Assembly: GCA_012797935.1 (NCBI GenBank)
Contig: JAAZOC010000052.1
Location: 1-41,034, forward strand
Reading direction: 5' to 3'
DNA from: Candidatus Microgenomates bacterium
GTDB lineage: Bacteria > Patescibacteriota > Dojkabacteria > SC72
Length of the DNA: 41,034 bases
Shown here: piece by piece, positions 1 through 41,034 of the stretch
Layout: every line of letters begins with the position of its first letter
How positions within the stretch are numbered: the first letter of the stretch is position 1
Program-made: the position numbers and the translations under genes
The notes under the pieces: generated by a model
Databases searched by the model: none
The model's input: only the letters and a program-made list of their open reading frames with translations
Told to the model about the DNA's origin: nothing

Positions 1-198
1 CAGTTCTATGTAAGAACTGCAGATGTTACAGGAGAAGTTGTATTACCAGAGGGTGTTGAAATGATTGCACCAGGGGACAATACTGAGTTTACAGTAAAGT
101 TGGTATCACCAGTAGCTATTGAGAAAGGTGTATCTTTCGCAATTAGAGAAGGTGGTCAGACTGTTGGACAGGGTGTTGTAACAGAAGTTATTAAGTAA
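1..198 (+). CDS. tuf: Elongation factor Tu, C-terminal end (5' part lies outside the window)
   Basis: Frame 1 is open from base 1 to TAA at 196-198. It translates ...[22 protein letters not shown], the conserved EF-Tu domain-3 terminus. It sits directly upstream of rpsJ. Confidence 0.9.
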
Positions 199-208
199 GA
201 TGATGATG

Positions 209-235
209 CTCGAGGGTAGCATAGCTACCCTCGAG
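209..235 (+). terminator. Strong hairpin after tuf (terminator or attenuator-like)
   Basis: 12-bp perfect stem ctcgagggtagc / gctaccctcgag with a 3-nt loop, 11 nt after the tuf stop. The downstream tract is only AT-rich (atatataattt), not a clean T-run. Confidence 0.4.
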
Positions 236-266
236 ATATATAATTTAATTTAGCTCTTTTAAGTAA

Positions 267-578
267 ATGGCAAATCAAACAGCGAAAATTCGAGTGAAGT
301 TGAAAGGTTATGATTCTGTTGTTGTTGATAATTCTGCTAAAAGCATAATTGAGACTGCTATCAGTACTGGAGCCAAGGTTGCTGGCCCAATACCTTTGCC
401 AACTAAGAGAAGACAAGTTGCTGTTAACAGGTCTCCGTTTATTTACAAGAGCTCAGTTGAACATTTTGAGATAAACACTCATAAAAGGATAATAGATATA
501 ATAGATCCTACTCCTAAGACAATAGATGCTTTACAGCATTTACAAATGCCTGCAGGTGTAGATATCGGAATACAATAA
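267..578 (+). CDS. rpsJ: 30S ribosomal protein S10
   Basis: 103 aa with IRVKLKGYD...LPTKRR...[24 protein letters not shown]. It is the first gene of the S10 operon order. Confidence 0.97.
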
Positions 579-593
579 TAGAAATATATAAAT

Positions 594-1172
594 ATGAAAG
601 CAGTAATAGGAATAAAAAAAGGAATGACAAGAGTTTTTAAGGGAGACAAAGTCTTACCAGTATCAGTTATTGATATAACTGGTTGTACTCTTTCTTATTT
701 AGAAAAAGACGGTTTTGAACTAGGTCTTGGAGAGTCCAAGAAAGCTAATAAAGCTTTAACAGGTAAATACAAAGCTTTGAAAGCTGTTCCTGGAAAAAGA
801 GAGTATTTTAAAGGATCTTTAGATGAAAAGAATATTGGTGATGCTGTAGAAGCTGAGATCTTTAATGTTGGAGATAAGGTAAATGTATCAGGTGTTTCTA
901 AAGGTAAGGGATTCGCAGGTGTTGTTAAGAGATGGGGTTTCCATGGAGGTCCAAAAACTCACGGTCAATCAGATAGATTGAGAGCTCCAGGTTCTATTGG
1001 TGCAGGTACTGATCCTGGTAGAGTTTTGAAAGGTACAAGAATGGGTGGAAGAAAAGGCCAAGATGTTATTACTCTTAAAGATAGAGAAATTGTTGATATT
1101 AAAGATAATCATTTGTTAATACTTGGACCAGTTCCTGGTTCGAAGGGTGACTTAATTAGAATATATGAATAA
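594..1172 (+). CDS. rplC: 50S ribosomal protein L3
   Basis: Contains GKGFAGVVKRWGFHGGPKTHGQSDRLRAPGSIG. Synteny is S10-L3-L4. Confidence 0.97.
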   Translation: MKAVIGIKKGMTRVFKGDKVLPVSVIDITGCTLSYLEKDGFELGLGESKKANKALTGKYKALKAVPGKREYFKGSLDEKNIGDAVEAEIFNVGDKVNVSGVSKGKGFAGVVKRWGFHGGPKTHGQSDRLRAPGSIGAGTDPGRVLKGTRMGGRKGQDVITLKDREIVDIKDNHLLILGPVPGSKGDLIRIYE

Positions 1173-1797
1173 TAAGATGGAAAAAGTATCTAAAAAGAAA
1201 ACAGAAAAAGTTGTAGAAAAGAAAATCTCTTTGGATTTAAATCCATCAGTATGGGAAGTTCCTTACAATGAAGATTTGATTGCTCAAGTTTTGTATATCT
1301 ACAATAGTAATGAAAGAAAAGGTTCTGCAAATGTAAAATCAAGAGGAGATGTTTCTGGTGGTGGTAAAAAACCATGGAAGCAGAAAGGTACTGGAAGAGC
1401 AAGACAAGGTTCTACAAGATCTCCAATCTGGGTTGGTGGTGGTGTTACTTTCGCATCAAATGATAAAAACTATACTAAGAGATTGAATAAAAAAGTTGCA
1501 AAGAAAGCTGTTTGTATGATGCTTTCTCTAAGATTGCAGAATAAAGAATTAGAATTCTCAACTCTTTCATCTATGGATTTGAAGAAATTTAGAGATGAGA
1601 TAGCTAAAAACTCTAAGAAGAAAGTTCTTTTAGTTTCTGATAATAAAGAAGTTGACAAATATTTAAGAAATGTTGAAAAAGTTTATATTGTAGATCCTTC
1701 AAAATTAAATGCAAAGCATTTAGTTGCTCATAGAAACATATTTGTGGATCAAGATAATGTTAAAGTTATTGAGGAAAGGTTAACAAATGGAAAATAA
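1165..1797 (+). CDS. rplD: 50S ribosomal protein L4
   Basis: Contains GGGKKPWKQKGTGRARQGSTRSPIWVGGGV. The start ATG at 1165 overlaps the rplC stop as ATGAATAA. An alternative ATG at 1177 cannot be excluded. Confidence 0.93.
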   Translation: MNNKMEKVSKKKTEKVVEKKISLDLNPSVWEVPYNEDLIAQVLYIYNSNERKGSANVKSRGDVSGGGKKPWKQKGTGRARQGSTRSPIWVGGGVTFASNDKNYTKRLNKKVAKKAVCMMLSLRLQNKELEFSTLSSMDLKKFRDEIAKNSKKKVLLVSDNKEVDKYLRNVEKVYIVDPSKLNAKHLVAHRNIFVDQDNVKVIEERLTNGK

Positions 1798-2080
1798 AGT
1801 AATGAAAATAAAACCAGTAATATCTGAAAAAACATATGCAGCTGCTAATGCTTTGAATAAATATACATTCTTAGTAACCAGAGGTTTTAATAAAATAGAA
1901 GTAGGGAAAGCAATAGAAGCTAAATATAAAGTAAATATAGTAAGTAGCAATTCAACAGTTAGACCTGGTAAAGAGAAAAGAGATTGGAAAACATACAGAA
2001 CAAAAAGAAAACCAGATATGGTAAAAATGACATTTACTCTTAAAAAGGGTGATAAAATTGATGAATTTTTAAAGAACTAA
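1787..2080 (+). CDS. rplW: 50S ribosomal protein L23
   Basis: 97 aa lying between L4 and L2. Contains ISEKTY...KYTFLV...KIEVGKAIE..YKV. An alternative start at 1802 is possible. Confidence 0.9.
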   Translation: MENKVMKIKPVISEKTYAAANALNKYTFLVTRGFNKIEVGKAIEAKYKVNIVSSNSTVRPGKEKRDWKTYRTKRKPDMVKMTFTLKKGDKIDEFLKN

Positions 2081-2081
2081 T

Positions 2082-2933
2082 ATGGCAATAAGGAAATTTA
2101 AACCTACAACTTCTAGTAGAAGAAAAACAAGACTTGAAGATAGATCATCTCTAAGTAAGGAGAAAGGTCCAAAGAGTTTAACAATAAATAAAAAGAAAGT
2201 TTCAGGAAGAAACAATCAAGGTAAAATTACTGTTAGACATAGAGGTGGTGGTTTTAAGAGAAGAATTAGAATTGTTGACTTTAAGAGAGAAAAATTTGGA
2301 ATTCCAGCTAAAGTTGTTGGTTTCTTCTTTGATCCAAATAGAAGTGCATATCTTGCACTCTTGCAATATGCAGATGGAGAAAAGAGATATATAATTGCAC
2401 CTAGAGATTTGAAAGTTGGAAGTGAAATTGTTTCCGGAGAAAAAGTAGATGTACTAGTAGGAAATGCAATGAAGATAAAGAATATACCTTCTGGAACTGT
2501 TGTACACTGTGTAGAAAATGATCCTGGAAAAGGAGCAAAATATGCAAGATCAGCAGGTCAAGGAATAGTTGTTCAAGGTGTAGATCCAACTGGAAAATAT
2601 ATACAGTTGAAAATGTCATCTGGAGAAACAAGATTGGTATTTGGAGATAGCTTGGCTACGGTTGGACAGGTTGGAAATGAGGATAGATTGAATGTAAAAC
2701 TTGGAAAAGCAGGAAGAAAGAGGAACTTAGGTTGGAGACCAGAAGTAAGAGGTATGGCAATGCATGCTGTTGAACATCCACATGGTGGTGGAGAAGGTAA
2801 GGGCTCTATCGGTGGACCAGCTAAGGATATATGGGGTAATAGAATTGGTGTAAGAACAAGAAAGAATAGAAGAACTGAACCAATGATTATTAGAAGGAGA
2901 AGAACTAAAAATAGGCAATTTGCTAAAAAATAA
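2082..2933 (+). CDS. rplB: 50S ribosomal protein L2
   Basis: Contains RHRGGGFKRRIRIVDFKR and MHAVEHPHGGGEGK. Confidence 0.98.
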   Translation: MAIRKFKPTTSSRRKTRLEDRSSLSKEKGPKSLTINKKKVSGRNNQGKITVRHRGGGFKRRIRIVDFKREKFGIPAKVVGFFFDPNRSAYLALLQYADGEKRYIIAPRDLKVGSEIVSGEKVDVLVGNAMKIKNIPSGTVVHCVENDPGKGAKYARSAGQGIVVQGVDPTGKYIQLKMSSGETRLVFGDSLATVGQVGNEDRLNVKLGKAGRKRNLGWRPEVRGMAMHAVEHPHGGGEGKGSIGGPAKDIWGNRIGVRTRKNRRTEPMIIRRRRTKNRQFAKK

Positions 2934-2950
2934 ATTATTGATTAATTAGT

Positions 2951-3256
2951 ATGTCGAGATCACTAAAAAAAGGACCATATACAGACGAAAGATTGATGGA
3001 AAAAATAGCTAAGGCTAAAGCAGAGGGAAAAATGTCCCCTATTAAAACATGGGCAAGATCCTCTACTATTACACCTGAAATGGTTGGAATGAAATTTTTG
3101 GTTCACAATGGTAAAAAGCATGAAGAAGTATTAGTAATAGAATCAATGATTGGACATAGATTGGGAGAATTTGCACCTACTAGAAAGTTTAAAGGACATG
3201 CAAAGAAAGGTAAGCTCTCTAAGGTATACGGTAGTAGCGGTAGATTTGAAGAATAA
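2951..3256 (+). CDS. rpsS: 30S ribosomal protein S19
   Basis: Contains [10 protein letters not shown]...VHNGKKH...[18 protein letters not shown]. Confidence 0.97.
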
Positions 3257-3274
3257 TAATTAATTAAAAAAGAA

Positions 3275-3616
3275 ATGGAAGAAAAAATAGTAAAAGTAAA
3301 AGTAAATAATATCGCAGAATCACCTCTCAAATTGAGACTTGTAGCTGATGTTGTTAGAGGAAAAAGAGCAGATGAAGCATTGAACCTTGTTGAATTAGTT
3401 AACAAAAAAGGCTCATTATTTGTAAAGAAAGCTTTGCTATCCGGAATTGCTAATGCTAGAGATTTGTTTAGTGTTGATAAAGAAGATCTAATTGTTAAAT
3501 CAATATTTGTAGATGGAGCTTCTACTCTTAAAAGAACAAAGTTCAATTCAAGAGGAAGAGTTTCAAGAATAGATAAAAGAAGATCAAATCTTAATTTAGA
3601 ATTAAAAGTTAAGTAA
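3275..3616 (+). CDS. rplV: 50S ribosomal protein L22
   Basis: 113 aa with SPLKLRLVADVVRGKRADEAL. Synteny is S19-L22-S3. Confidence 0.93.
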   Translation: MEEKIVKVKVNNIAESPLKLRLVADVVRGKRADEALNLVELVNKKGSLFVKKALLSGIANARDLFSVDKEDLIVKSIFVDGASTLKRTKFNSRGRVSRIDKRRSNLNLELKVK

Positions 3617-3618
3617 TT

Positions 3619-4266
3619 ATGGGAAGAAAAGTAAATCCAATAGCAATAAGAATGGGTATAAACAAAACTTGGGGATCAGTTTGGTATGCAGATAAGAAAT
3701 CATTCCCAAAGATGCTTGCTCAAGATCTTTTGATTGAAAAGAAGGTTAGAGACACAATGAAAGATGCTGGTATTGATAGCATTAATATAAATAGAACTGT
3801 TAACAAAGTAGAAATCTTAGTATATGTAGCAAGACCAGGTGTTGCAATTGGAAGAGGTGGAGAAGGAATTGATCTATTACAGAAAGAATTAAAGAAATTA
3901 TTGAAACAAGATGCAGAATTAAAAGTTAGAGAAGTAAAGAAAGCTGACCTATCAGCAAGGATTGTTGCTAGATCTATAGCAGATGGTATCGAAAGAAGAC
4001 AACCATCAAAATTACTTGTTGAAAGTGCAAAAGAAAAAATAATGATGTCAGGAGCAAAAGGATTGAGAATATGGGTATCTGGAAGAATAAATAATGCAAG
4101 TCAAGCAAGAACAGTAAAAGCAACAGCAGGATCTGTTCCAGCACAGACATTAAGAGCAGATGTAGACTATGCACATGAGACAGCTAAGACAATGGACGCA
4201 GGTTTGATGGGTATAAAGGTTTGGATATACAAAGGTGAAAAAAATGATATAGATAGAGAAGAATAA
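3619..4266 (+). CDS. rpsC: 30S ribosomal protein S3
   Basis: Begins MGRKVNPIAIRMGI. Has a KH-like segment and GRINNASQAR. Confidence 0.97.
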   Translation: MGRKVNPIAIRMGINKTWGSVWYADKKSFPKMLAQDLLIEKKVRDTMKDAGIDSININRTVNKVEILVYVARPGVAIGRGGEGIDLLQKELKKLLKQDAELKVREVKKADLSARIVARSIADGIERRQPSKLLVESAKEKIMMSGAKGLRIWVSGRINNASQARTVKATAGSVPAQTLRADVDYAHETAKTMDAGLMGIKVWIYKGEKNDIDREE

Positions 4267-4288
4267 TATATATTAGTAAAGAAAAGAT

Positions 4289-4702
4289 ATGTTACAGCCT
4301 AAGAAAAGAAAATACCAAAAAGAATTCAGAGGAAAAATGGGAGGAGTTGCTTCTTCTAATAACAAGATAACCTTTGGTGAATATGGTTTGAAATCAATGG
4401 AAAATGGTTGGGTAAATGCTAGAGAAATAGAAGCTGCAAGAAGAGCAATGACTGGTTACACAAAGAGAAAAGGAAGAGTTTGGTTAAAGATCTTCCCTCA
4501 TAAGCCATATACTCAGAAATCAACAAACAGTAAAATGCTTGGAGGAAAAGGTGCAGTTGAAGGTTATGTAGCAGTAGTTATTCCTGGAACAATATTAGTA
4601 GAAATAGGTGGTGTTGATGAGAGAACAGCAAAAGAAGCTTTGAGATTAGCAGCTCACAAATTCTCTCTAAAAACTAAATTTACAACAAGAAAAGAAATAT
4701 AG
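4289..4702 (+). CDS. rplP: 50S ribosomal protein L16
   Basis: Contains MLQPKKRKYQKEFRG...ARE IEAARRAM. Confidence 0.97.
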   Translation: MLQPKKRKYQKEFRGKMGGVASSNNKITFGEYGLKSMENGWVNAREIEAARRAMTGYTKRKGRVWLKIFPHKPYTQKSTNSKMLGGKGAVEGYVAVVIPGTILVEIGGVDERTAKEALRLAAHKFSLKTKFTTRKEI

Positions 4703-4723
4703 CTTGAGTAAAGCTTTAATAAT

Positions 4724-4732
4724 TGGTAGAAT
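4724..4732 (+). promoter_or_regulatory. Possible internal extended -10 (TGgTAGAAT) in the rplP-rpsQ gap
   Basis: TG at 4724-4725 and TAGAAT at 4727-4732, 27 nt before the rpsQ ATG. This is a motif match only. Confidence 0.25.
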
Positions 4733-4759
4733 ACAAGCCGTTATTTAATTAGACACATT

Positions 4760-5014
4760 ATGGAAAAAGAAACAGTAAAAACAAGTAAAAGAAGAGAAGT
4801 CACAGGAATTGTTACAAGTAACAAGATGGATAAAGCTGTTAAAGTTGAGGTAGCATCTTCAGAAAGACACCCTCAATATTCAAAGATTGTAAAAAGAAAG
4901 AAAGTGTTTTTTGCACATACAAATGAAGAATTACAAATTGGTGACAAAGTAACTATAAGAGAATCAAGACCAATATCTAAAAAAATAAAATGGACCGTAA
5001 TTAATAAGAAATAA
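4760..5014 (+). CDS. rpsQ: 30S ribosomal protein S17
   Basis: 84 aa with [16 protein letters not shown]...[12 protein letters not shown]...IRESRPISK. Confidence 0.95.
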
Positions 5015-5019
5015 ATATT

Positions 5020-5391
5020 ATGATACAGATAGGATCTAACTTAACAGTAGCAGATAATAGTGGAGCAAAGATAGTAAAGCTTGTTGGTATGCCTGGCTAC
5101 TCAAGAAGAAGATATTCATTAGTAGGAGATATTGTAACAGTAGCTGTTCAAAAATCTCTCCCTAATGCAGCTGTAAAAAGACATGAAGTTATGAAAGCAG
5201 TTGTCGTAAGAACAACAAAGGAATATAAGAGAAAAGATGGGACTTACATTAGATTTGATGATAATGCTGCTGTTATAGTTGAACCAAAGAACAAAGCTCC
5301 AAAAGGAACAAGAATATTTGGTCCTGTAGCAAGAGAGTTAAAAGAAAAGGGTTTTGATAAAATATTATCTTTAGCACCAGAAGTACTTTAG
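5020..5391 (+). CDS. rplN: 50S ribosomal protein L14
   Basis: Contains [17 protein letters not shown]...IRFDDNAAV. Confidence 0.98.
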
Positions 5392-5401
5392 TAATAAAAC
5401 T

Positions 5402-5782
5402 ATGAAGATTAAAAAAGGAGATACAGTAAAAATATTATACGGTAAGGACTCAGGAAAAAGAGGAGTTGTTGTTGCTGTTGATTTGAAGTCAGATAGACTT
5501 TTAGTAGAAGGTTTGAATCTTTACAAAAGACACTTAAAAGGTGATGGTAAAACAAGAACATCTGAAATAGTTATTGTAGAGAAACCATACCCTGTATCAA
5601 AAGTAATGTTGATCTGTCCTTCATGTGATAAAAGTACAAGAATTGGAATAAAGAAAGAAGGAGACAAAATATTAAGAGTATGTAAAAAATGTGGAAAAAC
5701 AGTTGAGCCAATTGTAAAAGAAGAAGTAAAAAAAGAAACAAAAAAGAAAACTAAATCAGTAAAGAAAGAAAACAATGAATAG
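5402..5782 (+). CDS. rplX: 50S ribosomal protein L24 (with CxxC...CxxC segment and Lys-rich tail)
   Basis: Contains the KOW-type segment KIKKGDTVKILYGKDSGKRGVV. Synteny is L14-L24-L5. Confidence 0.93.
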   Translation: MKIKKGDTVKILYGKDSGKRGVVVAVDLKSDRLLVEGLNLYKRHLKGDGKTRTSEIVIVEKPYPVSKVMLICPSCDKSTRIGIKKEGDKILRVCKKCGKTVEPIVKEEVKKETKKKTKSVKKENNE

Positions 5783-6329
5783 ACTATTAGAAGAATATAA
5801 CAACAGAATAAAGAAAGAAATGATGGATGAGATGGGATATAAGAATCCTATGGAAATTCCTACATTGAAAAAGATCGTTATAAACGTTGGTGCTGGAGAA
5901 GCTGTAGCAAATGGCTCCGCAATTGAAGAAATAGTACAAATGCTTACATTAATTTCAGGACAAAAGCCAGTTGTAAACAGAGCAAGAAAAGCAATCTCTT
6001 CTTTCAAAATTAGAAAAGATTTAGAAATAGGAGTTTCAGTTACTTTGAGAGGTGAAAGGATGTGGCATTTCTTTGATAAATTAGTGAATGTTGTCTTACC
6101 AAGAACAAAAGATTTCAGAGGAGTAAGTCCAAAGTCTTTTGATGGTGCAGGCAATTATTCTTTAGGAATAGATGATCATACAGTGTTTGTTGAAATTGAT
6201 TCTACAAATGTTACAAAGATAAGAGGTTTGGAAATAACAATTGTTACAAGCGCAAAAAATGATAAAGAAGGTAAGTTACTTTTAGATAAATTTGGATTCC
6301 CATTTAAGAAAGATGTCAACAAGAGCTAA
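5775..6329 (+). CDS. rplE: 50S ribosomal protein L5
   Basis: Contains [28 protein letters not shown]. The start overlaps the rplX stop as ATGAATAG. Confidence 0.95.
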
Positions 6330-6507
6330 AGAGTACAAAGCAAAAGAATTGAAAAAGAACTCTAAATTCTCATCTAGAGTGTATAACAGATGTGAGATAT
6401 GTGGTAGAGCAAGAGGATATATGAGACATTATGGAGTTTGTAGAATTTGTTTTAGAAAACTAGCTAGCGATGGTAAAATTGCTGGAGTAAAAAAATCAAT
6501 TTGGTAA
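6313..6507 (+). CDS. rpsN: 30S ribosomal protein S14, short zinc-binding (type Z) form
   Basis: Contains [23 protein letters not shown] prefer the ATG at 6313 (MSTRAKEYK...) over the track start at 6292, which would add 7 non-homologous residues. Confidence 0.9.
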
Positions 6508-6524
6508 TTTAATAAAAAAGAAAA

Positions 6525-6902
6525 ATGAACGATTTAATAGCAGATATGCTTACAAGAATACAAAATGCAATAATGAGAAAAAAGGAAACTGTTGATGTTT
6601 TGAATACAAAAATTAACAATGAAATCCTTAAAGTCTTGAAAAATGAAAAAATGATTGAAGATTACTCTGAAAACGGAAGATATATTGAAGTAAAACCTTT
6701 GTATGATAATAACGAACCAGTAATTACTCATTTGGAAAGAGTAAGTAAACCAGGACAGAGAATATATGTTTCTAAAAAAGAAATAAAGCCAATAATGAAC
6801 GGTAGAGGTATTTCTATAATAAGCACATCAAATGGTTTGTTCTCTGGAGCTATGGCAAAGAGTAAAGATCTAGGTGGTGAATTAATATGTAAAGTTTGGT
6901 AA
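6525..6902 (+). CDS. rpsH: 30S ribosomal protein S8
   Basis: Contains DLIADMLTRIQNA...GGELICKVW. Confidence 0.95.
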   Translation: MNDLIADMLTRIQNAIMRKKETVDVLNTKINNEILKVLKNEKMIEDYSENGRYIEVKPLYDNNEPVITHLERVSKPGQRIYVSKKEIKPIMNGRGISIISTSNGLFSGAMAKSKDLGGELICKVW

Positions 6903-6906
6903 TAAA

Positions 6907-7446
6907 ATGTCTAGAATAGGAAAAGAACCAGTAAAAATAGAAGAAGGAGTAGAAGTTACAATTACAGAAAAAGAAATCCTTGTTAAAGGTTCTTTGGGAG
7001 AAATAGCTTTTACATTACCAGAAGATATAGATGCAACAATTGAAGAAGGTCATGTCTTGGTAACAAGAAGAAATGATCTTAAACAATCTAAATCATTACA
7101 TGGTACATTTGCAAGACTTATTGCAAATGCTATTAATGGTGTAAAGAATGGTTTTAGCAAAACATTAGAATTGGTAGGTGTTGGATACAGAGCTAGGATG
7201 GATGGAGATAAATTAGTAATGAGCCTAGGTTGGAATCACCCTGTAATCATACAACCAGAAGAGGGAATCAAAATTGAAGTACCAGAAGAGACAAAAGTTG
7301 TTATAAAAGGATTTGATAAACAGAAAGTTGGTTTGTTTGCAGCAAAGATAAGAGAAATTAGAAAACCTGAACCTTACAAAGGAAAGGGAATTAGATACGA
7401 AGGTGAGTATATTAAGAGAAAAAGCTCTAAATCCAGTGTAGGATAA
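6907..7446 (+). CDS. rplF: 50S ribosomal protein L6
   Basis: Contains MSRIGKEPVKI...PEPYKGKGIRYEGE. Confidence 0.96.
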   Translation: MSRIGKEPVKIEEGVEVTITEKEILVKGSLGEIAFTLPEDIDATIEEGHVLVTRRNDLKQSKSLHGTFARLIANAINGVKNGFSKTLELVGVGYRARMDGDKLVMSLGWNHPVIIQPEEGIKIEVPEETKVVIKGFDKQKVGLFAAKIREIRKPEPYKGKGIRYEGEYIKRKSSKSSVG

Positions 7447-7469
7447 ATATAAGATATAAAATAAGACCT

Positions 7470-7796
7470 ATGGTTAAGAAAGACAGAAAACAAAGAAGAA
7501 TAAGAAGAAAATTACACATTAGAAAGAATGTTAGTGGAACTAGTACAAAACCAAGAATATTTGTTTTTAAAAGTAATAGGTTCTTCTATGCAGGTATTGC
7601 AGATGATGAGTCTAACAAAGTTGTTAAATCATTAATGGCAAAAAAGAACAGTAATGATATAATCACTATGGCAGCAGACTTTGCAAAAGAAGCTTCTAAA
7701 TTCGAATCATTGGTCTTTGATAGAAGTGGATACAGATACCATGGATTGATTAAAATATTTGCTGACGAATTAAGAAATAAAGGAGTTAAAATTTAG
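7470..7796 (+). CDS. rplR: 50S ribosomal protein L18
   Basis: Contains RKLHIRKNVSGTSTKPRIFVFKSN...FDRSGYRYHG. Confidence 0.93.
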   Translation: MVKKDRKQRRIRRKLHIRKNVSGTSTKPRIFVFKSNRFFYAGIADDESNKVVKSLMAKKNSNDIITMAADFAKEASKFESLVFDRSGYRYHGLIKIFADELRNKGVKI

Positions 7797-7805
7797 AAAA
7801 ATAAT

Positions 7806-8453
7806 ATGGAAGATAGATCAAACAAAAACAGAATAGACGGAAAATCTTTTGATAAGAGAACTCTTCCAATAAGAAGAGTTGCAAAAGTTACAAAAGGTGG
7901 AAAGAGATTGAGATTCAGTACAATTGTTATCGTTGGTGATAGAGCTGGAAGTGTTGGTGTAGCATTAGGTAGAGGTGCAGATGTCAAAAGTGCAGTTGAA
8001 CAAGGAGAAAGACTTGCTATTAAATCGATGAAAAAGATTGAATTAATAGGAGATACTATTCCTCACGAAATAACTCTTAAATATGGTGCTTCAAGAGTAC
8101 TTTTGAGACCAGCAAGACCTGGTACAGGTGTTATTGCAGGTTCTTCTGTTAGATTAGTATTAGAAATGGCAGGTGTTGATAATGTATATGGTAAAATATT
8201 AGGAAGCCCTGAATCAAATGGTAATGCATATTGTACATTTAGAGCATTAAAAGCATTGAGAAGTGGAAGAGTGTTGGAAAGAATGACAAAAATGAGAGAA
8301 AGAATTCAATTGAAAGAAGAATCAGATAAAGAAAAGAAGATAAAAGAAGAGAAGAGAAGAAAAGACAATAAGAAGAAAGGAAATGATTCTAGACAAAATA
8401 AGTTCCAGAAAAAAGATAGAAAACAAAATAATAAAGTTATAGATAAAAAATAA
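7806..8453 (+). CDS. rpsE: 30S ribosomal protein S5 with a K/E/R-rich C-terminal extension of about 55 aa
   Basis: Contains IRRVAKVTKGGKRLRFSTIVIVGDRAGSVGVALGRGADV. The tail reads KEESDKEKKIKEEKRRKDNKKKGNDSRQNKFQKKDRKQNNKVIDKK. Confidence 0.96.
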   Translation: MEDRSNKNRIDGKSFDKRTLPIRRVAKVTKGGKRLRFSTIVIVGDRAGSVGVALGRGADVKSAVEQGERLAIKSMKKIELIGDTIPHEITLKYGASRVLLRPARPGTGVIAGSSVRLVLEMAGVDNVYGKILGSPESNGNAYCTFRALKALRSGRVLERMTKMRERIQLKEESDKEKKIKEEKRRKDNKKKGNDSRQNKFQKKDRKQNNKVIDKK

Positions 8454-8896
8454 TGTATTTAGAAAATATTCCACAAAGAAAAAATAGAATAATGAAGGGT
8501 AAGAGAATCGGAAGAGGTTATGGATCTGGAGTTGGAGGTCATACAGTAGGTAGAGGTGCAAAAGGACAGAAATCAAGATCAGGTCATAAATCATTGGAAA
8601 GCTTCGAAGGTGGAAATGTACCATTCTTTAGAAGAATGCCTAAGTACAAGGGTTTTAATAACAAATTCAAAGTTGAAACTCAGGTTGTTAATACAGAAGT
8701 TTTAGCAAAGAATTTTGATAATGGAGAAACTGTTACAATTGATATCTTAAAAGAAAAAGGAATTATAAAAAAGAATGCTCAGAATGTTAAGATTCTAGCA
8801 AAAGGTGAAATTGAAAAGAAACTCAAAATAGAAGGAATTAACATGTCCCCTTCTGCTAGAGCAAAAATTGAAAAAGCAGGTGGGACTATAATATAG
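8453..8896 (+). CDS. rplO: 50S ribosomal protein L15
   Basis: Contains GRGYGSGVGGHTVGRGAKGQKSRSG. The ATG shares its A with the rpsE TAA (TAATG). Confidence 0.95.
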   Translation: MYLENIPQRKNRIMKGKRIGRGYGSGVGGHTVGRGAKGQKSRSGHKSLESFEGGNVPFFRRMPKYKGFNNKFKVETQVVNTEVLAKNFDNGETVTIDILKEKGIIKKNAQNVKILAKGEIEKKLKIEGINMSPSARAKIEKAGGTII

Positions 8897-8907
8897 TCTC
8901 TTGTCCA

Positions 8908-10173
8908 ATGACAAAAATAGTCGAAAAAATTAAATCCATATTCAGAACAAAAGAGATAAGGAAGAAAGTCCTTTTCTCCTTCTTAATCCTTGTTGTATAC
9001 AGAATCTTGTCAGCAATTCCTGTTGCTGGAATCCCTGCAGAAGCTATTGTTAAACTATTTGAAGGAACTGGACTTGGAGAAGTACTATCTACTGTCTCTG
9101 GTGGAGTTCTTGAAACAGCATCTATTGTTGCTATTGGTTTAACTCCATATATTAATTCTTCGATTATTTTCCAACTACTTGGTACTGTAATTCCAAAATT
9201 GGAAGAGCTCAGAAAAGAAGGTCCGGAAGGAAGAAGAAAAATTTCAATGTATACAAGAATAGCTACTGTTCCTTTGGCAATATTGCAATCATTCGTAATA
9301 TACTCGACACTTCTAGGTTTCGGCTTGATACCACAATTAGATCCTCTAGAATTAGTTGCAATGTCTGCAACTTTGACAGGTGGTGCAATAGTTATGATGT
9401 GGTTTGGCGAACTTATATCAGAAGATGGTCTTGGAGGCGGAACTTCGTATTTGATTATGTTGGGAATACTTTCAGGAATACCTGGAACAATAAGGACAAA
9501 CTTTGTTACTATGGATGAATTCCAGAAAATTGTATTTATTGTCCTATCACTGATATTGATAATTGCTGTAGTAATTGTGACTCAAGCAGAAAGAAGAGTT
9601 AAGATTCAATACTCGAGGAGGGTAAGGGCTGGTGGCGCTATGGAAAGCTATATCCCTATCAAATTGACACAATCTGGGGTTATGCCAGTGATATTTGCTA
9701 TGGCATTCCTCTCATTCCCCCAGTTAATTGGTAAATTCTTGATTAGTAAAAATTTTAATCCAACAGTTACAAATGTCTCTCAGGAAATTCTAGATGCTTT
9801 GTCGAATCCGTACGTGTACAATTCCATCACATTTATTCTTGTGGTACTATTCTCCTTTGTGTATCTTACAGTTGTATTCAAAACAGATGAACTTGCTGAG
9901 AATTTGCAAAAACAAGGTGCCTTTATACAGGGTATTCGACCTGGTGATCACACATCTGATTATTTGAGAAAAGTAAGTTTCAGACTGACTGCCGTTGGTG
10001 CTGTATTCTTGGGCCTTCTTTCAATTATTCCAGACGTATTAGTTAATACAGGTATGATAACAGCAGTTGTCTTCTCTGGCACAGGATTGTTGATTATGAT
10101 CGGTGTTGTACTCGAAATGAAAAGACAGGTTGAGTCTATGATGACAGTCAGAAGCTACGATAAATACCTTTAG
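8908..10173 (+). CDS. secY: Preprotein translocase subunit SecY
   Basis: 421-aa polytopic protein with LGITPYINSSII and GGTSYLIM-type segments. It occupies the canonical position after rplO. Confidence 0.97.
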   Translation: MTKIVEKIKSIFRTKEIRKKVLFSFLILVVYRILSAIPVAGIPAEAIVKLFEGTGLGEVLSTVSGGVLETASIVAIGLTPYINSSIIFQLLGTVIPKLEELRKEGPEGRRKISMYTRIATVPLAILQSFVIYSTLLGFGLIPQLDPLELVAMSATLTGGAIVMMWFGELISEDGLGGGTSYLIMLGILSGIPGTIRTNFVTMDEFQKIVFIVLSLILIIAVVIVTQAERRVKIQYSRRVRAGGAMESYIPIKLTQSGVMPVIFAMAFLSFPQLIGKFLISKNFNPTVTNVSQEILDALSNPYVYNSITFILVVLFSFVYLTVVFKTDELAENLQKQGAFIQGIRPGDHTSDYLRKVSFRLTAVGAVFLGLLSIIPDVLVNTGMITAVVFSGTGLLIMIGVVLEMKRQVESMMTVRSYDKYL

Positions 10174-10241
10174 GTATTTGATTCCTCAAAACCCTTTACA
10201 ATTCCTCGAAGGAAATTAAGATTCTTTGCCATTCTCATTTA

Positions 10242-10250
10242 TGATACAAT
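10242..10250 (+). promoter_or_regulatory. Possible extended -10 (TGaTACAAT) upstream of adk
   Basis: Motif match 35 nt upstream of the adk ATG, inside a 112-nt gap. No good -35 is present. Confidence 0.3.
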
Positions 10251-10285
10251 AAAAGTGGTAAACATTAACTTAGTAAGGAATAAAT

Positions 10286-10930
10286 ATGACAATTCTTTTT
10301 CATGGGCCTTCAGGATGTGGTAAAGATACTCAAGTCGAATTGCTTGCACAAAAATATAACTTTGAGAATATTGGAACGGGAGAAATGTTTAGAAAGATGT
10401 ATGCTGATGGTGATCTAGAAGCAATAAAAGCTCATCAGTATTGGTCTAAGGGCCTCTTCGTGCCAAATGATCTTGCATACTCAATGTTAAATAGATGGGT
10501 TGAAACTTTTGATAAAGAGAAAAATTGGGCATTTGTATCTGTAGTGAGAGATGTTGGTCAAATACCAATGTTTGATAAACTCCTTCAAGATCATGGAAGA
10601 ACATTAGATAAATTTGTGCATTTCCGTCTTAGTGAAGAATCTGCTATTGAGAGAATGTCTCTTAGATTAATTTGTTCAAATTGTGGTACTACATATCATC
10701 AAAAATACAAGCCAGAAAAGGTAAAAGGCTTCTGTGATAAATGCGGAACAATGCTTTCTCAAAGGGAGGATGATCAGCCAGATAAAATTAAAAAAAGGTT
10801 GGAAGAATACAATAGAACAATAACTCCAATCCTTGATGAATATAAGTCTAGAAATATATTAGTAGAAATAGATGCTAATCCTGGAATTGAAGAAATTCAT
10901 CAAAATTTAGTTGCTACATTGAGCTTGTAA
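10286..10930 (+). CDS. adk: Adenylate kinase (Cys4 zinc-lid type)
   Basis: P-loop GPSGCGKDTQ. The lid reads CSNCGTTYH...CDKCG. It sits after secY. Confidence 0.92.
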   Translation: MTILFHGPSGCGKDTQVELLAQKYNFENIGTGEMFRKMYADGDLEAIKAHQYWSKGLFVPNDLAYSMLNRWVETFDKEKNWAFVSVVRDVGQIPMFDKLLQDHGRTLDKFVHFRLSEESAIERMSLRLICSNCGTTYHQKYKPEKVKGFCDKCGTMLSQREDDQPDKIKKRLEEYNRTITPILDEYKSRNILVEIDANPGIEEIHQNLVATLSL

Positions 10931-11003
10931 ATGTTGCGATTTTTTGTTATTCTTACTCTGTCCCTTTCTAATGGAGTGAATCACCAAGAGTTTTATACTT
11001 TTT

Positions 11004-11032
11004 GTTGAATTAAGGGTCTTCCTTTGATATAA
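11004..11032 (+). promoter_or_regulatory. Sigma-70-like promoter for infA-rpmJ and downstream genes
   Basis: TTGAAT (11004-11009), a 17-nt spacer, then TATAAT (11027-11032). The hexamer is preceded by TGa at 11024-11026, making it an extended -10. Confidence 0.55.
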
Positions 11033-11075
11033 TTCTGAGGATTCCATTTATTGTAAATCCATAAAGGGATATACT

Positions 11076-11309
11076 ATGAACGACAGTAAAAAAGTATTTG
11101 AATTTGAGGGTGTGGTAAAAGAATGTTTACCTAATACTCAATTCGTTGTAGAGATAGATACTGATGGCACAAAGCATCAAGTTATTGGATATCTATCTGG
11201 GAAGATGAGAATGCACTATATTCGAATACTGGAGGGAGATAAAGTAAAGATCGAAATGACTCCCTACGATAAAGAGAAAGGTCGTATAACATATAGATTT
11301 ATGAATTAA
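11076..11309 (+). CDS. infA: Translation initiation factor IF-1
   Basis: Contains [38 protein letters not shown]. Confidence 0.95.
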
Positions 11310-11311
11310 TT

Positions 11312-11428
11312 ATGAAAGTTAGAGCTTCTGTAAAAAAAAGGTGTCCGGATTGTTATGTTGTTAAGAGAAAGAACAGAGTGTATGTGTATTGTAAAAAAAA
11401 TCCTAAGCATAAACAAAGGCAGGGATAA
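11312..11428 (+). CDS. rpmJ: 50S ribosomal protein L36 (not in the ORF track; 38 aa)
   Basis: Hand translation gives [38 protein letters not shown] followed by TAA. It lies in the canonical position between infA and rpsM. Confidence 0.92.
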
Positions 11429-11453
11429 TTTTAATTAATATATTGTAATTTAA

Positions 11454-11837
11454 ATGGCAAGAGTAGCAGGAATAGAAATATCAAACGAAAAGAGACTTTG
11501 GGTCTCTCTTTTAGGTGTTTACGGTGTTGGTGAGGTTACAGCAAAAGAAATATGTGCAAAAACAAATATAGATCCTAATATATTAGTTAAAAATTTAACA
11601 GAAAACGAATTAGAATTAATTAGAAAATATATTGAAGAGAATATTAAGGTAGAAGGTGAATTAAGACAAACAATATTCAGAGAAATTAAGAGATTAAAAG
11701 ATATTAGATGCTATAGAGGAATTAGACACAAACTTGGTCTTCCTGTTAGAGGTCAAAGAACTAGACATAATGCTAGAACTAGAAAAGGAAAGAGTAGACC
11801 AGTTGGTGGTTTGAAGCGTACTTTAGACAAAACATAA
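11454..11837 (+). CDS. rpsM: 30S ribosomal protein S13
   Basis: Contains MARVAGIEI...IRCYRGIRHKLGLPVRGQRTRHNARTRKG. Confidence 0.97.
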   Translation: MARVAGIEISNEKRLWVSLLGVYGVGEVTAKEICAKTNIDPNILVKNLTENELELIRKYIEENIKVEGELRQTIFREIKRLKDIRCYRGIRHKLGLPVRGQRTRHNARTRKGKSRPVGGLKRTLDKT

Positions 11838-11844
11838 AAATAAC

Positions 11845-12231
11845 ATGGCAGAAAATAAAGCAAAAACAAAAGCTAAGAAAAATGTACAAAGTGGAATTGC
11901 AACTATTCAATCCACTTTTAATAACACAATAATTAGCTTAACAGATGAACAAGGAGAAGTTTTAGGTCAGGGTAGTCCAGCTAGAGTTGGATATAAGGGT
12001 GCAAAGAGAAGCACTGCATATGCAGCTACAAGAGCAGCTACAGAAGTTGCAGAGAGAGTTATCAAGAAATATGGACTAAAAGAAGTTAAAGTCTTTATCA
12101 AAGGACCTGGTGCAGGTAGAAACGCTGCAGTCAAAGGTCTTGATGCATGTGGTTTGAAAATTACAATGTTAACTGATAGGACCCCTATTCCTCACAATGG
12201 TTGTAGACCAAGGAAAGCTCCTAGAAAGTAG
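11845..12231 (+). CDS. rpsK: 30S ribosomal protein S11
   Basis: Contains FNNTIISLTD...PIPHNGCRPRKAPR. Confidence 0.97.
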   Translation: MAENKAKTKAKKNVQSGIATIQSTFNNTIISLTDEQGEVLGQGSPARVGYKGAKRSTAYAATRAATEVAERVIKKYGLKEVKVFIKGPGAGRNAAVKGLDACGLKITMLTDRTPIPHNGCRPRKAPRK

Positions 12232-12258
12232 ATAATATATAAAATAGTATTAATATAA

Positions 12259-12870
12259 ATGGGTAGATATACAGGACCAAAAGAAAAGTTAAGTAGAAGA
12301 GAGGGAGTTAACCTTCATTTGAAAGGTGCTAGATCTTTCTCTGAAAAGAATGGAATGGAAAGAAGACCATTTGCACCTGGACAACACGGAAACAAAAGAA
12401 GAGCAAGATTGTCTAACTATGGAATCCAATTGAGAGAAAAACAAAAAGTTAAAAGAATTTATGGCTTGAGAGAAGCAAAGATGGTTGCTGTTTACGATGA
12501 AGCAAATAGAAGATCAAAGCTTTACAAAACAGATAAAGGTTTAGAATTCTTGAGACAATTGGAATTAAGGTTAGATAATGTTGTATATCTTGCTGGATTG
12601 GCACCTTCTAGATCCGCAGCAAGACAGTATGTAACACATGGTCATGTAATGTTAAATGGAAAGAAATTATCAGTTCCATCATTAGAAGTAAAAGAAGGTG
12701 ATACTATTGAAATTAAGAAAGCAAAATTGGTTCCTTCAGAAAAATTATTTGAATCTCCAAGTTGGATTGAAACAAAAGATCTAACATGTAAAGTTGCTAG
12801 ATTACCAATAAGAGATGATATAGATGAAGGACTCAAGGAGAATTTGATTATAGAGTTCTACTCTAGATAA
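12259..12870 (+). CDS. rpsD: 30S ribosomal protein S4 (no N-terminal Cys cluster)
   Basis: Contains MGRYTGPKEKLSRREG...QLREKQKVKRIYG. It also has an S4 RNA-binding domain segment. Confidence 0.96.
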   Translation: MGRYTGPKEKLSRREGVNLHLKGARSFSEKNGMERRPFAPGQHGNKRRARLSNYGIQLREKQKVKRIYGLREAKMVAVYDEANRRSKLYKTDKGLEFLRQLELRLDNVVYLAGLAPSRSAARQYVTHGHVMLNGKKLSVPSLEVKEGDTIEIKKAKLVPSEKLFESPSWIETKDLTCKVARLPIRDDIDEGLKENLIIEFYSR

Positions 12871-12887
12871 TTTTATTTTAAAAATAA

Positions 12888-13853
12888 ATGGAAGCTTTTA
12901 AAGATATTAAAGTTACAATTAAGGAAGAGAAAGAGAATTACGGACTTTTTGAAATTTCCCCATTACCAAGAGGTTATGGTAATACATTAGGAAATGCATT
13001 AAGAAGAATCCTCTACTCTAGCTTGAAAGGAACAGGAATCACTGGTGTAAATATTAAGGGATTAGATCATGAATATAGTGTTGTTGATGGAGTTAAAGAG
13101 AATTTTGTTGACATCATTATGAATCTTAAACAGGTTAAGTTTAAGACAAATATGGATGAAGTATTTACATGCAAACTTAATGTTAAAGGTAAGAAGAGTA
13201 TAACAGCAGGTGATATCGAAGTAAGTGGTGATTTAGAAGTAGTAAACAAAGACTTACATATAATGGAGTTAACAGATGCTTCTTCAGAAGTAAACATGAC
13301 ATTAACTGTAGAATCAGGTGTTGGATACAAAAAAGTAAATGCAAATGATAGAAAAGAAGTTGGACAAATTCCTTTAGATTGTGATTTCACTCCTATTGAA
13401 AGAATTAGTATGAGTGTAGAGCAAGCTAGAAAAGGTCAGGAAACAGACTTAGATGCTGTCCTTATAGGTGTTTTAACTGATGGAAGTATTGCTCCAAAAG
13501 ATGCACTATTAGAATCTGCAAAAATATTACAAGAGTTTGCAGGTAAAGTTATGATCGCTATGGGTATGGCAGAAAAAGAAGTAGAAGCTATTGCTGAAGA
13601 GATAAATACTTTTGAAGTATCAGAAGCAAGTGCTACAGAAGAAGTTGATGAAATCGGAAGTTGGAAGATTGAAGATTTACCAATATCAAAAAGATCAAAA
13701 ACAGGATTGTTAGCAGGTGGATTTAAGAATGTTGCAGATTTAAGGAATACAACAGCTACAGAGCTTTTGAATCTTCCTGGATTTGGTAACAAGTCTCTTA
13801 ATGAAATATTAGAACTTTTAAATCAATATGATATTAATATAAAAGGAATATAG
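12888..13853 (+). CDS. rpoA: DNA-directed RNA polymerase alpha subunit
   Basis: 321 aa with PLPRGYGNTLGNALRRILYSS. The C-terminal domain reads IEDLPISKRSKTGL...LLNLPGFGNKSLNEI. Confidence 0.95.
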   Translation: MEAFKDIKVTIKEEKENYGLFEISPLPRGYGNTLGNALRRILYSSLKGTGITGVNIKGLDHEYSVVDGVKENFVDIIMNLKQVKFKTNMDEVFTCKLNVKGKKSITAGDIEVSGDLEVVNKDLHIMELTDASSEVNMTLTVESGVGYKKVNANDRKEVGQIPLDCDFTPIERISMSVEQARKGQETDLDAVLIGVLTDGSIAPKDALLESAKILQEFAGKVMIAMGMAEKEVEAIAEEINTFEVSEASATEEVDEIGSWKIEDLPISKRSKTGLLAGGFKNVADLRNTTATELLNLPGFGNKSLNEILELLNQYDINIKGI

Positions 13854-13854
13854 T

Positions 13855-14355
13855 ATGTATAAAAGAGTTAAGAAATTAAAACTTGGTAGAAAGACAGCAC
13901 ATAGAAAGAGTTTGGTTCACAACCTTTTAAGATCTCTTTTTGATAAAAACTTTGTTGTTACTACTACATTAAAAGCTAAAGCTTTGAAGCAGGAAGCATC
14001 ATCTTTAATTCAAAGAAGTATTACTAACAAAGATAGTCTTTCTTTCAGAAGGGAAATACAAGTTGTTTTAGGCAAAGATGAATTAGTAAAGAAATTAGTA
14101 GAATATTCTGCTAAGGAAAAAGTTGGAGTAGGAATTGTAAAAGTAGGTTTCAGAGCTGGAGACAATGCAGAGCAATCAAGAGTATATCTCTTAGGAACAG
14201 AAAAGAAGAAAGTTGTAGAGAAGAAAGAGGAAAAAGAAGAAAAGAAAGTAAGTAATGTTGAAAAGAAAAAAGTAAATGTTGTAAATACTAAGAAGGTTGA
14301 TACTTCAGCTGTAATAAGCAGAACAGAAAGAGCTAAATCTAGATCTGGACTTTAA
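13855..14355 (+). CDS. rplQ: 50S ribosomal protein L17 with a K/E-rich C-terminal extension
   Basis: Contains LGRKTAHRKSLVHNL. The tail reads EKKKVVEKKEEKEEKKVSNVEKKKVNVVNTKK.... Confidence 0.93.
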   Translation: MYKRVKKLKLGRKTAHRKSLVHNLLRSLFDKNFVVTTTLKAKALKQEASSLIQRSITNKDSLSFRREIQVVLGKDELVKKLVEYSAKEKVGVGIVKVGFRAGDNAEQSRVYLLGTEKKKVVEKKEEKEEKKVSNVEKKKVNVVNTKKVDTSAVISRTERAKSRSGL

Positions 14356-14372
14356 TATTAAGAGTAATAAAT

Positions 14373-14807
14373 ATGAAATATAAAACTACTTGGACAAAAA
14401 AAGAAGATATTGAAAGAAAATGGTACATCATTGATGTTAAAGATCAAATACTAGGAAGAGCTGCTACTAAGATTGCTTCATTGTTAATTGGAAAAGAGAA
14501 AACAGAAATAGTTCCTAATATTGATTGCGGTGACTATGTAATAGTTTTAAATAGTGAAGATGTAAAGTTAACTAGAGGTAAAGAGTTAAAGAAAATGTAT
14601 TACAGACACTCTGGATTCCCAGGTGGCTTTAGAGAGACAAGATTTGATGAGCAAATGGAAAAAGATTCAAGAAAGATAATTGTTGATGCTGTTAAAAGAA
14701 TGTTACCTCAGAACAAACTTTTAGATGGAAGAATTGATAGATTAGTAGTTTACAAAGACTCTAATCACAAACATACTGCACAGAATCCAGTAGTTATTAA
14801 ATTATAA
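14373..14807 (+). CDS. rplM: 50S ribosomal protein L13
   Basis: Contains WYIIDVKDQILGRAATKIASLLIGK...YYRHSGFPGG. Confidence 0.96.
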   Translation: MKYKTTWTKKEDIERKWYIIDVKDQILGRAATKIASLLIGKEKTEIVPNIDCGDYVIVLNSEDVKLTRGKELKKMYYRHSGFPGGFRETRFDEQMEKDSRKIIVDAVKRMLPQNKLLDGRIDRLVVYKDSNHKHTAQNPVVIKL

Positions 14808-14820
14808 TCTTATATAAATA

Positions 14821-15216
14821 GTGGAGAAGAAATATTTTGAAGGAATTGGAAGAAGAAAAAGATCAACCGCAAGAGTAAGAATCTACAGCGGAGATAAAGC
14901 ATCTACTATAAATGGTAAGGCTATAAATTTGTATTTTGCTAATGGTGAAGATACTGAAATAGTATTAAACAGACCATTAATAGTTGTTGGTTTAGAAAAT
15001 AAGTATTACTTTACTGCAACTGTTTCTGGTGGTGGTATCACAGGTCAAATAGAAGCTATTAGATTAGGACTTGCAAGAGCATTGTACTCAATGGATTCTG
15101 AATTAAAGCCAACTCTTAGAAAAGAGAAATTGGTATCAAGAGATCCAAGAGAAGTTGAAAGAAAGAAATACAACCACGTTAAAGCAAGAAAGAAACCTCA
15201 GTTCTCAAAGAGATAG
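14821..15216 (+). CDS. rpsI: 30S ribosomal protein S9 (GTG start)
   Basis: Contains GRRKRSTARVRI...RDPREVERKKYNHVKARKKPQFSKR. The only in-frame start near the N-terminus is GTG at 14821. Confidence 0.93.
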   Translation: MEKKYFEGIGRRKRSTARVRIYSGDKASTINGKAINLYFANGEDTEIVLNRPLIVVGLENKYYFTATVSGGGITGQIEAIRLGLARALYSMDSELKPTLRKEKLVSRDPREVERKKYNHVKARKKPQFSKR

Positions 15217-15254
15217 TTTCTCTGTTGCAGTCATTTCAATTATTCCATATCATT

Positions 15255-15278
15255 TATATAGATAATATTATCTATATA
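15255..15278. repeat. 24-bp perfect palindrome tatatagataat|attatctatata
   Basis: Checked base by base. The arms are 15255-15266 and 15267-15278. It ends 7 nt before the ATG at 15286. Confidence 0.85.
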
Positions 15279-15285
15279 TCTTTCT

Positions 15286-16161
15286 ATGGAAAATAAAAAT
15301 ATCCTTAAGATTCTTGTTATATCATTTTGTCTTCTTTTTGCAGTCTTTGTAATTGGCACTGCAGGAATGTGGATATACTCATCGTATAAAACAAGTGAAG
15401 TCTCTGAACAGAATTCCATATCAACAGGATATAGTGGTAGAGATGATATCGTAACTAGCATTACTCCTGATGTGGGAAAGGCAGAAGATATGGAATCTTC
15501 AGAACTAAGCATTATGAGAAATGCATATCTTAATATCTCTGTAGACGATATTGATAAAAGTTTAGAAACCATTCTCTCAGTAAGAGATGAATTCAATGCT
15601 ACATATGTTTCTTTGAATGATACAGGAAAAGGAATTGACAGAGTTATTTATCTAACAATAAAAGTAGAAGAGACAAAATTTGAGAATATGTATGAAAAAT
15701 TGAAGGATATGGATGTTGAAATAGATAGTACTTCCGTTAGTGAAAATGATGTTACTGAAACTGTTACTGATTTAGAATTAAGGCTGAAGAACTACAAAAG
15801 TGTAGAGACCCAATTACTAAGCATACTTAAAGATGCCAAGAGTGTTGAAGATACAATAGCTGTATACAAAGAATTAAATGATGTCAGGATGAATATTGAG
15901 AGTATAGAAAGTCAGTTAAAGAATATTGATTCTAGAACTGAGTATTCATACATTACTGTATATGTAAAACAAAGTACCTCTGGTGCTGAGTTAGAAGATG
16001 AAGAATGGAAACCATTAGGTGTGTTAAAAGAGGCTAGTAGAGCTTTAGTAAGTTTTGCTAAATTCTTTGTGTCTTCTTTAATATGGTTAGTTGTATTTGT
16101 ACCAGTAATAGCTTTGGTTGTTGTTCCTGTAGTGATAATACAAAAAAGAGCTAGAAAATAG
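15286..16161 (+). CDS. Membrane-anchored DUF4349-like protein
   Basis: N-terminal and C-terminal TM helices flank a coiled-coil region. The pattern IKVEETKFENMYEKLKDM..V.S.S.SENDVTE.V.DLE.RLKN resembles DUF4349 as I recall it. This is a family-level call only. Confidence 0.55.
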   Translation: MENKNILKILVISFCLLFAVFVIGTAGMWIYSSYKTSEVSEQNSISTGYSGRDDIVTSITPDVGKAEDMESSELSIMRNAYLNISVDDIDKSLETILSVRDEFNATYVSLNDTGKGIDRVIYLTIKVEETKFENMYEKLKDMDVEIDSTSVSENDVTETVTDLELRLKNYKSVETQLLSILKDAKSVEDTIAVYKELNDVRMNIESIESQLKNIDSRTEYSYITVYVKQSTSGAELEDEEWKPLGVLKEASRALVSFAKFFVSSLIWLVVFVPVIALVVVPVVIIQKRARK

Positions 16162-16170
16162 TATAATTAT

Positions 16171-16478
16171 GGGTGCAAGTATTACAGGATGATTGCATTT
16201 ACTTTTAGTAAATGAGGAAAGTCCGGACTCCATGTCAGTCTAGAACATATCTAGATAGGTGCCAACGAGAGTTGGAAGGGAGTGATCTTTTGGATAAAAG
16301 GGCAACAGAAAGTTATACCGCCTAATTTATTAGGTAAGGGTGAAATGGTAGTGTAAGAGACTACCGGGTATTACAGTAATGCAATATCGCGTGGTAACCC
16401 CCTCCTGGAGCAAGGTTAAACCGCATAGATAGATAATCATCGTTATACAGAATCCGGCTTATTGTGTACTTGCACAAC
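16171..16478 (+). ncRNA. rnpB: RNase P RNA, bacterial type A, compact (about 308 nt)
   Basis: The 5' P4 strand GAGGAAAGTCCGGAC is near 16213 and the 3' P4 strand ACAGAATCCGGCTTA is at 16447-16461. P1 pairs gtgcaagt (16173-16180) with acttgcac (16468-16475). No ORF is present. The ends are approximate. Confidence 0.85.
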
Positions 16479-16504
16479 TCTCCTCTTTCTACATCAGATT
16501 GTTA

Positions 16505-16513
16505 TGTTATAAT
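16505..16513 (+). promoter_or_regulatory. Extended -10 (TGtTATAAT) upstream of the E1-like/acyltransferase-like/kinase operon
   Basis: TG at 16505-16506 and TATAAT at 16508-16513, 30 nt upstream of the ATG at 16544. The -35 is weak. Confidence 0.35.
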
Positions 16514-16543
16514 TTAACACAATAATCTACTATCATCTTAAAT

Positions 16544-17704
16544 ATGGAAAATGAAATAGAGAATAGTGAGAGTCTACAAGAGGATTTACAAAATCCAATT
16601 TCTTCTTTGTGCGAATTAATGGAAGCTAATGAATCAGCAAGGTATCTTAACTCCTTTGGGCAACTTGAGGGTATTAAAACTGTTGATCATTTGCTTAAAG
16701 AAATTAGAACAAAAGTAAAGAATACAGAACCAAAACAAGTACAAGAAGAGAAAGTATCAGTCCTTTCTTCTGAAGAATTCTATAAAGTATTTACAGCCTC
16801 TGCATCTAAATTTGTAGAGCAAGGAGTACAAGAGAAATTTAGAAGATCAAATGTATTAGTTGGCGGAGCTGGAAGTATTGGTAACCCAATAGCTATGATG
16901 GCTGTAAGATCAGGAGCTGAAAATATAACAATAGCAGACCCAGATGTTGTTGAAGATTCAAATCTTGCAAGACAAGAATATCTAAAAGATCAAGTTGGCA
17001 AGAACAAAGCGGAAATGACAGTTGAGAATATGTCGAAAATAAATCCATATGCAAAAGATAAGCTAAAAAGTATTCCAGAGGGTATAACAAAAGAAAATGT
17101 AGAAGAGTTAGTAAAAAATTCTGACATAATTATTGATGGTATTGATATCAGAGCCGCAGATATGTCTTGGGAGTTACACAAATATGCATGCCAGTATAAG
17201 AAACCTGTTATTGTTGGTTATGATATGGCAGGCACAGCAATGGTAGCTGTTTACAGGTATGATAAAGATGTAGAAAAAGTATTAAATGGTGAAATATCTG
17301 AAGAAACTATAGAAGAATTTAAAAAAGTAAAATCCGCATACAAAGAGGGAAGAATAAAAGAATCAGAATTTTTAAACTATGTATATGATACATTAACTGG
17401 GCCAATTAATCCTTTGAAAGTACCTGTTGAACAGTTCAAAGAACTAATATCTAGAGATAGTAATGATACCCGTACTTACCAAGATGGTACTACTTCCCGT
17501 TTGTTAAGTGCTTTAACGATTGAAACTATGAGAAAAATTTATGCCGGAGAAGAAGTTAAAAAGATTATTACTTTAGATTTACCATCATCTGTTAGAAGAT
17601 TTAATCCAACAATTTTTACAAAAGTAGGACTAATGTTAAAAGCTCTTAATGTTGTTAACAAAAGAGGTGCGGAAGTTAAAGATATGACAAATAAATTGAA
17701 ATAA
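16544..17704 (+). CDS. ThiF/MoeB/HesA-family (E1-like) adenylyltransferase, atypical
   Basis: Contains VLVGGAGSIGNPIAMMAVRSGAENITIADPDVVEDSNLARQ...DIIIDGIDIRAAD. This covers the Rossmann GxGxxG loop, the SNLxRQ motif and the acidic Mg site. It has an extra N-terminal region and no CxxC pairs. Confidence 0.8.
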   Translation: MENEIENSESLQEDLQNPISSLCELMEANESARYLNSFGQLEGIKTVDHLLKEIRTKVKNTEPKQVQEEKVSVLSSEEFYKVFTASASKFVEQGVQEKFRRSNVLVGGAGSIGNPIAMMAVRSGAENITIADPDVVEDSNLARQEYLKDQVGKNKAEMTVENMSKINPYAKDKLKSIPEGITKENVEELVKNSDIIIDGIDIRAADMSWELHKYACQYKKPVIVGYDMAGTAMVAVYRYDKDVEKVLNGEISEETIEEFKKVKSAYKEGRIKESEFLNYVYDTLTGPINPLKVPVEQFKELISRDSNDTRTYQDGTTSRLLSALTIETMRKIYAGEEVKKIITLDLPSSVRRFNPTIFTKVGLMLKALNVVNKRGAEVKDMTNKLK

Positions 17705-17711
17705 AAAAATA

Positions 17712-18509
17712 ATGGACGAAAACAAAGAGGTCTCAATACAAGAGTTAGAACCGGAGAAGATTTTTTTCAATGTTGCGGAGACTGAGGAAGATAAACTAGG
17801 AAGATTGAAGGTAGTAACTGAAAGATATGGAAAAGAAGGGTATTTAGAAGATATAAAAGTACATGAATCTTCTTCTAAGATATCGGATCTACTAGAAAAG
17901 GGTGGTATCTCAATACTTGAGAAAGAATTACAACCTGGTGAATTTCAAGAATTTTTAGAACATGGAATTCTTGTTCATGATGAATCAGGACAAGATTATT
18001 ATATTGATAAATATACTTGGAATTCTGTGCCTTTTGTAGCAAAACAAGGTGGTGAATATGTTGGTTCTGCAAGAATGATAATAAAAAATGGATTTAATTT
18101 ACCAACACTTTCAGATCCGACTATTCATATTGATGAGAATTGGAAAGAAAAAGTGAAAGATTGTAAGATAGAATTCTCTCAGTTTGCTGTAAAAAAAGGA
18201 TCCCCTGCAGGAGTTTCAATTGGTTTGCTTCGTGCAGCACATATATATAGTAGAGATGTATTAAAAATATCAGATTGGGTTGCAACTATTGATGATAGAG
18301 TTGTAAGACTCTTGAACAGTAATTTCTTTCATTTTGAACTTCCACAAATAGGTCCAGGTGTTTTGTATTTAGGATCCCTTTCTGTACCTGTCCTTGTAAA
18401 CTTTGAGAAAGCTTTAGAAAATGCTGAAAAACACGAAAACAGTAAAAACATGGCACAATTCATAAGGGGAAATGATGTCGAAGGATTTGATTGGTATTCT
18501 GGTAAATAA
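17712..18509 (+). CDS. GNAT-fold N-acyltransferase-like protein (LuxI / FeeM N-acyl amino acid synthase-like)
   Basis: Motif pattern: DKYTWNSVPFVA..GEYVGSARMII..LPT; IEFSQFAVKK; GLLRAAHIYS..WVATIDDRVVRLLNS.FFHF..IGPGVLYLGS.SVPVL. The family assignment comes from remembered sequence patterns, not a search. Confidence 0.5.
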   Translation: MDENKEVSIQELEPEKIFFNVAETEEDKLGRLKVVTERYGKEGYLEDIKVHESSSKISDLLEKGGISILEKELQPGEFQEFLEHGILVHDESGQDYYIDKYTWNSVPFVAKQGGEYVGSARMIIKNGFNLPTLSDPTIHIDENWKEKVKDCKIEFSQFAVKKGSPAGVSIGLLRAAHIYSRDVLKISDWVATIDDRVVRLLNSNFFHFELPQIGPGVLYLGSLSVPVLVNFEKALENAEKHENSKNMAQFIRGNDVEGFDWYSGK

Positions 18510-18525
18510 GAGTATATAAATAAAA

Positions 18526-20790
18526 ATGGAAACTGTCTTACTCTCTATAATCTGTATAGCTCTAGTTGGTTTGGGCTTACTTACTTTCTTTGCTAATACA
18601 AAAGGAAAAACAAATAGATATTTCCTTCTTCTTACACTCTTTGCTTCTCTCTGGATATTATCAAACTATTTTTCCAATATAAGAACTGATACTAATGAAG
18701 TTCTGTTCTACAATAAAATGATTTTCTTTAATACATCTTTCTTGGTCTATTTCCTTTATCTTTTTTCAACTGTTTACCCCAATCAAAAAAATGAAATATC
18801 CAAAACTGCTAAAATATTAACATTTATATTCACAATATTAACGGCCGCTATCTCATTGTCAGGATATTTAGTAAAAGATATATCTATCCAGCAATCTCAT
18901 TCGAATATTACTTTTGGAATTGGAATCATAATATATCTTTTACAATTTATACTATTCGCATTCCTCTTTATTTGGAATATAGTAAAAAGCTATAAAGTGT
19001 CTGAAGGAGTAGAAAAGGTAAAAGTTCAATATCTATTCCTAGGAATATCGTTTTCGCTTATTGGTACATGTATAACTAATTTAATATTACCAATCTTCTT
19101 TTCAAATTTTGAACTCTCAAACATTGGCCCATTATTCCTTCTATTCTTCATCATATTTACAACAGTTTCGATAGTTCGTTTTAGATTGTTTGGTATAAGA
19201 TTCCTTTTTGCACAAATAGTAAACACAATAGTTGGAACGGCAATCCCATATATAAGTTTCTTCCTAATATATTTCATATTCACGAAGTTTTTGGGAGGGG
19301 TTTTTTCTACTCTATCTTTGATAATTGGAATATTCTTTGCTCTTCTTTTTTCATATATTTATTCTCTAATTAAGGATAAATGTCGAAAGTTACTCCTTGG
19401 GAAATTTGCATACAGAGGTTTTGATCCAAACGAATTGATCACAAGGTATGTTAAAGATATTAGTACTGAATTGGATATGGATAAACTTTCAAATAATGTT
19501 TTAACTTTGATTAAAGATATTTTCAGCATCAGTAATATAGGTATTATCGTTTTCAAAGGAGAGGGGGAGAATATTGTATTTAAGAAATTGTGGGGGTATG
19601 AAGAAGACCAGTTTTTGTTTAATAGCTTAATTTCAGTTACAAAGTATTGGGATGAAGTAAAAGAGAATGTGCCAATTTTGAAAGAGGAGATATCTGTATC
19701 TGATGATGTAAATCCAAAACTAAAAGAAATTCACGATAATATGAAAAGGTTTGATCTTGAAATGATACTTCCTCTAAACAAGAGAGTAAGTTTGAATGGA
19801 TTAATCTTTTTTGGAAAAAGAGAAGATAAGAAAAATTTTACTGCTGAAGAAATTCAATTCTTAGAGAATATTGTTATGAATACTTCTGTCGCTATAGGTA
19901 GGGCAATTCTTTATGAAGAAGTTAAGGAATTTAATCTTACTCTTCAGGCAAAGGTTGAAGAACAAACAGAAGAGCTTCAAATAAAAGTAAAGCAGTTGCA
20001 AGAATCGAGAGAAAAAGAAAGAGATATGATTGACATTATGGGGCATGAATTGAGGACCCCTGCAACAGTTGTAAAACTTAATGCTGAACTTTTGGAAGGT
20101 TTTACTGAAAATATTATGAATAATAAAGAAAAGTTTAAAACATATGTATCTAGGATTCGAAATGCTGTTGAAAATGAAATTAAGCTCATTAATACTCTTT
20201 TGAGTAGTGCAAAATTAGAAGGTAATAAAATTGAATTGAAACTGGAGGAAATAGATATTGTTAAAGAAATAGAAATGGCAATTGTTGGTCATGAATTTAA
20301 GGCTAAAGAAAAAGGCTTAGGACTTGTAAATTCTGTTTTGAAAGATACTCCATCTATATTTGCAGATCATGCTCGATTAATAGAAGTGCTTAATAATCTC
20401 ATAGATAATGCAATAAAATATACAGAAAGAGGAACAGTTACAATTGATTCTTCTTTTGATGAAAAAATGGTTTATATAAGTGTGATTGATTCTGGTCAAG
20501 GAATTAGTGAAGAGGATATTGCAAACCTTGGAAAGAAATTCTTTAGAGTTGGGAATTATTTAAATAAAGGAGAGGGTAAACCTGATGTTGTAAGACCTGG
20601 TGGTACAGGATTAGGCCTCTATGTTACATTCGGCCTAGTAGAAAAAATGGGTGGCAAAATAACTGTAGAAAGTAAAATAGGGGTAGGAAGTACATTCACA
20701 TTTTCTCTGCCAAGATATGTTGGACAAGATAGCGGTAAAGTAAAATCTAAAACAAATAATATGTTTGAAAGGCTTGGATTACAAAGGTAA
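18526..20790 (+). CDS. Sensor histidine kinase: N-terminal polytopic (7TM-type) domain, GAF, HisKA, HATPase_c
   Basis: About 7-8 hydrophobic helices span residues 1-290. The GAF-like end reads LPLNKRVSLNGLIFFGKRE...AIGRAILYEE. The H-box is MGHELRTPAT (His codon 20044-20046). The N-box is NLIDNAIKYT, followed by DSGQGIS and GGTGLGLY. Confidence 0.9.
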   Translation: METVLLSIICIALVGLGLLTFFANTKGKTNRYFLLLTLFASLWILSNYFSNIRTDTNEVLFYNKMIFFNTSFLVYFLYLFSTVYPNQKNEISKTAKILTFIFTILTAAISLSGYLVKDISIQQSHSNITFGIGIIIYLLQFILFAFLFIWNIVKSYKVSEGVEKVKVQYLFLGISFSLIGTCITNLILPIFFSNFELSNIGPLFLLFFIIFTTVSIVRFRLFGIRFLFAQIVNTIVGTAIPYISFFLIYFIFTKFLGGVFSTLSLIIGIFFALLFSYIYSLIKDKCRKLLLGKFAYRGFDPNELITRYVKDISTELDMDKLSNNVLTLIKDIFSISNIGIIVFKGEGENIVFKKLWGYEEDQFLFNSLISVTKYWDEVKENVPILKEEISVSDDVNPKLKEIHDNMKRFDLEMILPLNKRVSLNGLIFFGKREDKKNFTAEEIQFLENIVMNTSVAIGRAILYEEVKEFNLTLQAKVEEQTEELQIKVKQLQESREKERDMIDIMGHELRTPATVVKLNAELLEGFTENIMNNKEKFKTYVSRIRNAVENEIKLINTLLSSAKLEGNKIELKLEEIDIVKEIEMAIVGHEFKAKEKGLGLVNSVLKDTPSIFADHARLIEVLNNLIDNAIKYTERGTVTIDSSFDEKMVYISVIDSGQGISEEDIANLGKKFFRVGNYLNKGEGKPDVVRPGGTGLGLYVTFGLVEKMGGKITVESKIGVGSTFTFSLPRYVGQDSGKVKSKTNNMFERLGLQR

Positions 20791-21762
20791 ATTTCTACCA
20801 ATACCATTTAGAAATTCTTTTTCACTCATTTTGTTTCTTCCTTCTATTTGGAGTTCATTTACTCTAAAACAAATATGTGGATCTTTTGTTGCAAATAGTA
20901 GCATGCCATTTTTCTGAAAGATAACCCCAGCATCTTTCTCTGTATGAACTTCTTCCAATGCGCATTTAAATATCTTCATACTTTTACTAGCTAGGCTTTT
21001 TATTCCAAGTTCATCGTCAAGTTTACACCAAGCTATTGGCCATGGTAGAAATGCTCTTACCATTCTCTCCGCATATTTTGGATCATGCTTGCTCAATTGT
21101 ATTTCAGCATTCTCTTTCGAAATATCTCTTTGCCAGCAGTAGGTAGCATCCTCATGTCTTTGAACTGTTGGAGCTATCTCGCCATTTATCCATCTGAGTA
21201 ACACAGGGATGAGTATTTCAGAGCTTTTCTCTACTAGTCTTTTTCTTAATGAAAAATTGGTATCATCTTCTTTAATATCTTCTCTGTACATCTCTAAAAC
21301 ATCACCTTCATCCAAACCCTCACTCATAATCATTATTGATATACCTGTTTCTTTCTCTCCGTCTAAAATTGCTTTTTGTATTGGAACAGCACCTCTGTAC
21401 TTTGGTAAAAGAGAAAAATGAATATTAATACACTTAAACTTTGGATACTCTAGAAAAGACTTTGGAACTATCTCTCCAAAAGCCTTGCAAACAACCAATT
21501 CTGGCTCGTACTTCTCTAAAACTTTTTCGTAATTATCTTTTTTACTTTCTGTATGGAAAACATGGATATCGTTCTTCAAAGCATATTCCTTAACCTCTGA
21601 ATGAGTGATAATTTGTTTTCTTCCAACAGGCTTGTCAGGAGCAGTTACTGCACAAACAACATCAAAATATTCACTCTCGTGCAAAACCTTAAGTGATTCT
21701 ACTGACTCCCACCCTGTACCTAAAAAAACTGTTCTAATTGGTTCTTTCTTTAAATCTCTCAT
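20779..21762 (-). CDS. fmt: Methionyl-tRNA formyltransferase
   Basis: Contains VFLGTG...HFSLLPKYRGAVPIQKAILDGEKETGISIM. The track start at 21786 is a TTG, so I prefer the ATG at 21762 (MRDLKKEPIRTVFLGT). Confidence 0.9.
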   Translation of the reverse strand: MRDLKKEPIRTVFLGTGWESVESLKVLHESEYFDVVCAVTAPDKPVGRKQIITHSEVKEYALKNDIHVFHTESKKDNYEKVLEKYEPELVVCKAFGEIVPKSFLEYPKFKCINIHFSLLPKYRGAVPIQKAILDGEKETGISIMIMSEGLDEGDVLEMYREDIKEDDTNFSLRKRLVEKSSEILIPVLLRWINGEIAPTVQRHEDATYCWQRDISKENAEIQLSKHDPKYAERMVRAFLPWPIAWCKLDDELGIKSLASKSMKIFKCALEEVHTEKDAGVIFQKNGMLLFATKDPHICFRVNELQIEGRNKMSEKEFLNGIGRNLPL

Positions 21763-21812
21763 ACCTAATTCTACTGTAATATACAAACAATTACTATATA
21801 ATACTCGTTGAT

Positions 21813-22835
21813 ATGAAAATGTCTGAATTTAAATACAATTTGCCGGAAGAAAAGATAGCTAAATATCCTCCAAAAGAAAGAGGTACTACTAAGCTACTAG
21901 TTTTAGACAGAAAATCTAAAAATATGGAACACAGGGTATATTCTGATATCTCAAAGTATATTAAAGCTGGAGATGTTTTGGTCCTGAATCAAACAAAGGT
22001 AGAGAAAAGAAGAACATATTTTCTGACAAGTAAAGGAAGGCGATTGGAGGTTCTTTTCTTGAATATTGTTGAGAATGATATGTGGAAGGTATTAATTAAA
22101 GGGGCTAGATATGTGAGAGAGAATGATTTGCTAATAGCTGAAGAGGATGAAAATATAAATATGACAGTAAAGAAAAGAGAGGGAGATGGATTTGTTGTAA
22201 TGCTTTCTGTTGATAGTAAGTATATGTTTGAGAAGATTGGTCATACTCCAATTCCTCCATATATGAAGAGGGGTGATAATGAAGATGACTATTTACGGTA
22301 CAATACAGTTTTTGGGCTTTCTGGGGGCTCTGTAGCCTCTCCTACGGCCAGTTTAAACATGACTGAGGTTATGATTGAGGAGATGAAGAAGAAAGGTGTA
22401 ACTATTGTGAATATTGAGCTCAATATTGGATGGGGAACATTTGCACCAATAAGGGAGGAAAATATTGAGGAACATAAAATTCACAGAGAAGAAATAGAGG
22501 TAAAAGAAGATGTTGCAAGGATAATAAATGAAGCAAAAAAGAATGGAAAAGAAGTTTGGGCAGTTGGTACTACTGTTGCTAGAACATTGGAAAGTTGTAC
22601 TGACGATAATGGGACAGTCTTTCCATATTGTGGAGAAACATCTCTTTACATATATCCAGGGTATAAATGGAAAATTGTTGATCATCTAATTACAAATTTT
22701 CATATGCCCGACTCAAGCTTGATACTTTTAGTATCATCATTTGCTGGTAAGGAATTAATTAAGAAAGCATACAATGAAGCACTGTGTTCAGATTACAAAT
22801 TTCTTAGCTATGGAGACAGTATGCTCATAATTTAG
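21813..22835 (+). CDS. queA: S-adenosylmethionine:tRNA ribosyltransferase-isomerase
   Basis: Contains FKYNLPEEKIAKYPPKERGTTKLLVLDR...VGTTVARTLES. Confidence 0.93.
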   Translation: MKMSEFKYNLPEEKIAKYPPKERGTTKLLVLDRKSKNMEHRVYSDISKYIKAGDVLVLNQTKVEKRRTYFLTSKGRRLEVLFLNIVENDMWKVLIKGARYVRENDLLIAEEDENINMTVKKREGDGFVVMLSVDSKYMFEKIGHTPIPPYMKRGDNEDDYLRYNTVFGLSGGSVASPTASLNMTEVMIEEMKKKGVTIVNIELNIGWGTFAPIREENIEEHKIHREEIEVKEDVARIINEAKKNGKEVWAVGTTVARTLESCTDDNGTVFPYCGETSLYIYPGYKWKIVDHLITNFHMPDSSLILLVSSFAGKELIKKAYNEALCSDYKFLSYGDSMLII

Positions 22836-22846
22836 TAATATCAAGT

Positions 22847-23872
22847 ATGGAATTAAAAGATTTTGGTAAAAAAAATATATTTATGCCGGATGCAACAAGA
22901 GGTGCTGTTAGATTTTTGACAACTCAACAACTGAAAGATACTGGAACTGAGGCTATAGTTACAAATACTCTTCATTTGATGATTGCTCCTGGAGCTGAAA
23001 AAATGAAAGAATTGGGTGGTATAAAAAAATTAATGAATTGGGACGGAATTGTTTTGACAGATTCAGGTGGTTTCCAGGTGTTTTCATTAATTCATTCTAA
23101 AAAGTGGGAAGGAAAAATTGATGAGAATGGTGCTACTTTCAAATCGCCAAGGGAAGGAAACATTTACACTCTTACACCAGAGACCTCTATCGATATTCAA
23201 ATGTGTATAGGCTCCGATATCTTAGTTACTTTAGATGATTGCAGGAAAAGTGATTTAGATGAATCGGAAGCTAGGGAATCTGTAGATCGAACGGTTGCTT
23301 GGGCGAGAAGATGCAAAGATCATTTTGAGAAAGTATATGGTGGTACTAAGGAAACAGGTAAGTTGTTGAGTTGTGTAGTCCAGGGAGCAAAGTACCCTGA
23401 ATTAAGAAAGGAGTGTGCAAAAGCTTTGGTTGAGATTGGTTTTGATGGGTACAATTTTGGTGGCTTTGTAGTTGATGAAGATGGTGAGCTGGTTTTAGAT
23501 GAAATGCGGGCTGTTATTGAAAATACTCCTGTGGACAAATTTAAATATGCAATGGGAGTTGGCAAGCCAGATGATATACGAAGAGCATCTAAGATTGGGT
23601 ATAGAGTTTTTGATACAGTGCTTGTAACTAGAAATGCTAGACATGGAACTTTGTACTCTTCTGATATTGAAGATGAAGTCTTGAGAATTGGAAATTCAGA
23701 ATATTCCTCAGACCAAAGACCAATCGACTCAAACTGCGATTGCTACACATGCAAAAATCACAGCAGAGCATATGTCCACCATATGTTAAAAGCAGGTGAA
23801 GCTACAGGCATGACACTAGCAACAATCCACAACCTTGCATATTATCAAAAACTTGTACAAGGTCTGTCCTAG
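22847..23872 (+). CDS. tgt: tRNA-guanine (queuine) transglycosylase, C-terminally shortened
   Basis: Contains DSGGFQVFSL. The zinc site CDCYTCKNH...IHNL is present. The last four codons, ggt ctg tcc tag, lie inside the left inverted repeat of the adjacent Y1-transposase cassette. Confidence 0.93.
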   Translation: MELKDFGKKNIFMPDATRGAVRFLTTQQLKDTGTEAIVTNTLHLMIAPGAEKMKELGGIKKLMNWDGIVLTDSGGFQVFSLIHSKKWEGKIDENGATFKSPREGNIYTLTPETSIDIQMCIGSDILVTLDDCRKSDLDESEARESVDRTVAWARRCKDHFEKVYGGTKETGKLLSCVVQGAKYPELRKECAKALVEIGFDGYNFGGFVVDEDGELVLDEMRAVIENTPVDKFKYAMGVGKPDDIRRASKIGYRVFDTVLVTRNARHGTLYSSDIEDEVLRIGNSEYSSDQRPIDSNCDCYTCKNHSRAYVHHMLKAGEATGMTLATIHNLAYYQKLVQGLS

Positions 23873-23884
23873 GTCTGTCCCTAG
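23861..23884. repeat. Left inverted repeat of the Y1-transposase cassette (tandem 12/13-mers ggtctgtcctag + ggtctgtccctag sharing one g)
   Basis: Its reverse complement ctagggacagacctaggacagacc matches 24348-24371 at 20 of 24 positions. The outer 12 nt match perfectly. Confidence 0.85.
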
Positions 23885-24312
23885 TACTTACTCCATGGAT
23901 ATTCCGAAGGCTTTTTGACTAAGCCTTCTACAACGGGATTCTGTTTGATATATTCTTTCGCTCTTAATAGATCTTTTTTCCAATACAGCAGATTCGCATT
24001 ATATCTGCCTTGAAATATATGTCCAACCCTTTGGTATTTACGGTTTACTTGCATTGCGAAGCTTGTTACCACTTTCTGCATATATTTCGAAATCTCGTTT
24101 GGTTGTTTTCCTGTTTTAAGAATTAGGTGAAAATGATTATCCATAATACAAAATGCAATTAGCCGAATATCTGTTTCTTTTATATATTCATATAGTAAAT
24201 GTTTGAAAATATTCTTTTCTGATGAATTCTTTAAAATCGCTTCCTTGTTGTTGCATCTGTTGAATATATGGTAATGAGAATTTTTAATAAAATTTCTACT
24301 TTTTCTTGACAT
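23881..24312 (-). CDS. IS200-like / REP-associated tyrosine (Y1, HUH) transposase
   Basis: HUH motif DNHFHLIL. The C-terminal segment GHIFQGRYNA carries the catalytic-type Tyr. It begins HYHIFNRCN. The stop codon lies within the left IR. Confidence 0.8.
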   Translation of the reverse strand: MSRKSRNFIKNSHYHIFNRCNNKEAILKNSSEKNIFKHLLYEYIKETDIRLIAFCIMDNHFHLILKTGKQPNEISKYMQKVVTSFAMQVNRKYQRVGHIFQGRYNANLLYWKKDLLRAKEYIKQNPVVEGLVKKPSEYPWSKY

Positions 24313-24347
24313 ACGTAAGTTATATTTTGTTGATATTAAATTAAAAT

Positions 24348-24371
24348 TAAGGGACTGATCTAGGACAGACC
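24348..24371. repeat. Right inverted repeat of the Y1-transposase cassette
   Basis: The sequence is taagggactgatctaggacagacc. See the left IR entry for the match. Confidence 0.85.
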
Positions 24372-24381
24372 TGGATTTAGC

Positions 24382-24432
24382 GGATTGAGGAATTGGGTAA
24401 AAAATGATATTATTGGGAAGTCCTATTATTAA
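24382..24432 (+). pseudogene. Possible displaced original 3' end of tgt (16 codons plus TAA)
   Basis: Translates GLRNWVKNDIIGKSYY*. In TGT homologs as I recall them, the helix YYQ.L.. is followed by ..IR..I..G.F, so this fragment would continue ...YYQKLVQ plausibly. Confidence 0.3.
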
Positions 24433-24595
24433 ACACTTTTTAATAAAGAAATACAGTTTTTGTAGAAAAATTTAATATATATGAAAATATATTTAAGTAA
24501 AAATGAAGGTAATTCGTTAAATAGCAGCTATGCGGCTGTTAGTTTTCCAAAAAAGGTTTAAAAGGGGACAGTTTAAATTATTATATAGTTAGGAC

Positions 24596-26119
24596 ATGGA
24601 TACATTATTTGTTATCCTGGTATCAGTCTTGTTAACTGCTTCTGCGGCTTTTCTTTTGCTTAAATTCGTTTTCCACTGGGTAGATATTAAAAATATTCCA
24701 GCTAAGGAAATAGAAGAGGCAGCAAAGAAAATCATGAGAGAAAAGTTTGACACTGCTGAGCAGGAAGTTTTCGAGTTAAAAGAAAGAGAAGAGAAGAGAT
24801 TGAAGGAGATGAGGAGGGAAAGTACTGAGCATGAGGAGATATTGATAGAAAGAGAAAGGAAGCTTAACAAGAGATCTAAGCTTTTGGACGAAAAGAGTGA
24901 AGAATTAGAAGCTCAAGATTCTCAATTAAAAGAGGGTTTTAAAAGATTGGAGAATGAAAGAGTTGAGTTGAAGAAAGCATTAGAAAAAATTTCGGGTCTT
25001 TCAAGAGATGAAGCTAAAGAAAAGTTAATGAAGGAAATAGATCAAGATTTAAGAGAGTATGAAGCTAAGAAGATTAGAGAGGCTGAGAAAAACATCGAAT
25101 CAACGGCGGATGAGCAGGCTCAAAAGATTCTTGTAGAATCAATGCAAAGAGTTGCTACTGATTATGTCGGCGAAACTACTACAAAGGTTATAAAGGTAGA
25201 AGATGATAAGGTTAAGGGTAGAGTTATTGGTAGAGAAGGTCGAAATATTAGATCTTTTGAACAAATAACTGGTGTTGATGTTATTGTTGATGAATCACCA
25301 GATGCTATTGCACTCTCATCTTTTGATCCTTTGAGAAGAGAAATTGCATATGTTGCAATGACAAAATTAATTGCTGACGGCCGTATTCATCCAGGTTCTA
25401 TTGAAGAATCTGTTAGAAAAGCTAAGAATGAAATCTCACAAGAGATTAAGAAAAATGGTCAAATATTGGCAGATGAAGCTGGTTGGCCAGATCTTGATAT
25501 TGGTTTGATGAAGTTAATTGGAAAGATGAAGTATAGAACTAGCTATGGTCAGTCACTTATGTCTCACACAATCGAGGTAATTAGACTTGCAGAAGTACTA
25601 GCTACTGAGATTGGTGCTGATACTCAATTGGCTAAGAGAGCTGCACTTTTACATGATGTTGGTAAAGTTCTTTCACACAAAGTTGATAGTCCTCACCACC
25701 ATATCTCCGGTCAGATTGCTAGAAAATATATGCTTGATGACAAATTGGTCAATGCTATTGAGGCACATCACTTAGATATAGAGCCACAGAGCCCAGAAGC
25801 AGTTGTAGTGTATCTTGCAGATGCAATATCAGGTTCTAGACCTGGAGCAAGAAAAGATAGCTACGAGCAGTATGTACAAAGAATAGAAGGTATCGAAGGA
25901 GCTGCAAAAGAAATAGGTGGCGATAAAGTAGATGAAGTCTTTGCTATCAAAGCTGGAAGAGAAGTAAGAATCATTGTTAAACCTACAATGGTTTCTGATG
26001 ACGAAGCTAAGGTTATGGCAAAAGACATTGCACAGGAAATTGAGAAGAAACAAAATTATCCTGGCAATGTTGAGGTTACTGTTATTAGAGAAACAAGAGC
26101 TGTAGAAGTAGCAAAATAG
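24596..26119 (+). CDS. rny: Ribonuclease Y
   Basis: N-terminal TM helix followed by a long coiled coil. The KH segment is GRVIGREGRNIRSFEQITGVDVIVDE. The HD domain reads LLHDVGK...EAHH. Confidence 0.93.
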   Translation: MDTLFVILVSVLLTASAAFLLLKFVFHWVDIKNIPAKEIEEAAKKIMREKFDTAEQEVFELKEREEKRLKEMRRESTEHEEILIERERKLNKRSKLLDEKSEELEAQDSQLKEGFKRLENERVELKKALEKISGLSRDEAKEKLMKEIDQDLREYEAKKIREAEKNIESTADEQAQKILVESMQRVATDYVGETTTKVIKVEDDKVKGRVIGREGRNIRSFEQITGVDVIVDESPDAIALSSFDPLRREIAYVAMTKLIADGRIHPGSIEESVRKAKNEISQEIKKNGQILADEAGWPDLDIGLMKLIGKMKYRTSYGQSLMSHTIEVIRLAEVLATEIGADTQLAKRAALLHDVGKVLSHKVDSPHHHISGQIARKYMLDDKLVNAIEAHHLDIEPQSPEAVVVYLADAISGSRPGARKDSYEQYVQRIEGIEGAAKEIGGDKVDEVFAIKAGREVRIIVKPTMVSDDEAKVMAKDIAQEIEKKQNYPGNVEVTVIRETRAVEVAK

Positions 26120-26155
26120 GATAATACCTTTTGTCTTCTAGTAATTCTTGCTATG

Positions 26156-26190
26156 GGGGAGTTCTAAATTGTAGAGCTCCCCTTTCTTTT
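26156..26190 (+). terminator. Rho-independent terminator after rny
   Basis: 9-bp stem ggggagttc / gagctcccc with one G-U pair and a 9-nt loop, followed by tttctttt. Confidence 0.75.
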
Positions 26191-26359
26191 CTTGTATTGA
26201 ATTTCATCAAGAAAGAAGTTTTAACGAAGATTCCTTCAAATTGCTTATTTGTGTTGGTAGATTGATATTTCTGAAGACTCTGTATTAACTCTTGCTGTTA
26301 CTTAATCTAATTCTGTTTAAATTTTGAATACATTAAGATGTGTTGAGATATCAAACTTT

Positions 26360-26387
26360 TTGAACATTCGTCTCCTCGTCCTATAAT
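26360..26387 (+). promoter_or_regulatory. Sigma-70-like promoter upstream of hup
   Basis: TTGAAC (26360-26365), a 16-nt spacer, then TATAAT (26382-26387). It implies a leader of about 110 nt. Confidence 0.45.
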
Positions 26388-26490
26388 AAATTAGTATCTT
26401 GACGATTTCTTTACTTTCCAATATTTTAGAAGTGGATATACGCAGATTTCTTTTCTAGAAAAAGATATTTGAGTATGTATCACTTAAAGA

Positions 26491-26497
26491 AAGGAGG
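26491..26497 (+). promoter_or_regulatory. Strong Shine-Dalgarno (AAGGAGG) for hup
   Basis: The context is aaaggagg, followed by 9 nt and then the ATG at 26507. It is the only full SD I saw in the window. Confidence 0.7.
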
Positions 26498-26506
26498 TTA
26501 CACACA

Positions 26507-26776
26507 ATGTTAAAGAAAGATTTAATCGAGAAAATTGCAGCAGTTGGTCTTACTAAGAAGCAAGCTGGAGAAGCATTGGAGGCTGTTTTAGAAGCAGTTT
26601 CTGATTCTTTGAAAGCTGGTGAACCTGTATTATTGACAGGTTTTGGTAAATTTGAAGTAAGAACAAGAGCAGCAAGAACAGGAATCAATCCTAAAACTCT
26701 TGCTAAGATAAAGTTACCAGCTACAAAAGTTCCTGCATTCAAACCAGGAAAAGCTTTGAAAGCTGTTGTTAAGTAA
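26507..26776 (+). CDS. hup: HU-family DNA-binding protein
   Basis: 89 aa with LTGFGKFEVRTRAARTGINPKT...KLPATKVPAFKPGKALK. Confidence 0.95.
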   Translation: MLKKDLIEKIAAVGLTKKQAGEALEAVLEAVSDSLKAGEPVLLTGFGKFEVRTRAARTGINPKTLAKIKLPATKVPAFKPGKALKAVVK

Positions 26777-26816
26777 TTAACTGCCAGTATTTCTTTGTAG
26801 AAAAGAAATAAGCAAC

Positions 26817-26846
26817 GAAAAGGACCATAACGGTCCTTTTCTGTTT
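26817..26846 (+). terminator. Rho-independent terminator after hup
   Basis: 10-bp stem gaaaaggacc / ggtccttttc with a 5-nt loop, then tgttt. Confidence 0.7.
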
Positions 26847-26883
26847 ACTAATACAAAGAAATATTCTAAACTATACAAGCGAA

Positions 26884-28299
26884 ATGATAAAAAACTGCTT
26901 AATCCCTAACAAAAGAAATAAATTCAAACCATATTTGCTAAGAAAGATTGCAATTCTTTGTTATTCATTGGTCTTGGTTTTTGTTAATAGCTTTGGTGGA
27001 TTTTTAGGCATAGATCAAGCAAAGGCAAGTTCAATAAGTTCTGCAAATATAATTGCATTAACTAACCAAGAAAGAAGTTCTCAAGGATTGAATACTCTCA
27101 ATAATAATTCACAACTTGCTGCAGCTGCTTTAGCGAAAGCTAACGATATGTTTGAGAAACAGTATTGGGATCATTTTGGTCCAAATGGAGAAACTCCATG
27201 GCAATTCATTAGGGCTGCTGGATATAACTATGTATATGCCGGTGAGAACCTCGCTAAGGGCTTCCAGACAGCAGAAGGAGTGCATGAGGCTTGGATGGCA
27301 AGCCCAACACATAAAGCGAATCTACTGAGTCCAAATTACAAAGATATAGGTGTTGCTGTTGTTGAAGGTGTACTCTTAGGTAAACAGACTATTCTTGTTG
27401 TACAAATGTTTGGTAATTTAACAAATGATGTATACAAAGCAACGGCACCTGTGAAGGAAGAAGAAAGTGTTAAACAATCGACAACAGAAAGTTCTTCTGG
27501 AAAAGTTGTTGTTAACAAAGAACAAGGTGAAATAAAGAGCATTAGAATAACATCTCCTAAAAAAGATTCTGTAGTATCGGATCCATCATCTGTGGTAAAA
27601 GGTGAGGTTAAGAATGTTGAAGGTGAATATTCTGTAAATATTATTGAAGGAGAAAATGTAGTTGGAAGTACGACTTCAAATGGAGATACTTGGGAAATGA
27701 AAAAAGAATCAGACTGGAGTGAAGGTAAACATAAAATACAGGCAAGCATAAAAGGTACATCAGTTATTTCTGATAAAGTATCTTTCACAGTAGATTCAAA
27801 AGCACCAACTGCTACAAAGGAAAGTATACAAGTTGCGAAGGGAGATTCGGGTTATACAGTTTCTTTCACTGTTGATGGTGATTGGGAGAAAATGAGTGTA
27901 ATTGCTGGATCAGAAATTATAGATGTTGAATATGAATTAAATGAAGAAACAAAAGTTATTACAGTTAATCTTAGTGATGAACAAGTAAAGGGTGCTGTAT
28001 CGTTGGTTCTTGCTGATTCATATGGTAATACTTCACAACTGGATATTTCTGAATATTTTGCAGAGAAGGATGATACAAAACAAAATACCTCTATATTCCC
28101 AATCTTAAGTCTTAACCTTTGTGACAAGATTAGTATAGGAATAGTATCTTTTGTATTTATATTACTTTGTATAGAAATATTTGTTTACTGGAGAAAAGGT
28201 AAACTCAAAGATGCAATAGGTGATTTATTTACTATTGGTCTATGGTGGTTTGTACTTACAATTGCTATCTTTAATGGATTTAATGGATCTATCACCTAA
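26884..28299 (+). CDS. Membrane-anchored CAP/SCP (YkwD-like) domain protein with Ig-like repeats
   Basis: N-terminal TM or signal segment. The CAP region reads LTNQERSSQGL..L..N.QLAAAALAKANDM....YWDHFGPNGE...GENLAKGF......HEAWMASPTHKANLL...YKDIGVAV. It is followed by beta-rich repeats and two C-terminal TM helices. Confidence 0.75.
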   Translation: MIKNCLIPNKRNKFKPYLLRKIAILCYSLVLVFVNSFGGFLGIDQAKASSISSANIIALTNQERSSQGLNTLNNNSQLAAAALAKANDMFEKQYWDHFGPNGETPWQFIRAAGYNYVYAGENLAKGFQTAEGVHEAWMASPTHKANLLSPNYKDIGVAVVEGVLLGKQTILVVQMFGNLTNDVYKATAPVKEEESVKQSTTESSSGKVVVNKEQGEIKSIRITSPKKDSVVSDPSSVVKGEVKNVEGEYSVNIIEGENVVGSTTSNGDTWEMKKESDWSEGKHKIQASIKGTSVISDKVSFTVDSKAPTATKESIQVAKGDSGYTVSFTVDGDWEKMSVIAGSEIIDVEYELNEETKVITVNLSDEQVKGAVSLVLADSYGNTSQLDISEYFAEKDDTKQNTSIFPILSLNLCDKISIGIVSFVFILLCIEIFVYWRKGKLKDAIGDLFTIGLWWFVLTIAIFNGFNGSIT

Positions 28300-29097
28300 A
28301 TGAAACAATACAGATTAAAGGTAAAAAATGACATACTATATCTTTTTCTTTTACTTTTGGTAACTGAGATTTTCTATTTTTCAGTTCTGAAAACTGCACC
28401 AAACATTCTTTTAACAATAGGAAGTTTGGGTGTACTTTTATTAGAAACATGGTTTGTTAGAGTTTTTTCTATGTATTCTGGTAAAAAAATATCACAGTAT
28501 AGTGAAGTGATAGCTAGAATATCTTTGAAAGAAAGATTCTTCGCATATTTTGTTTTACCAGCAATCTTCTATGTCTCTTTACTTGTCTTTCTTTTCTTTA
28601 CAAGGAATGAAATACTTGGTCAGACTGTACTTGGTGTCTGTATGGTTTTGTTTTTAGTCCTTTTCTTAAATGTAAAAAGCTCTTTAAACAAATATTATTC
28701 GTTAGAAGTTGCTACTAAAGCAATATTTGATTTCATTTGTATAACAATATATTACCTTCTCTTAAATTCGTTCTTGAGATTTGGTTTCTCAATCTGGGAA
28801 TATTCTATCCTTAGTGTAATATCTTCCTTAATACTCTTTGTTTTTGTGTTGAAAATACATGACAGGATTGGACTATTGGAATTCTTTGTATCTTTCCTAA
28901 GTTCTATAAGTATTACAGTTTTAATGTATATATTCTGGAATACAAATGTATTTGTAATACCAGCGATAGGTGCATTGCTTTTCTACCTTGTAATTTCTGT
29001 GTGGAATATTAGATTTAGTGGAAGTACAAAGTTTACAGATTACATCGTACCTTTTTTGTATGTCTTAATTTCTGTTATTTTAATTTTTACTCTTTAG
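28300..29097 (+). CDS. Polytopic membrane protein of unknown function
   Basis: 265 aa with about 8 hydrophobic helices. Its ATG directly abuts the upstream TAA (taaATG). I recognise no motif. Confidence 0.6.
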   Translation: MKQYRLKVKNDILYLFLLLLVTEIFYFSVLKTAPNILLTIGSLGVLLLETWFVRVFSMYSGKKISQYSEVIARISLKERFFAYFVLPAIFYVSLLVFLFFTRNEILGQTVLGVCMVLFLVLFLNVKSSLNKYYSLEVATKAIFDFICITIYYLLLNSFLRFGFSIWEYSILSVISSLILFVFVLKIHDRIGLLEFFVSFLSSISITVLMYIFWNTNVFVIPAIGALLFYLVISVWNIRFSGSTKFTDYIVPFLYVLISVILIFTL

Positions 29098-29098
29098 T

Positions 29099-29800
29099 AT
29101 GGAAAAAAGAATAGTAATGAAGATAGGGGGTTCTGTATTGTATGACAAATTTTTAAATATCAATTATGAACTATTGGACAAAGTGAGGGATTGGTACAAG
29201 GAATCTAAAGAAGAGTATGAGAAAATTGTATTGATAATCGGTGGTGGTGCTCTCTCAAGAGATATGCAGGGTAGAATTAAAGAAGATATGGATCAGGAAT
29301 ATCTTCATAATATTGGTATGACCGTTACTCAAACAAATGCAGCTCTTTTACAAGGTTTTCTTAATGATACTGATGTTTTTGTCCCAAATACATTGGGAGA
29401 AGCTTTTGAATATTTAGTAGAAGATGGGAAAAAAGTATTACTAAGTGGCGGTCTTAAGTCAGGTTGGAGTACAGATATGGACGCTGCTGTATTTGCTGAC
29501 ATAATTTCTGTTGACAGAATCTTTAAACTATCCGATATAAATTATGTCTACGACAAAGATCCAAAGGAATTTGAAGATGCGAAACCATTAAAAGATATTT
29601 CTTGGGGAGATTATTTTTCAATGTTTAATATTACAGATGGAGATGTACATAAAGCAAATGGAAAAATACCAATAGATGTTGGATGTGCACAGTTCTCTAA
29701 AAACAAAGATCTTTCGTTTGTAATTACTGGAGGAGAAAGTCTCTATACAAAGGAAAGTATAAAAGATATCTTAACTGATGGAACTTTTATACATCCCTAG
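29099..29800 (+). CDS. Amino-acid-kinase family protein, probable UMP kinase (short form)
   Basis: Contains VMKIGGSVL...LIIGGGALSRD...GWSTDMDAAVFADIISVDRIFKLSDINYVYDKDP. The substrate assignment is inferred. Confidence 0.6.
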   Translation: MEKRIVMKIGGSVLYDKFLNINYELLDKVRDWYKESKEEYEKIVLIIGGGALSRDMQGRIKEDMDQEYLHNIGMTVTQTNAALLQGFLNDTDVFVPNTLGEAFEYLVEDGKKVLLSGGLKSGWSTDMDAAVFADIISVDRIFKLSDINYVYDKDPKEFEDAKPLKDISWGDYFSMFNITDGDVHKANGKIPIDVGCAQFSKNKDLSFVITGGESLYTKESIKDILTDGTFIHP

Positions 29801-30258
29801 CTAATCTTGTCTAAGATATATGTAGTATCTCCTTTTGGAGTTGAAATAGTTACTTTATCTCCGACTTTTTTGTTAATTACTGCTTGTCCAATAGGGGAAA
29901 GAGATGAGATTTTACCATCTAAAGGATTTGCTTCTTCTTGCCCAACAATTTCATATGTTAGACTTTTCTCTCCCTTTAAGTGTACTGTATCTCCAATGCC
30001 AACTTTGCTCTTGTTTCTATCTTTAATAATAACTGCATTTCTAATCTTTTCTTTTAATTCCAGAATTCTTTCTTCGTTAATATTCTGTTCCTCAATTGCC
30101 ATTGTATATCCATCATTCTCTCTTAAATCGCCCTGATTTCTCATTTCATTCAAGGTTGATGCTATCTTGGATCTCTGATTCTCTTCTCTATCCTTTAACT
30201 CTTCTTTTAGCTTTTCTAACCCTGAGGCAGTGGTTTGGTATTTATTGTTTTCGTCCAT
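29797..30258 (-). CDS. greA: Transcription elongation factor GreA
   Basis: Contains GDLRENDGYTMAIEEQ. The C-terminal domain reads VGIGDTVHL...YEIVG..EANPLDGKISSLSPIGQAV. The track start at 30264 is a TTG, so I prefer the ATG at 30258. Confidence 0.9.
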   Translation of the reverse strand: MDENNKYQTTASGLEKLKEELKDREENQRSKIASTLNEMRNQGDLRENDGYTMAIEEQNINEERILELKEKIRNAVIIKDRNKSKVGIGDTVHLKGEKSLTYEIVGQEEANPLDGKISSLSPIGQAVINKKVGDKVTISTPKGDTTYILDKIS

Positions 30259-30363
30259 TTCCAAACCTTAGATTAACTTAAATGCGAGAGATAATATATT
30301 CTGTATAACAGAATGTCAAATATATTAGAACCTGTCGTAACTGTTCTAAATAGCTGTGTTATA

Positions 30364-30372
30364 TGGTAAAAT
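30364..30372 (+). promoter_or_regulatory. Possible extended -10 (TGgTAAAAT) for tRNA-Glu and trmD
   Basis: The motif ends 14 nt before tRNA base 1. Confidence 0.4.
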
Positions 30373-30386
30373 CTCTTCCTATATAT

Positions 30387-30461
30387 GCCGCTATCGTCTA
30401 ACGGTTAGGACACAGGATTCTCAATCCTGCAATCGGGGTCCGATTCCCCGTAGCGGTACCA
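30387..30461 (+). tRNA. tRNA-Glu (anticodon CTC), CCA encoded
   Basis: Hand-folded cloverleaf. Acceptor gccgcta/tagcggt, D arm gtct-aacggtta-ggac, anticodon arm cagga-ttCTCaa-tcctg. The variable loop is 4 nt and the T arm is cgggg-tccgatt-ccccg. The discriminator is A, followed by CCA. Confidence 0.85.
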
Positions 30462-30470
30462 TTTACAAAT

Positions 30471-31115
30471 ATGAAATTCGATATAATTACAATATTTCCA
30501 AACATCGTTGAAGAGTACATTAATACTGGTATTGTTAGTAAGGCTTTGAAAAAAGGTATTGTAGAAATAAATGTACACGATTTAAGAAAATGGACTTCTG
30601 ATAATCACAAGACAGTAGATGATACCCCATATGGTGGTGGTCCAGGTATGATTATGAAAATAGAGCCAATATTTAAGGCTATACAAGAACTGAAAAAAGA
30701 AAATACAATTGTTGCAATAACAACACCAAAAGGAGAAAAATTAGTACAGAGTAAACTAAAAGATTTTTCACTTAACCAAGATCTTCACATGATTATACTT
30801 TGTGGAAGATATGAAGGATTTGATCAAAGAATACATGACAATTTAGTAGACTATGAATTCTCAATAGGCGACTATGTACTTTCTGGTGGAGAATTGCCTG
30901 CATTAGTATTGGTTGACGGTATTACAAGACTACTTCCAGGAGTCTTAGGTAATGAAGATTCTTTGAAAGATGAAAGTTTTAATGACGATAGTTTGGAGTA
31001 TCCTCAATATACAAAACCAGAGGAATTTAATGGGTGGAAAGTACCAAAAGTTCTTCTTTCGGGTAATCACAAAGAGATTTTTGAGTACAGACAAAAAAAC
31101 AAAAAAATTGTATAA
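30471..31115 (+). CDS. trmD: tRNA (guanine37-N1)-methyltransferase
   Basis: Contains MKFDIITIFPNIVEEY...DDTPYGGGPGMIMKIEP...LCGRYEGFDQR...SIGDYVLSGGELPA. Confidence 0.95.
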   Translation: MKFDIITIFPNIVEEYINTGIVSKALKKGIVEINVHDLRKWTSDNHKTVDDTPYGGGPGMIMKIEPIFKAIQELKKENTIVAITTPKGEKLVQSKLKDFSLNQDLHMIILCGRYEGFDQRIHDNLVDYEFSIGDYVLSGGELPALVLVDGITRLLPGVLGNEDSLKDESFNDDSLEYPQYTKPEEFNGWKVPKVLLSGNHKEIFEYRQKNKKIV

Positions 31116-31180
31116 TTGTTCATAGTTCAAATATAACAAAGCCCCAATTATTATTTCCTTTTAATTTTAAAACAATAAAG

Positions 31181-31645
31181 ATGAAAGAAAAAATTGTATT
31201 GACTAAAGGTAAAATTGAAGAATTGGAAAAGGAGTTGAAACTCTTGGAAGGAACAAAGAGAAAAGAGCTTGGAAAGACATTGGAGCAGGCTAGATTGAGT
31301 GATGTAAGTGAAGATACTGATGCTGTCATTGCTGTTATGGGTGATATTGAGAAGGTAGATTTGAGAATAGCAGAAATTAAAGATATTCTTGAAAATGCTG
31401 AGGTTCTAAGTAAAAAAGGTTGCTCAGTAAATAAAGTACAGGTTGGTTCTGAAGTAAAAGTAAAAGTTGGAAACAAGACATTATCTTTTAATATCGTTTC
31501 TGAGGTTGAATCAGATCCTTCTGCAAACAAGATATCCGATAATTCTCCTCTAGGGAAAGCTTTGTTAAAAGCTAAAAAGGGTGATTCTGTAAAACTTCAA
31601 ATTGATGGAAGGGATGTTGAATACAAAGTAATGGATATTTGTTAA
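31181..31645 (+). CDS. GreA/GreB-family paralog (divergent N-terminal coiled coil)
   Basis: The C-terminal domain VQVGSEVKV...FNIVSEVESDPSANKISDNSPLGKALL parallels greA. The N-terminal tip reads SDVSEDTDAVIAV rather than GDLxEN.xY. Confidence 0.75.
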   Translation: MKEKIVLTKGKIEELEKELKLLEGTKRKELGKTLEQARLSDVSEDTDAVIAVMGDIEKVDLRIAEIKDILENAEVLSKKGCSVNKVQVGSEVKVKVGNKTLSFNIVSEVESDPSANKISDNSPLGKALLKAKKGDSVKLQIDGRDVEYKVMDIC

Positions 31646-32934
31646 GCAATTGCTTCGCTTAAATCTTCAATTTTAACTCTTTCCTGTTTCATTGTATCTC
31701 TGTCTCTTACTGTTACAGTACCATTCTCTAATGTATCGTAATCAACAGTAATACAGTATGGTGTGCCAATCTCGTCCTGATATCTATATCTCTTTCCAAT
31801 ATTTCCTCTAGAATCCCAAAGTACTTTGTAATCATCACTTAACATTCCAAATACTTCTCTAGCTTTCTTCACGATCTCTTCTTTGTTTGAAACAAGAGGG
31901 AATACTGCAGCTCTGTATGCAGCAATATCTTTGTGTATCCTTAATACAGTTCTTACATCACCATTATCTAACTGCTCTTCGTCGTATGCATCAAGTAGTA
32001 GGAACAAGAATGTTCTGTCTACACCTCCTGAAGTTTCTACAATATTTGGAATATATTTTTCTCCAGTCATAGGGTCTGTATATGAAAGATCTTTTCCAGA
32101 GAAAGTACTATGTTGTGTTAAATCGTAATCACCTCTCCAATGAATACCTTCTGCTTCTGCCCATCCCCAAGGAGCTAAATATTCAATATCGTATGCATCT
32201 TTAGCGTAGAAAACTAATTTCTCTTTTGGATGTTGATGGAATCTCAAACTCTCTTGATTCCTAAATAATCCTTTGTAGAATTTCATTCTTTCTTCTTTCC
32301 AGTATTCAAAACTCTTTTGCATATCCTCTGGTTTTACAAAGTACTGAAGATCCCATTGCTCAAACTCTCTTGTCCTAAATGTGAATTTGTTTGGAGTAAT
32401 CTCATTTCTAAATGCTTTACCAATCTGTGCTATACCGAAAGGAATCTGTTGTCTTGTAGAATCAACAACATTCTTGAAATCAAGATATATTGTTTGACAT
32501 GCTTCACCTCTCAAATATGCAGGCATCTTCTCACCTTCAATAACACCAATCTCTGTATTAAACAAAATATTGTATTTTCTAGCTTCTGTGAAATCTGAGG
32601 AACCACACTTTGGACATTTCCCATCTATATCTTCAGGTCTAAATCTAGCATGACACTTCTTACATTCCATAGCTTCATCTGCAAAACCTTTTACATGCCC
32701 AGAAGCCTCCCAAACCTTTGGATGTGTGATAATTGTTCCATCAATACCTACTACATTCTCTCTCTTGTCTACCATATATTTCCACCAATACTTCTTGTAG
32801 TTATTCTTCATTTCTACACCAACTGGACCATAATCGTAAAAACCACCAATCCCTCCATATATCTCTGAATTAGGGAATATGATACCTCTTCTTTTACATA
32901 ATGATGCGATTTTTTCTAGTGTTACTTCTGACAT
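31642..32934 (-). CDS. glyQS: Glycine--tRNA ligase (single-chain, dimeric type)
   Basis: Contains RRGIIFPNSEIYGGIGGFYDYGPVGVEMKNN and class II motifs. An anticodon-binding C-terminal domain is present. Confidence 0.93.
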   Translation of the reverse strand: MSEVTLEKIASLCKRRGIIFPNSEIYGGIGGFYDYGPVGVEMKNNYKKYWWKYMVDKRENVVGIDGTIITHPKVWEASGHVKGFADEAMECKKCHARFRPEDIDGKCPKCGSSDFTEARKYNILFNTEIGVIEGEKMPAYLRGEACQTIYLDFKNVVDSTRQQIPFGIAQIGKAFRNEITPNKFTFRTREFEQWDLQYFVKPEDMQKSFEYWKEERMKFYKGLFRNQESLRFHQHPKEKLVFYAKDAYDIEYLAPWGWAEAEGIHWRGDYDLTQHSTFSGKDLSYTDPMTGEKYIPNIVETSGGVDRTFLFLLLDAYDEEQLDNGDVRTVLRIHKDIAAYRAAVFPLVSNKEEIVKKAREVFGMLSDDYKVLWDSRGNIGKRYRYQDEIGTPYCITVDYDTLENGTVTVRDRDTMKQERVKIEDLSEAIA

Positions 32935-32940
32935 TTCAAA

Positions 32941-32949
32941 ATTATATCA
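32941..32949 (-). promoter_or_regulatory. Extended -10 (TGaTATAAT) placed 6 nt from the glyQS ATG; probable leaderless mRNA
   Basis: The minus strand reads ttgTGaTATAATtttgaaATG. A start 7 nt after the hexamer would be the A of the ATG at 32934. No SD is present. Confidence 0.5.
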
Positions 32950-33007
32950 CAACACAATGCTTTTGTTGTTTTAAATATTTTTTTACAAAAGAGTATGAAT
33001 ATACTTG

Positions 33008-33016
33008 TGATATAAT
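33008..33016 (+). promoter_or_regulatory. Extended -10 (TGaTATAAT) for lysS
   Basis: The sequence reads ttgTGaTATAATt. The same 13-mer occurs upstream of glyQS in inverted orientation. It lies 29 nt before the lysS ATG. Confidence 0.5.
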
Positions 33017-33045
33017 TGAAAAGTTTAAGATTTAACAGTACCTAA

Positions 33046-34578
33046 ATGGAAGAGAATTTGAAAAGTAATCTAATTGGACAGAGAGAAATTAGGCTTGAAA
33101 AGTTAAAACAAATCAAGGAATTAGGTATTAATCCATATCCTGCAAAAGCAAACAAGGAGTTTTCAAATGGAGATGTAATTTCCAAATTCGAAGATTTTGA
33201 TGGAAAAGAAGTAACATTAACAGGAAGAATAATTGCTTGGAGAGAGCATGGAAAGCTAGTGTTTGGAGATATTCTCGATCAAACAGGAAATATTCAAATA
33301 ATGATAAGGAAAGATAGTTTGGTTGAAGATATTGATAATGGATATCTAGGATGGGATAAATTGGAATTGTTAGATTTAGCTGATTTCGTAGAAGTTTTTG
33401 GGACTATTGGCAAGACAAGAACAGGACAAATATCAATAATGGTTTCAAAGATAAGGCTACTTACTAAATCACTTAGACCAATTCCTCGAAAATTAAAAAA
33501 CAAAGAGCAAATGTTTAGAAGAAGATATCTTGATTTAGTCATAAACCCTGATAGGGTAAAAATGTTTGAAAGAAAAGCACAATTCTGGAGAGTTCAAAGA
33601 GAATTTCTTCTTTCAAAAGGTTTCATTGAAGTAGAAGTTCCTGTATTAGAAGCTATTACTGGTGGTGCGGATGCATCTCCTTTTGTCACTCACCACAATG
33701 CTTTGGATCAAGATTTTTACCTTAGAATTTCAACAGAGTTGTATCAGAAGAGATTGATAGGGGCCGGTTTTGAAAAGATATATACATTTGGTCCAAATTT
33801 CAGAAATGAGGGAATGGATGATGAACATTTACAAGAATTCTACGATATTGAATGGTATTGGGCATATGCAAATTTTAGAGACAATATGGAATTAGTAAAA
33901 GAATTATTTAGAAAAATTGCTAATGATGTATATGGAAAAACAGAATTCTCAACAAGAGGTCATACTTTTGATTTAGCTGATGAGTGGGAGGAATTAGACT
34001 ATACAGAAACAATAAAGAAGCATTTTGATATTGATATCTTTAATGATTCAGATGAGAAAATCTTACAGGTTATTAAAGAAAATAATATAGAAATGGGTGG
34101 TGAAGTAAACAGAAATAGAATGATAGATACTCTTTGGAAAGCAATACGAGCAAAAATATCTGGTCCTGCATTCTTAATTAACCAACCAAAATTCATATCT
34201 CCATTAGCAAAATCATATGAAGATAATCAAGATATTACAGAAAGATTCCAAGTAATTATTGCAGGTAGTGAATTGGGAAATGGTTATTCTGAAATTAATG
34301 ATCCTCAAGATCAATTAGATAGATTCTTGGATCAGCAAAACTTAAGAGAGAGCGGAGATGATGAGGCTCAAATGTTAGATATTGATTTTGTTGAGATGCT
34401 GGAATATGGAATGCCACCTACAAGTGGATATGGACAAAGTGAGAGAGTATTCTGGTTCTTGGAAGATGTCACAGCAAGAGAGGGAACATTCTTCCCACAA
34501 TTAAGAAATGAAATTGAAAAATCTACAAAAGAAATTTACAAAGATAAAGTAAAGTTTGCAGAAGTTAAGAAAAAATAA
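33046..34578 (+). CDS. lysS: Lysine--tRNA ligase, class II
   Basis: OB-fold N-terminus. Contains FRNEGMDDEHLQEFY and GSELGNGYSEINDP. Confidence 0.95.
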   Translation: MEENLKSNLIGQREIRLEKLKQIKELGINPYPAKANKEFSNGDVISKFEDFDGKEVTLTGRIIAWREHGKLVFGDILDQTGNIQIMIRKDSLVEDIDNGYLGWDKLELLDLADFVEVFGTIGKTRTGQISIMVSKIRLLTKSLRPIPRKLKNKEQMFRRRYLDLVINPDRVKMFERKAQFWRVQREFLLSKGFIEVEVPVLEAITGGADASPFVTHHNALDQDFYLRISTELYQKRLIGAGFEKIYTFGPNFRNEGMDDEHLQEFYDIEWYWAYANFRDNMELVKELFRKIANDVYGKTEFSTRGHTFDLADEWEELDYTETIKKHFDIDIFNDSDEKILQVIKENNIEMGGEVNRNRMIDTLWKAIRAKISGPAFLINQPKFISPLAKSYEDNQDITERFQVIIAGSELGNGYSEINDPQDQLDRFLDQQNLRESGDDEAQMLDIDFVEMLEYGMPPTSGYGQSERVFWFLEDVTAREGTFFPQLRNEIEKSTKEIYKDKVKFAEVKKK

Positions 34579-34627
34579 TAGTTATTCTCTGCCCAAGAAT
34601 TTAATTTATATGATCTAGAATCATCTT

Positions 34628-35629
34628 ATGGCAGATATTGGACTACAAGAAAAAATCACTCCAGAAAAAGTTGAATTACCAAAAAAAGATAAGATTGCTT
34701 GGAAATTATTTGAAGTAAAAACAGAAGATTTACTACTTGCAGAAAATATTAGACCAATAGATCCATTTGCAGTCGAAGACTTAGCAAACAGTATCAGTGA
34801 AATTGGCCAATTACAGCCTTGTATCGGAGATGTTGTAGAAACTGAAAGTGGAAATCTTGTCCGAGTTATTGCTGGTCAACATAGATACTATGCAGTCAAA
34901 CAACTTATTGAAGCTGGTGAAGATGTACTTTTACTAATAAGGGTTGCAAACAGACAGTTGTCAGAAGAGCAGGTTCTCTCGATTCAAATGGCTGAGAATT
35001 TACAAAATAAGATGAAAGCTGAGGAAGATGCAAAGATAATTCATTCATATTGGTTAAGATGCAGACAATTATATGGAGATGAAAATGTCTCCATTGCTTT
35101 TCTCTCAAGAAAATTAGGTAGATCTTCACAAAAAATTAGTGAAGCTATCAAGTTTGTAGAAGGGTTGTCTCCAAAGATTCAGGAATTAGTTCAAAAAGGT
35201 GTATTGCATTACTCAACAGCAGTTCTTCTTGCAAAAATGGATAACGGGTCAAATAAAGGAAGCGACTATGATTCTGAACAGGTTAGAACAGCAGTATTTT
35301 TGATATCTCAGGGATACAACAAAGAAGAAGCAAAAAGATATTTAGATAAAAGATCAAAAGAAGTAAAAGCATATACAGAGCCATTATTCTCAGGCGAGGT
35401 ATGGAAAGAATTGAAGAAAAATGGATACAGAATGGCAATTAAGGATCAATCTTCAAAAGAAGGCAGAACAGCATCTGGTTGGTTTGTAAGAATGATAAAG
35501 ACAGTATCGTTATTGGACGATCCTACTAAAACAGAATTCTCTGAAGCTATAGAGAAAGCAGTTGGAGAGTTAGATATCTCTATGGATGATTTTAAAAACA
35601 ATCTCCAAGCTCTTGGTGTAAAACTATAA
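34628..35629 (+). CDS. ParB/Srx-fold N-terminal domain protein with HTH, orphan (no ParA)
   Basis: Contains IRPIDPFAVEDLANSISEIGQLQPCIG...VIAGQHRYYAVKQL...IQMAENLQ. The HTH-like part is SRKLGRSSQKISEAIKFVEGLSPKIQELVQKGVLHYSTAVLLAKM. The Arg patch reads GQHRY rather than GERRxR. Confidence 0.7.
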   Translation: MADIGLQEKITPEKVELPKKDKIAWKLFEVKTEDLLLAENIRPIDPFAVEDLANSISEIGQLQPCIGDVVETESGNLVRVIAGQHRYYAVKQLIEAGEDVLLLIRVANRQLSEEQVLSIQMAENLQNKMKAEEDAKIIHSYWLRCRQLYGDENVSIAFLSRKLGRSSQKISEAIKFVEGLSPKIQELVQKGVLHYSTAVLLAKMDNGSNKGSDYDSEQVRTAVFLISQGYNKEEAKRYLDKRSKEVKAYTEPLFSGEVWKELKKNGYRMAIKDQSSKEGRTASGWFVRMIKTVSLLDDPTKTEFSEAIEKAVGELDISMDDFKNNLQALGVKL

Positions 35630-35638
35630 TCATCTTTC

Positions 35639-35647
35639 TGTTACAAT
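35639..35647 (+). promoter_or_regulatory. Extended -10 (TGtTACAAT) 6 nt from the ATG at 35654; probable leaderless mRNA
   Basis: The sequence reads cTGtTACAATacatatATG. Confidence 0.45.
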
Positions 35648-35653
35648 ACATAT

Positions 35654-36028
35654 ATGGATTCCATCAAAGATATACTTTCCCAAATACAAAATGAATTACC
35701 AAAGGAAACTAACGATGAAGGTCAATCTAAACTATTTGATACAGACAAATTAAAAACTAATCCTAAGAAGTTATTTGGAGAAAAACATAAGTATATCTCA
35801 CAAGAGTATCAAGCATTTGGTCTTCGCATTGCAGGAAAACTTGGAGACAAGCAAAGAATGACTATGTATATCAAGTGGGCTAAAGAAAAACCCAGAGCTA
35901 TACTTGAGCAAGCTTTAAGTTTTACATCTGACTATCCTAATGCAAAGGATAAGATTAGAATATTTATGTGGAAAGTAAAGCAACTAGAAGATGAATACAA
36001 GGCAAAAAAACAACAAAATACTAAATAG
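35654..36028 (+). CDS. Hypothetical 124-aa protein
   Basis: Intact ORF flanked by coding genes, with its own promoter-like motif. The conserved-looking core is YISQEYQAFGLRIAGKLGD..RMTMYIKWAKEKPRAILEQALSF. I recognise no family. Confidence 0.55.
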   Translation: MDSIKDILSQIQNELPKETNDEGQSKLFDTDKLKTNPKKLFGEKHKYISQEYQAFGLRIAGKLGDKQRMTMYIKWAKEKPRAILEQALSFTSDYPNAKDKIRIFMWKVKQLEDEYKAKKQQNTK

Positions 36029-36038
36029 AATACTCTCG

Positions 36039-36803
36039 ATGTATTTTTCTAAAGAACTTGTATACAGAGAACAGCTATTAGTATGGATAATTGCGGATGT
36101 AATAAAAATTGTAGGATTATGCTTTGTATGGGTTGCATCTTCAAAACTGAGTGATTCAGTATCTCAATCGTATGTAGTTTCCTATTATCTTTTGATAATG
36201 CTTGTAAGCAAATTAACAACCGATTACACATTGGAATTTGGAGTAAGGGATATCATCTATGGTAGATTCTCAAACCTTTTAATAAAGCCGTACAACTATT
36301 TAATTGAATATTTGGGAACAAATATTGGAGGTAATATCCTTAGATTCTTAATATTTTTACCAGGATTTATTTTAGGTGTATATTTTGCACAAAAATATAA
36401 TCTTTGGATTGTAGATTTTAATCCTTACAACATATTTCTTGGAATAATTGCGATAATAATTGGTTTTCTAATTAGCTTTATACTTGGAAATACAGTTTCA
36501 TTGATTGCCATATATATTAAAGAAATGGATTCCATAAGGACATTTTATTACAATGTTGCATCATTACTTTCAGGAGAATTTCTTCCAATTGTATTTTTAC
36601 CAATGTGGGGTGCATTTGTTTTACATCTTTTTCCGTTTAGATATACACTTTCGTTTCCTGTAGAGGTCATAATCGGTAATATTAATGATTATGAAATACG
36701 ATTAGGATTTATGATCTCTATAATATGGTTATTTGTACTATTTTTTTCTTACAAAACAGTATATTCACTATCAAAAAAGAAATATGAAGCAGAAGGAATA
36801 TAG
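36039..36803 (+). CDS. ABC-2 family (DUF990-type) transporter permease
   Basis: Six-helix membrane protein with IIYGRFSNLLIKPYNYL (I..G.l..LlkP pattern) and the terminal KKYEAEG. I prefer the ATG at 36039, just after the upstream stop, to the track start at 35991. Confidence 0.6.
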   Translation: MYFSKELVYREQLLVWIIADVIKIVGLCFVWVASSKLSDSVSQSYVVSYYLLIMLVSKLTTDYTLEFGVRDIIYGRFSNLLIKPYNYLIEYLGTNIGGNILRFLIFLPGFILGVYFAQKYNLWIVDFNPYNIFLGIIAIIIGFLISFILGNTVSLIAIYIKEMDSIRTFYYNVASLLSGEFLPIVFLPMWGAFVLHLFPFRYTLSFPVEVIIGNINDYEIRLGFMISIIWLFVLFFSYKTVYSLSKKKYEAEGI

Positions 36804-37593
36804 CAAAATAGAACACTATATTAAAGTTTGGAAACATATAATAAAGGCTGGTATCAATAGAAGCTATATATATAAGGCAGATGTTTTCCTAAGATTCTTT
36901 CGTTCGTTTTTTGTTCTTGGCATTCAGTTATTATTCCTAAATGCTGTATTTGGTTCTAATGATGTGTATGTCGGATGGACAAAATCGGAGGCATATTTAG
37001 TAATGGGATTTTGGAATATATTAAATTATTTCTCTTGGTCTTTCTTTGGAGTTAATCTAATGTATTTGGAGAATAAAGTACTAGATGGTCAGTTTGATTA
37101 CATTCTACTTAAACCAATCTCTTCTTCGTGGATCTCATCTTTTGGAGATTTCTTTTTACATAATTTTGTAACAGGATTTTCTGGAATAATGTTAGTTATT
37201 TATTACTTAGTATTAGAGTGGAGTAATCTCTCATTCCTAAATATTCTTGTTGGTTTGTTAGCTTTGTTAGTATCTTTCATCTTTTGGTACAGCATATATC
37301 TTTTCTTTGCATCCTTTACTATTTCAAGACCAAGAAATGGATTTATATCAGTTGCAAAAGAATTGCTTGGTACAACAAAATATCCAATAGATATATTTGG
37401 AGAATCTTTTAAAGTAGTTTTCTATACAATAATCCCAATTGCATTCATAACCACTGTGCCTGCAAATATATTGATTGGAAGAGAAAATTACTTGTATGTA
37501 TTAATAGCTTTTGTAATATCTTTAGTATTACTATTTTTTGCTGAAATGTCTTGGAAGAAGAATGTAAAAGGATATACTAGTGCAAGTAGTTAA
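36784..37593 (+). CDS. ABC-2 family (DUF990-type) transporter permease, second subunit
   Basis: Contains GQFDYILLKPISS and ends ...GYTSASS, matching the Y.SaG-type terminus typical of this family. I prefer the ATG at 36784 (MKQKEYSK), which overlaps the upstream gene by 20 nt. Confidence 0.6.
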   Translation: MKQKEYSKIEHYIKVWKHIIKAGINRSYIYKADVFLRFFRSFFVLGIQLLFLNAVFGSNDVYVGWTKSEAYLVMGFWNILNYFSWSFFGVNLMYLENKVLDGQFDYILLKPISSSWISSFGDFFLHNFVTGFSGIMLVIYYLVLEWSNLSFLNILVGLLALLVSFIFWYSIYLFFASFTISRPRNGFISVAKELLGTTKYPIDIFGESFKVVFYTIIPIAFITTVPANILIGRENYLYVLIAFVISLVLLFFAEMSWKKNVKGYTSASS

Positions 37594-38585
37594 GTATTAT
37601 TTTTGATAGCTTCTAATACTCTGTTCAATATCTCTTCATCACTTGAGCCTTTCATTAATGCTCCTGCAGCATATTGATGACCTCCACCACCTAACTCTTC
37701 AGCTATTTTGTTAACTTCTTGATATCCTTTTGTACTTCTAAATGATACAAACCAACTATCGGCATCTTCATAATCAGGTTTAATGACAAATCCCCAATGA
37801 ACTCCCTGTATGTATCTAACAAAGCTATCTCTCATGAATGTTTGAGCTTCATTTAATCCTTGCTTTGTTAATCCTAATCTTCCAATTGCCTCTCTCTTTA
37901 TCTGTACATATGCCATATCTCCTTCTACAGTTAAGGATTTTAGATATTCAGAAATAGCTGGAGTAATATCTATTGGGAATTTCTTTGTTTTGTATTCATA
38001 CTCCTCTAAATCAACAGGGAATACAGCCTTTGCATCTGCAAATACTCTCATTGTATTTGGTGTTGTATTTTCAAAAAGGAATCTTCCAGTATCAGCAACA
38101 ATTCCATACTGTATTAATTTAGCTAAGTCAGTATCAAGTACTAATTTCTCTCCAAGAATTTCTTTGAAAGTAGAATATACTTCTTCAGTCGCGGAACTTG
38201 CATTGTTATTTATCACCAATGCTCCGTTATCTATCCTTGTATCATGATGATCTATGAATGCGAAAGGAATATTTGTGTAATCTAAATCATCTTCTCCTTC
38301 TTCTAAACACATCCTGTAATCCAAAGCATCTGTAACTAAAACAAGATCAAATCTTTGATCAGATATCTTCTCTACAATCTTAATTTCTTGCATACCTGGT
38401 AAGTTTAATGATGCTTGCTGTTTTGCTTGCATCTGTACATTCTTCTCTGGGTAGTAGCTCTTTAATATCTTGTAAAGAAGTATCATGCTACAAAAAGCAT
38501 CTACATCTGGTCCTCTATGTGTGAGTAAAAGTATTGACTGAGAACTTTGTATTAAGTTGTTTAAATCATTTCTTTTGTTATCCAT
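37590..38585 (-). CDS. nrnA: DHH/DHHA1 phosphoesterase (NrnA-like oligoribonuclease / pAp phosphatase)
   Basis: Contains LLLTHRGPDVDAFCS, IDHHD and GGGHQYAAGA. Confidence 0.75.
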   Translation of the reverse strand: MDNKRNDLNNLIQSSQSILLLTHRGPDVDAFCSMILLYKILKSYYPEKNVQMQAKQQASLNLPGMQEIKIVEKISDQRFDLVLVTDALDYRMCLEEGEDDLDYTNIPFAFIDHHDTRIDNGALVINNNASSATEEVYSTFKEILGEKLVLDTDLAKLIQYGIVADTGRFLFENTTPNTMRVFADAKAVFPVDLEEYEYKTKKFPIDITPAISEYLKSLTVEGDMAYVQIKREAIGRLGLTKQGLNEAQTFMRDSFVRYIQGVHWGFVIKPDYEDADSWFVSFRSTKGYQEVNKIAEELGGGGHQYAAGALMKGSSDEEILNRVLEAIKNNT

Positions 38586-38592
38586 ATTCTTG

Positions 38593-38601
38593 ATAATACC
38601 A
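38593..38601 (-). promoter_or_regulatory. Extended -10 (TGgTATTAT) 7 nt from the nrnA-like ATG; probable leaderless or near-leaderless mRNA
   Basis: The minus strand reads ttTGgTATTATcaagaatATG. Confidence 0.45.
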
Positions 38602-38650
38602 AATAGGCAGAATATAATACAGAGAGTGAATAATTTAACTAAATAATAAA

Positions 38651-39919
38651 ATGATAGATATTAGAAGGATATTAGACTCTAGAGAAGAGGTTGAAAAGGG
38701 TCTTCTCAAAAGATTGAGCAAAGAAGATTTCAGTCTTGATGAGATAGTATCTATCTACGAGGAGAAGAAAAAAGTGCAACTAGATTTTGATACAAAGAGG
38801 GCACAGCAGAATCAATACAACGATAAAATGGCGAAGGAGGATAAGGGTAGTGAGAATTTTAAAAAGCTTTTAGAAGATTTAAAAACAAAAGCAAAAGAAG
38901 TTAAGGAATTAGAAGAAAAACTAAGGGAGTTGGAAAGTAAATTACAGAGCAAATTAGAGGTACTTCCAAATATTCCAGATGAGGATGTTGTTGCTGGTGG
39001 TAAAGAAGCAAATGAGGTTGTTAAGATGGTAGGTGAGAAGCCAGTGTTTGATTTTGAAATAAAGGATCATGTAGAGCTTGGTAAAAAACATGATATTTTT
39101 GATTTTGAAAGAGCTACAAAAATATCTGGAAATAATTTCAGTATGTATAAGGGTCTTGGTGCTAGATTGGAGTGGGCACTAATTAACTATTTCATTTCAA
39201 AGCATTTAGAAGCTGGGTATGAGATGATTATTCCTCCTAATTTAGTTACTAGAGATTCTGCATATGCTGCAGGACAACTTCCTAAGTTTGAAGAGGATGT
39301 TTATTGGATTCAAGATGGTTTGTGTTTGGTACCAACAGCTGAAACTGTTTTAACCAATCTTTACAAGGATGAAATTCTTGATGAGAAAGATTTGCCAAGG
39401 AAATTCTTTGCATATACTCCTTGCTATAGAAGAGAAGCTGGTAGTTACAGAGCTAATGAAAAAGGTTTGATTAGAATGCATCAATTCAATAAAGTTGAAA
39501 TGTATCAGTTTACTTCTGAGGAGCAATCTCCAAAGGCATTTGAGGAGCTTGTGAGTCGTGCAGAAGAGCTTGTTGCAGGTTTAGGCTTACATTACAGATT
39601 AGTAAAATTGGCAGCTGGAGATTGTTCTGCAGGGGCTGCAAGGACTGTTGATGTTGAAATATATCTCCCTTCTATTGATCAGTATTATGAAGTAAGTTCT
39701 GTTTCCAATGTAAGAGAATATCAGAGTAGAAGAGGAAATATGAGATACAAACCAAGTGACGGTGGTAAATTGAAATATATGCATACTTTAAATGGTTCAG
39801 GTTTGGCAACAAGTAGACTAATGGTGGGTATAATTGAATCATATCAACAGAAGGATGGTTCAATATTAATTCCAGAGGTGCTTAGACCATTTATGGGTGG
39901 TGTAGATAAAATATCATAA
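38651..39919 (+). CDS. serS: Serine--tRNA ligase
   Basis: N-terminal coiled coil. Contains TAE, GLIRMHQFNKVE and TLNGSGLATSR. Confidence 0.95.
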   Translation: MIDIRRILDSREEVEKGLLKRLSKEDFSLDEIVSIYEEKKKVQLDFDTKRAQQNQYNDKMAKEDKGSENFKKLLEDLKTKAKEVKELEEKLRELESKLQSKLEVLPNIPDEDVVAGGKEANEVVKMVGEKPVFDFEIKDHVELGKKHDIFDFERATKISGNNFSMYKGLGARLEWALINYFISKHLEAGYEMIIPPNLVTRDSAYAAGQLPKFEEDVYWIQDGLCLVPTAETVLTNLYKDEILDEKDLPRKFFAYTPCYRREAGSYRANEKGLIRMHQFNKVEMYQFTSEEQSPKAFEELVSRAEELVAGLGLHYRLVKLAAGDCSAGAARTVDVEIYLPSIDQYYEVSSVSNVREYQSRRGNMRYKPSDGGKLKYMHTLNGSGLATSRLMVGIIESYQQKDGSILIPEVLRPFMGGVDKIS

Positions 39920-39926
39920 AAGAAAT

Positions 39927-40502
39927 ATGAACTATTTCTTAGGTTTCTTTCCTAGTGACGATGCTAGAGATGGTATTAAAAAGGCTGTCAGAGAAGTCGG
40001 AAAATGCTTCGATGGTTTTGATATTCCGGTAAGATGGATTGAACCAGATATGTATCAGATGACTGTGTTAAATCTTGGTAATAGTATGCCATTCTTTAAA
40101 CTTTGGTATTACAAATACAAGTTAAAGCCATTCTATTTAAGAAGATTTAAGGTGAGATTCAATACTGTAAAACTTGGGATCTCCAGAAAGTACAAAGAAT
40201 TGATATATTTAGATCTCCTTGAAGGTGGTGATGAGATGAGAAAAATATTCATGGAACTTAGACATATTTTTAACCTCAAAACGGAAAATAATTTCGTACC
40301 TCATTTAACACTAGGTAGAGTTAGTAAAGATCTTACAAACCAAGAATACTCAAATGTGTGTAAAGATTTAAGTAGGGTAAGTAAAAGTATAGATATTAGT
40401 AATATTGAATTCTATATATCGAATATTGAACTTATTGGTAGTGATGAAAACGGTTACAAAGTATTAATGAACCTTAATGAAGTTGCTAATACAAAGTCAT
40501 AG
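39927..40502 (+). CDS. 2H phosphoesterase (LigT / 2'-5' RNA ligase-like) with a degenerate first HxT motif
   Basis: The second motif PHLTLGR is intact. At the first motif position the sequence is YQMTVLNLG, with Gln where the His would be. Confidence 0.55.
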   Translation: MNYFLGFFPSDDARDGIKKAVREVGKCFDGFDIPVRWIEPDMYQMTVLNLGNSMPFFKLWYYKYKLKPFYLRRFKVRFNTVKLGISRKYKELIYLDLLEGGDEMRKIFMELRHIFNLKTENNFVPHLTLGRVSKDLTNQEYSNVCKDLSRVSKSIDISNIEFYISNIELIGSDENGYKVLMNLNEVANTKS

Positions 40503-41034
40503 CTATTTGTCCAAATAGCATTCTTATTTCTTCTAAACCAAGTCCTTTGTCTTTTGGCATATTGATTAGTATGGTTTACTATATCATTTTTTACTTCATC
40601 AATATCTTTCTTACCATCAAAATATCCATCAAATTCTTGATATCCAATTGATCTGAATGCAGGGTATATATTCAAATCTTTTTGTCTTAAATTTTTATTT
40701 TCTTCAATTAAACCATCCTCGATCATAGTATCAACCCTTTTTGATATTTTTTCTCTTAATTCTTCTTTTGGTATATCTACTACAAAGTAAAGATGATTTA
40801 AAGGAACTCCTTTTTCATTCTCTATTTCTCCTCTCCTTATGATCCTTTGTAACCTTACTGGATTCTGTCTATCACTTTCATTTAAGGTCTTGAGTATATC
40901 TTCAGGTATTAATTTCTCTAATTCTGAGACATCATTACTAAGTTCCTTTTCGATATTGTTTTCTTCCATATTTGAAAGCTTGTAATTAAAAACAACACTA
41001 TCTATATACAATCCAGTACCACCAACAATTATGG
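40454..41034 (-). CDS. miaA: tRNA dimethylallyltransferase, C-terminal part (N-terminus outside the window)
   Basis: The reverse strand reads ..IIVGGTGLYIDSVV...YAKRQRTWFRRN. The frame stays open to the window edge. The track start is an internal TTG. Confidence 0.85.
   Translation of the reverse strand, partial: IIVGGTGLYIDSVVFNYKLSNMEENNIEKELSNDVSELEKLIPEDILKTLNESDRQNPVRLQRIIRRGEIENEKGVPLNHLYFVVDIPKEELREKISKRVDTMIEDGLIEENKNLRQKDLNIYPAFRSIGYQEFDGYFDGKKDIDEVKNDIVNHTNQYAKRQRTWFRRNKNAIWTNSYDFVLATSLRFINTL

Follow-up and report, generated by a model that had tools for sequence, protein, structure and literature searches.

A conserved three-gene module of a ThiF-like enzyme, an N-acyl amino acid synthase-like protein and a polytopic sensor kinase in Patescibacteria: a candidate cassette for making and sensing a small molecule

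Within the window, by which we mean the whole 41,034-nucleotide stretch of DNA analysed, three open reading frames on the same strand (genes 1, 2 and 3) follow one another with intergenic gaps of 7 nt and 16 nt, respectively (Table 1). Upstream of this trio lie the RNase P RNA and the L13 and S9 genes, and downstream fmt, queA and tgt. The positions, strand and gaps reported in a first-pass annotation of this DNA match our re-reading exactly, and its description of a trio flanked by RNase P RNA and translation housekeeping genes, with a convergent overlap into fmt, is also borne out.

Table 1. Positions of the genes, domains and elements at the locus
Feature	Position	Strand	Evidence or remark
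RNase P RNA	16176-16476	plus	5' of the trio
Extended -10-like element TGTTATAAT	16505-16513	plus	31 nt 5' of the gene 1 start codon; read directly
Gene 1, ThiF/E1-like adenylating enzyme, 386 aa	16544-17704	plus	Pfam ThiF E = 1.3e-31
Gene 2, FeeM/LuxI-fold N-acyl amino acid synthase (NAS)-like acyltransferase, 265 aa	17712-18509	plus	Pfam FeeM 29.7 bits vs cut-off 27
Gene 3, polytopic sensor histidine kinase, 754 aa	18526-20790	plus	HisKA_7TM E = 3.4e-11, HisKA 5.3e-9, HATPase_c 2.9e-25
Kinase sensor region, about 9 TM segments (residues 1-275)	18526-19350	plus	Hydropathy scan; Pfam HisKA_7TM residues 8-224
GAF-like cytoplasmic domain, kinase residues 316-457	19471-19896	plus	Pfam GAF_2 E = 1.2e-4, sub-gathering score
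Kinase core	20020-20715	plus	HisKA residues 499-566 (H507 in HELRTP); HATPase_c 614-730
fmt	20779-21786	minus	Convergent; 12-nt overlap with the stop end of the kinase gene

An extended -10 element had been proposed ahead of the trio. The element is present, and the copy before gene 1 is kept in a related locus (L019) in which the spacer 5' of it has diverged. However, TGTTATAAT is no rarer in the window than chance predicts (five copies against 3.9 expected), so that its count does not stand above chance, and a generic promoter scan likewise performed at chance level; four of the five copies occupy intergenic positions just 5' of genes. The copy ahead of gene 1 may serve as a promoter.

Gene 1 comprises an N-terminal extension (residues 1-58), an adenylation core (approximately 90-238) and a family-specific C-terminal domain of about 150 residues (approximately 239-386). 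The extension is lineage-specific, occurring only in the window and in two related loci (L019 and L020), and in most family members the segment before the core is only about 40 residues long. The ThiF/MoeB adenylation core recognized in the first-pass annotation is confirmed by the Pfam match, and the ATP and Mg motif residues (G108, S111, G113, D132, N140, R143, K155, D198 and D201) are invariant in 40 homologues, which share no invariant Cys or CxxC zinc site. Gene 1 falls below all NCBIfam cut-offs, the top match being the ThiF model PRK08644 (101 bits against 159), and it scores 55.9 bits against the Rv1355c (TrzS) model versus the 101 bits for ordinary ThiF. Some sources label its homologues ‘molybdopterin/thiamine biosynthesis adenylyltransferase’. 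The AlphaFold model (pLDDT 85.7) matched AclA (9egb) first in the PDB, then ThiF and MoeB, with PaaA and MccB also among the matches. Among solved structures, AclA from Tenacibaculum discolor (PDB 9egb, 9egc and 9egd, released 2025) comes closest to gene 1 both in fold (Foldseek E = 7e-14, 23% identity, TM-score on target 0.80) and in sequence (profile E = 3.5e-23), although at 265 aa it lacks the C-terminal domain.

For gene 2 the Pfam FeeM match lies above the cut-off, and the AlphaFold model (pLDDT 81.8), searched with Foldseek against the PDB, matched FeeM first (2g0b; E = 5e-7, TM-score on target 0.70), followed by AHL synthases (MesI, BjaI and LasI). The protein therefore does model as the FeeM/LuxI fold, in agreement with its earlier assignment to the LuxI/FeeM type. 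It matches no NCBIfam model itself, and against a profile of its distant relatives, 76 of the 83 being TIGR03694 exosortase-associated acyltransferases, hhalign gave a probability of 99.9%. FeeM and the PEP-CTERM/exosortase-associated NAS proteins (TIGR03694) thus share with gene 2 the fold, clear profile-level homology, an E-x-S-x-[FL]-A strand motif and D/R motifs. Gene 2 differs from them in an N-terminal helical insertion of about 42 residues (approximately 47-92), which appears as a gap in the hhalign alignment, in its constant ThiF-like gene partner, and in having no exosortase context.

In gene 3 the HisKA_7TM, HisKA and HATPase_c domains all lie above the Pfam thresholds, the H, N, G1 and G2 boxes are intact, and there is no receiver domain. 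A hydropathy scan places approximately nine hydrophobic segments within residues 4-274. The initial assignment as a polytopic membrane kinase with a GAF domain holds, with the proviso that GAF_2 scored 22.7 bits against a cut-off of 28.6, for which reason we term the domain ‘GAF-like’; it also shows a weak PDB match to a phosphodiesterase GAF domain, and GAF domains score higher in the orthologous kinases of loci L016 and L042. The TM region weakly matches two NCBIfam models, LIC10906_fam and LuxN_Vibrio, the latter colinearly (residues 37-278 against LuxN 54-304; E = 6e-6 with 480 aa and 6e-4 with 330 aa). Across ten kinases, the TM domain weakly and colinearly matches the AHL-sensing region of LuxN in seven at E < 1, and in three the match is absent. 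The best of them, from L016, reaches E = 8.6e-16 over LuxN residues 36-462, yet these similarities amount to 18-57 bits against a cut-off of 1550, which is below any curated threshold.

In the LuxM-LuxN and AinS-AinR systems of Vibrio, the product of an autoinducer synthase is sensed by a polytopic hybrid kinase encoded next to it. The analogy to this arrangement drawn in the first-pass annotation is reasonable: in the trio, too, a synthase gene stands beside a kinase with approximately nine TM helices and weak colinear matches to LuxN, and the predicted ligand class (an N-acyl amino-acid-derived ring) would resemble AHLs. On the other hand, gene 2 has the LuxI/FeeM fold and does not belong to the LuxM/AinS family, a ThiF-like enzyme is added, and gene 3 possesses a GAF-like domain and lacks the C-terminal receiver of LuxN, a hybrid kinase feeding LuxU-LuxO.

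The three-gene arrangement is far beyond chance and recurs in many independent contexts. A ThiF gene lies immediately upstream of the gene 2 relative in 40 out of 40 fetched loci, and the same kinase type is found downstream of the enzyme pair in at least six unrelated genomic contexts in Patescibacteria (rnpB/fmt, tsf/frr, Fic-SNase-RHH, MATCAP/RimK, APH-RHH and a restriction-modification island). The kinases of every module variant align with gene 3 along their entire length, TM region included, and identity over that length falls as low as 25-34%. There are also two independent ThiF-NAS fusions (P0134, 543 aa, ThiF plus FeeM; and P0151, 863 aa), both followed by the same kinase type. The trio genes are accordingly neighbours in related genomes, and with their order kept across unrelated contexts and with gene fusions, the single unit first suggested stands as a functional one: the trio is a real module whose genes are functionally coupled. 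Single-domain receivers (response regulators) adjoin the module in three divergent loci (L015, L016 and L041), two of the NAS type and one of the sister type described below; the 41-kb window itself encodes neither a response regulator nor a DNA-binding output. One subclade carries the enzyme pair without any kinase, beside weak methyltransferase-like genes. The sole recurrent small ORF near the module encodes an RHH-type DNA-binding protein.

Two sister modules (L041 and L042) keep the ThiF gene but have a PaaK-like ligase in place of the NAS. In L042, the gene for an Acg/FDO-type nitroreductase (248.7 bits; cut-off 199) adjoins those for a ThiF 61% identical to that of L041, the PaaK-like ligase and a kinase of the HisKA_7TM-GAF type; L041 carries this gene set together with a receiver, and shares synteny with the ThiF-NAS fusion locus L016. 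When the ThiF of L041, the copy tested, was compared with the cyclase half of the Rv1355c (TrzS) family, it scored 260 bits. Since a dedicated adenylate-forming ligase next to ThiF would make a second acyl-activating enzyme redundant, the retained ThiF points to a role other than acyl activation. Gene 1 further matches the ThiF segment of the uncharacterised multidomain ‘hypothetical proteins’ PRK14852/PRK14851 (NCBIfam), the C-terminal part of which is matched by the FDO protein of L042, and PRK14852 is matched by one distant gene 2 relative. This domain combination thus already exists as a fusion in the databases, albeit in much larger proteins that are not from Patescibacteria.

Although the first-pass annotation knew of no described system of this kind, a NAS and ThiF-like pair has been published as the core of the oxazolone synthetases OxzAB, TyzABC and TrzAS (PMC10404671, PMC12856293, PMC12596934). 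[quoted passage not shown] OxzA, TyzA and TrzA acylate amino acids from acyl-CoA, and the ThiF-like partner performs an ATP-dependent cyclisation (PMC10404671; PMC12596934); in every precedent characterised so far, the acyltransferase reaction with acyl-CoA comes first, and its product is then adenylated at the carboxylate by the ThiF-like enzyme, leading to the ring (PMC10404671, PMC12856293, PMC12596934). For TrzS, cyclisation precedes oxidation, and a saturated cyclised species arises without oxidase activity (PMC12856293). The sister modules parallel Trz in the ThiF match to the TrzS cyclase half (L041 copy) and the FDO-type nitroreductase (L042). The trio itself is set apart by gene 1, which lies outside the TyzB/OxzB/TrzS clade and has a different C-terminal domain, so that the cyclase role is transferred by analogy; by the insertion in gene 2; and by its hosts, anaerobe-type Patescibacteria versus Proteobacteria or Actinobacteria. 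Neither the window nor any NAS-type trio locus for which precomputed Pfam annotation exists contains a nitroreductase/FDO oxidase, and for Oxz, Tyz and Trz we found no description of a fixed link to a membrane histidine kinase. Relative to these systems, the novelty therefore lies in the absence of an oxidase, in the constant pairing with a 7TM kinase that weakly resembles LuxN, and in the group of host bacteria.

We propose, at about even confidence, that the trio works as a single cassette for producing and sensing a small amphipathic molecule. As family membership and precedent suggest, gene 2 would N-acylate an amino acid from an acyl-thioester donor. Gene 1 would then adenylate the free carboxylate of the N-acyl amino acid, in line with OxzB/TyzB/TrzS and its intact adenylation motifs, and an internal nucleophile would displace AMP to close a ring. 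With no oxidase present, attack by the amide oxygen would give a saturated 5(4H)-oxazolone; attack by a side-chain OH, SH or NH2 would give a lactone, thiolactone or lactam akin to an acyl-homoserine lactone. A saturated 5(4H)-oxazolone is hydrolytically labile and awkward as a diffusible signal. Judging from the conserved gene linkage, the product may enter the membrane and be read by the approximately 9-TM HisKA_7TM sensor of gene 3, which would signal to a stand-alone receiver, whose gene adjoins the module in some genomes and would lie elsewhere in the present one. Kinase adjacency means functional coupling, from which it does not follow that the product is the kinase ligand; a signalling role for the trio is what we infer. 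Patescibacteria are generally thought to lack fatty-acid synthesis, which makes the acyl-thioester supply for gene 2 uncertain.

It is possible, if somewhat unlikely, that the products of genes 1 and 2 make a lipid derived from an N-acyl amino acid that serves a structural, surfactant, antibiotic or host-directed purpose, and that the kinase only regulates the cassette in response to something else, for example the state of the membrane, stress or a signal from a host. Antibiotics and membrane lipids are among NAS products, the Tyz and Trz oxazolones are of unknown function and mostly cell-associated (PMC10404671; PMC12856293), and the kinase-less subclade indicates that the chemistry is useful without the sensor. 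Yet the kinase subfamily stays with ThiF modules through the exchange of enzymes (NAS, fusion or PaaK-like ligase) at 25-34% identity, as is typical of cognate producer-sensor pairs, and an intramembrane polytopic, weakly LuxN-like sensor suits an amphipathic ligand. The order of reactions first put forward, in which the ThiF-like enzyme makes a fatty acyl-adenylate that the FeeM-like enzyme uses in place of acyl-ACP or acyl-CoA, we consider improbable, and that order is probably reversed. Acyl-ACP supply is indeed doubtful in reduced genomes, and the fusion proteins are compatible with channelling in either direction, but no ThiF-like enzyme is known to activate fatty acids, the sole known small-molecule case acts on the N-acyl amino acid carboxylate (PMC12596934), FeeM, LuxI, OxzA, TyzA and TrzA use thioester donors, and in both sister modules the PaaK-like ligase replaces the NAS with ThiF kept.

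Slightly less probable still is a peptide or protein modification system, in which the ThiF-like enzyme adenylates a C-terminus or side chain (as do MccB, PaaA, GrcB and IndF), the GNAT-fold protein acylates and the kinase detects the peptide. In secondary metabolism, the ThiF-like enzymes that have been characterised mostly act on peptides (PMC12596934), PaaA and MccB are among the fold matches of gene 1, and the nearest structure, that of AclA (9egb), is described as ‘in complex with substrate’. Against a protein or peptide substrate, the loci inspected contain neither an RRE domain nor a conserved small ORF in or beside the trio, where the gaps are short and the one recurrent ORF nearby is of the RHH type; the roughly 40 residues before the adenylation core in most family members leave no room for an RRE domain; ThiS/MoaD genes and a conserved Cys are missing; and gene 2 belongs to an amino-acid N-acyltransferase lineage. 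As for the idea that gene 1 is an ordinary ThiF/MoeB adenylyltransferase for a sulfur carrier in thiamin or molybdopterin synthesis, placed beside unrelated genes by chance, such enzymes do share its E1-like Rossmann adenylation core with all ATP/Mg motifs, though not its extra C-terminal domain, ThiF models are its best sequence-family matches, and some homologues are annotated accordingly. This explanation is nonetheless effectively refuted by scores far under the equivalog cut-offs, by the lack of zinc/cysteine motifs, by the invariable linkage to gene 2 with fusions, and by gene context: the sulfur-carrier partner that the first-pass annotation had considered, whether ThiS, MoaD or another Ubl protein, is encoded in none of the loci inspected, nor are other thiamin or Moco genes.

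To our knowledge, no chemical signalling system is known in Patescibacteria. If the trio does make and sense its own small molecule, it would represent a new kind of chemical signalling system in these tiny-genome bacteria.

Each of the three ORFs lies exactly where the first-pass annotation had placed it (see the table below), and the layout described there is borne out by the coordinates: the genes share one strand with gaps of 7 nt and 16 nt, and the convergent fmt gene shares 12 nt with the kinase stop. Within this window of approximately 33% G+C, the RNase P RNA is preceded by the L13 and S9 genes and a DUF4349 gene, and the trio is followed by fmt, queA and tgt. The window bears the NCBI locus tag GYA44_01755, and an identical protein has a database record as a hypothetical protein of a Candidatus Microgenomates bacterium (Patescibacteria/CPR). 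A search of the window for a response regulator, a nitroreductase, and a small ORF coding for a Ubl or a precursor came up empty.

Location of the features discussed (window positions unless a related locus, prefixed L, is named)
Feature	Position	Strand	Remark
Gene 1	16544-17704	+	ORF, 386 aa
Gene 1 N-terminal extension	16544-16717		
Gene 2	17712-18509	+	ORF, 265 aa
Gene 3 (kinase)	18526-20790	+	ORF, 754 aa
fmt	20779-21786	-	
Bacterial RNase P RNA	16176-16476		directly 5' of trio
TGTTATAAT extended -10-like element	16505-16513		31 nt 5' of gene 1 start codon
Five TGNTATAAT motifs	7655, 11025, 16505, 32941(-), 33008		
IS200-like Y1 transposase gene	23881-24312	-	
CAP domain protein	26884-28299		471 aa
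pyrH-like amino-acid kinase gene	29099-29800		
GreA/GreB-family paralogues	29797-30264 (-), 31181-31645 (+)		
tRNA gene	30387-30458		
Sister modules	L042:171-5977; L041:6001-11308		L041 with single-domain receiver
RHH ORF	L001:6779-7003; L008:6804-6977; L015:1512-1727		
Kinase-less enzyme pair	L011:4435-7712		
HisKA_7TM protein	L016:3767-5185		472 aa
Trio beside ATP-grasp genes	L004:9235-14931		
Context 1: DUF4349-rnpB/fmt	window, L019, L020		
Context 2: tsf/frr	11 loci		Dojkabacteria-type contigs
Context 3: mobile-element-like region			ParB, ArdC, Fic, SNase, integrase
Context 4: MATCAP/RimK			
Context 5: APH-RHH			
Context 6: restriction-modification island			

The surrounding DNA holds several further genes. 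The IS200-like Y1 transposase gene follows the module at a distance of about 3 kb, just past tgt, the GreA/GreB-family paralogues flank a tRNA gene and trmD, and the protein with a CAP (cysteine-rich secretory protein) domain is possibly a secreted or surface factor.

The extended -10 promoter proposed for the trio holds up in part. The motif is present and is kept in the related locus L019, where the adjoining spacer has diverged, but the number of TGNTATAAT copies in the window (5 observed versus 3.9 expected) is not rarer than chance and is not significant alone. Because four of the five fall in intergenic DNA directly upstream of genes, the use of extended -10 promoters in this organism is suggested. 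Generic sigma-70 promoter and terminator scans of the window gave chance-level results, the promoter scan being uninformative in DNA this AT-rich. Since the copy at 16505 is kept in L019 while motif count and scan stand at chance, we regard it as a plausible promoter of the trio and no more.

The reading of gene 2 as a protein of the LuxI/FeeM type is upheld by its predicted fold. Its sequence scores 29.7 bits against Pfam FeeM, just over the gathering threshold of 27, and has no match among NCBIfam models; the family profile found nothing among PDB sequences even at E <= 10, with fold comparison alone giving matches. For the AlphaFold model (pLDDT 81.8) the top structural match is FeeM, followed by the AHL synthases MesI, BjaI, LasI and RpaI (top Foldseek structures 2g0b, 6wns, 5w8a and 1ro5). 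Profile searching of 1.84 billion representatives yielded 171 relatives. More distant relatives are mostly TIGR03694 PEP-CTERM/exosortase-associated acyltransferases (76 of 83), the remainder including matches to TraI-type AHL synthases and OlsB, and hhalign relates the gene 2 family to a TIGR03694-type profile at 99.9% probability, with a helical insertion of approximately 42 residues in the profile-profile alignment setting the family apart. Taking a GNAT-like alpha/beta/alpha fold nearest to FeeM and the AHL synthases, together with a Pfam FeeM score over gathering, as the mark of the class, sequence and model place gene 2 among the FeeM/LuxI-fold N-acyl amino acid synthases (NAS), and N-acylation of an amino acid, with acyl-ACP or acyl-CoA as donor, is its predicted activity.

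Gene 1 belongs to the ThiF/E1-like superfamily (Pfam ThiF, PF00899, E = 1.3e-31), which is recognized by a Rossmann-type adenylation domain with the nucleotide/Mg motifs GxGxxG, D, SNLxRQ, K and DxxD; the corresponding residues G108, S111, G113, D132, N140, R143, K155, D198 and D201 are invariant in 40 homologues. In the same homologues the C-terminal region of roughly 150 residues carries the family-specific invariants D227, R238, Y239, D240, G286, P294, Q313 and T317. The AlphaFold model (pLDDT 85.7) is best matched by AclA of Tenacibaculum discolor (9egb), then by ThiF, MoeB, PaaA and MccB, and AclA is also the best PDB match by sequence. The N-terminus of gene 1 is extended by about 58 residues, which have low pLDDT and two predicted helices; this extension is confined to the lineage of the window, L019 and L020 (83% identity). 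We considered whether it is a fused copy of the RHH gene that lies upstream at other loci, and rejected this as it is unrelated to the RHH ORF.

A sulfur-carrier ThiF/MoeB would be recognized by a score above the equivalog cut-off, a ThiS/MoaD partner with a C-terminal GG, and a zinc CxxC pair or catalytic Cys. Gene 1 falls under all NCBIfam equivalog cut-offs (the best being ThiF PRK08644, at 101 bits versus 159), and no invariant Cys or CxxC exists in the alignment that includes the 40 homologues, so that this identity is effectively excluded. The first-pass annotation had also asked whether a sulfur-carrier partner might be encoded elsewhere; in a search confined to the loci, no ThiS/MoaD-type small Ubl gene turned up at any locus examined.

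Residues 4-274 of the gene 3 product contain roughly nine hydrophobic segments. The protein carries HisKA_7TM (PF16927, 43.8 bits versus a threshold of 28.6), a sub-threshold GAF, HisKA and HATPase_c; its catalytic His (H507) is present and its N, G1 and G2 boxes are intact, which places it among the HisKA_7TM sensor histidine kinases. Its TM region alone gives weak colinear matches to NCBIfam LuxN_Vibrio and to the Leptospira membrane-protein family LIC10906_fam. LuxN-model matches were obtained for 7 of 10 kinases at E values from 6e-6 to 0.27, all far below cut-off, and for none of the other three; the orthologous L016 kinase reaches E = 8.6e-16 over LuxN residues 36-462, again far below the curated threshold. 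These matches suggest that the TM region may be remotely homologous to the AHL-sensing domain. Unlike LuxN-type hybrid kinases, which end in a C-terminal receiver, gene 3 has no Response_reg domain according to Pfam; separate single-domain response regulators lie next to the module at L015 (2 nt before ThiF), L016 and L041. Leptospira-named families arose independently from the kinase 7TM domain (LIC10906_fam) and from the distant gene 2 relatives (LBL_2463_fam), and Leptospira may have a comparable 7TM protein-NAS pair. In L016, the gene for a HisKA_7TM protein in which no kinase core was detected lies 3 kb 5' of the ThiF-NAS fusion.

Whether the genes are neighbours in related genomes had been posed as a check, and they are: a ThiF gene is immediately upstream of the gene 2 relative in all 40 loci fetched, and the kinase follows the pair, with order kept, in at least six unrelated genomic contexts. 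A narrow gene 2 alignment reached only 3 GTDB genomes, and metagenomes were scanned as well. Identity to the window proteins is 54-62% in the ThiF, 43-57% in the NAS and 32-53% in the kinase. ThiF and NAS domains have also been joined into a single chain twice independently (P0134, 543 aa; P0151, 863 aa), and each fusion precedes a HisKA_7TM kinase alignable with gene 3 from end to end; the two-domain chains predict that the separate enzymes have an interface. The fusion-type loci have no additional conserved accessory genes in common. A small, conserved ribbon-helix-helix (RHH; RelB/CopG-like) ORF just upstream in three lineages, absent from the window, could encode a transcriptional regulator or output of the module. 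A kinase-less subclade (L011, L031-L038 and L040) retains the enzyme pair only, repeatedly beside one or two weak, sub-threshold methyltransferase-like genes (Methyltransf_20, Methyltransf_23), and some of these pairs have transposase-rich surroundings.

Particular settings deserve mention in their own right. The trio occupies the tsf-frr slot in L009, L010, L012, L025-L030 and L039; pyrH is the usual occupant of this slot, and the pyrH-like gene of the window is located elsewhere. In L004 the trio adjoins, and is convergent with, four ATP-grasp genes and a 7TM_transglut gene, which probably form an unrelated peptide-modification system.

In comparisons independent of the alignment that already contains both, the ThiF proteins closest to gene 1 but not of its family are encoded by sister modules at L042 (P0088) and L041 (P0089), and are 61% identical over their full length. 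Here the NAS position is taken by a PaaK-like ligase of the adenylate-forming type, 497-499 aa long (TIGR02155, E = 2e-18; PDB 4r1l, E = 5.6e-10), that has no Pfam match, and a kinase of the same HisKA_7TM-GAF type comes next; the same slot beside ThiF and kinase thus holds different amide-forming enzymes. The L041 ThiF, the copy scanned against the Rv1355c (TrzS) family model, belongs to the cyclase half of that family at 260.6 bits. A divergent Acg/FDO-type nitroreductase over its NCBIfam cut-off is encoded at L042 alone. Synteny links L041 to the fusion locus L016 (receiver 61% identical, Na/H exchanger 39%). Judged by sequence, the sister modules, each with a TrzS-like stand-alone ThiF cyclase, look like an oxazolone-type pathway using a ligase instead of an NAS.

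Published oxazolone synthetases provide the closest precedent. OxzA, TyzA and TrzA are FeeM-like enzymes that use acyl-CoA for the N-acylation of Tyr, Phe or Trp, their ThiF-like partners OxzB, TyzB and TrzS carry out ATP-dependent cyclisation of the acylated product to an oxazolone, and a nitroreductase-type oxidase then desaturates the ring (PMC10404671; PMC12596934). For TrzS, cyclisation precedes oxidation, and disabling the oxidase yields the saturated ring (PMC12856293). Like these systems, ours has an N-acyltransferase gene adjoining a ThiF-like gene at every locus and in both fusion architectures; unlike them, the window and the annotated trio loci lack a nitroreductase domain. Gene 1 also differs from the TyzB/OxzB/TrzS cluster, scoring 55.9 bits where the L041 ThiF attains its far higher value, with cluster membership judged by proxy from the NCBIfam Rv1355c model alone.

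Starting from the family assignments and gene coupling, which are observed directly, we infer the chemistry by analogy. Gene 2 would make an N-acyl amino acid, and gene 1 would adenylate the carboxylate of this product, upon which the ring would close to a saturated oxazolone or, given a side-chain nucleophile, to a lactone, thiolactone or lactam; sensing of the cyclised product would fall to the polytopic kinase. The first-pass annotation had the opposite order, with ThiF supplying an acyl-adenylate donor to the acyltransferase. We consider this less likely, because it has no precedent and because ThiF persists in modules whose NAS has given way to a dedicated acyl-adenylating ligase. Rivals to the cyclised signal are that the pair makes a non-signal lipid and the kinase is merely a regulator, or that the substrate of the module is a peptide.

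The statement that no system with this trio had been described can be kept for the combination with the kinase, yet not for the enzyme pair, which is of the kind already known from Oxz/Tyz/Trz; our limited full-text literature search gave no account of the ThiF-NAS-kinase combination, nor of a CPR-encoded autoinducer synthase-receptor system. Four features are new: the module does without an oxidase and has a ThiF that falls outside the characterised clade; it is coupled, in a conserved way and in four module architectures, to a single HisKA_7TM-GAF kinase subfamily; its receivers stand alone; and it is found in Patescibacteria as a mobile cassette. Kinases of this subfamily are likewise found with the module of TrzS-like ThiF, FDO and PaaK-like ligase.

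Patescibacteria are ultrasmall and mostly epibiotic, and little is known of their regulation and host recognition. It is conceivable, if somewhat doubtful, that they own a self-contained signalling system independent of LuxI/LuxR and of peptides, in which a ThiF-cyclised N-acyl amino acid is read by a dedicated LuxN-like 7TM-GAF kinase, and that by extension the Oxz/Tyz/Trz oxazolone lipids might be signals that have membrane kinases of their own. Being compact, mobile, conserved and easily synthesised, the cassette lends itself to direct testing in E. coli. The genomic link of ThiF oxazolone chemistry to one kinase subfamily also yields a testable hypothesis, namely that acyl-oxazolones, including those of M. 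tuberculosis, are signals. A 2025 review counts one case only of ThiF-like enzymes acting on small molecules (PMC12596934), and to these our module would, if the proposal is true, add an oxidase-free member.

Follow-up and report, generated by a model that had tools for sequence, protein, structure and literature searches.

The window, a stretch of 41,034 nucleotides from the genome of a Candidatus Microgenomates bacterium, contains an operon of three genes encoding a ThiF/E1-like adenylyltransferase, a GNAT-fold protein and a sensor histidine kinase, with the GNAT as the middle gene (Table 1). A ribosomal-protein operon lies upstream, followed by the RNase P RNA, and fmt lies downstream in convergent orientation. 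The genome is small (598 kb at 96% completeness), and the initial annotation of the GNAT gene, which had placed it among ribosomal genes in a minimal-looking genome, was correct in both respects. That annotation had also presented the gene as an oddity among housekeeping functions; this holds for the surroundings but not for the implied isolation of the gene, since the GNAT is part of a ThiF–GNAT–kinase cassette. Across the related loci, some of them sought with 12 closer GNAT sequences as the query, the cassette is conserved, patchily distributed and found in many different neighborhoods. Its partner enzymes differ from one lineage to the next (ThiF, decarboxylases, methyltransferases). A scan for promoters and terminators returned a count of sites no higher than that in shuffled sequence.

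Table 1. Positions of the cassette genes, their parts and neighboring landmarks (nucleotide positions refer to the window; domain limits of the kinase are residue numbers).
Feature	Position	Strand	Basis
Ribosomal-protein operon, end	15216		
RNase P RNA	16176..16476		
ThiF–GNAT–kinase operon	16544..20790		
ThiF/E1-like adenylyltransferase, AclA-like, 386 aa	16544..17704	+	Pfam ThiF 1.3e-31; motifs; match to AclA 9EGB
FeeM/LuxI-fold GNAT, predicted N-acyltransferase, 265 aa	17712..18509	+	Pfam FeeM, AF2 model, Foldseek, family alignment
Family-specific helical insert of GNAT, residues about 48–92	17853..17987	+	Alignments A1/A4 and AlphaFold model
Codon of R121 (GSAR motif)	18072..18074	+	Invariant in alignments A1, A3, A4
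Codon of E154 (EFSQF), presumed catalytic base	18171..18173	+	Alignments A1, A3, A4
Sensor histidine kinase, 754 aa	18526..20790	+	Pfam domains
Kinase HisKA_7TM (membrane)	residues 8–224		Pfam
Kinase GAF	residues 316–457		Pfam
Kinase HisKA	residues 499–566		Pfam
Kinase HATPase_c	residues 614–730		Pfam

Family, fold and active site of the GNAT

The initial annotation had recognized the GNAT by four sequence segments attributed to LuxI- and FeeM-type enzymes, all of which are present in the translation of the plus-strand reading frame: FFNVAETEEDKLGRLKVV (residues 18–35), DKYTWNSVPFVA..GEYVGSARMII..LPT (residues 99–132), IEFSQFAVKK (residues 153–162) and GLLRAA...YLGS.SVPVLVNF (residues 171–231). 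The Pfam FeeM profile (PF21926) matches residues 93–203 with 29.7 bits (E 6.6e-7), a small margin above its curated gathering threshold of 27 bits, and independently matches 22 of the 41 members of the GNAT family. By these scores, the motifs exceed the level of chance.

The AF2 model of the GNAT (pLDDT 90.5, pTM 0.86) places it in the same group. In a Foldseek comparison with the PDB, the best 16 matches are FeeM and the acyl-homoserine lactone (AHL) synthases (RpaI, MesI, BjaI, LasI, EsaI and TofI), ahead of generic GNATs; FeeM (2G0B) is the leading match, with E 4e-7 and a TM-score of 0.69–0.74 on the target. A sequence-profile search of the PDB with the GNAT family returned chance-level matches only. 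The FeeM/LuxI-type assignment made in the initial annotation is thus upheld by the Pfam FeeM score, the Foldseek matches and two conserved active-site residues (see below), while the narrower families it had proposed did not match: Autoind_synth (PF00765) gave no match at E values up to 1, and no NCBIfam family was matched, the AHL synthase models and TIGR03694 included. Members of the branch make up about 45 of 1.84 billion representative clusters. Taken together, profile scores and predicted fold support a real but distant branch of the FeeM clade.

In the alignments of the family (A1, A3 and A4, of which A4 includes canonical, Pfam-verified FeeM proteins), R121, on the GxxR strand, is invariant throughout. 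E154, on the ExS strand, shows no variation in A1 and A3 and keeps a conservation of at least 90% in A4. Residues D194 and G221/P226 are likewise common to canonical FeeM proteins. The position of E154 is, we assume, that of the general-base glutamate of FeeM and LuxI enzymes. With this active site and fold, the predicted activity of the GNAT is N-acylation of an amino acid.

The interruption of about 45 residues noted earlier in the N-terminal part of the protein proved to be a genuine insert that has no counterpart in canonical FeeM proteins (alignments A1 and A4). It follows helix 1, ahead of the GNAT core, and is modeled by AlphaFold, with pLDDT above 90, as a small helical subdomain of one strand and three helices. 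A sub-branch of the GNAT family (P0040, P0043, P0045, P0048, P0050 and L051) also lacks it.

The ThiF partner and the adjoining kinase

ThiF lies directly upstream of the GNAT in all of the ~40 loci that have upstream DNA, separated by 0–20 nt or overlapping. The pairing extends to the branch that lacks the insert, occurs in reverse order in one locus (L070), and is found as a natural fusion of ThiF and FeeM in one protein (P0051) and similarly in another (P0063). Residues 1–70 of ThiF form a lineage-specific, poorly predicted extension; beyond it, 30 orthologues keep the GxGSxG motif (108–113), D132, N140/R143/Q144, K155 and D198/D201. Among the same 30 orthologues no cysteine column reaches 30% conservation, such that a catalytic or persulfide-bearing cysteine is missing, and there is no zinc-binding CxxC; at the examined loci, no ThiS/MoaD-like (Ubl) reading frame adjoins ThiF. 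By these sequence features ThiF is an adenylation-only enzyme with its motifs intact.

The best PDB match to ThiF, by phmmer, profile search and Foldseek alike, is AclA (9EGB) of the N-acyl-cyclolysine (ACL) pathway (114 bits in the profile search, all others scoring 89 or less), and hhalign pairs ThiF with an AclA homologue from T. discolor at 99.2% (E 7e-20) over 233 columns. As to a place of ThiF in the TyzB/OxzB/TrzS sequence cluster, the NCBIfam model of the Rv1355c family gives 55.9 bits against a cutoff of 476, and generic ThiF models score higher. In two Tenacibaculum loci, AclA and LuxR are adjoined by a conserved, unannotated gene of 201–216 aa, which is a putative second ACL enzyme; the GNAT family profile matches its product at 92–94% (E 1e-7 to 6e-7), a moderate level of similarity.

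The substrates of most characterized ThiF-like enzymes are proteins, peptides or tRNA (PMC12596934), and the structural matches to ThiF include MccB and PaaA. The enzyme might accordingly activate a protein or ribosomal peptide at its C-terminus (of Ubl type, or as in microcin C- or pantocin-type RiPPs), with the GNAT modifying that peptide or giving MccE-like self-immunity; small RHH-like reading frames do lie ahead of ThiF at a few loci (L002, L008 and L013). We regard this as very improbable. The small reading frames resemble RHH DNA-binding proteins, none is conserved across loci, and the RNase P RNA fills the upstream space in the window; ThiF lacks not only the cysteine and the zinc motif but also a peptide-clamp domain and any E2, JAB or Ubl partner, the GNAT is of FeeM/LuxI rather than RimL/MccE type, and AclA, the closest match to ThiF, acts on a small molecule. 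Anti-phage defence of a Cap2/E1-like kind has even less to recommend it, and we give it almost no credence: ThiF is matched by the E1–E2 models of PADLOC and by 6A-MBL cap2_3 of NCBIfam, and several loci occupy variable regions that resemble islands and contain restriction, Fic, ArdC or integrase genes, but these matches are confined to the generic adenylation core (residues 95–200) at scores far below the family cutoffs, an E2 domain and catalytic cysteine are lacking, and neither the GNAT nor the kinase matches any PADLOC defence model. As the PADLOC matches are limited to generic E1-core models, this reading was dropped.

The kinase gene starts 16 nt downstream of the GNAT. Of 17 close lineages, about 15 have a homologous HisKA_7TM kinase beside the GNAT (the two without a downstream kinase being L033-37 and L015/38/39). 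Such a kinase is also present in divergent placement in a GNAT branch at 27% identity, and in five further families of the phylum it immediately follows the GNAT. Against NCBIfam, the 7TM region matches LIC10906_fam (3.8e-11) and, weakly, LuxN (4.3e-4; at 18.5 bits against a threshold of 1550, far too low for membership); weak matches to the LuxN sensor domain occur in two divergent kinases altogether (E 4e-4 and 0.014). An identity with the PrsK/exosortase-associated (TIGR03694) system was not supported, given that the GNAT has no NCBIfam match and that the 7TM region matches LIC10906_fam and not PrsK. Our literature search found nothing relevant on HisKA_7TM function.

Sequence divergence of the GNAT follows that of the 7TM region (r 0.95; partial r 0.68 given the kinase core; permutation p 5e-4) and does not track that of the kinase core (partial r 0.05), in a sample of 20 trios that includes several near-duplicates and with partial Mantel tests, which are liberal. 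The co-variation could stem from linkage, with recombination blocks reaching into the kinase gene and taking in its 5′ half.

The two-component inventory of the genome comprises two sensor kinases, the second a paralogue of the cassette kinase encoded on contig C46, and one response regulator, a 130-aa CheY-like stand-alone receiver encoded on contig C95 (7187–7501) within a type IV pilus (pilin/pilM) operon; no DNA-binding response regulator is found in the genome. Stand-alone receivers lie beside the cassette in several related loci (L013, L050-53, L072 and L074), and pilus genes flank L050-53. The paralogous second kinase could be the true partner of the CheY-like receiver. On quorum sensing or kinase–pilus circuits in CPR bacteria, we found nothing relevant in the literature.

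Two further explanations turn on what the kinase does beside these enzymes. The product of the pair might be an N-acyl amino acid or a lipid of oxazolone type with a role in the membrane or as a surfactant or antibiotic, the kinase being only a regulator or a co-inherited neighbor. Precedents are the long-chain N-acyl tyrosines of FeeM and the mycobacterial tyrazolones, and the products of FeeM and of the Oxz, Tyz and Trz enzymes have no proven receptor (PMC10404671, PMC12856293); the pair also occurs without the kinase in the two close lineages named above, and the organisms must scavenge lipids, since the genome lacks ACP and PlsC. We nonetheless consider such a non-signaling lipid unlikely. 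The GNAT–kinase adjacency is kept across very deep divergence and in differing gene orders, the co-variation is specific to the sensor half of the kinase, a kinase that controlled the operon would have no DNA-binding response regulator through which to do so, and both enzymes have their closest homologues in a proven signaling pathway (the second of these being the putative ACL enzyme).

Alternatively, the kinase would sense an external or host cue, the enzymes being its output or passengers, or the GNAT would modify or inactivate a foreign acyl signal. The kinase does have a GAF domain besides its 7TM region, and the exchange of partner enzymes between lineages could mean that different environmental amines are processed. 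Yet neither enzyme carries a receiver or phospho-acceptor domain, the only receiver being the stand-alone CheY-like protein encoded elsewhere, and autoinducer systems (LuxM/LuxN, CqsA/CqsS) as a rule have the synthase gene beside that of the receptor, such that we judge a response to outside cues to be quite improbable.

A candidate pathway from acyl donor to pilus

On balance, and with some reserve, we lean towards a pathway in which the GNAT and ThiF, as a pair of ACL/oxazolone type, make a cyclized N-acyl amino acid and the adjacent 7TM kinase senses their product, a reading drawn from computational evidence throughout. In the first step the GNAT would N-acylate an amino acid from an acyl thioester, probably a short- or medium-chain acyl-CoA. 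Acyl-CoA is the probable donor because an acyl carrier protein (PP-binding protein) was not found in the 96%-complete genome; an AMP-binding acyl-CoA ligase, CoaE and PlsC were not found in it either. The genome does encode two GNATs of acetyl-CoA type, one Elp3-like and one RimI-like, by which the organism probably has acetyl-CoA, and it is only because of these two enzymes that CoA thioesters can be entertained as donors. Since ACP, acyl-CoA ligase and CoaE are missing, an acyl-adenylate from ThiF or an aminoacyl-tRNA were considered as donors; with acetyl-CoA probably present, they are kept only as an alternative.

Co-translated ThiF would then use ATP to adenylate the carboxylate of the GNAT product. 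Because ThiF has no catalytic cysteine, a nucleophile within the substrate itself would resolve the adenylate, yielding either a lactam of the kind found in the N-acyl-cyclolysines of Bacteroidota or a saturated oxazolone like the one that TrzS forms in its first step. A nitroreductase-family desaturase (PF00881) is found neither in the 96%-complete genome nor in any related locus, and without a desaturase an oxazolone product would at most be the saturated, more labile form that is seen as an intermediate of TrzS.

The kinase would sense the lipophilic product through its 7TM membrane domain, as the conserved linkage and the co-variation of GNAT and 7TM region suggest. In the most speculative step, the kinase would phosphorylate the only response regulator of the genome. 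As this sole receiver is CheY-like and sits in a type IV pilus operon, the output would be a pilus-dependent behavior rather than transcription, and may run through the CheY-like protein of that operon; the pilus link, likewise the most speculative part of the proposal, draws on the adjacency seen in a single distant branch and on where this genome encodes its sole receiver.

A broader and more tentative proposal, to which we assign distinctly less confidence, is that CPR bacteria possess modular self-signaling circuits. The FeeM-like GNAT and its cognate 7TM kinase would be the constant elements, and the third enzyme would be swapped (AclA-like ThiF cyclase, ornithine/arginine-type decarboxylase, AdoMet-decarboxylase-like protein or methyltransferases) and so vary the head group of the N-acyl product; a CheY-like receiver would act on type IV pili in finding or holding a host, bypassing transcription.

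CPR/Patescibacteria are thought of as stripped-down episymbionts with very little regulation, and here one of two sensor kinases is tied to a pair of signal-synthase type in a system of just three genes. Should the product be a diffusible signal sensed by the kinase, ultra-small bacteria would have density or kin signaling of their own, ACL/oxazolone molecules would gain a second type of receptor in the form of a membrane kinase, and the type IV pilus link would tie signaling to host attachment. Modular circuits, if real, would be the first chemical language between cells to be described for ultra-small bacteria, and would add a new class of receptor for molecules of this type.

Relation to known acylation and signaling systems

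FeeM (2G0B) and the LuxI-type and CoA-dependent AHL synthases share with the GNAT its sub-fold and the active-site Arg and Glu, at an identity of 11–17%. These enzymes have neither the helical insert of the GNAT nor its obligatory ThiF partner. FeeM and most LuxI enzymes use an acyl-ACP donor, which is unlikely here, given a genome without ACP.

Acyl-oxazolone pathways comprise OxzA/OxzB of Pseudoalteromonas rubra, TyzA/TyzB/TyzC, and TrzA/TrzS of Mycobacterium tuberculosis (bioRxiv 10.1101/2020.06.11.147165; PMC10404671; PMC12856293), and cyclization of N-acyl amino acids by their ThiF-type enzymes is biochemically proven for OxzB, TyzB and TrzS (PMC10404671, PMC12856293). The known systems have a nitroreductase-family flavin desaturase, fused or adjacent, whereas the cassette and genome described here have none. 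Oxazolones are hydrolyzed in acid (PMC12856293). They have no known receptor, and their physiological role is still an open question (PMC12856293); in the present cassette the adjoining kinase is a candidate sensor.

The N-acyl-cyclolysines of Bacteroidota are, according to PMC13080023 and PMC13419125, density-dependent signals whose two synthase enzymes are encoded beside luxR; this signaling system is attributed to Linares-Otoya et al (Nature 2025), with AclA structures 9EGB, 9EGC and 9EGD. The ACL system has in common with this cassette an adenylating enzyme of ThiF type and, putatively, a small protein akin to FeeM, encoded beside a receptor, which is here putative. The enzymes of the two systems are 22–26% identical. 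The CPR ThiF exceeds its ACL counterpart by about 80 residues, the CPR GNAT has the 45-residue insert that its putative counterpart lacks, and the Tenacibaculum protein encoded beside AclA has a histidine at the position of E154. The receptors differ in kind: that of the ACL system is a cytoplasmic LuxR/GerE transcription factor, whereas no GerE protein is encoded in any locus examined here and the candidate receptor is a 7TM–GAF histidine kinase with a CheY-like partner.

In this last respect the layout of the cassette is like that of the Vibrio LuxM/LuxN and CqsA/CqsS systems, in which a signal synthase is encoded beside a polytopic membrane histidine kinase; the kinase would bind a lipophilic signal by means of its transmembrane domain. 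The Vibrio synthases belong to other families, and the candidate downstream path in the present genome would be distinct in consisting of a single CheY-like receiver.

Gene layout and fold of the putative acyltransferase

The GNAT reading frame called in the initial annotation, together with all the motifs listed for it, is present in the translation, and sits between a ThiF-type gene and a kinase gene on the same strand, with gaps of 7 nt (ThiF–GNAT) and 16 nt (GNAT–kinase). Both junctions are short and A/T-rich, and a scan of them found no terminator-like site. Pfam identifies the upstream product as a ThiF/E1-like adenylyltransferase (PF00899, 1.3e-31) and places a HisKA_7TM membrane domain, GAF, HisKA and HATPase_c in the kinase. 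The window is contig C101 of the 598-kb, 96%-complete genome G000; a ribosomal-protein operon, a DUF4349 gene and RNase P RNA lie 5′ of the cassette, the RNA filling the space between the DUF4349 and ThiF genes, which leaves only the following 67 nt for the cassette promoter. The convergent fmt gene (methionyl-tRNA formyltransferase) overlaps the end of the kinase gene on the 3′ side.

Coordinates of the cassette and of associated features in related loci
Feature	Position	Strand	Size or remark
RNase P RNA, compact bacterial type A	16176-16476	+	157 bits; 301 nt against a 367-position model
ThiF ORF	16544-17704	+	386 aa
ThiF N-terminal extension	16544-16750	+	~55-70 residues
GNAT ORF	17712-18509	+	265 residues
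Kinase ORF	18526-20790	+	754 aa
fmt overlap with kinase 3′ end/stop	20779-20790		12 nt
Receiver of G000	C95:7187-7501 (L048:3131-3523)	-	130 aa
Kinase paralogue of G000	C46:1-1860 (L049)	+	7TM-GAF; cut by contig start
Ribbon-helix-helix ORF	L002:4779-5003
Ribbon-helix-helix ORF	L008:4804-4977
Ribbon-helix-helix ORF	L013:1512-1727
Two 7TM-matching proteins, locus L071 (G041:C2)	5525-8258		~455 aa each

The GNAT narrowly passes the Pfam FeeM model (PF21926, residues 93–203, 29.7 bits against a gathering score of 27, E 6.6e-7); Autoind_synth does not match it, nor does any NCBIfam model, TIGR03694 included. An AlphaFold2 model built from 27 sequences is confident (pLDDT 90.5, pTM 0.86), and FeeM (2G0B) and AHL synthases (RpaI, MesI, BjaI, LasI, EsaI and TofI) fill the first 16 places among its Foldseek matches in the PDB, with generic GNATs ranked below. 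A PDB search by sequence profile found nothing, which marks the branch as very distant. Across a 41-sequence alignment, Y39, D99, S119, R121, P131, E154, D194, V197, G221, S222 and P226 are invariant, and 22 of the 41 members match Pfam FeeM independently; in an alignment that includes canonical FeeM proteins verified by Pfam, R121 and G221 remain invariant and E154, D194 and P226 are conserved in at least 90%. We take R121 and E154 to correspond to the arginine (GxxR) and glutamate (ExS) that mark FeeM and LuxI structures. Profile match, fold and conserved residues together support the original family call, which was correct in placing the protein in the FeeM/LuxI-fold clade; membership of LuxI proper or of the exosortase-associated subfamily, also suggested, is not borne out by the silent Autoind_synth and TIGR03694 models. 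The N-terminal insert reported at the outset is likewise real: residues ~48–92, predicted as an ordered helical subdomain (AlphaFold2), are lacking both in canonical FeeM proteins and in one GNAT sub-branch.

Distribution of the cassette and the link to the kinase

HMMER, run exhaustively against 1.84 billion representatives, returned 72 relatives at E <= 1e-3 and 45 at E <= 1e-10, indicating a GNAT family that is real but rare. The related loci compared, ~40 in all, were drawn from metagenomes as well as from genomes of Dojkabacteria, Saccharibacteria and unclassified CPR (Patescibacteria). ThiF lies immediately 5′ of GNAT in all those with upstream DNA (0–20 nt apart or overlapping), and a homologous kinase of 743–774 aa follows GNAT in ~15 of 17 distinct lineages; the wider finding is a cassette of AclA-like ThiF, FeeM-like GNAT and 7TM kinase, which none of the papers retrieved in our searches describes. 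In one protein (P0051, 543 aa) ThiF and FeeM are naturally fused on a single chain, and in another (P0063) ThiF likewise precedes a GNAT-like region. One ThiF–GNAT lineage (L015/L038/L039) has no kinase and continues into a 284-aa protein without Pfam match and transposase-like ORFs; it sits on a 2.7-kb contig in a “Bacteroidota” bin, which may reflect misbinning or horizontal transfer. Small RelB/CopG-like ribbon-helix-helix ORFs, absent from the window, stand just 5′ of ThiF in three lineages and may be operon regulators.

The cassette is a patchy accessory module. The GNAT family occurs in 9 of 401 genomes surveyed in the phylum, four of the nine from the window's own family, and in none of four other genomes of its genus. 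Flanks differ wholly between loci: ribosomal genes in the window, and elsewhere ArdC/Fic/integrase, trpS/mreB/ATP-grasp, glycosyltransferases or restriction-type genes. Phage defence is a weaker explanation of the cassette.

The GNAT–kinase link is deeper than the GNAT–ThiF link. In the insert-less branch (27–29% identity), ThiF–GNAT is transcribed divergently from a HisKA_7TM kinase. Behind that kinase come a stand-alone receiver of 128 aa and a CAP-domain protein, and on the flanks of the unit lie pilM, N_methyl pilins and a C39-like peptidase; the kinases of this branch match that of the window over the 7TM region (30–33% identity, E ~1e-30) and in the catalytic core. The CAP/PR-1-domain protein (PF00188, 315 aa, conserved in L050–L053) is an unusual two-component partner. 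Five weak GNAT matches in other families of the phylum all have the homologous kinase directly 3′, and it is the third gene that varies: ThiF in L070 (order GNAT–ThiF–kinase), a methyltransferase in L071, an AdoMet_dc-like protein plus a receiver in L072, a PLP-dependent Orn/Arg decarboxylase in L073, and none, with a receiver alongside, in L074. Two proteins adjoining the L071 unit match the kinase in its 7TM part alone and are kinase-less copies of the sensor domain.

Among 20 complete trios, GNAT divergence follows kinase 7TM divergence (r 0.95); the partial correlation is 0.68 with the kinase core controlled (permutation p 5e-4, by a partial Mantel test, which is liberal, and with several trios closely related), as against 0.05 for GNAT and core with 7TM controlled, a pattern that physical linkage of the kinase gene's 5′ half to GNAT could also yield. 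Among NCBIfam models, that of the LIC10906 membrane-protein family matches the 7TM region (3.8e-11) and PrsK does not; the LuxN sensor domain matches the region weakly, far below threshold, in the window kinase (4.3e-4) and the distant L051 kinase (0.014). We consider it somewhat better than an even chance that the cassette makes a cyclised N-acyl amino acid sensed by its own kinase; a sensor–effector unit for external cues is a weaker reading of the same arrangement.

Possible signal output and acyl donor

The sole response regulator of G000 is a stand-alone receiver inside a type IV pilus operon, in the order prepilin peptidase, four pseudopilin-like genes, receiver, pilM and pilN/O-like genes. 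In locus L013 a receiver heads the cassette itself (receiver, ThiF, GNAT, kinase on one strand). G000 has two HisKA kinases, that of the window and a paralogue of 39% identity, highly similar in the DHp/catalytic half and far more divergent in the sensor half, which, judged from sequence, fits a scheme in which two inputs converge on one receiver. Output through this CheY-like protein to the pilus is a tentative suggestion that we hold to be less likely than not.

The acyl donor is the main gap in the explanation. G000 yields no match to PP-binding/ACP, AMP-binding ligase, CoaE or PlsC-type acyltransferase families, and the lack of an ACP excludes an acyl-ACP donor. A CoA thioester is possible, since G000 encodes a radical-SAM/GNAT protein resembling Elp3 (C52) and a fragment of a RimI-like GNAT (C80), and CoA-dependent AHL synthases are among the nearest folds; an acyl-adenylate made by ThiF, or else an aminoacyl-tRNA, is a possible alternative, neither having a precedent in the GNAT clade.

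Comparison with cyclolysine and oxazolone loci

Adenylation motifs are kept in 30 ThiF orthologues (GxGSxG 108–113, D132, N140/R143/Q144, K155, D198/D201), among which no column reaches 30% Cys and no CxxC occurs; an acyl-adenylate would hence have to be resolved by a substrate nucleophile rather than by an enzyme thioester or sulfur carrier. Peptide or protein modification is the weaker alternative for such an enzyme. The N-terminal extension of the window ThiF, modelled poorly (pLDDT 39–63), recurs only in the 88%-identical relative L017, the other orthologues (317–352 aa) being without it. By phmmer, family profile and fold, the closest PDB entry is 9EGB, “AclA from Tenacibaculum discolor in complex with substrate”: the family profile scores AclA at 114 bits, against Uba1 89, TcdA 76, ThiF 75, MccB 71 and MoeB 70, and the fold match (E 1.2e-13, target TM 0.79) has 22–23% identity, against 16–17% for ThiF/MoeB. 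In work attributed to Linares-Otoya et al. (Nature, 2025), AclA is reportedly part of the Bacteroidota pathway for N-acyl-cyclolysines (ACL).

Using AclA sequence segments to find homologues, we read two Tenacibaculum loci. In both, ThiF is accompanied by an oppositely oriented GerE/LuxR gene and by a 201–216-aa gene without Pfam annotation (69% identity between the species). The CPR ThiF profile matches a T. discolor AclA homologue (99.2%, E 7e-20, 233 columns), and the unannotated gene matches the CPR GNAT profile at 92–94% probability (E 6e-7 and 1e-7) across the GNAT core, GS.R and YLGS..P motifs included, although it has His where the CPR family has E154. Passages of PMC13080023 and PMC13419125 describe ACL ligands as made by two enzymes encoded beside luxR and as secreted, acting in density-dependent signalling through a LuxR-type repressor. 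By these two profile matches, each cassette enzyme would have its homologue in the enzyme pair of a locus proven to act in signalling; a lipid with no signal role, or an antibiotic, is the weaker candidate for the product.

The cassette also resembles the oxazolone pathways OxzA/OxzB, TyzA/B/C and TrzA/S in pairing a FeeM-fold with a ThiF-type enzyme: there, a FeeM/BjaI-fold synthase makes an N-acyl amino acid from acyl-CoA and a ThiF-type enzyme cyclises it at the expense of ATP (bioRxiv 10.1101/2020.06.11.147165; PMC10404671; PMC12856293), and a 2025 review names OxzB as the one ThiF-like enzyme with a known small-molecule substrate (PMC12596934). All these systems include a nitroreductase-family flavin desaturase, whereas PF00881 has no match in the whole of G000 or in any related locus, and we therefore do not class the cassette as an oxazolone synthetase. 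TrzS closes the ring before desaturating it, and with a disabled desaturase the saturated cyclised intermediate builds up (PMC12856293); by analogy, a ThiF-only system could make a saturated ring. Set against these systems, the synthase chemistry is already known, and it is the putative receptor class and the phylum that are new.

Follow-up and report, generated by a model that had tools for sequence, protein, structure and literature searches.

A RAYT-type Y1 transposase-like gene framed by inverted cognate repeats at the tgt–rny junction of a Candidatus Dojkabacteria lineage

The tgt–rny junction in the window, by which we mean the whole 41,034-nt stretch of DNA analysed (GCA_012797935.1, JAAZOC010000052.1), most probably carries a domesticated cassette of the RAYT type, similar to TIRYTs/TIRtrons. 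It consists of a gene for a 143-residue HUH/Y1 enzyme, a putative nuclease–ligase of single-stranded DNA, and inverted cognate repeats of 20–22 nt, fixed between tgt and rny and vertically inherited. The 598-kb assembly comprises 101 contigs with a G+C content of 33%, and its relatives belong to Candidatus Dojkabacteria (CPR/Patescibacteria). The fold and motifs of the protein, the copy numbers, the synteny, the selection on the gene and the tie between repeat and gene are all shown here. With an intact gene and its own 20-base inverted repeats in a long-held slot, the cassette adds a clean further case to the domesticated transposase systems already known, rather than a new kind of element.

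The left neighbor of the slot, tgt, encodes a queuine tRNA-ribosyltransferase (22847–23872, plus strand; Pfam TGT, 355.6 bits), and the right neighbor, rny, encodes RNase Y (24596–26119, plus strand) with Pfam RNase_Y_N, KH and HD domains. Between them, an intact 143-residue open reading frame on the minus strand (23881–24312), bearing the motifs NHFHLIL and GHIFQGRY, is framed by the left repeat ggtctgtcctaggtctgtccctag (23861–23884) and the right repeat taagggactgatctaggacagacc (24348–24371); repeat, gene and repeat together span about 510 bp. Both the sequence and the coordinates of this arrangement agree with the original prediction. A search for inverted repeats returned two arms of 23 nt at 23860–23882 and 24350–24372, complementary at 21 of 23 positions (91%) and separated by a gap of 467 nt. 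The outer 12-mer GGTCTGTCCTAG, for which a perfect match between the two repeats had been claimed, indeed has exactly two occurrences over the 41 kb of the window, one per strand. At most one mismatch being allowed, 0.07 matches to this 12-mer are expected from shuffled sequences, and two matches were reached in one of 100 shuffles. Read on the minus strand, the 3′-flanking repeat of the Y1 gene (23861–23884) is CTAG-GGACAGACC-TA-GGACAGACC, with the core 20-mer at 23861–23880, and its position and orientation are kept in the orthologous loci. Two stop codons fall inside it: the one that ends the Y1 gene (23881–23883), as predicted, and the one that ends tgt (23870–23872), which is transcribed towards the Y1 gene. 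The 5′-flanking repeat (24350–24372, plus strand) has the core 20-mer GGACTGATCTAGGACAGACC at 24352–24371, inverted with respect to the left copy, and is also kept in orthologs.

A short leader (24313–24349, minus strand) links the 5′ repeat to the ATG of the Y1 gene and bears a TATAAC −10-like box 6 nt before the start codon. A TATAMT-like box recurs 6–9 nt 5′ of the ATG among the orthologs; in the window, a promoter consensus scan did not call the TATAAC box. Because this box lies 6 nt from the ATG, we infer a Y1 promoter here and an mRNA that is probably leaderless or nearly so. To the right of the cassette, a promoter-like site of rny (TTGAGG-17-TATTAT with TG; 24385–24413, plus strand) starts 13 nt past the repeat. 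Its attgagg...gatatcatt motif is kept in relatives with and without the cassette, and the site marks the right-hand boundary of the inserted cassette. An Rfam scan of the window stretch revealed nothing relevant, the single match being far below threshold (E 0.1).

Profile searches assigned the 143-residue protein to the Y1 superfamily (Pfam Y1_Tnp, PF01797; 7.8e-13, 49.1 bits versus a cut-off of 23). Over its full length it scores 79.7 bits against the NCBIfam model REP_Tyr_transpos, which is 0.3 bits short of the equivalog cut-off of 80, and 25.7 bits against the NCBIfam IS200 model, whose cut-off is 55. A sequence search of the PDB gave Escherichia coli TnpA_REP (PDB 4ER8) as the best match, with an E-value of 1.9e-4, compared to 0.075 for 2FYX. 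The HUH motif residues H60-F61-H62 are encoded at 24127–24135 (minus strand), and the presumed catalytic Y121, within a Y-x-x-x-N-P motif that aligns with YIxxNP of E. coli TnpA_REP, at 23950–23952 (minus strand). H60, H62, Y121 and N125 are invariant among 17 aligned homologs and among 15 orthologs. The protein ends 22 residues past Y121, and Y1_Tnp is the only Pfam domain found. An AlphaFold (AF2) model built on 17 homologs has a pLDDT of 93. Searching the PDB with this model using Foldseek revealed 4ER8 as the top fold match, with a TM-score of 0.81 and an RMSD of 2.9 Å, whereas the transposases of IS608, ISDra2 and IS200 gave TM-scores of about 0.61 and RMSDs above 7. In sequence and in predicted fold, the Y1 protein is thus nearer to TnpA_REP/RAYT than to IS200. 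Purifying selection on the gene is strong: comparison with the two nearest orthologs gave dN/dS ratios of 0.034 and 0.046, and an unsaturated pair gave 0.061. A search of its own genome for paralogs, as had been proposed, found none, and the Y1 gene is single-copy.

The recurring unit of the repeats is a 20-mer, GGACNGAYCTAGGNCNGACC, composed of two 9-mer half-sites with a period of 11 nt. The left repeat had earlier been taken for a tandem duplication of a 12-mer; its tandem build holds, and the unit is now refined to this 20-mer. The repeat is better described as two GGNCWGAYC half-sites, each internally dyad-symmetric, with (C)TAG in front. The repeats carry no GTAG tag, the tag being CTAG or TAG. 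As single-stranded DNA, the window repeats have predicted folds of −1.4 to −4.3 kcal/mol, with z-scores no better than −2. Over 102 copies from the genus, a set picked by pattern in which positions 3, 5, 11, 14 and 16 alone are informative, Watson–Crick pairing as expected of a hairpin is found in 22% at positions 3/18 and in 18% at positions 5/16, whereas the direct-repeat register (5 = 16) holds in 75%. A classical REP hairpin was rejected, since the free pairing positions lack covariation in the 102 copies and the direct register fits better. A scan of 23600–24700 revealed no terminator-like site, no stable G+C stem and no T-run, and the single-stranded folds are not above those of shuffled sequences; an intrinsic (bidirectional) terminator was therefore rejected as well. 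The original prediction is corrected in this respect: the repeats are neither classical REP hairpins nor terminators.

Copies of GGACNGAYCTAGGNCNGACC number four in the 598-kb assembly, namely the two flanks and one doublet on contig C55, compared to none for the reversed control. The genome-wide search called for by the original prediction thus brought up two further copies, and more were found in relatives; searches of this genome with the half-site and with three mismatches allowed found no copies beyond these four. The two C55 repeats (1680–1699 and 1786–1805) are direct, 106 bp apart, and lie between the genes for tRNA-Thr and rpmG; the doublet begins 8 nt past tRNA-Thr(GGT) and ends 11 nt before the −35 box of the rpmG promoter. 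It sits at the orthologous site in a related genome (G015), where the repeats are 95% and 85% identical, whereas the identity of the spacers is 0.50 and equals the shuffled level (0.49 ± 0.03). As the repeats are conserved while the spacer is randomised, it is the repeats themselves that are maintained. On account of a gatattccgaa match, which is probably due to chance, the C55 spacer was also considered as the relic of a Y1 gene; this was rejected, as the spacer is at random level against its G015 ortholog. Across genomes of the same genus, the 20-mer pattern (at most one mismatch) has 0–27 copies, with 0–1 for the reversed control. At the level of the family, all four genomes that lack a Y1 gene have no copies, whereas at least one copy is present in 17 of the 21 genomes that have one (one-sided Fisher test, about 0.006, with genomes counted without regard to phylogeny).

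Further Y1 genes in the relatives come with repeats of their own. G019 and G017 carry a second paralog with a separate repeat variant, GGGCAGACCTAGGTCAGACC, on its flanks. Among more distant paralogs, at further Y1 loci in G019, G016, G025 and G037, three of the four tested have their own flanking inverted repeats of 16–28 nt; at another locus, in G041, no flanking inverted repeat of at least 14 nt was found. Three different Y1 paralog families each have their own flanking repeat variant. In addition, gene-less units of 165–205 bp bounded by repeats occur across the relatives. G019 and G017 have dispersed units of about 205 bp, whose inverted ends and leader motif are like those of the cassette of the second paralog, and a conserved unit of about 165 bp occurs in relatives, either singly or in tandem arrays. 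An Rfam scan of the 165-bp units found nothing, and the C55 spacer resembles them in short motifs only. The gene-less units look like internally deleted derivatives mobilised in trans.

Of 61 related genomes, 34 contain Y1 genes, mostly between one and six per genome and divergent from one another, and a cassette of this kind is therefore not unusual in this lineage, contrary to what had been supposed for such a housekeeping-dense region. Orthologs with 51–87% identity occupy the queA–tgt–Y1–rny slot in at least 12 Dojkabacteria genomes, the twelve loci of relatives being placed in four genera by a genome search. Every ortholog, syntenic or not, is flanked by inverted repeats; comparison of the tgt–rny junction, also suggested beforehand, hence found the gene together with its repeats, and not the gene without them. 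The upstream repeat lies 40–50 nt before the ATG (about 90 nt in one locus), and the second copy usually begins at the Y1 stop codon. The Y1-protein tree and the tgt tree have three major clades in common and one weakly supported discordance (L009), and the shared clades are as expected under vertical descent. We conclude that the cassette has been in the tgt–rny slot since before the genera of this Dojkabacteria lineage split; these comparisons point to a cassette fixed between tgt and rny and vertically inherited within this Candidatus Dojkabacteria family.

The left repeat supplies the last three codons and the stop codon of tgt (GGT CTG TCC TAG, 23861–23872). A native tgt tail, I-E-x-L-N... 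up to the stop, is kept in the genomes with an empty slot and in G019, G017 and G008; in G019, the repeat starts 7 nt after the native tgt stop. By contrast, tgt runs in frame into the repeat and ends in ...VQGLS in three genomes, that of the window, G015 and G009, and in other lineages tgt ends at differing points inside the repeat (GLTRV, GLAQVCP and GLTPIRP before the stop). The native tail upstream of the cassette in G019, G017 and G008 indicates that the ancestral cassette lay just downstream of tgt, and the in-frame fusion is better explained by a secondary small deletion in the clade of the window. This deletion joined the 3′ repeat to tgt, whose final three residues and stop codon now come from repeat sequence. 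A truncated tgt whose old tail survives downstream of the cassette was rejected, because the native tail is upstream in these three genomes.

For the mechanism, we propose that the Y1 enzyme may recognise the tandem GGNCWGAYC half-sites and the preceding (C)TAG on DNA that is single-stranded during replication. It would nick and rejoin this DNA via Y121 while the histidines of the HUH motif coordinate the metal, and would thereby mobilise or maintain repeat-bounded segments in trans rather than copy its own gene. In the relatives, mobilisation in trans could have given rise to the dispersed gene-less units of 165–205 bp, the doublets and the arrays, whereas in this genome the repeat population would have shrunk to the two flanks and the one doublet between tRNA-Thr and rpmG.

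The original prediction had left a choice between a domesticated RAYT with its cognate repeats and a very small mobile element. The latter would be an autonomous IS200-like insertion sequence of about 510 bp, with terminal inverted repeats as ends and a strong preference for the tgt–rny spacer, and we consider it unlikely. In its favor, presence and absence alternate at one site among genomes of the same genus. In G005, G013, G020 and G022, the tgt–rny spacer is 226–243 bp long without any repeat remnant, as is the 376-bp spacer of G003, and in some other genomes an unrelated gene occupies the slot. On the tgt tree, empty same-genus slots alternate with filled ones, which requires no fewer than five losses or allele replacements and counts against the domesticated reading. 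So does a second cassette with both repeats at another site in G010, from which it follows that the whole unit moved at least once; G006 has one at a non-syntenic site. The dispersed gene-less derivatives with the same ends in relatives resemble the MITEs of an insertion sequence, and the HUH/Y1 catalytic core with its Y1_Tnp domain, the very small gene and the length of the unit are all shared with IS200. However, the cassette is present as one copy, and neither this genome nor its relatives have near-identical paralogs; in the relatives, Y1 copies within one genome vary greatly in identity to the query. It is syntenic across genera, and its same-slot orthologs have diverged to saturated dS, their trees nonetheless matching the tgt tree. 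The IS200 profile score is well under its cut-off, and the fold is closer to the monomeric TnpA_REP than to IS608, superposing poorly on the IS608/ISDra2 dimer subunits. The ends of IS200/IS605 elements are distinct subterminal hairpins on one strand, whereas those of the cassette are inverted copies of one repeat. The number of copies, the profile score and the structure of the ends thus place the cassette outside IS200, while the single copy, the likeness to TnpA_REP, the purifying selection, the fixed slot and the tree that matches tgt together favor the domesticated RAYT.

It is very improbable that the repeats are mainly cis-elements of the host, such as a bidirectional terminator or a protein-binding site beside promoters, with an incidental link to the Y1 gene. 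Their placement would suit such a role, as the left repeat lies exactly between convergent genes and contains both stops, and 13 nt separate the end of the right repeat from the −35 box of rny, as 11 nt separate that of the second C55 repeat from the −35 box of rpmG; the half-sites are dyad-symmetric and one helical turn apart, and the repeats are conserved next to a randomised spacer. Yet in such compact genomes nearly any intergenic element adjoins a promoter, and the terminator scan was negative for sites, G+C stems and T-runs. The own repeat variant of each of the three Y1 paralog families, together with the lack of repeats in family genomes without Y1 genes, argues against an incidental link. 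With only four repeat copies, the propagation of repeats cannot explain the retention of the gene in this genome. A different possibility concerns the function: the enzyme and its repeats might have been taken over for a role in the host in which repeats are no longer spread, although this appears unlikely too. Such a co-option is suggested by the dN/dS of 0.03–0.06 although just two non-flanking repeats survive in the clade, by the conservation of these two at an orthologous site with a randomised spacer, by repeats at both loci that stop 11–13 nt short of the −35 boxes of the essential genes rny and rpmG, and by the tandem dyad-symmetric 9-mers one helical turn apart, which are operator-like rather than hairpin-like. 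If so, the Y1 protein could bind specific DNA sequences, or nick DNA at them, at promoters or the replication fork.

As a domesticated RAYT-type cassette, the unit finds its closest published category in the TIRtron/TIRYT, because it is flanked by inverted repeats that lack a GTAG hairpin. In TIRtrons, a RAYT-like gene is accompanied by terminal inverted repeats (TIRs) that replace the GTAG REPs (Di Nocera et al. 2013, PMC3733652); the TIRs can make up small families, present as single copies, dimers and clusters, with the motif GGGG[AT][CG]A[CG] (PMC3733652). Similarly, the RAYT-like Y1 gene here has terminal inverted repeats on either side in place of GTAG-tagged REP hairpins, repeat and gene end overlap, and the repeat family is moderately abundant, with singles, dimers and clusters. 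The TIR motif is found exactly, as GGGGACAG, in the second C55 copy (copy b) and in many relatives, but the window flanks match it at only 7 and 6 of 8 positions. TIRYTs were equated with TnpA-Y1 subclass 2.1 by Quentin et al. 2018 (PMC6006769), and TIRtrons/TIRYTs are thought to correspond to this subclass and to RAYT Group 1 of Bertels et al. 2017 (PMC5581495). The proteins of subclass 2.1 are long and have a conserved C-terminal extension similar to HTH/DnaA_C (PMC6006769), whereas the minimal 143-residue protein lacks it; by the published description, it therefore lies outside subclass 2.1. The host differs as well, being a CPR bacterium, and among the papers searched there was no relevant one for REP/RAYT systems in CPR bacteria.

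RAYTs in general are single-copy, stay in the same extragenic space, descend vertically and have cognate flanking repeats (PMC5581495; bioRxiv 10.1101/2021.07.10.451892). REPtrons are represented by E. coli TnpA_REP (RayT/YafM, 4ER8) with REP/BIME and by the RAYT–REPIN systems of Pseudomonas (Nunvar 2010, PMC2817692; Bertels & Rainey 2011, PMC3116915; Messing 2012, PMC3479197). The cassette shares with them the single-copy Y1 gene in a fixed extragenic slot, vertical descent and inverted cognate flanks, and 4ER8 is its best match in both sequence and fold. In both, repeat variants differ from paralog to paralog, and the repeats are missing where the gene family is missing; the flanking repeat is also dispersed extragenically, though with just two non-flanking copies in this genome. 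However, the repeats here are not GTAG-tagged palindromes and have no conserved hairpin, and their four copies (at most 27 by pattern in relatives) compare with hundreds (more than 100) in REPtrons. Likewise, the gene-less units of the relatives, at 165–205 bp and often in direct tandem arrays, differ from typical REPINs of about 100 bp.

Altogether, RAYT/TIRYT-type domesticated transposases and their cognate repeats persist vertically even in CPR genomes of about 0.6 Mb. Several features of this case are of some note: one housekeeping junction keeps the cassette across genera of a lineage with ultra-small genomes, the repeat has a non-hairpin form of tandem half-sites and supplies the end of tgt, and the gene is strongly constrained where its repeat population is nearly extinct. 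For annotation, the Y1 gene should not be called an active IS200 transposase, and the cassette repeat accounts for the odd C-terminus of tgt. With one gene and four sites in this genome, and close relatives that have 0–27 sites and empty slots, the lineage offers a simple natural test case for what RAYTs do for their host.

Besides the cassettes that carry a Y1 transposase gene, the repeat, a 20-mer of two 9-mer half-sites with an 11-nt period, bounds gene-less units in related Dojkabacteria genomes. Units of ~165 bp, occurring singly or as tandem arrays of two to four, are found in G019, G017, G016 and G010 (loci L114:401-900, L115:410-755, L116:444-622, L117:153-332 and L113). Different species share a conserved internal sequence (…ccgtttcctaatccgaagcgtcgtatt.cg…gtaagccgaaatcagaagta…), and a comparison of the unit with Rfam returned no match; the unit may represent a MITE-like element that has been mobilised, or the carrier of a small structured RNA. 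G017, G019, G010 and G022 carry dispersed intergenic units of ~205 bp (L119, L125-L130 and L120) that are bounded on either side by the second repeat variant, one copy inverted relative to the other. The leader motif at their start (gttaatctagatttaat or gttaagaaaattttaat) resembles that of the cassette of paralog-2, the second Y1 gene of G019 and G017 (L118 and L131). The ~205-bp units look like cassette derivatives with an internal deletion.

In cassette copies at non-syntenic sites in G010 (L019:3001-3453) and G006 (L012:1501-1956), the Y1 reading frame runs through the 3' repeat, which adds the encoded tails …WDQTRDRP and …WGQTWDRPK, respectively. Repeat-like 20-mers (GGACTGACCcaGATCTGTCC) lie ~75 nt apart in contig C8 of G009 (L134:189-290), apparently in repetitive and perhaps coding sequence; the repeat may have inserted into a gene here, or the resemblance may be due to chance.

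Outside the window, contig C55 of the source genome (G000) carries a direct doublet of the repeat 20-mer at 1680-1805, between tRNA-Thr(GGT) and rpmG. The doublet is kept at the orthologous site of G015 (L133:284-414), with a spacer of 86-91 nt whose identity is at the random level. A TTGACC-17-TATAAT promoter lies 11 nt past the end of the second C55 copy. In many repeat copies, the ...GACC end is followed after 2-20 nt by a -35 or -10-like box belonging to the adjacent downstream gene, as seen at window positions 24372-24413, at C55:1805-1850 and in L110, L113, L116, L125, L126, L128, L129 and L130. This closeness could reflect an insertion preference, a regulatory role, or merely compact intergenic space.

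The tgt-rny spacer, which holds the Y1 cassette in the window, has other contents elsewhere. In the same-genus genomes G004 (L096), G018 (L102) and G012 (L103), it contains a different gene of ~0.75 kb on the tgt strand, whose product combines a hydrophobic segment at the N terminus with the thioredoxin-like motif PEC(R/K)WCQ. The spacers of G036 and G034 hold further unrelated genes on the strand opposite to tgt. The tgt-rny spacer seems to be a landing place that has been used repeatedly.
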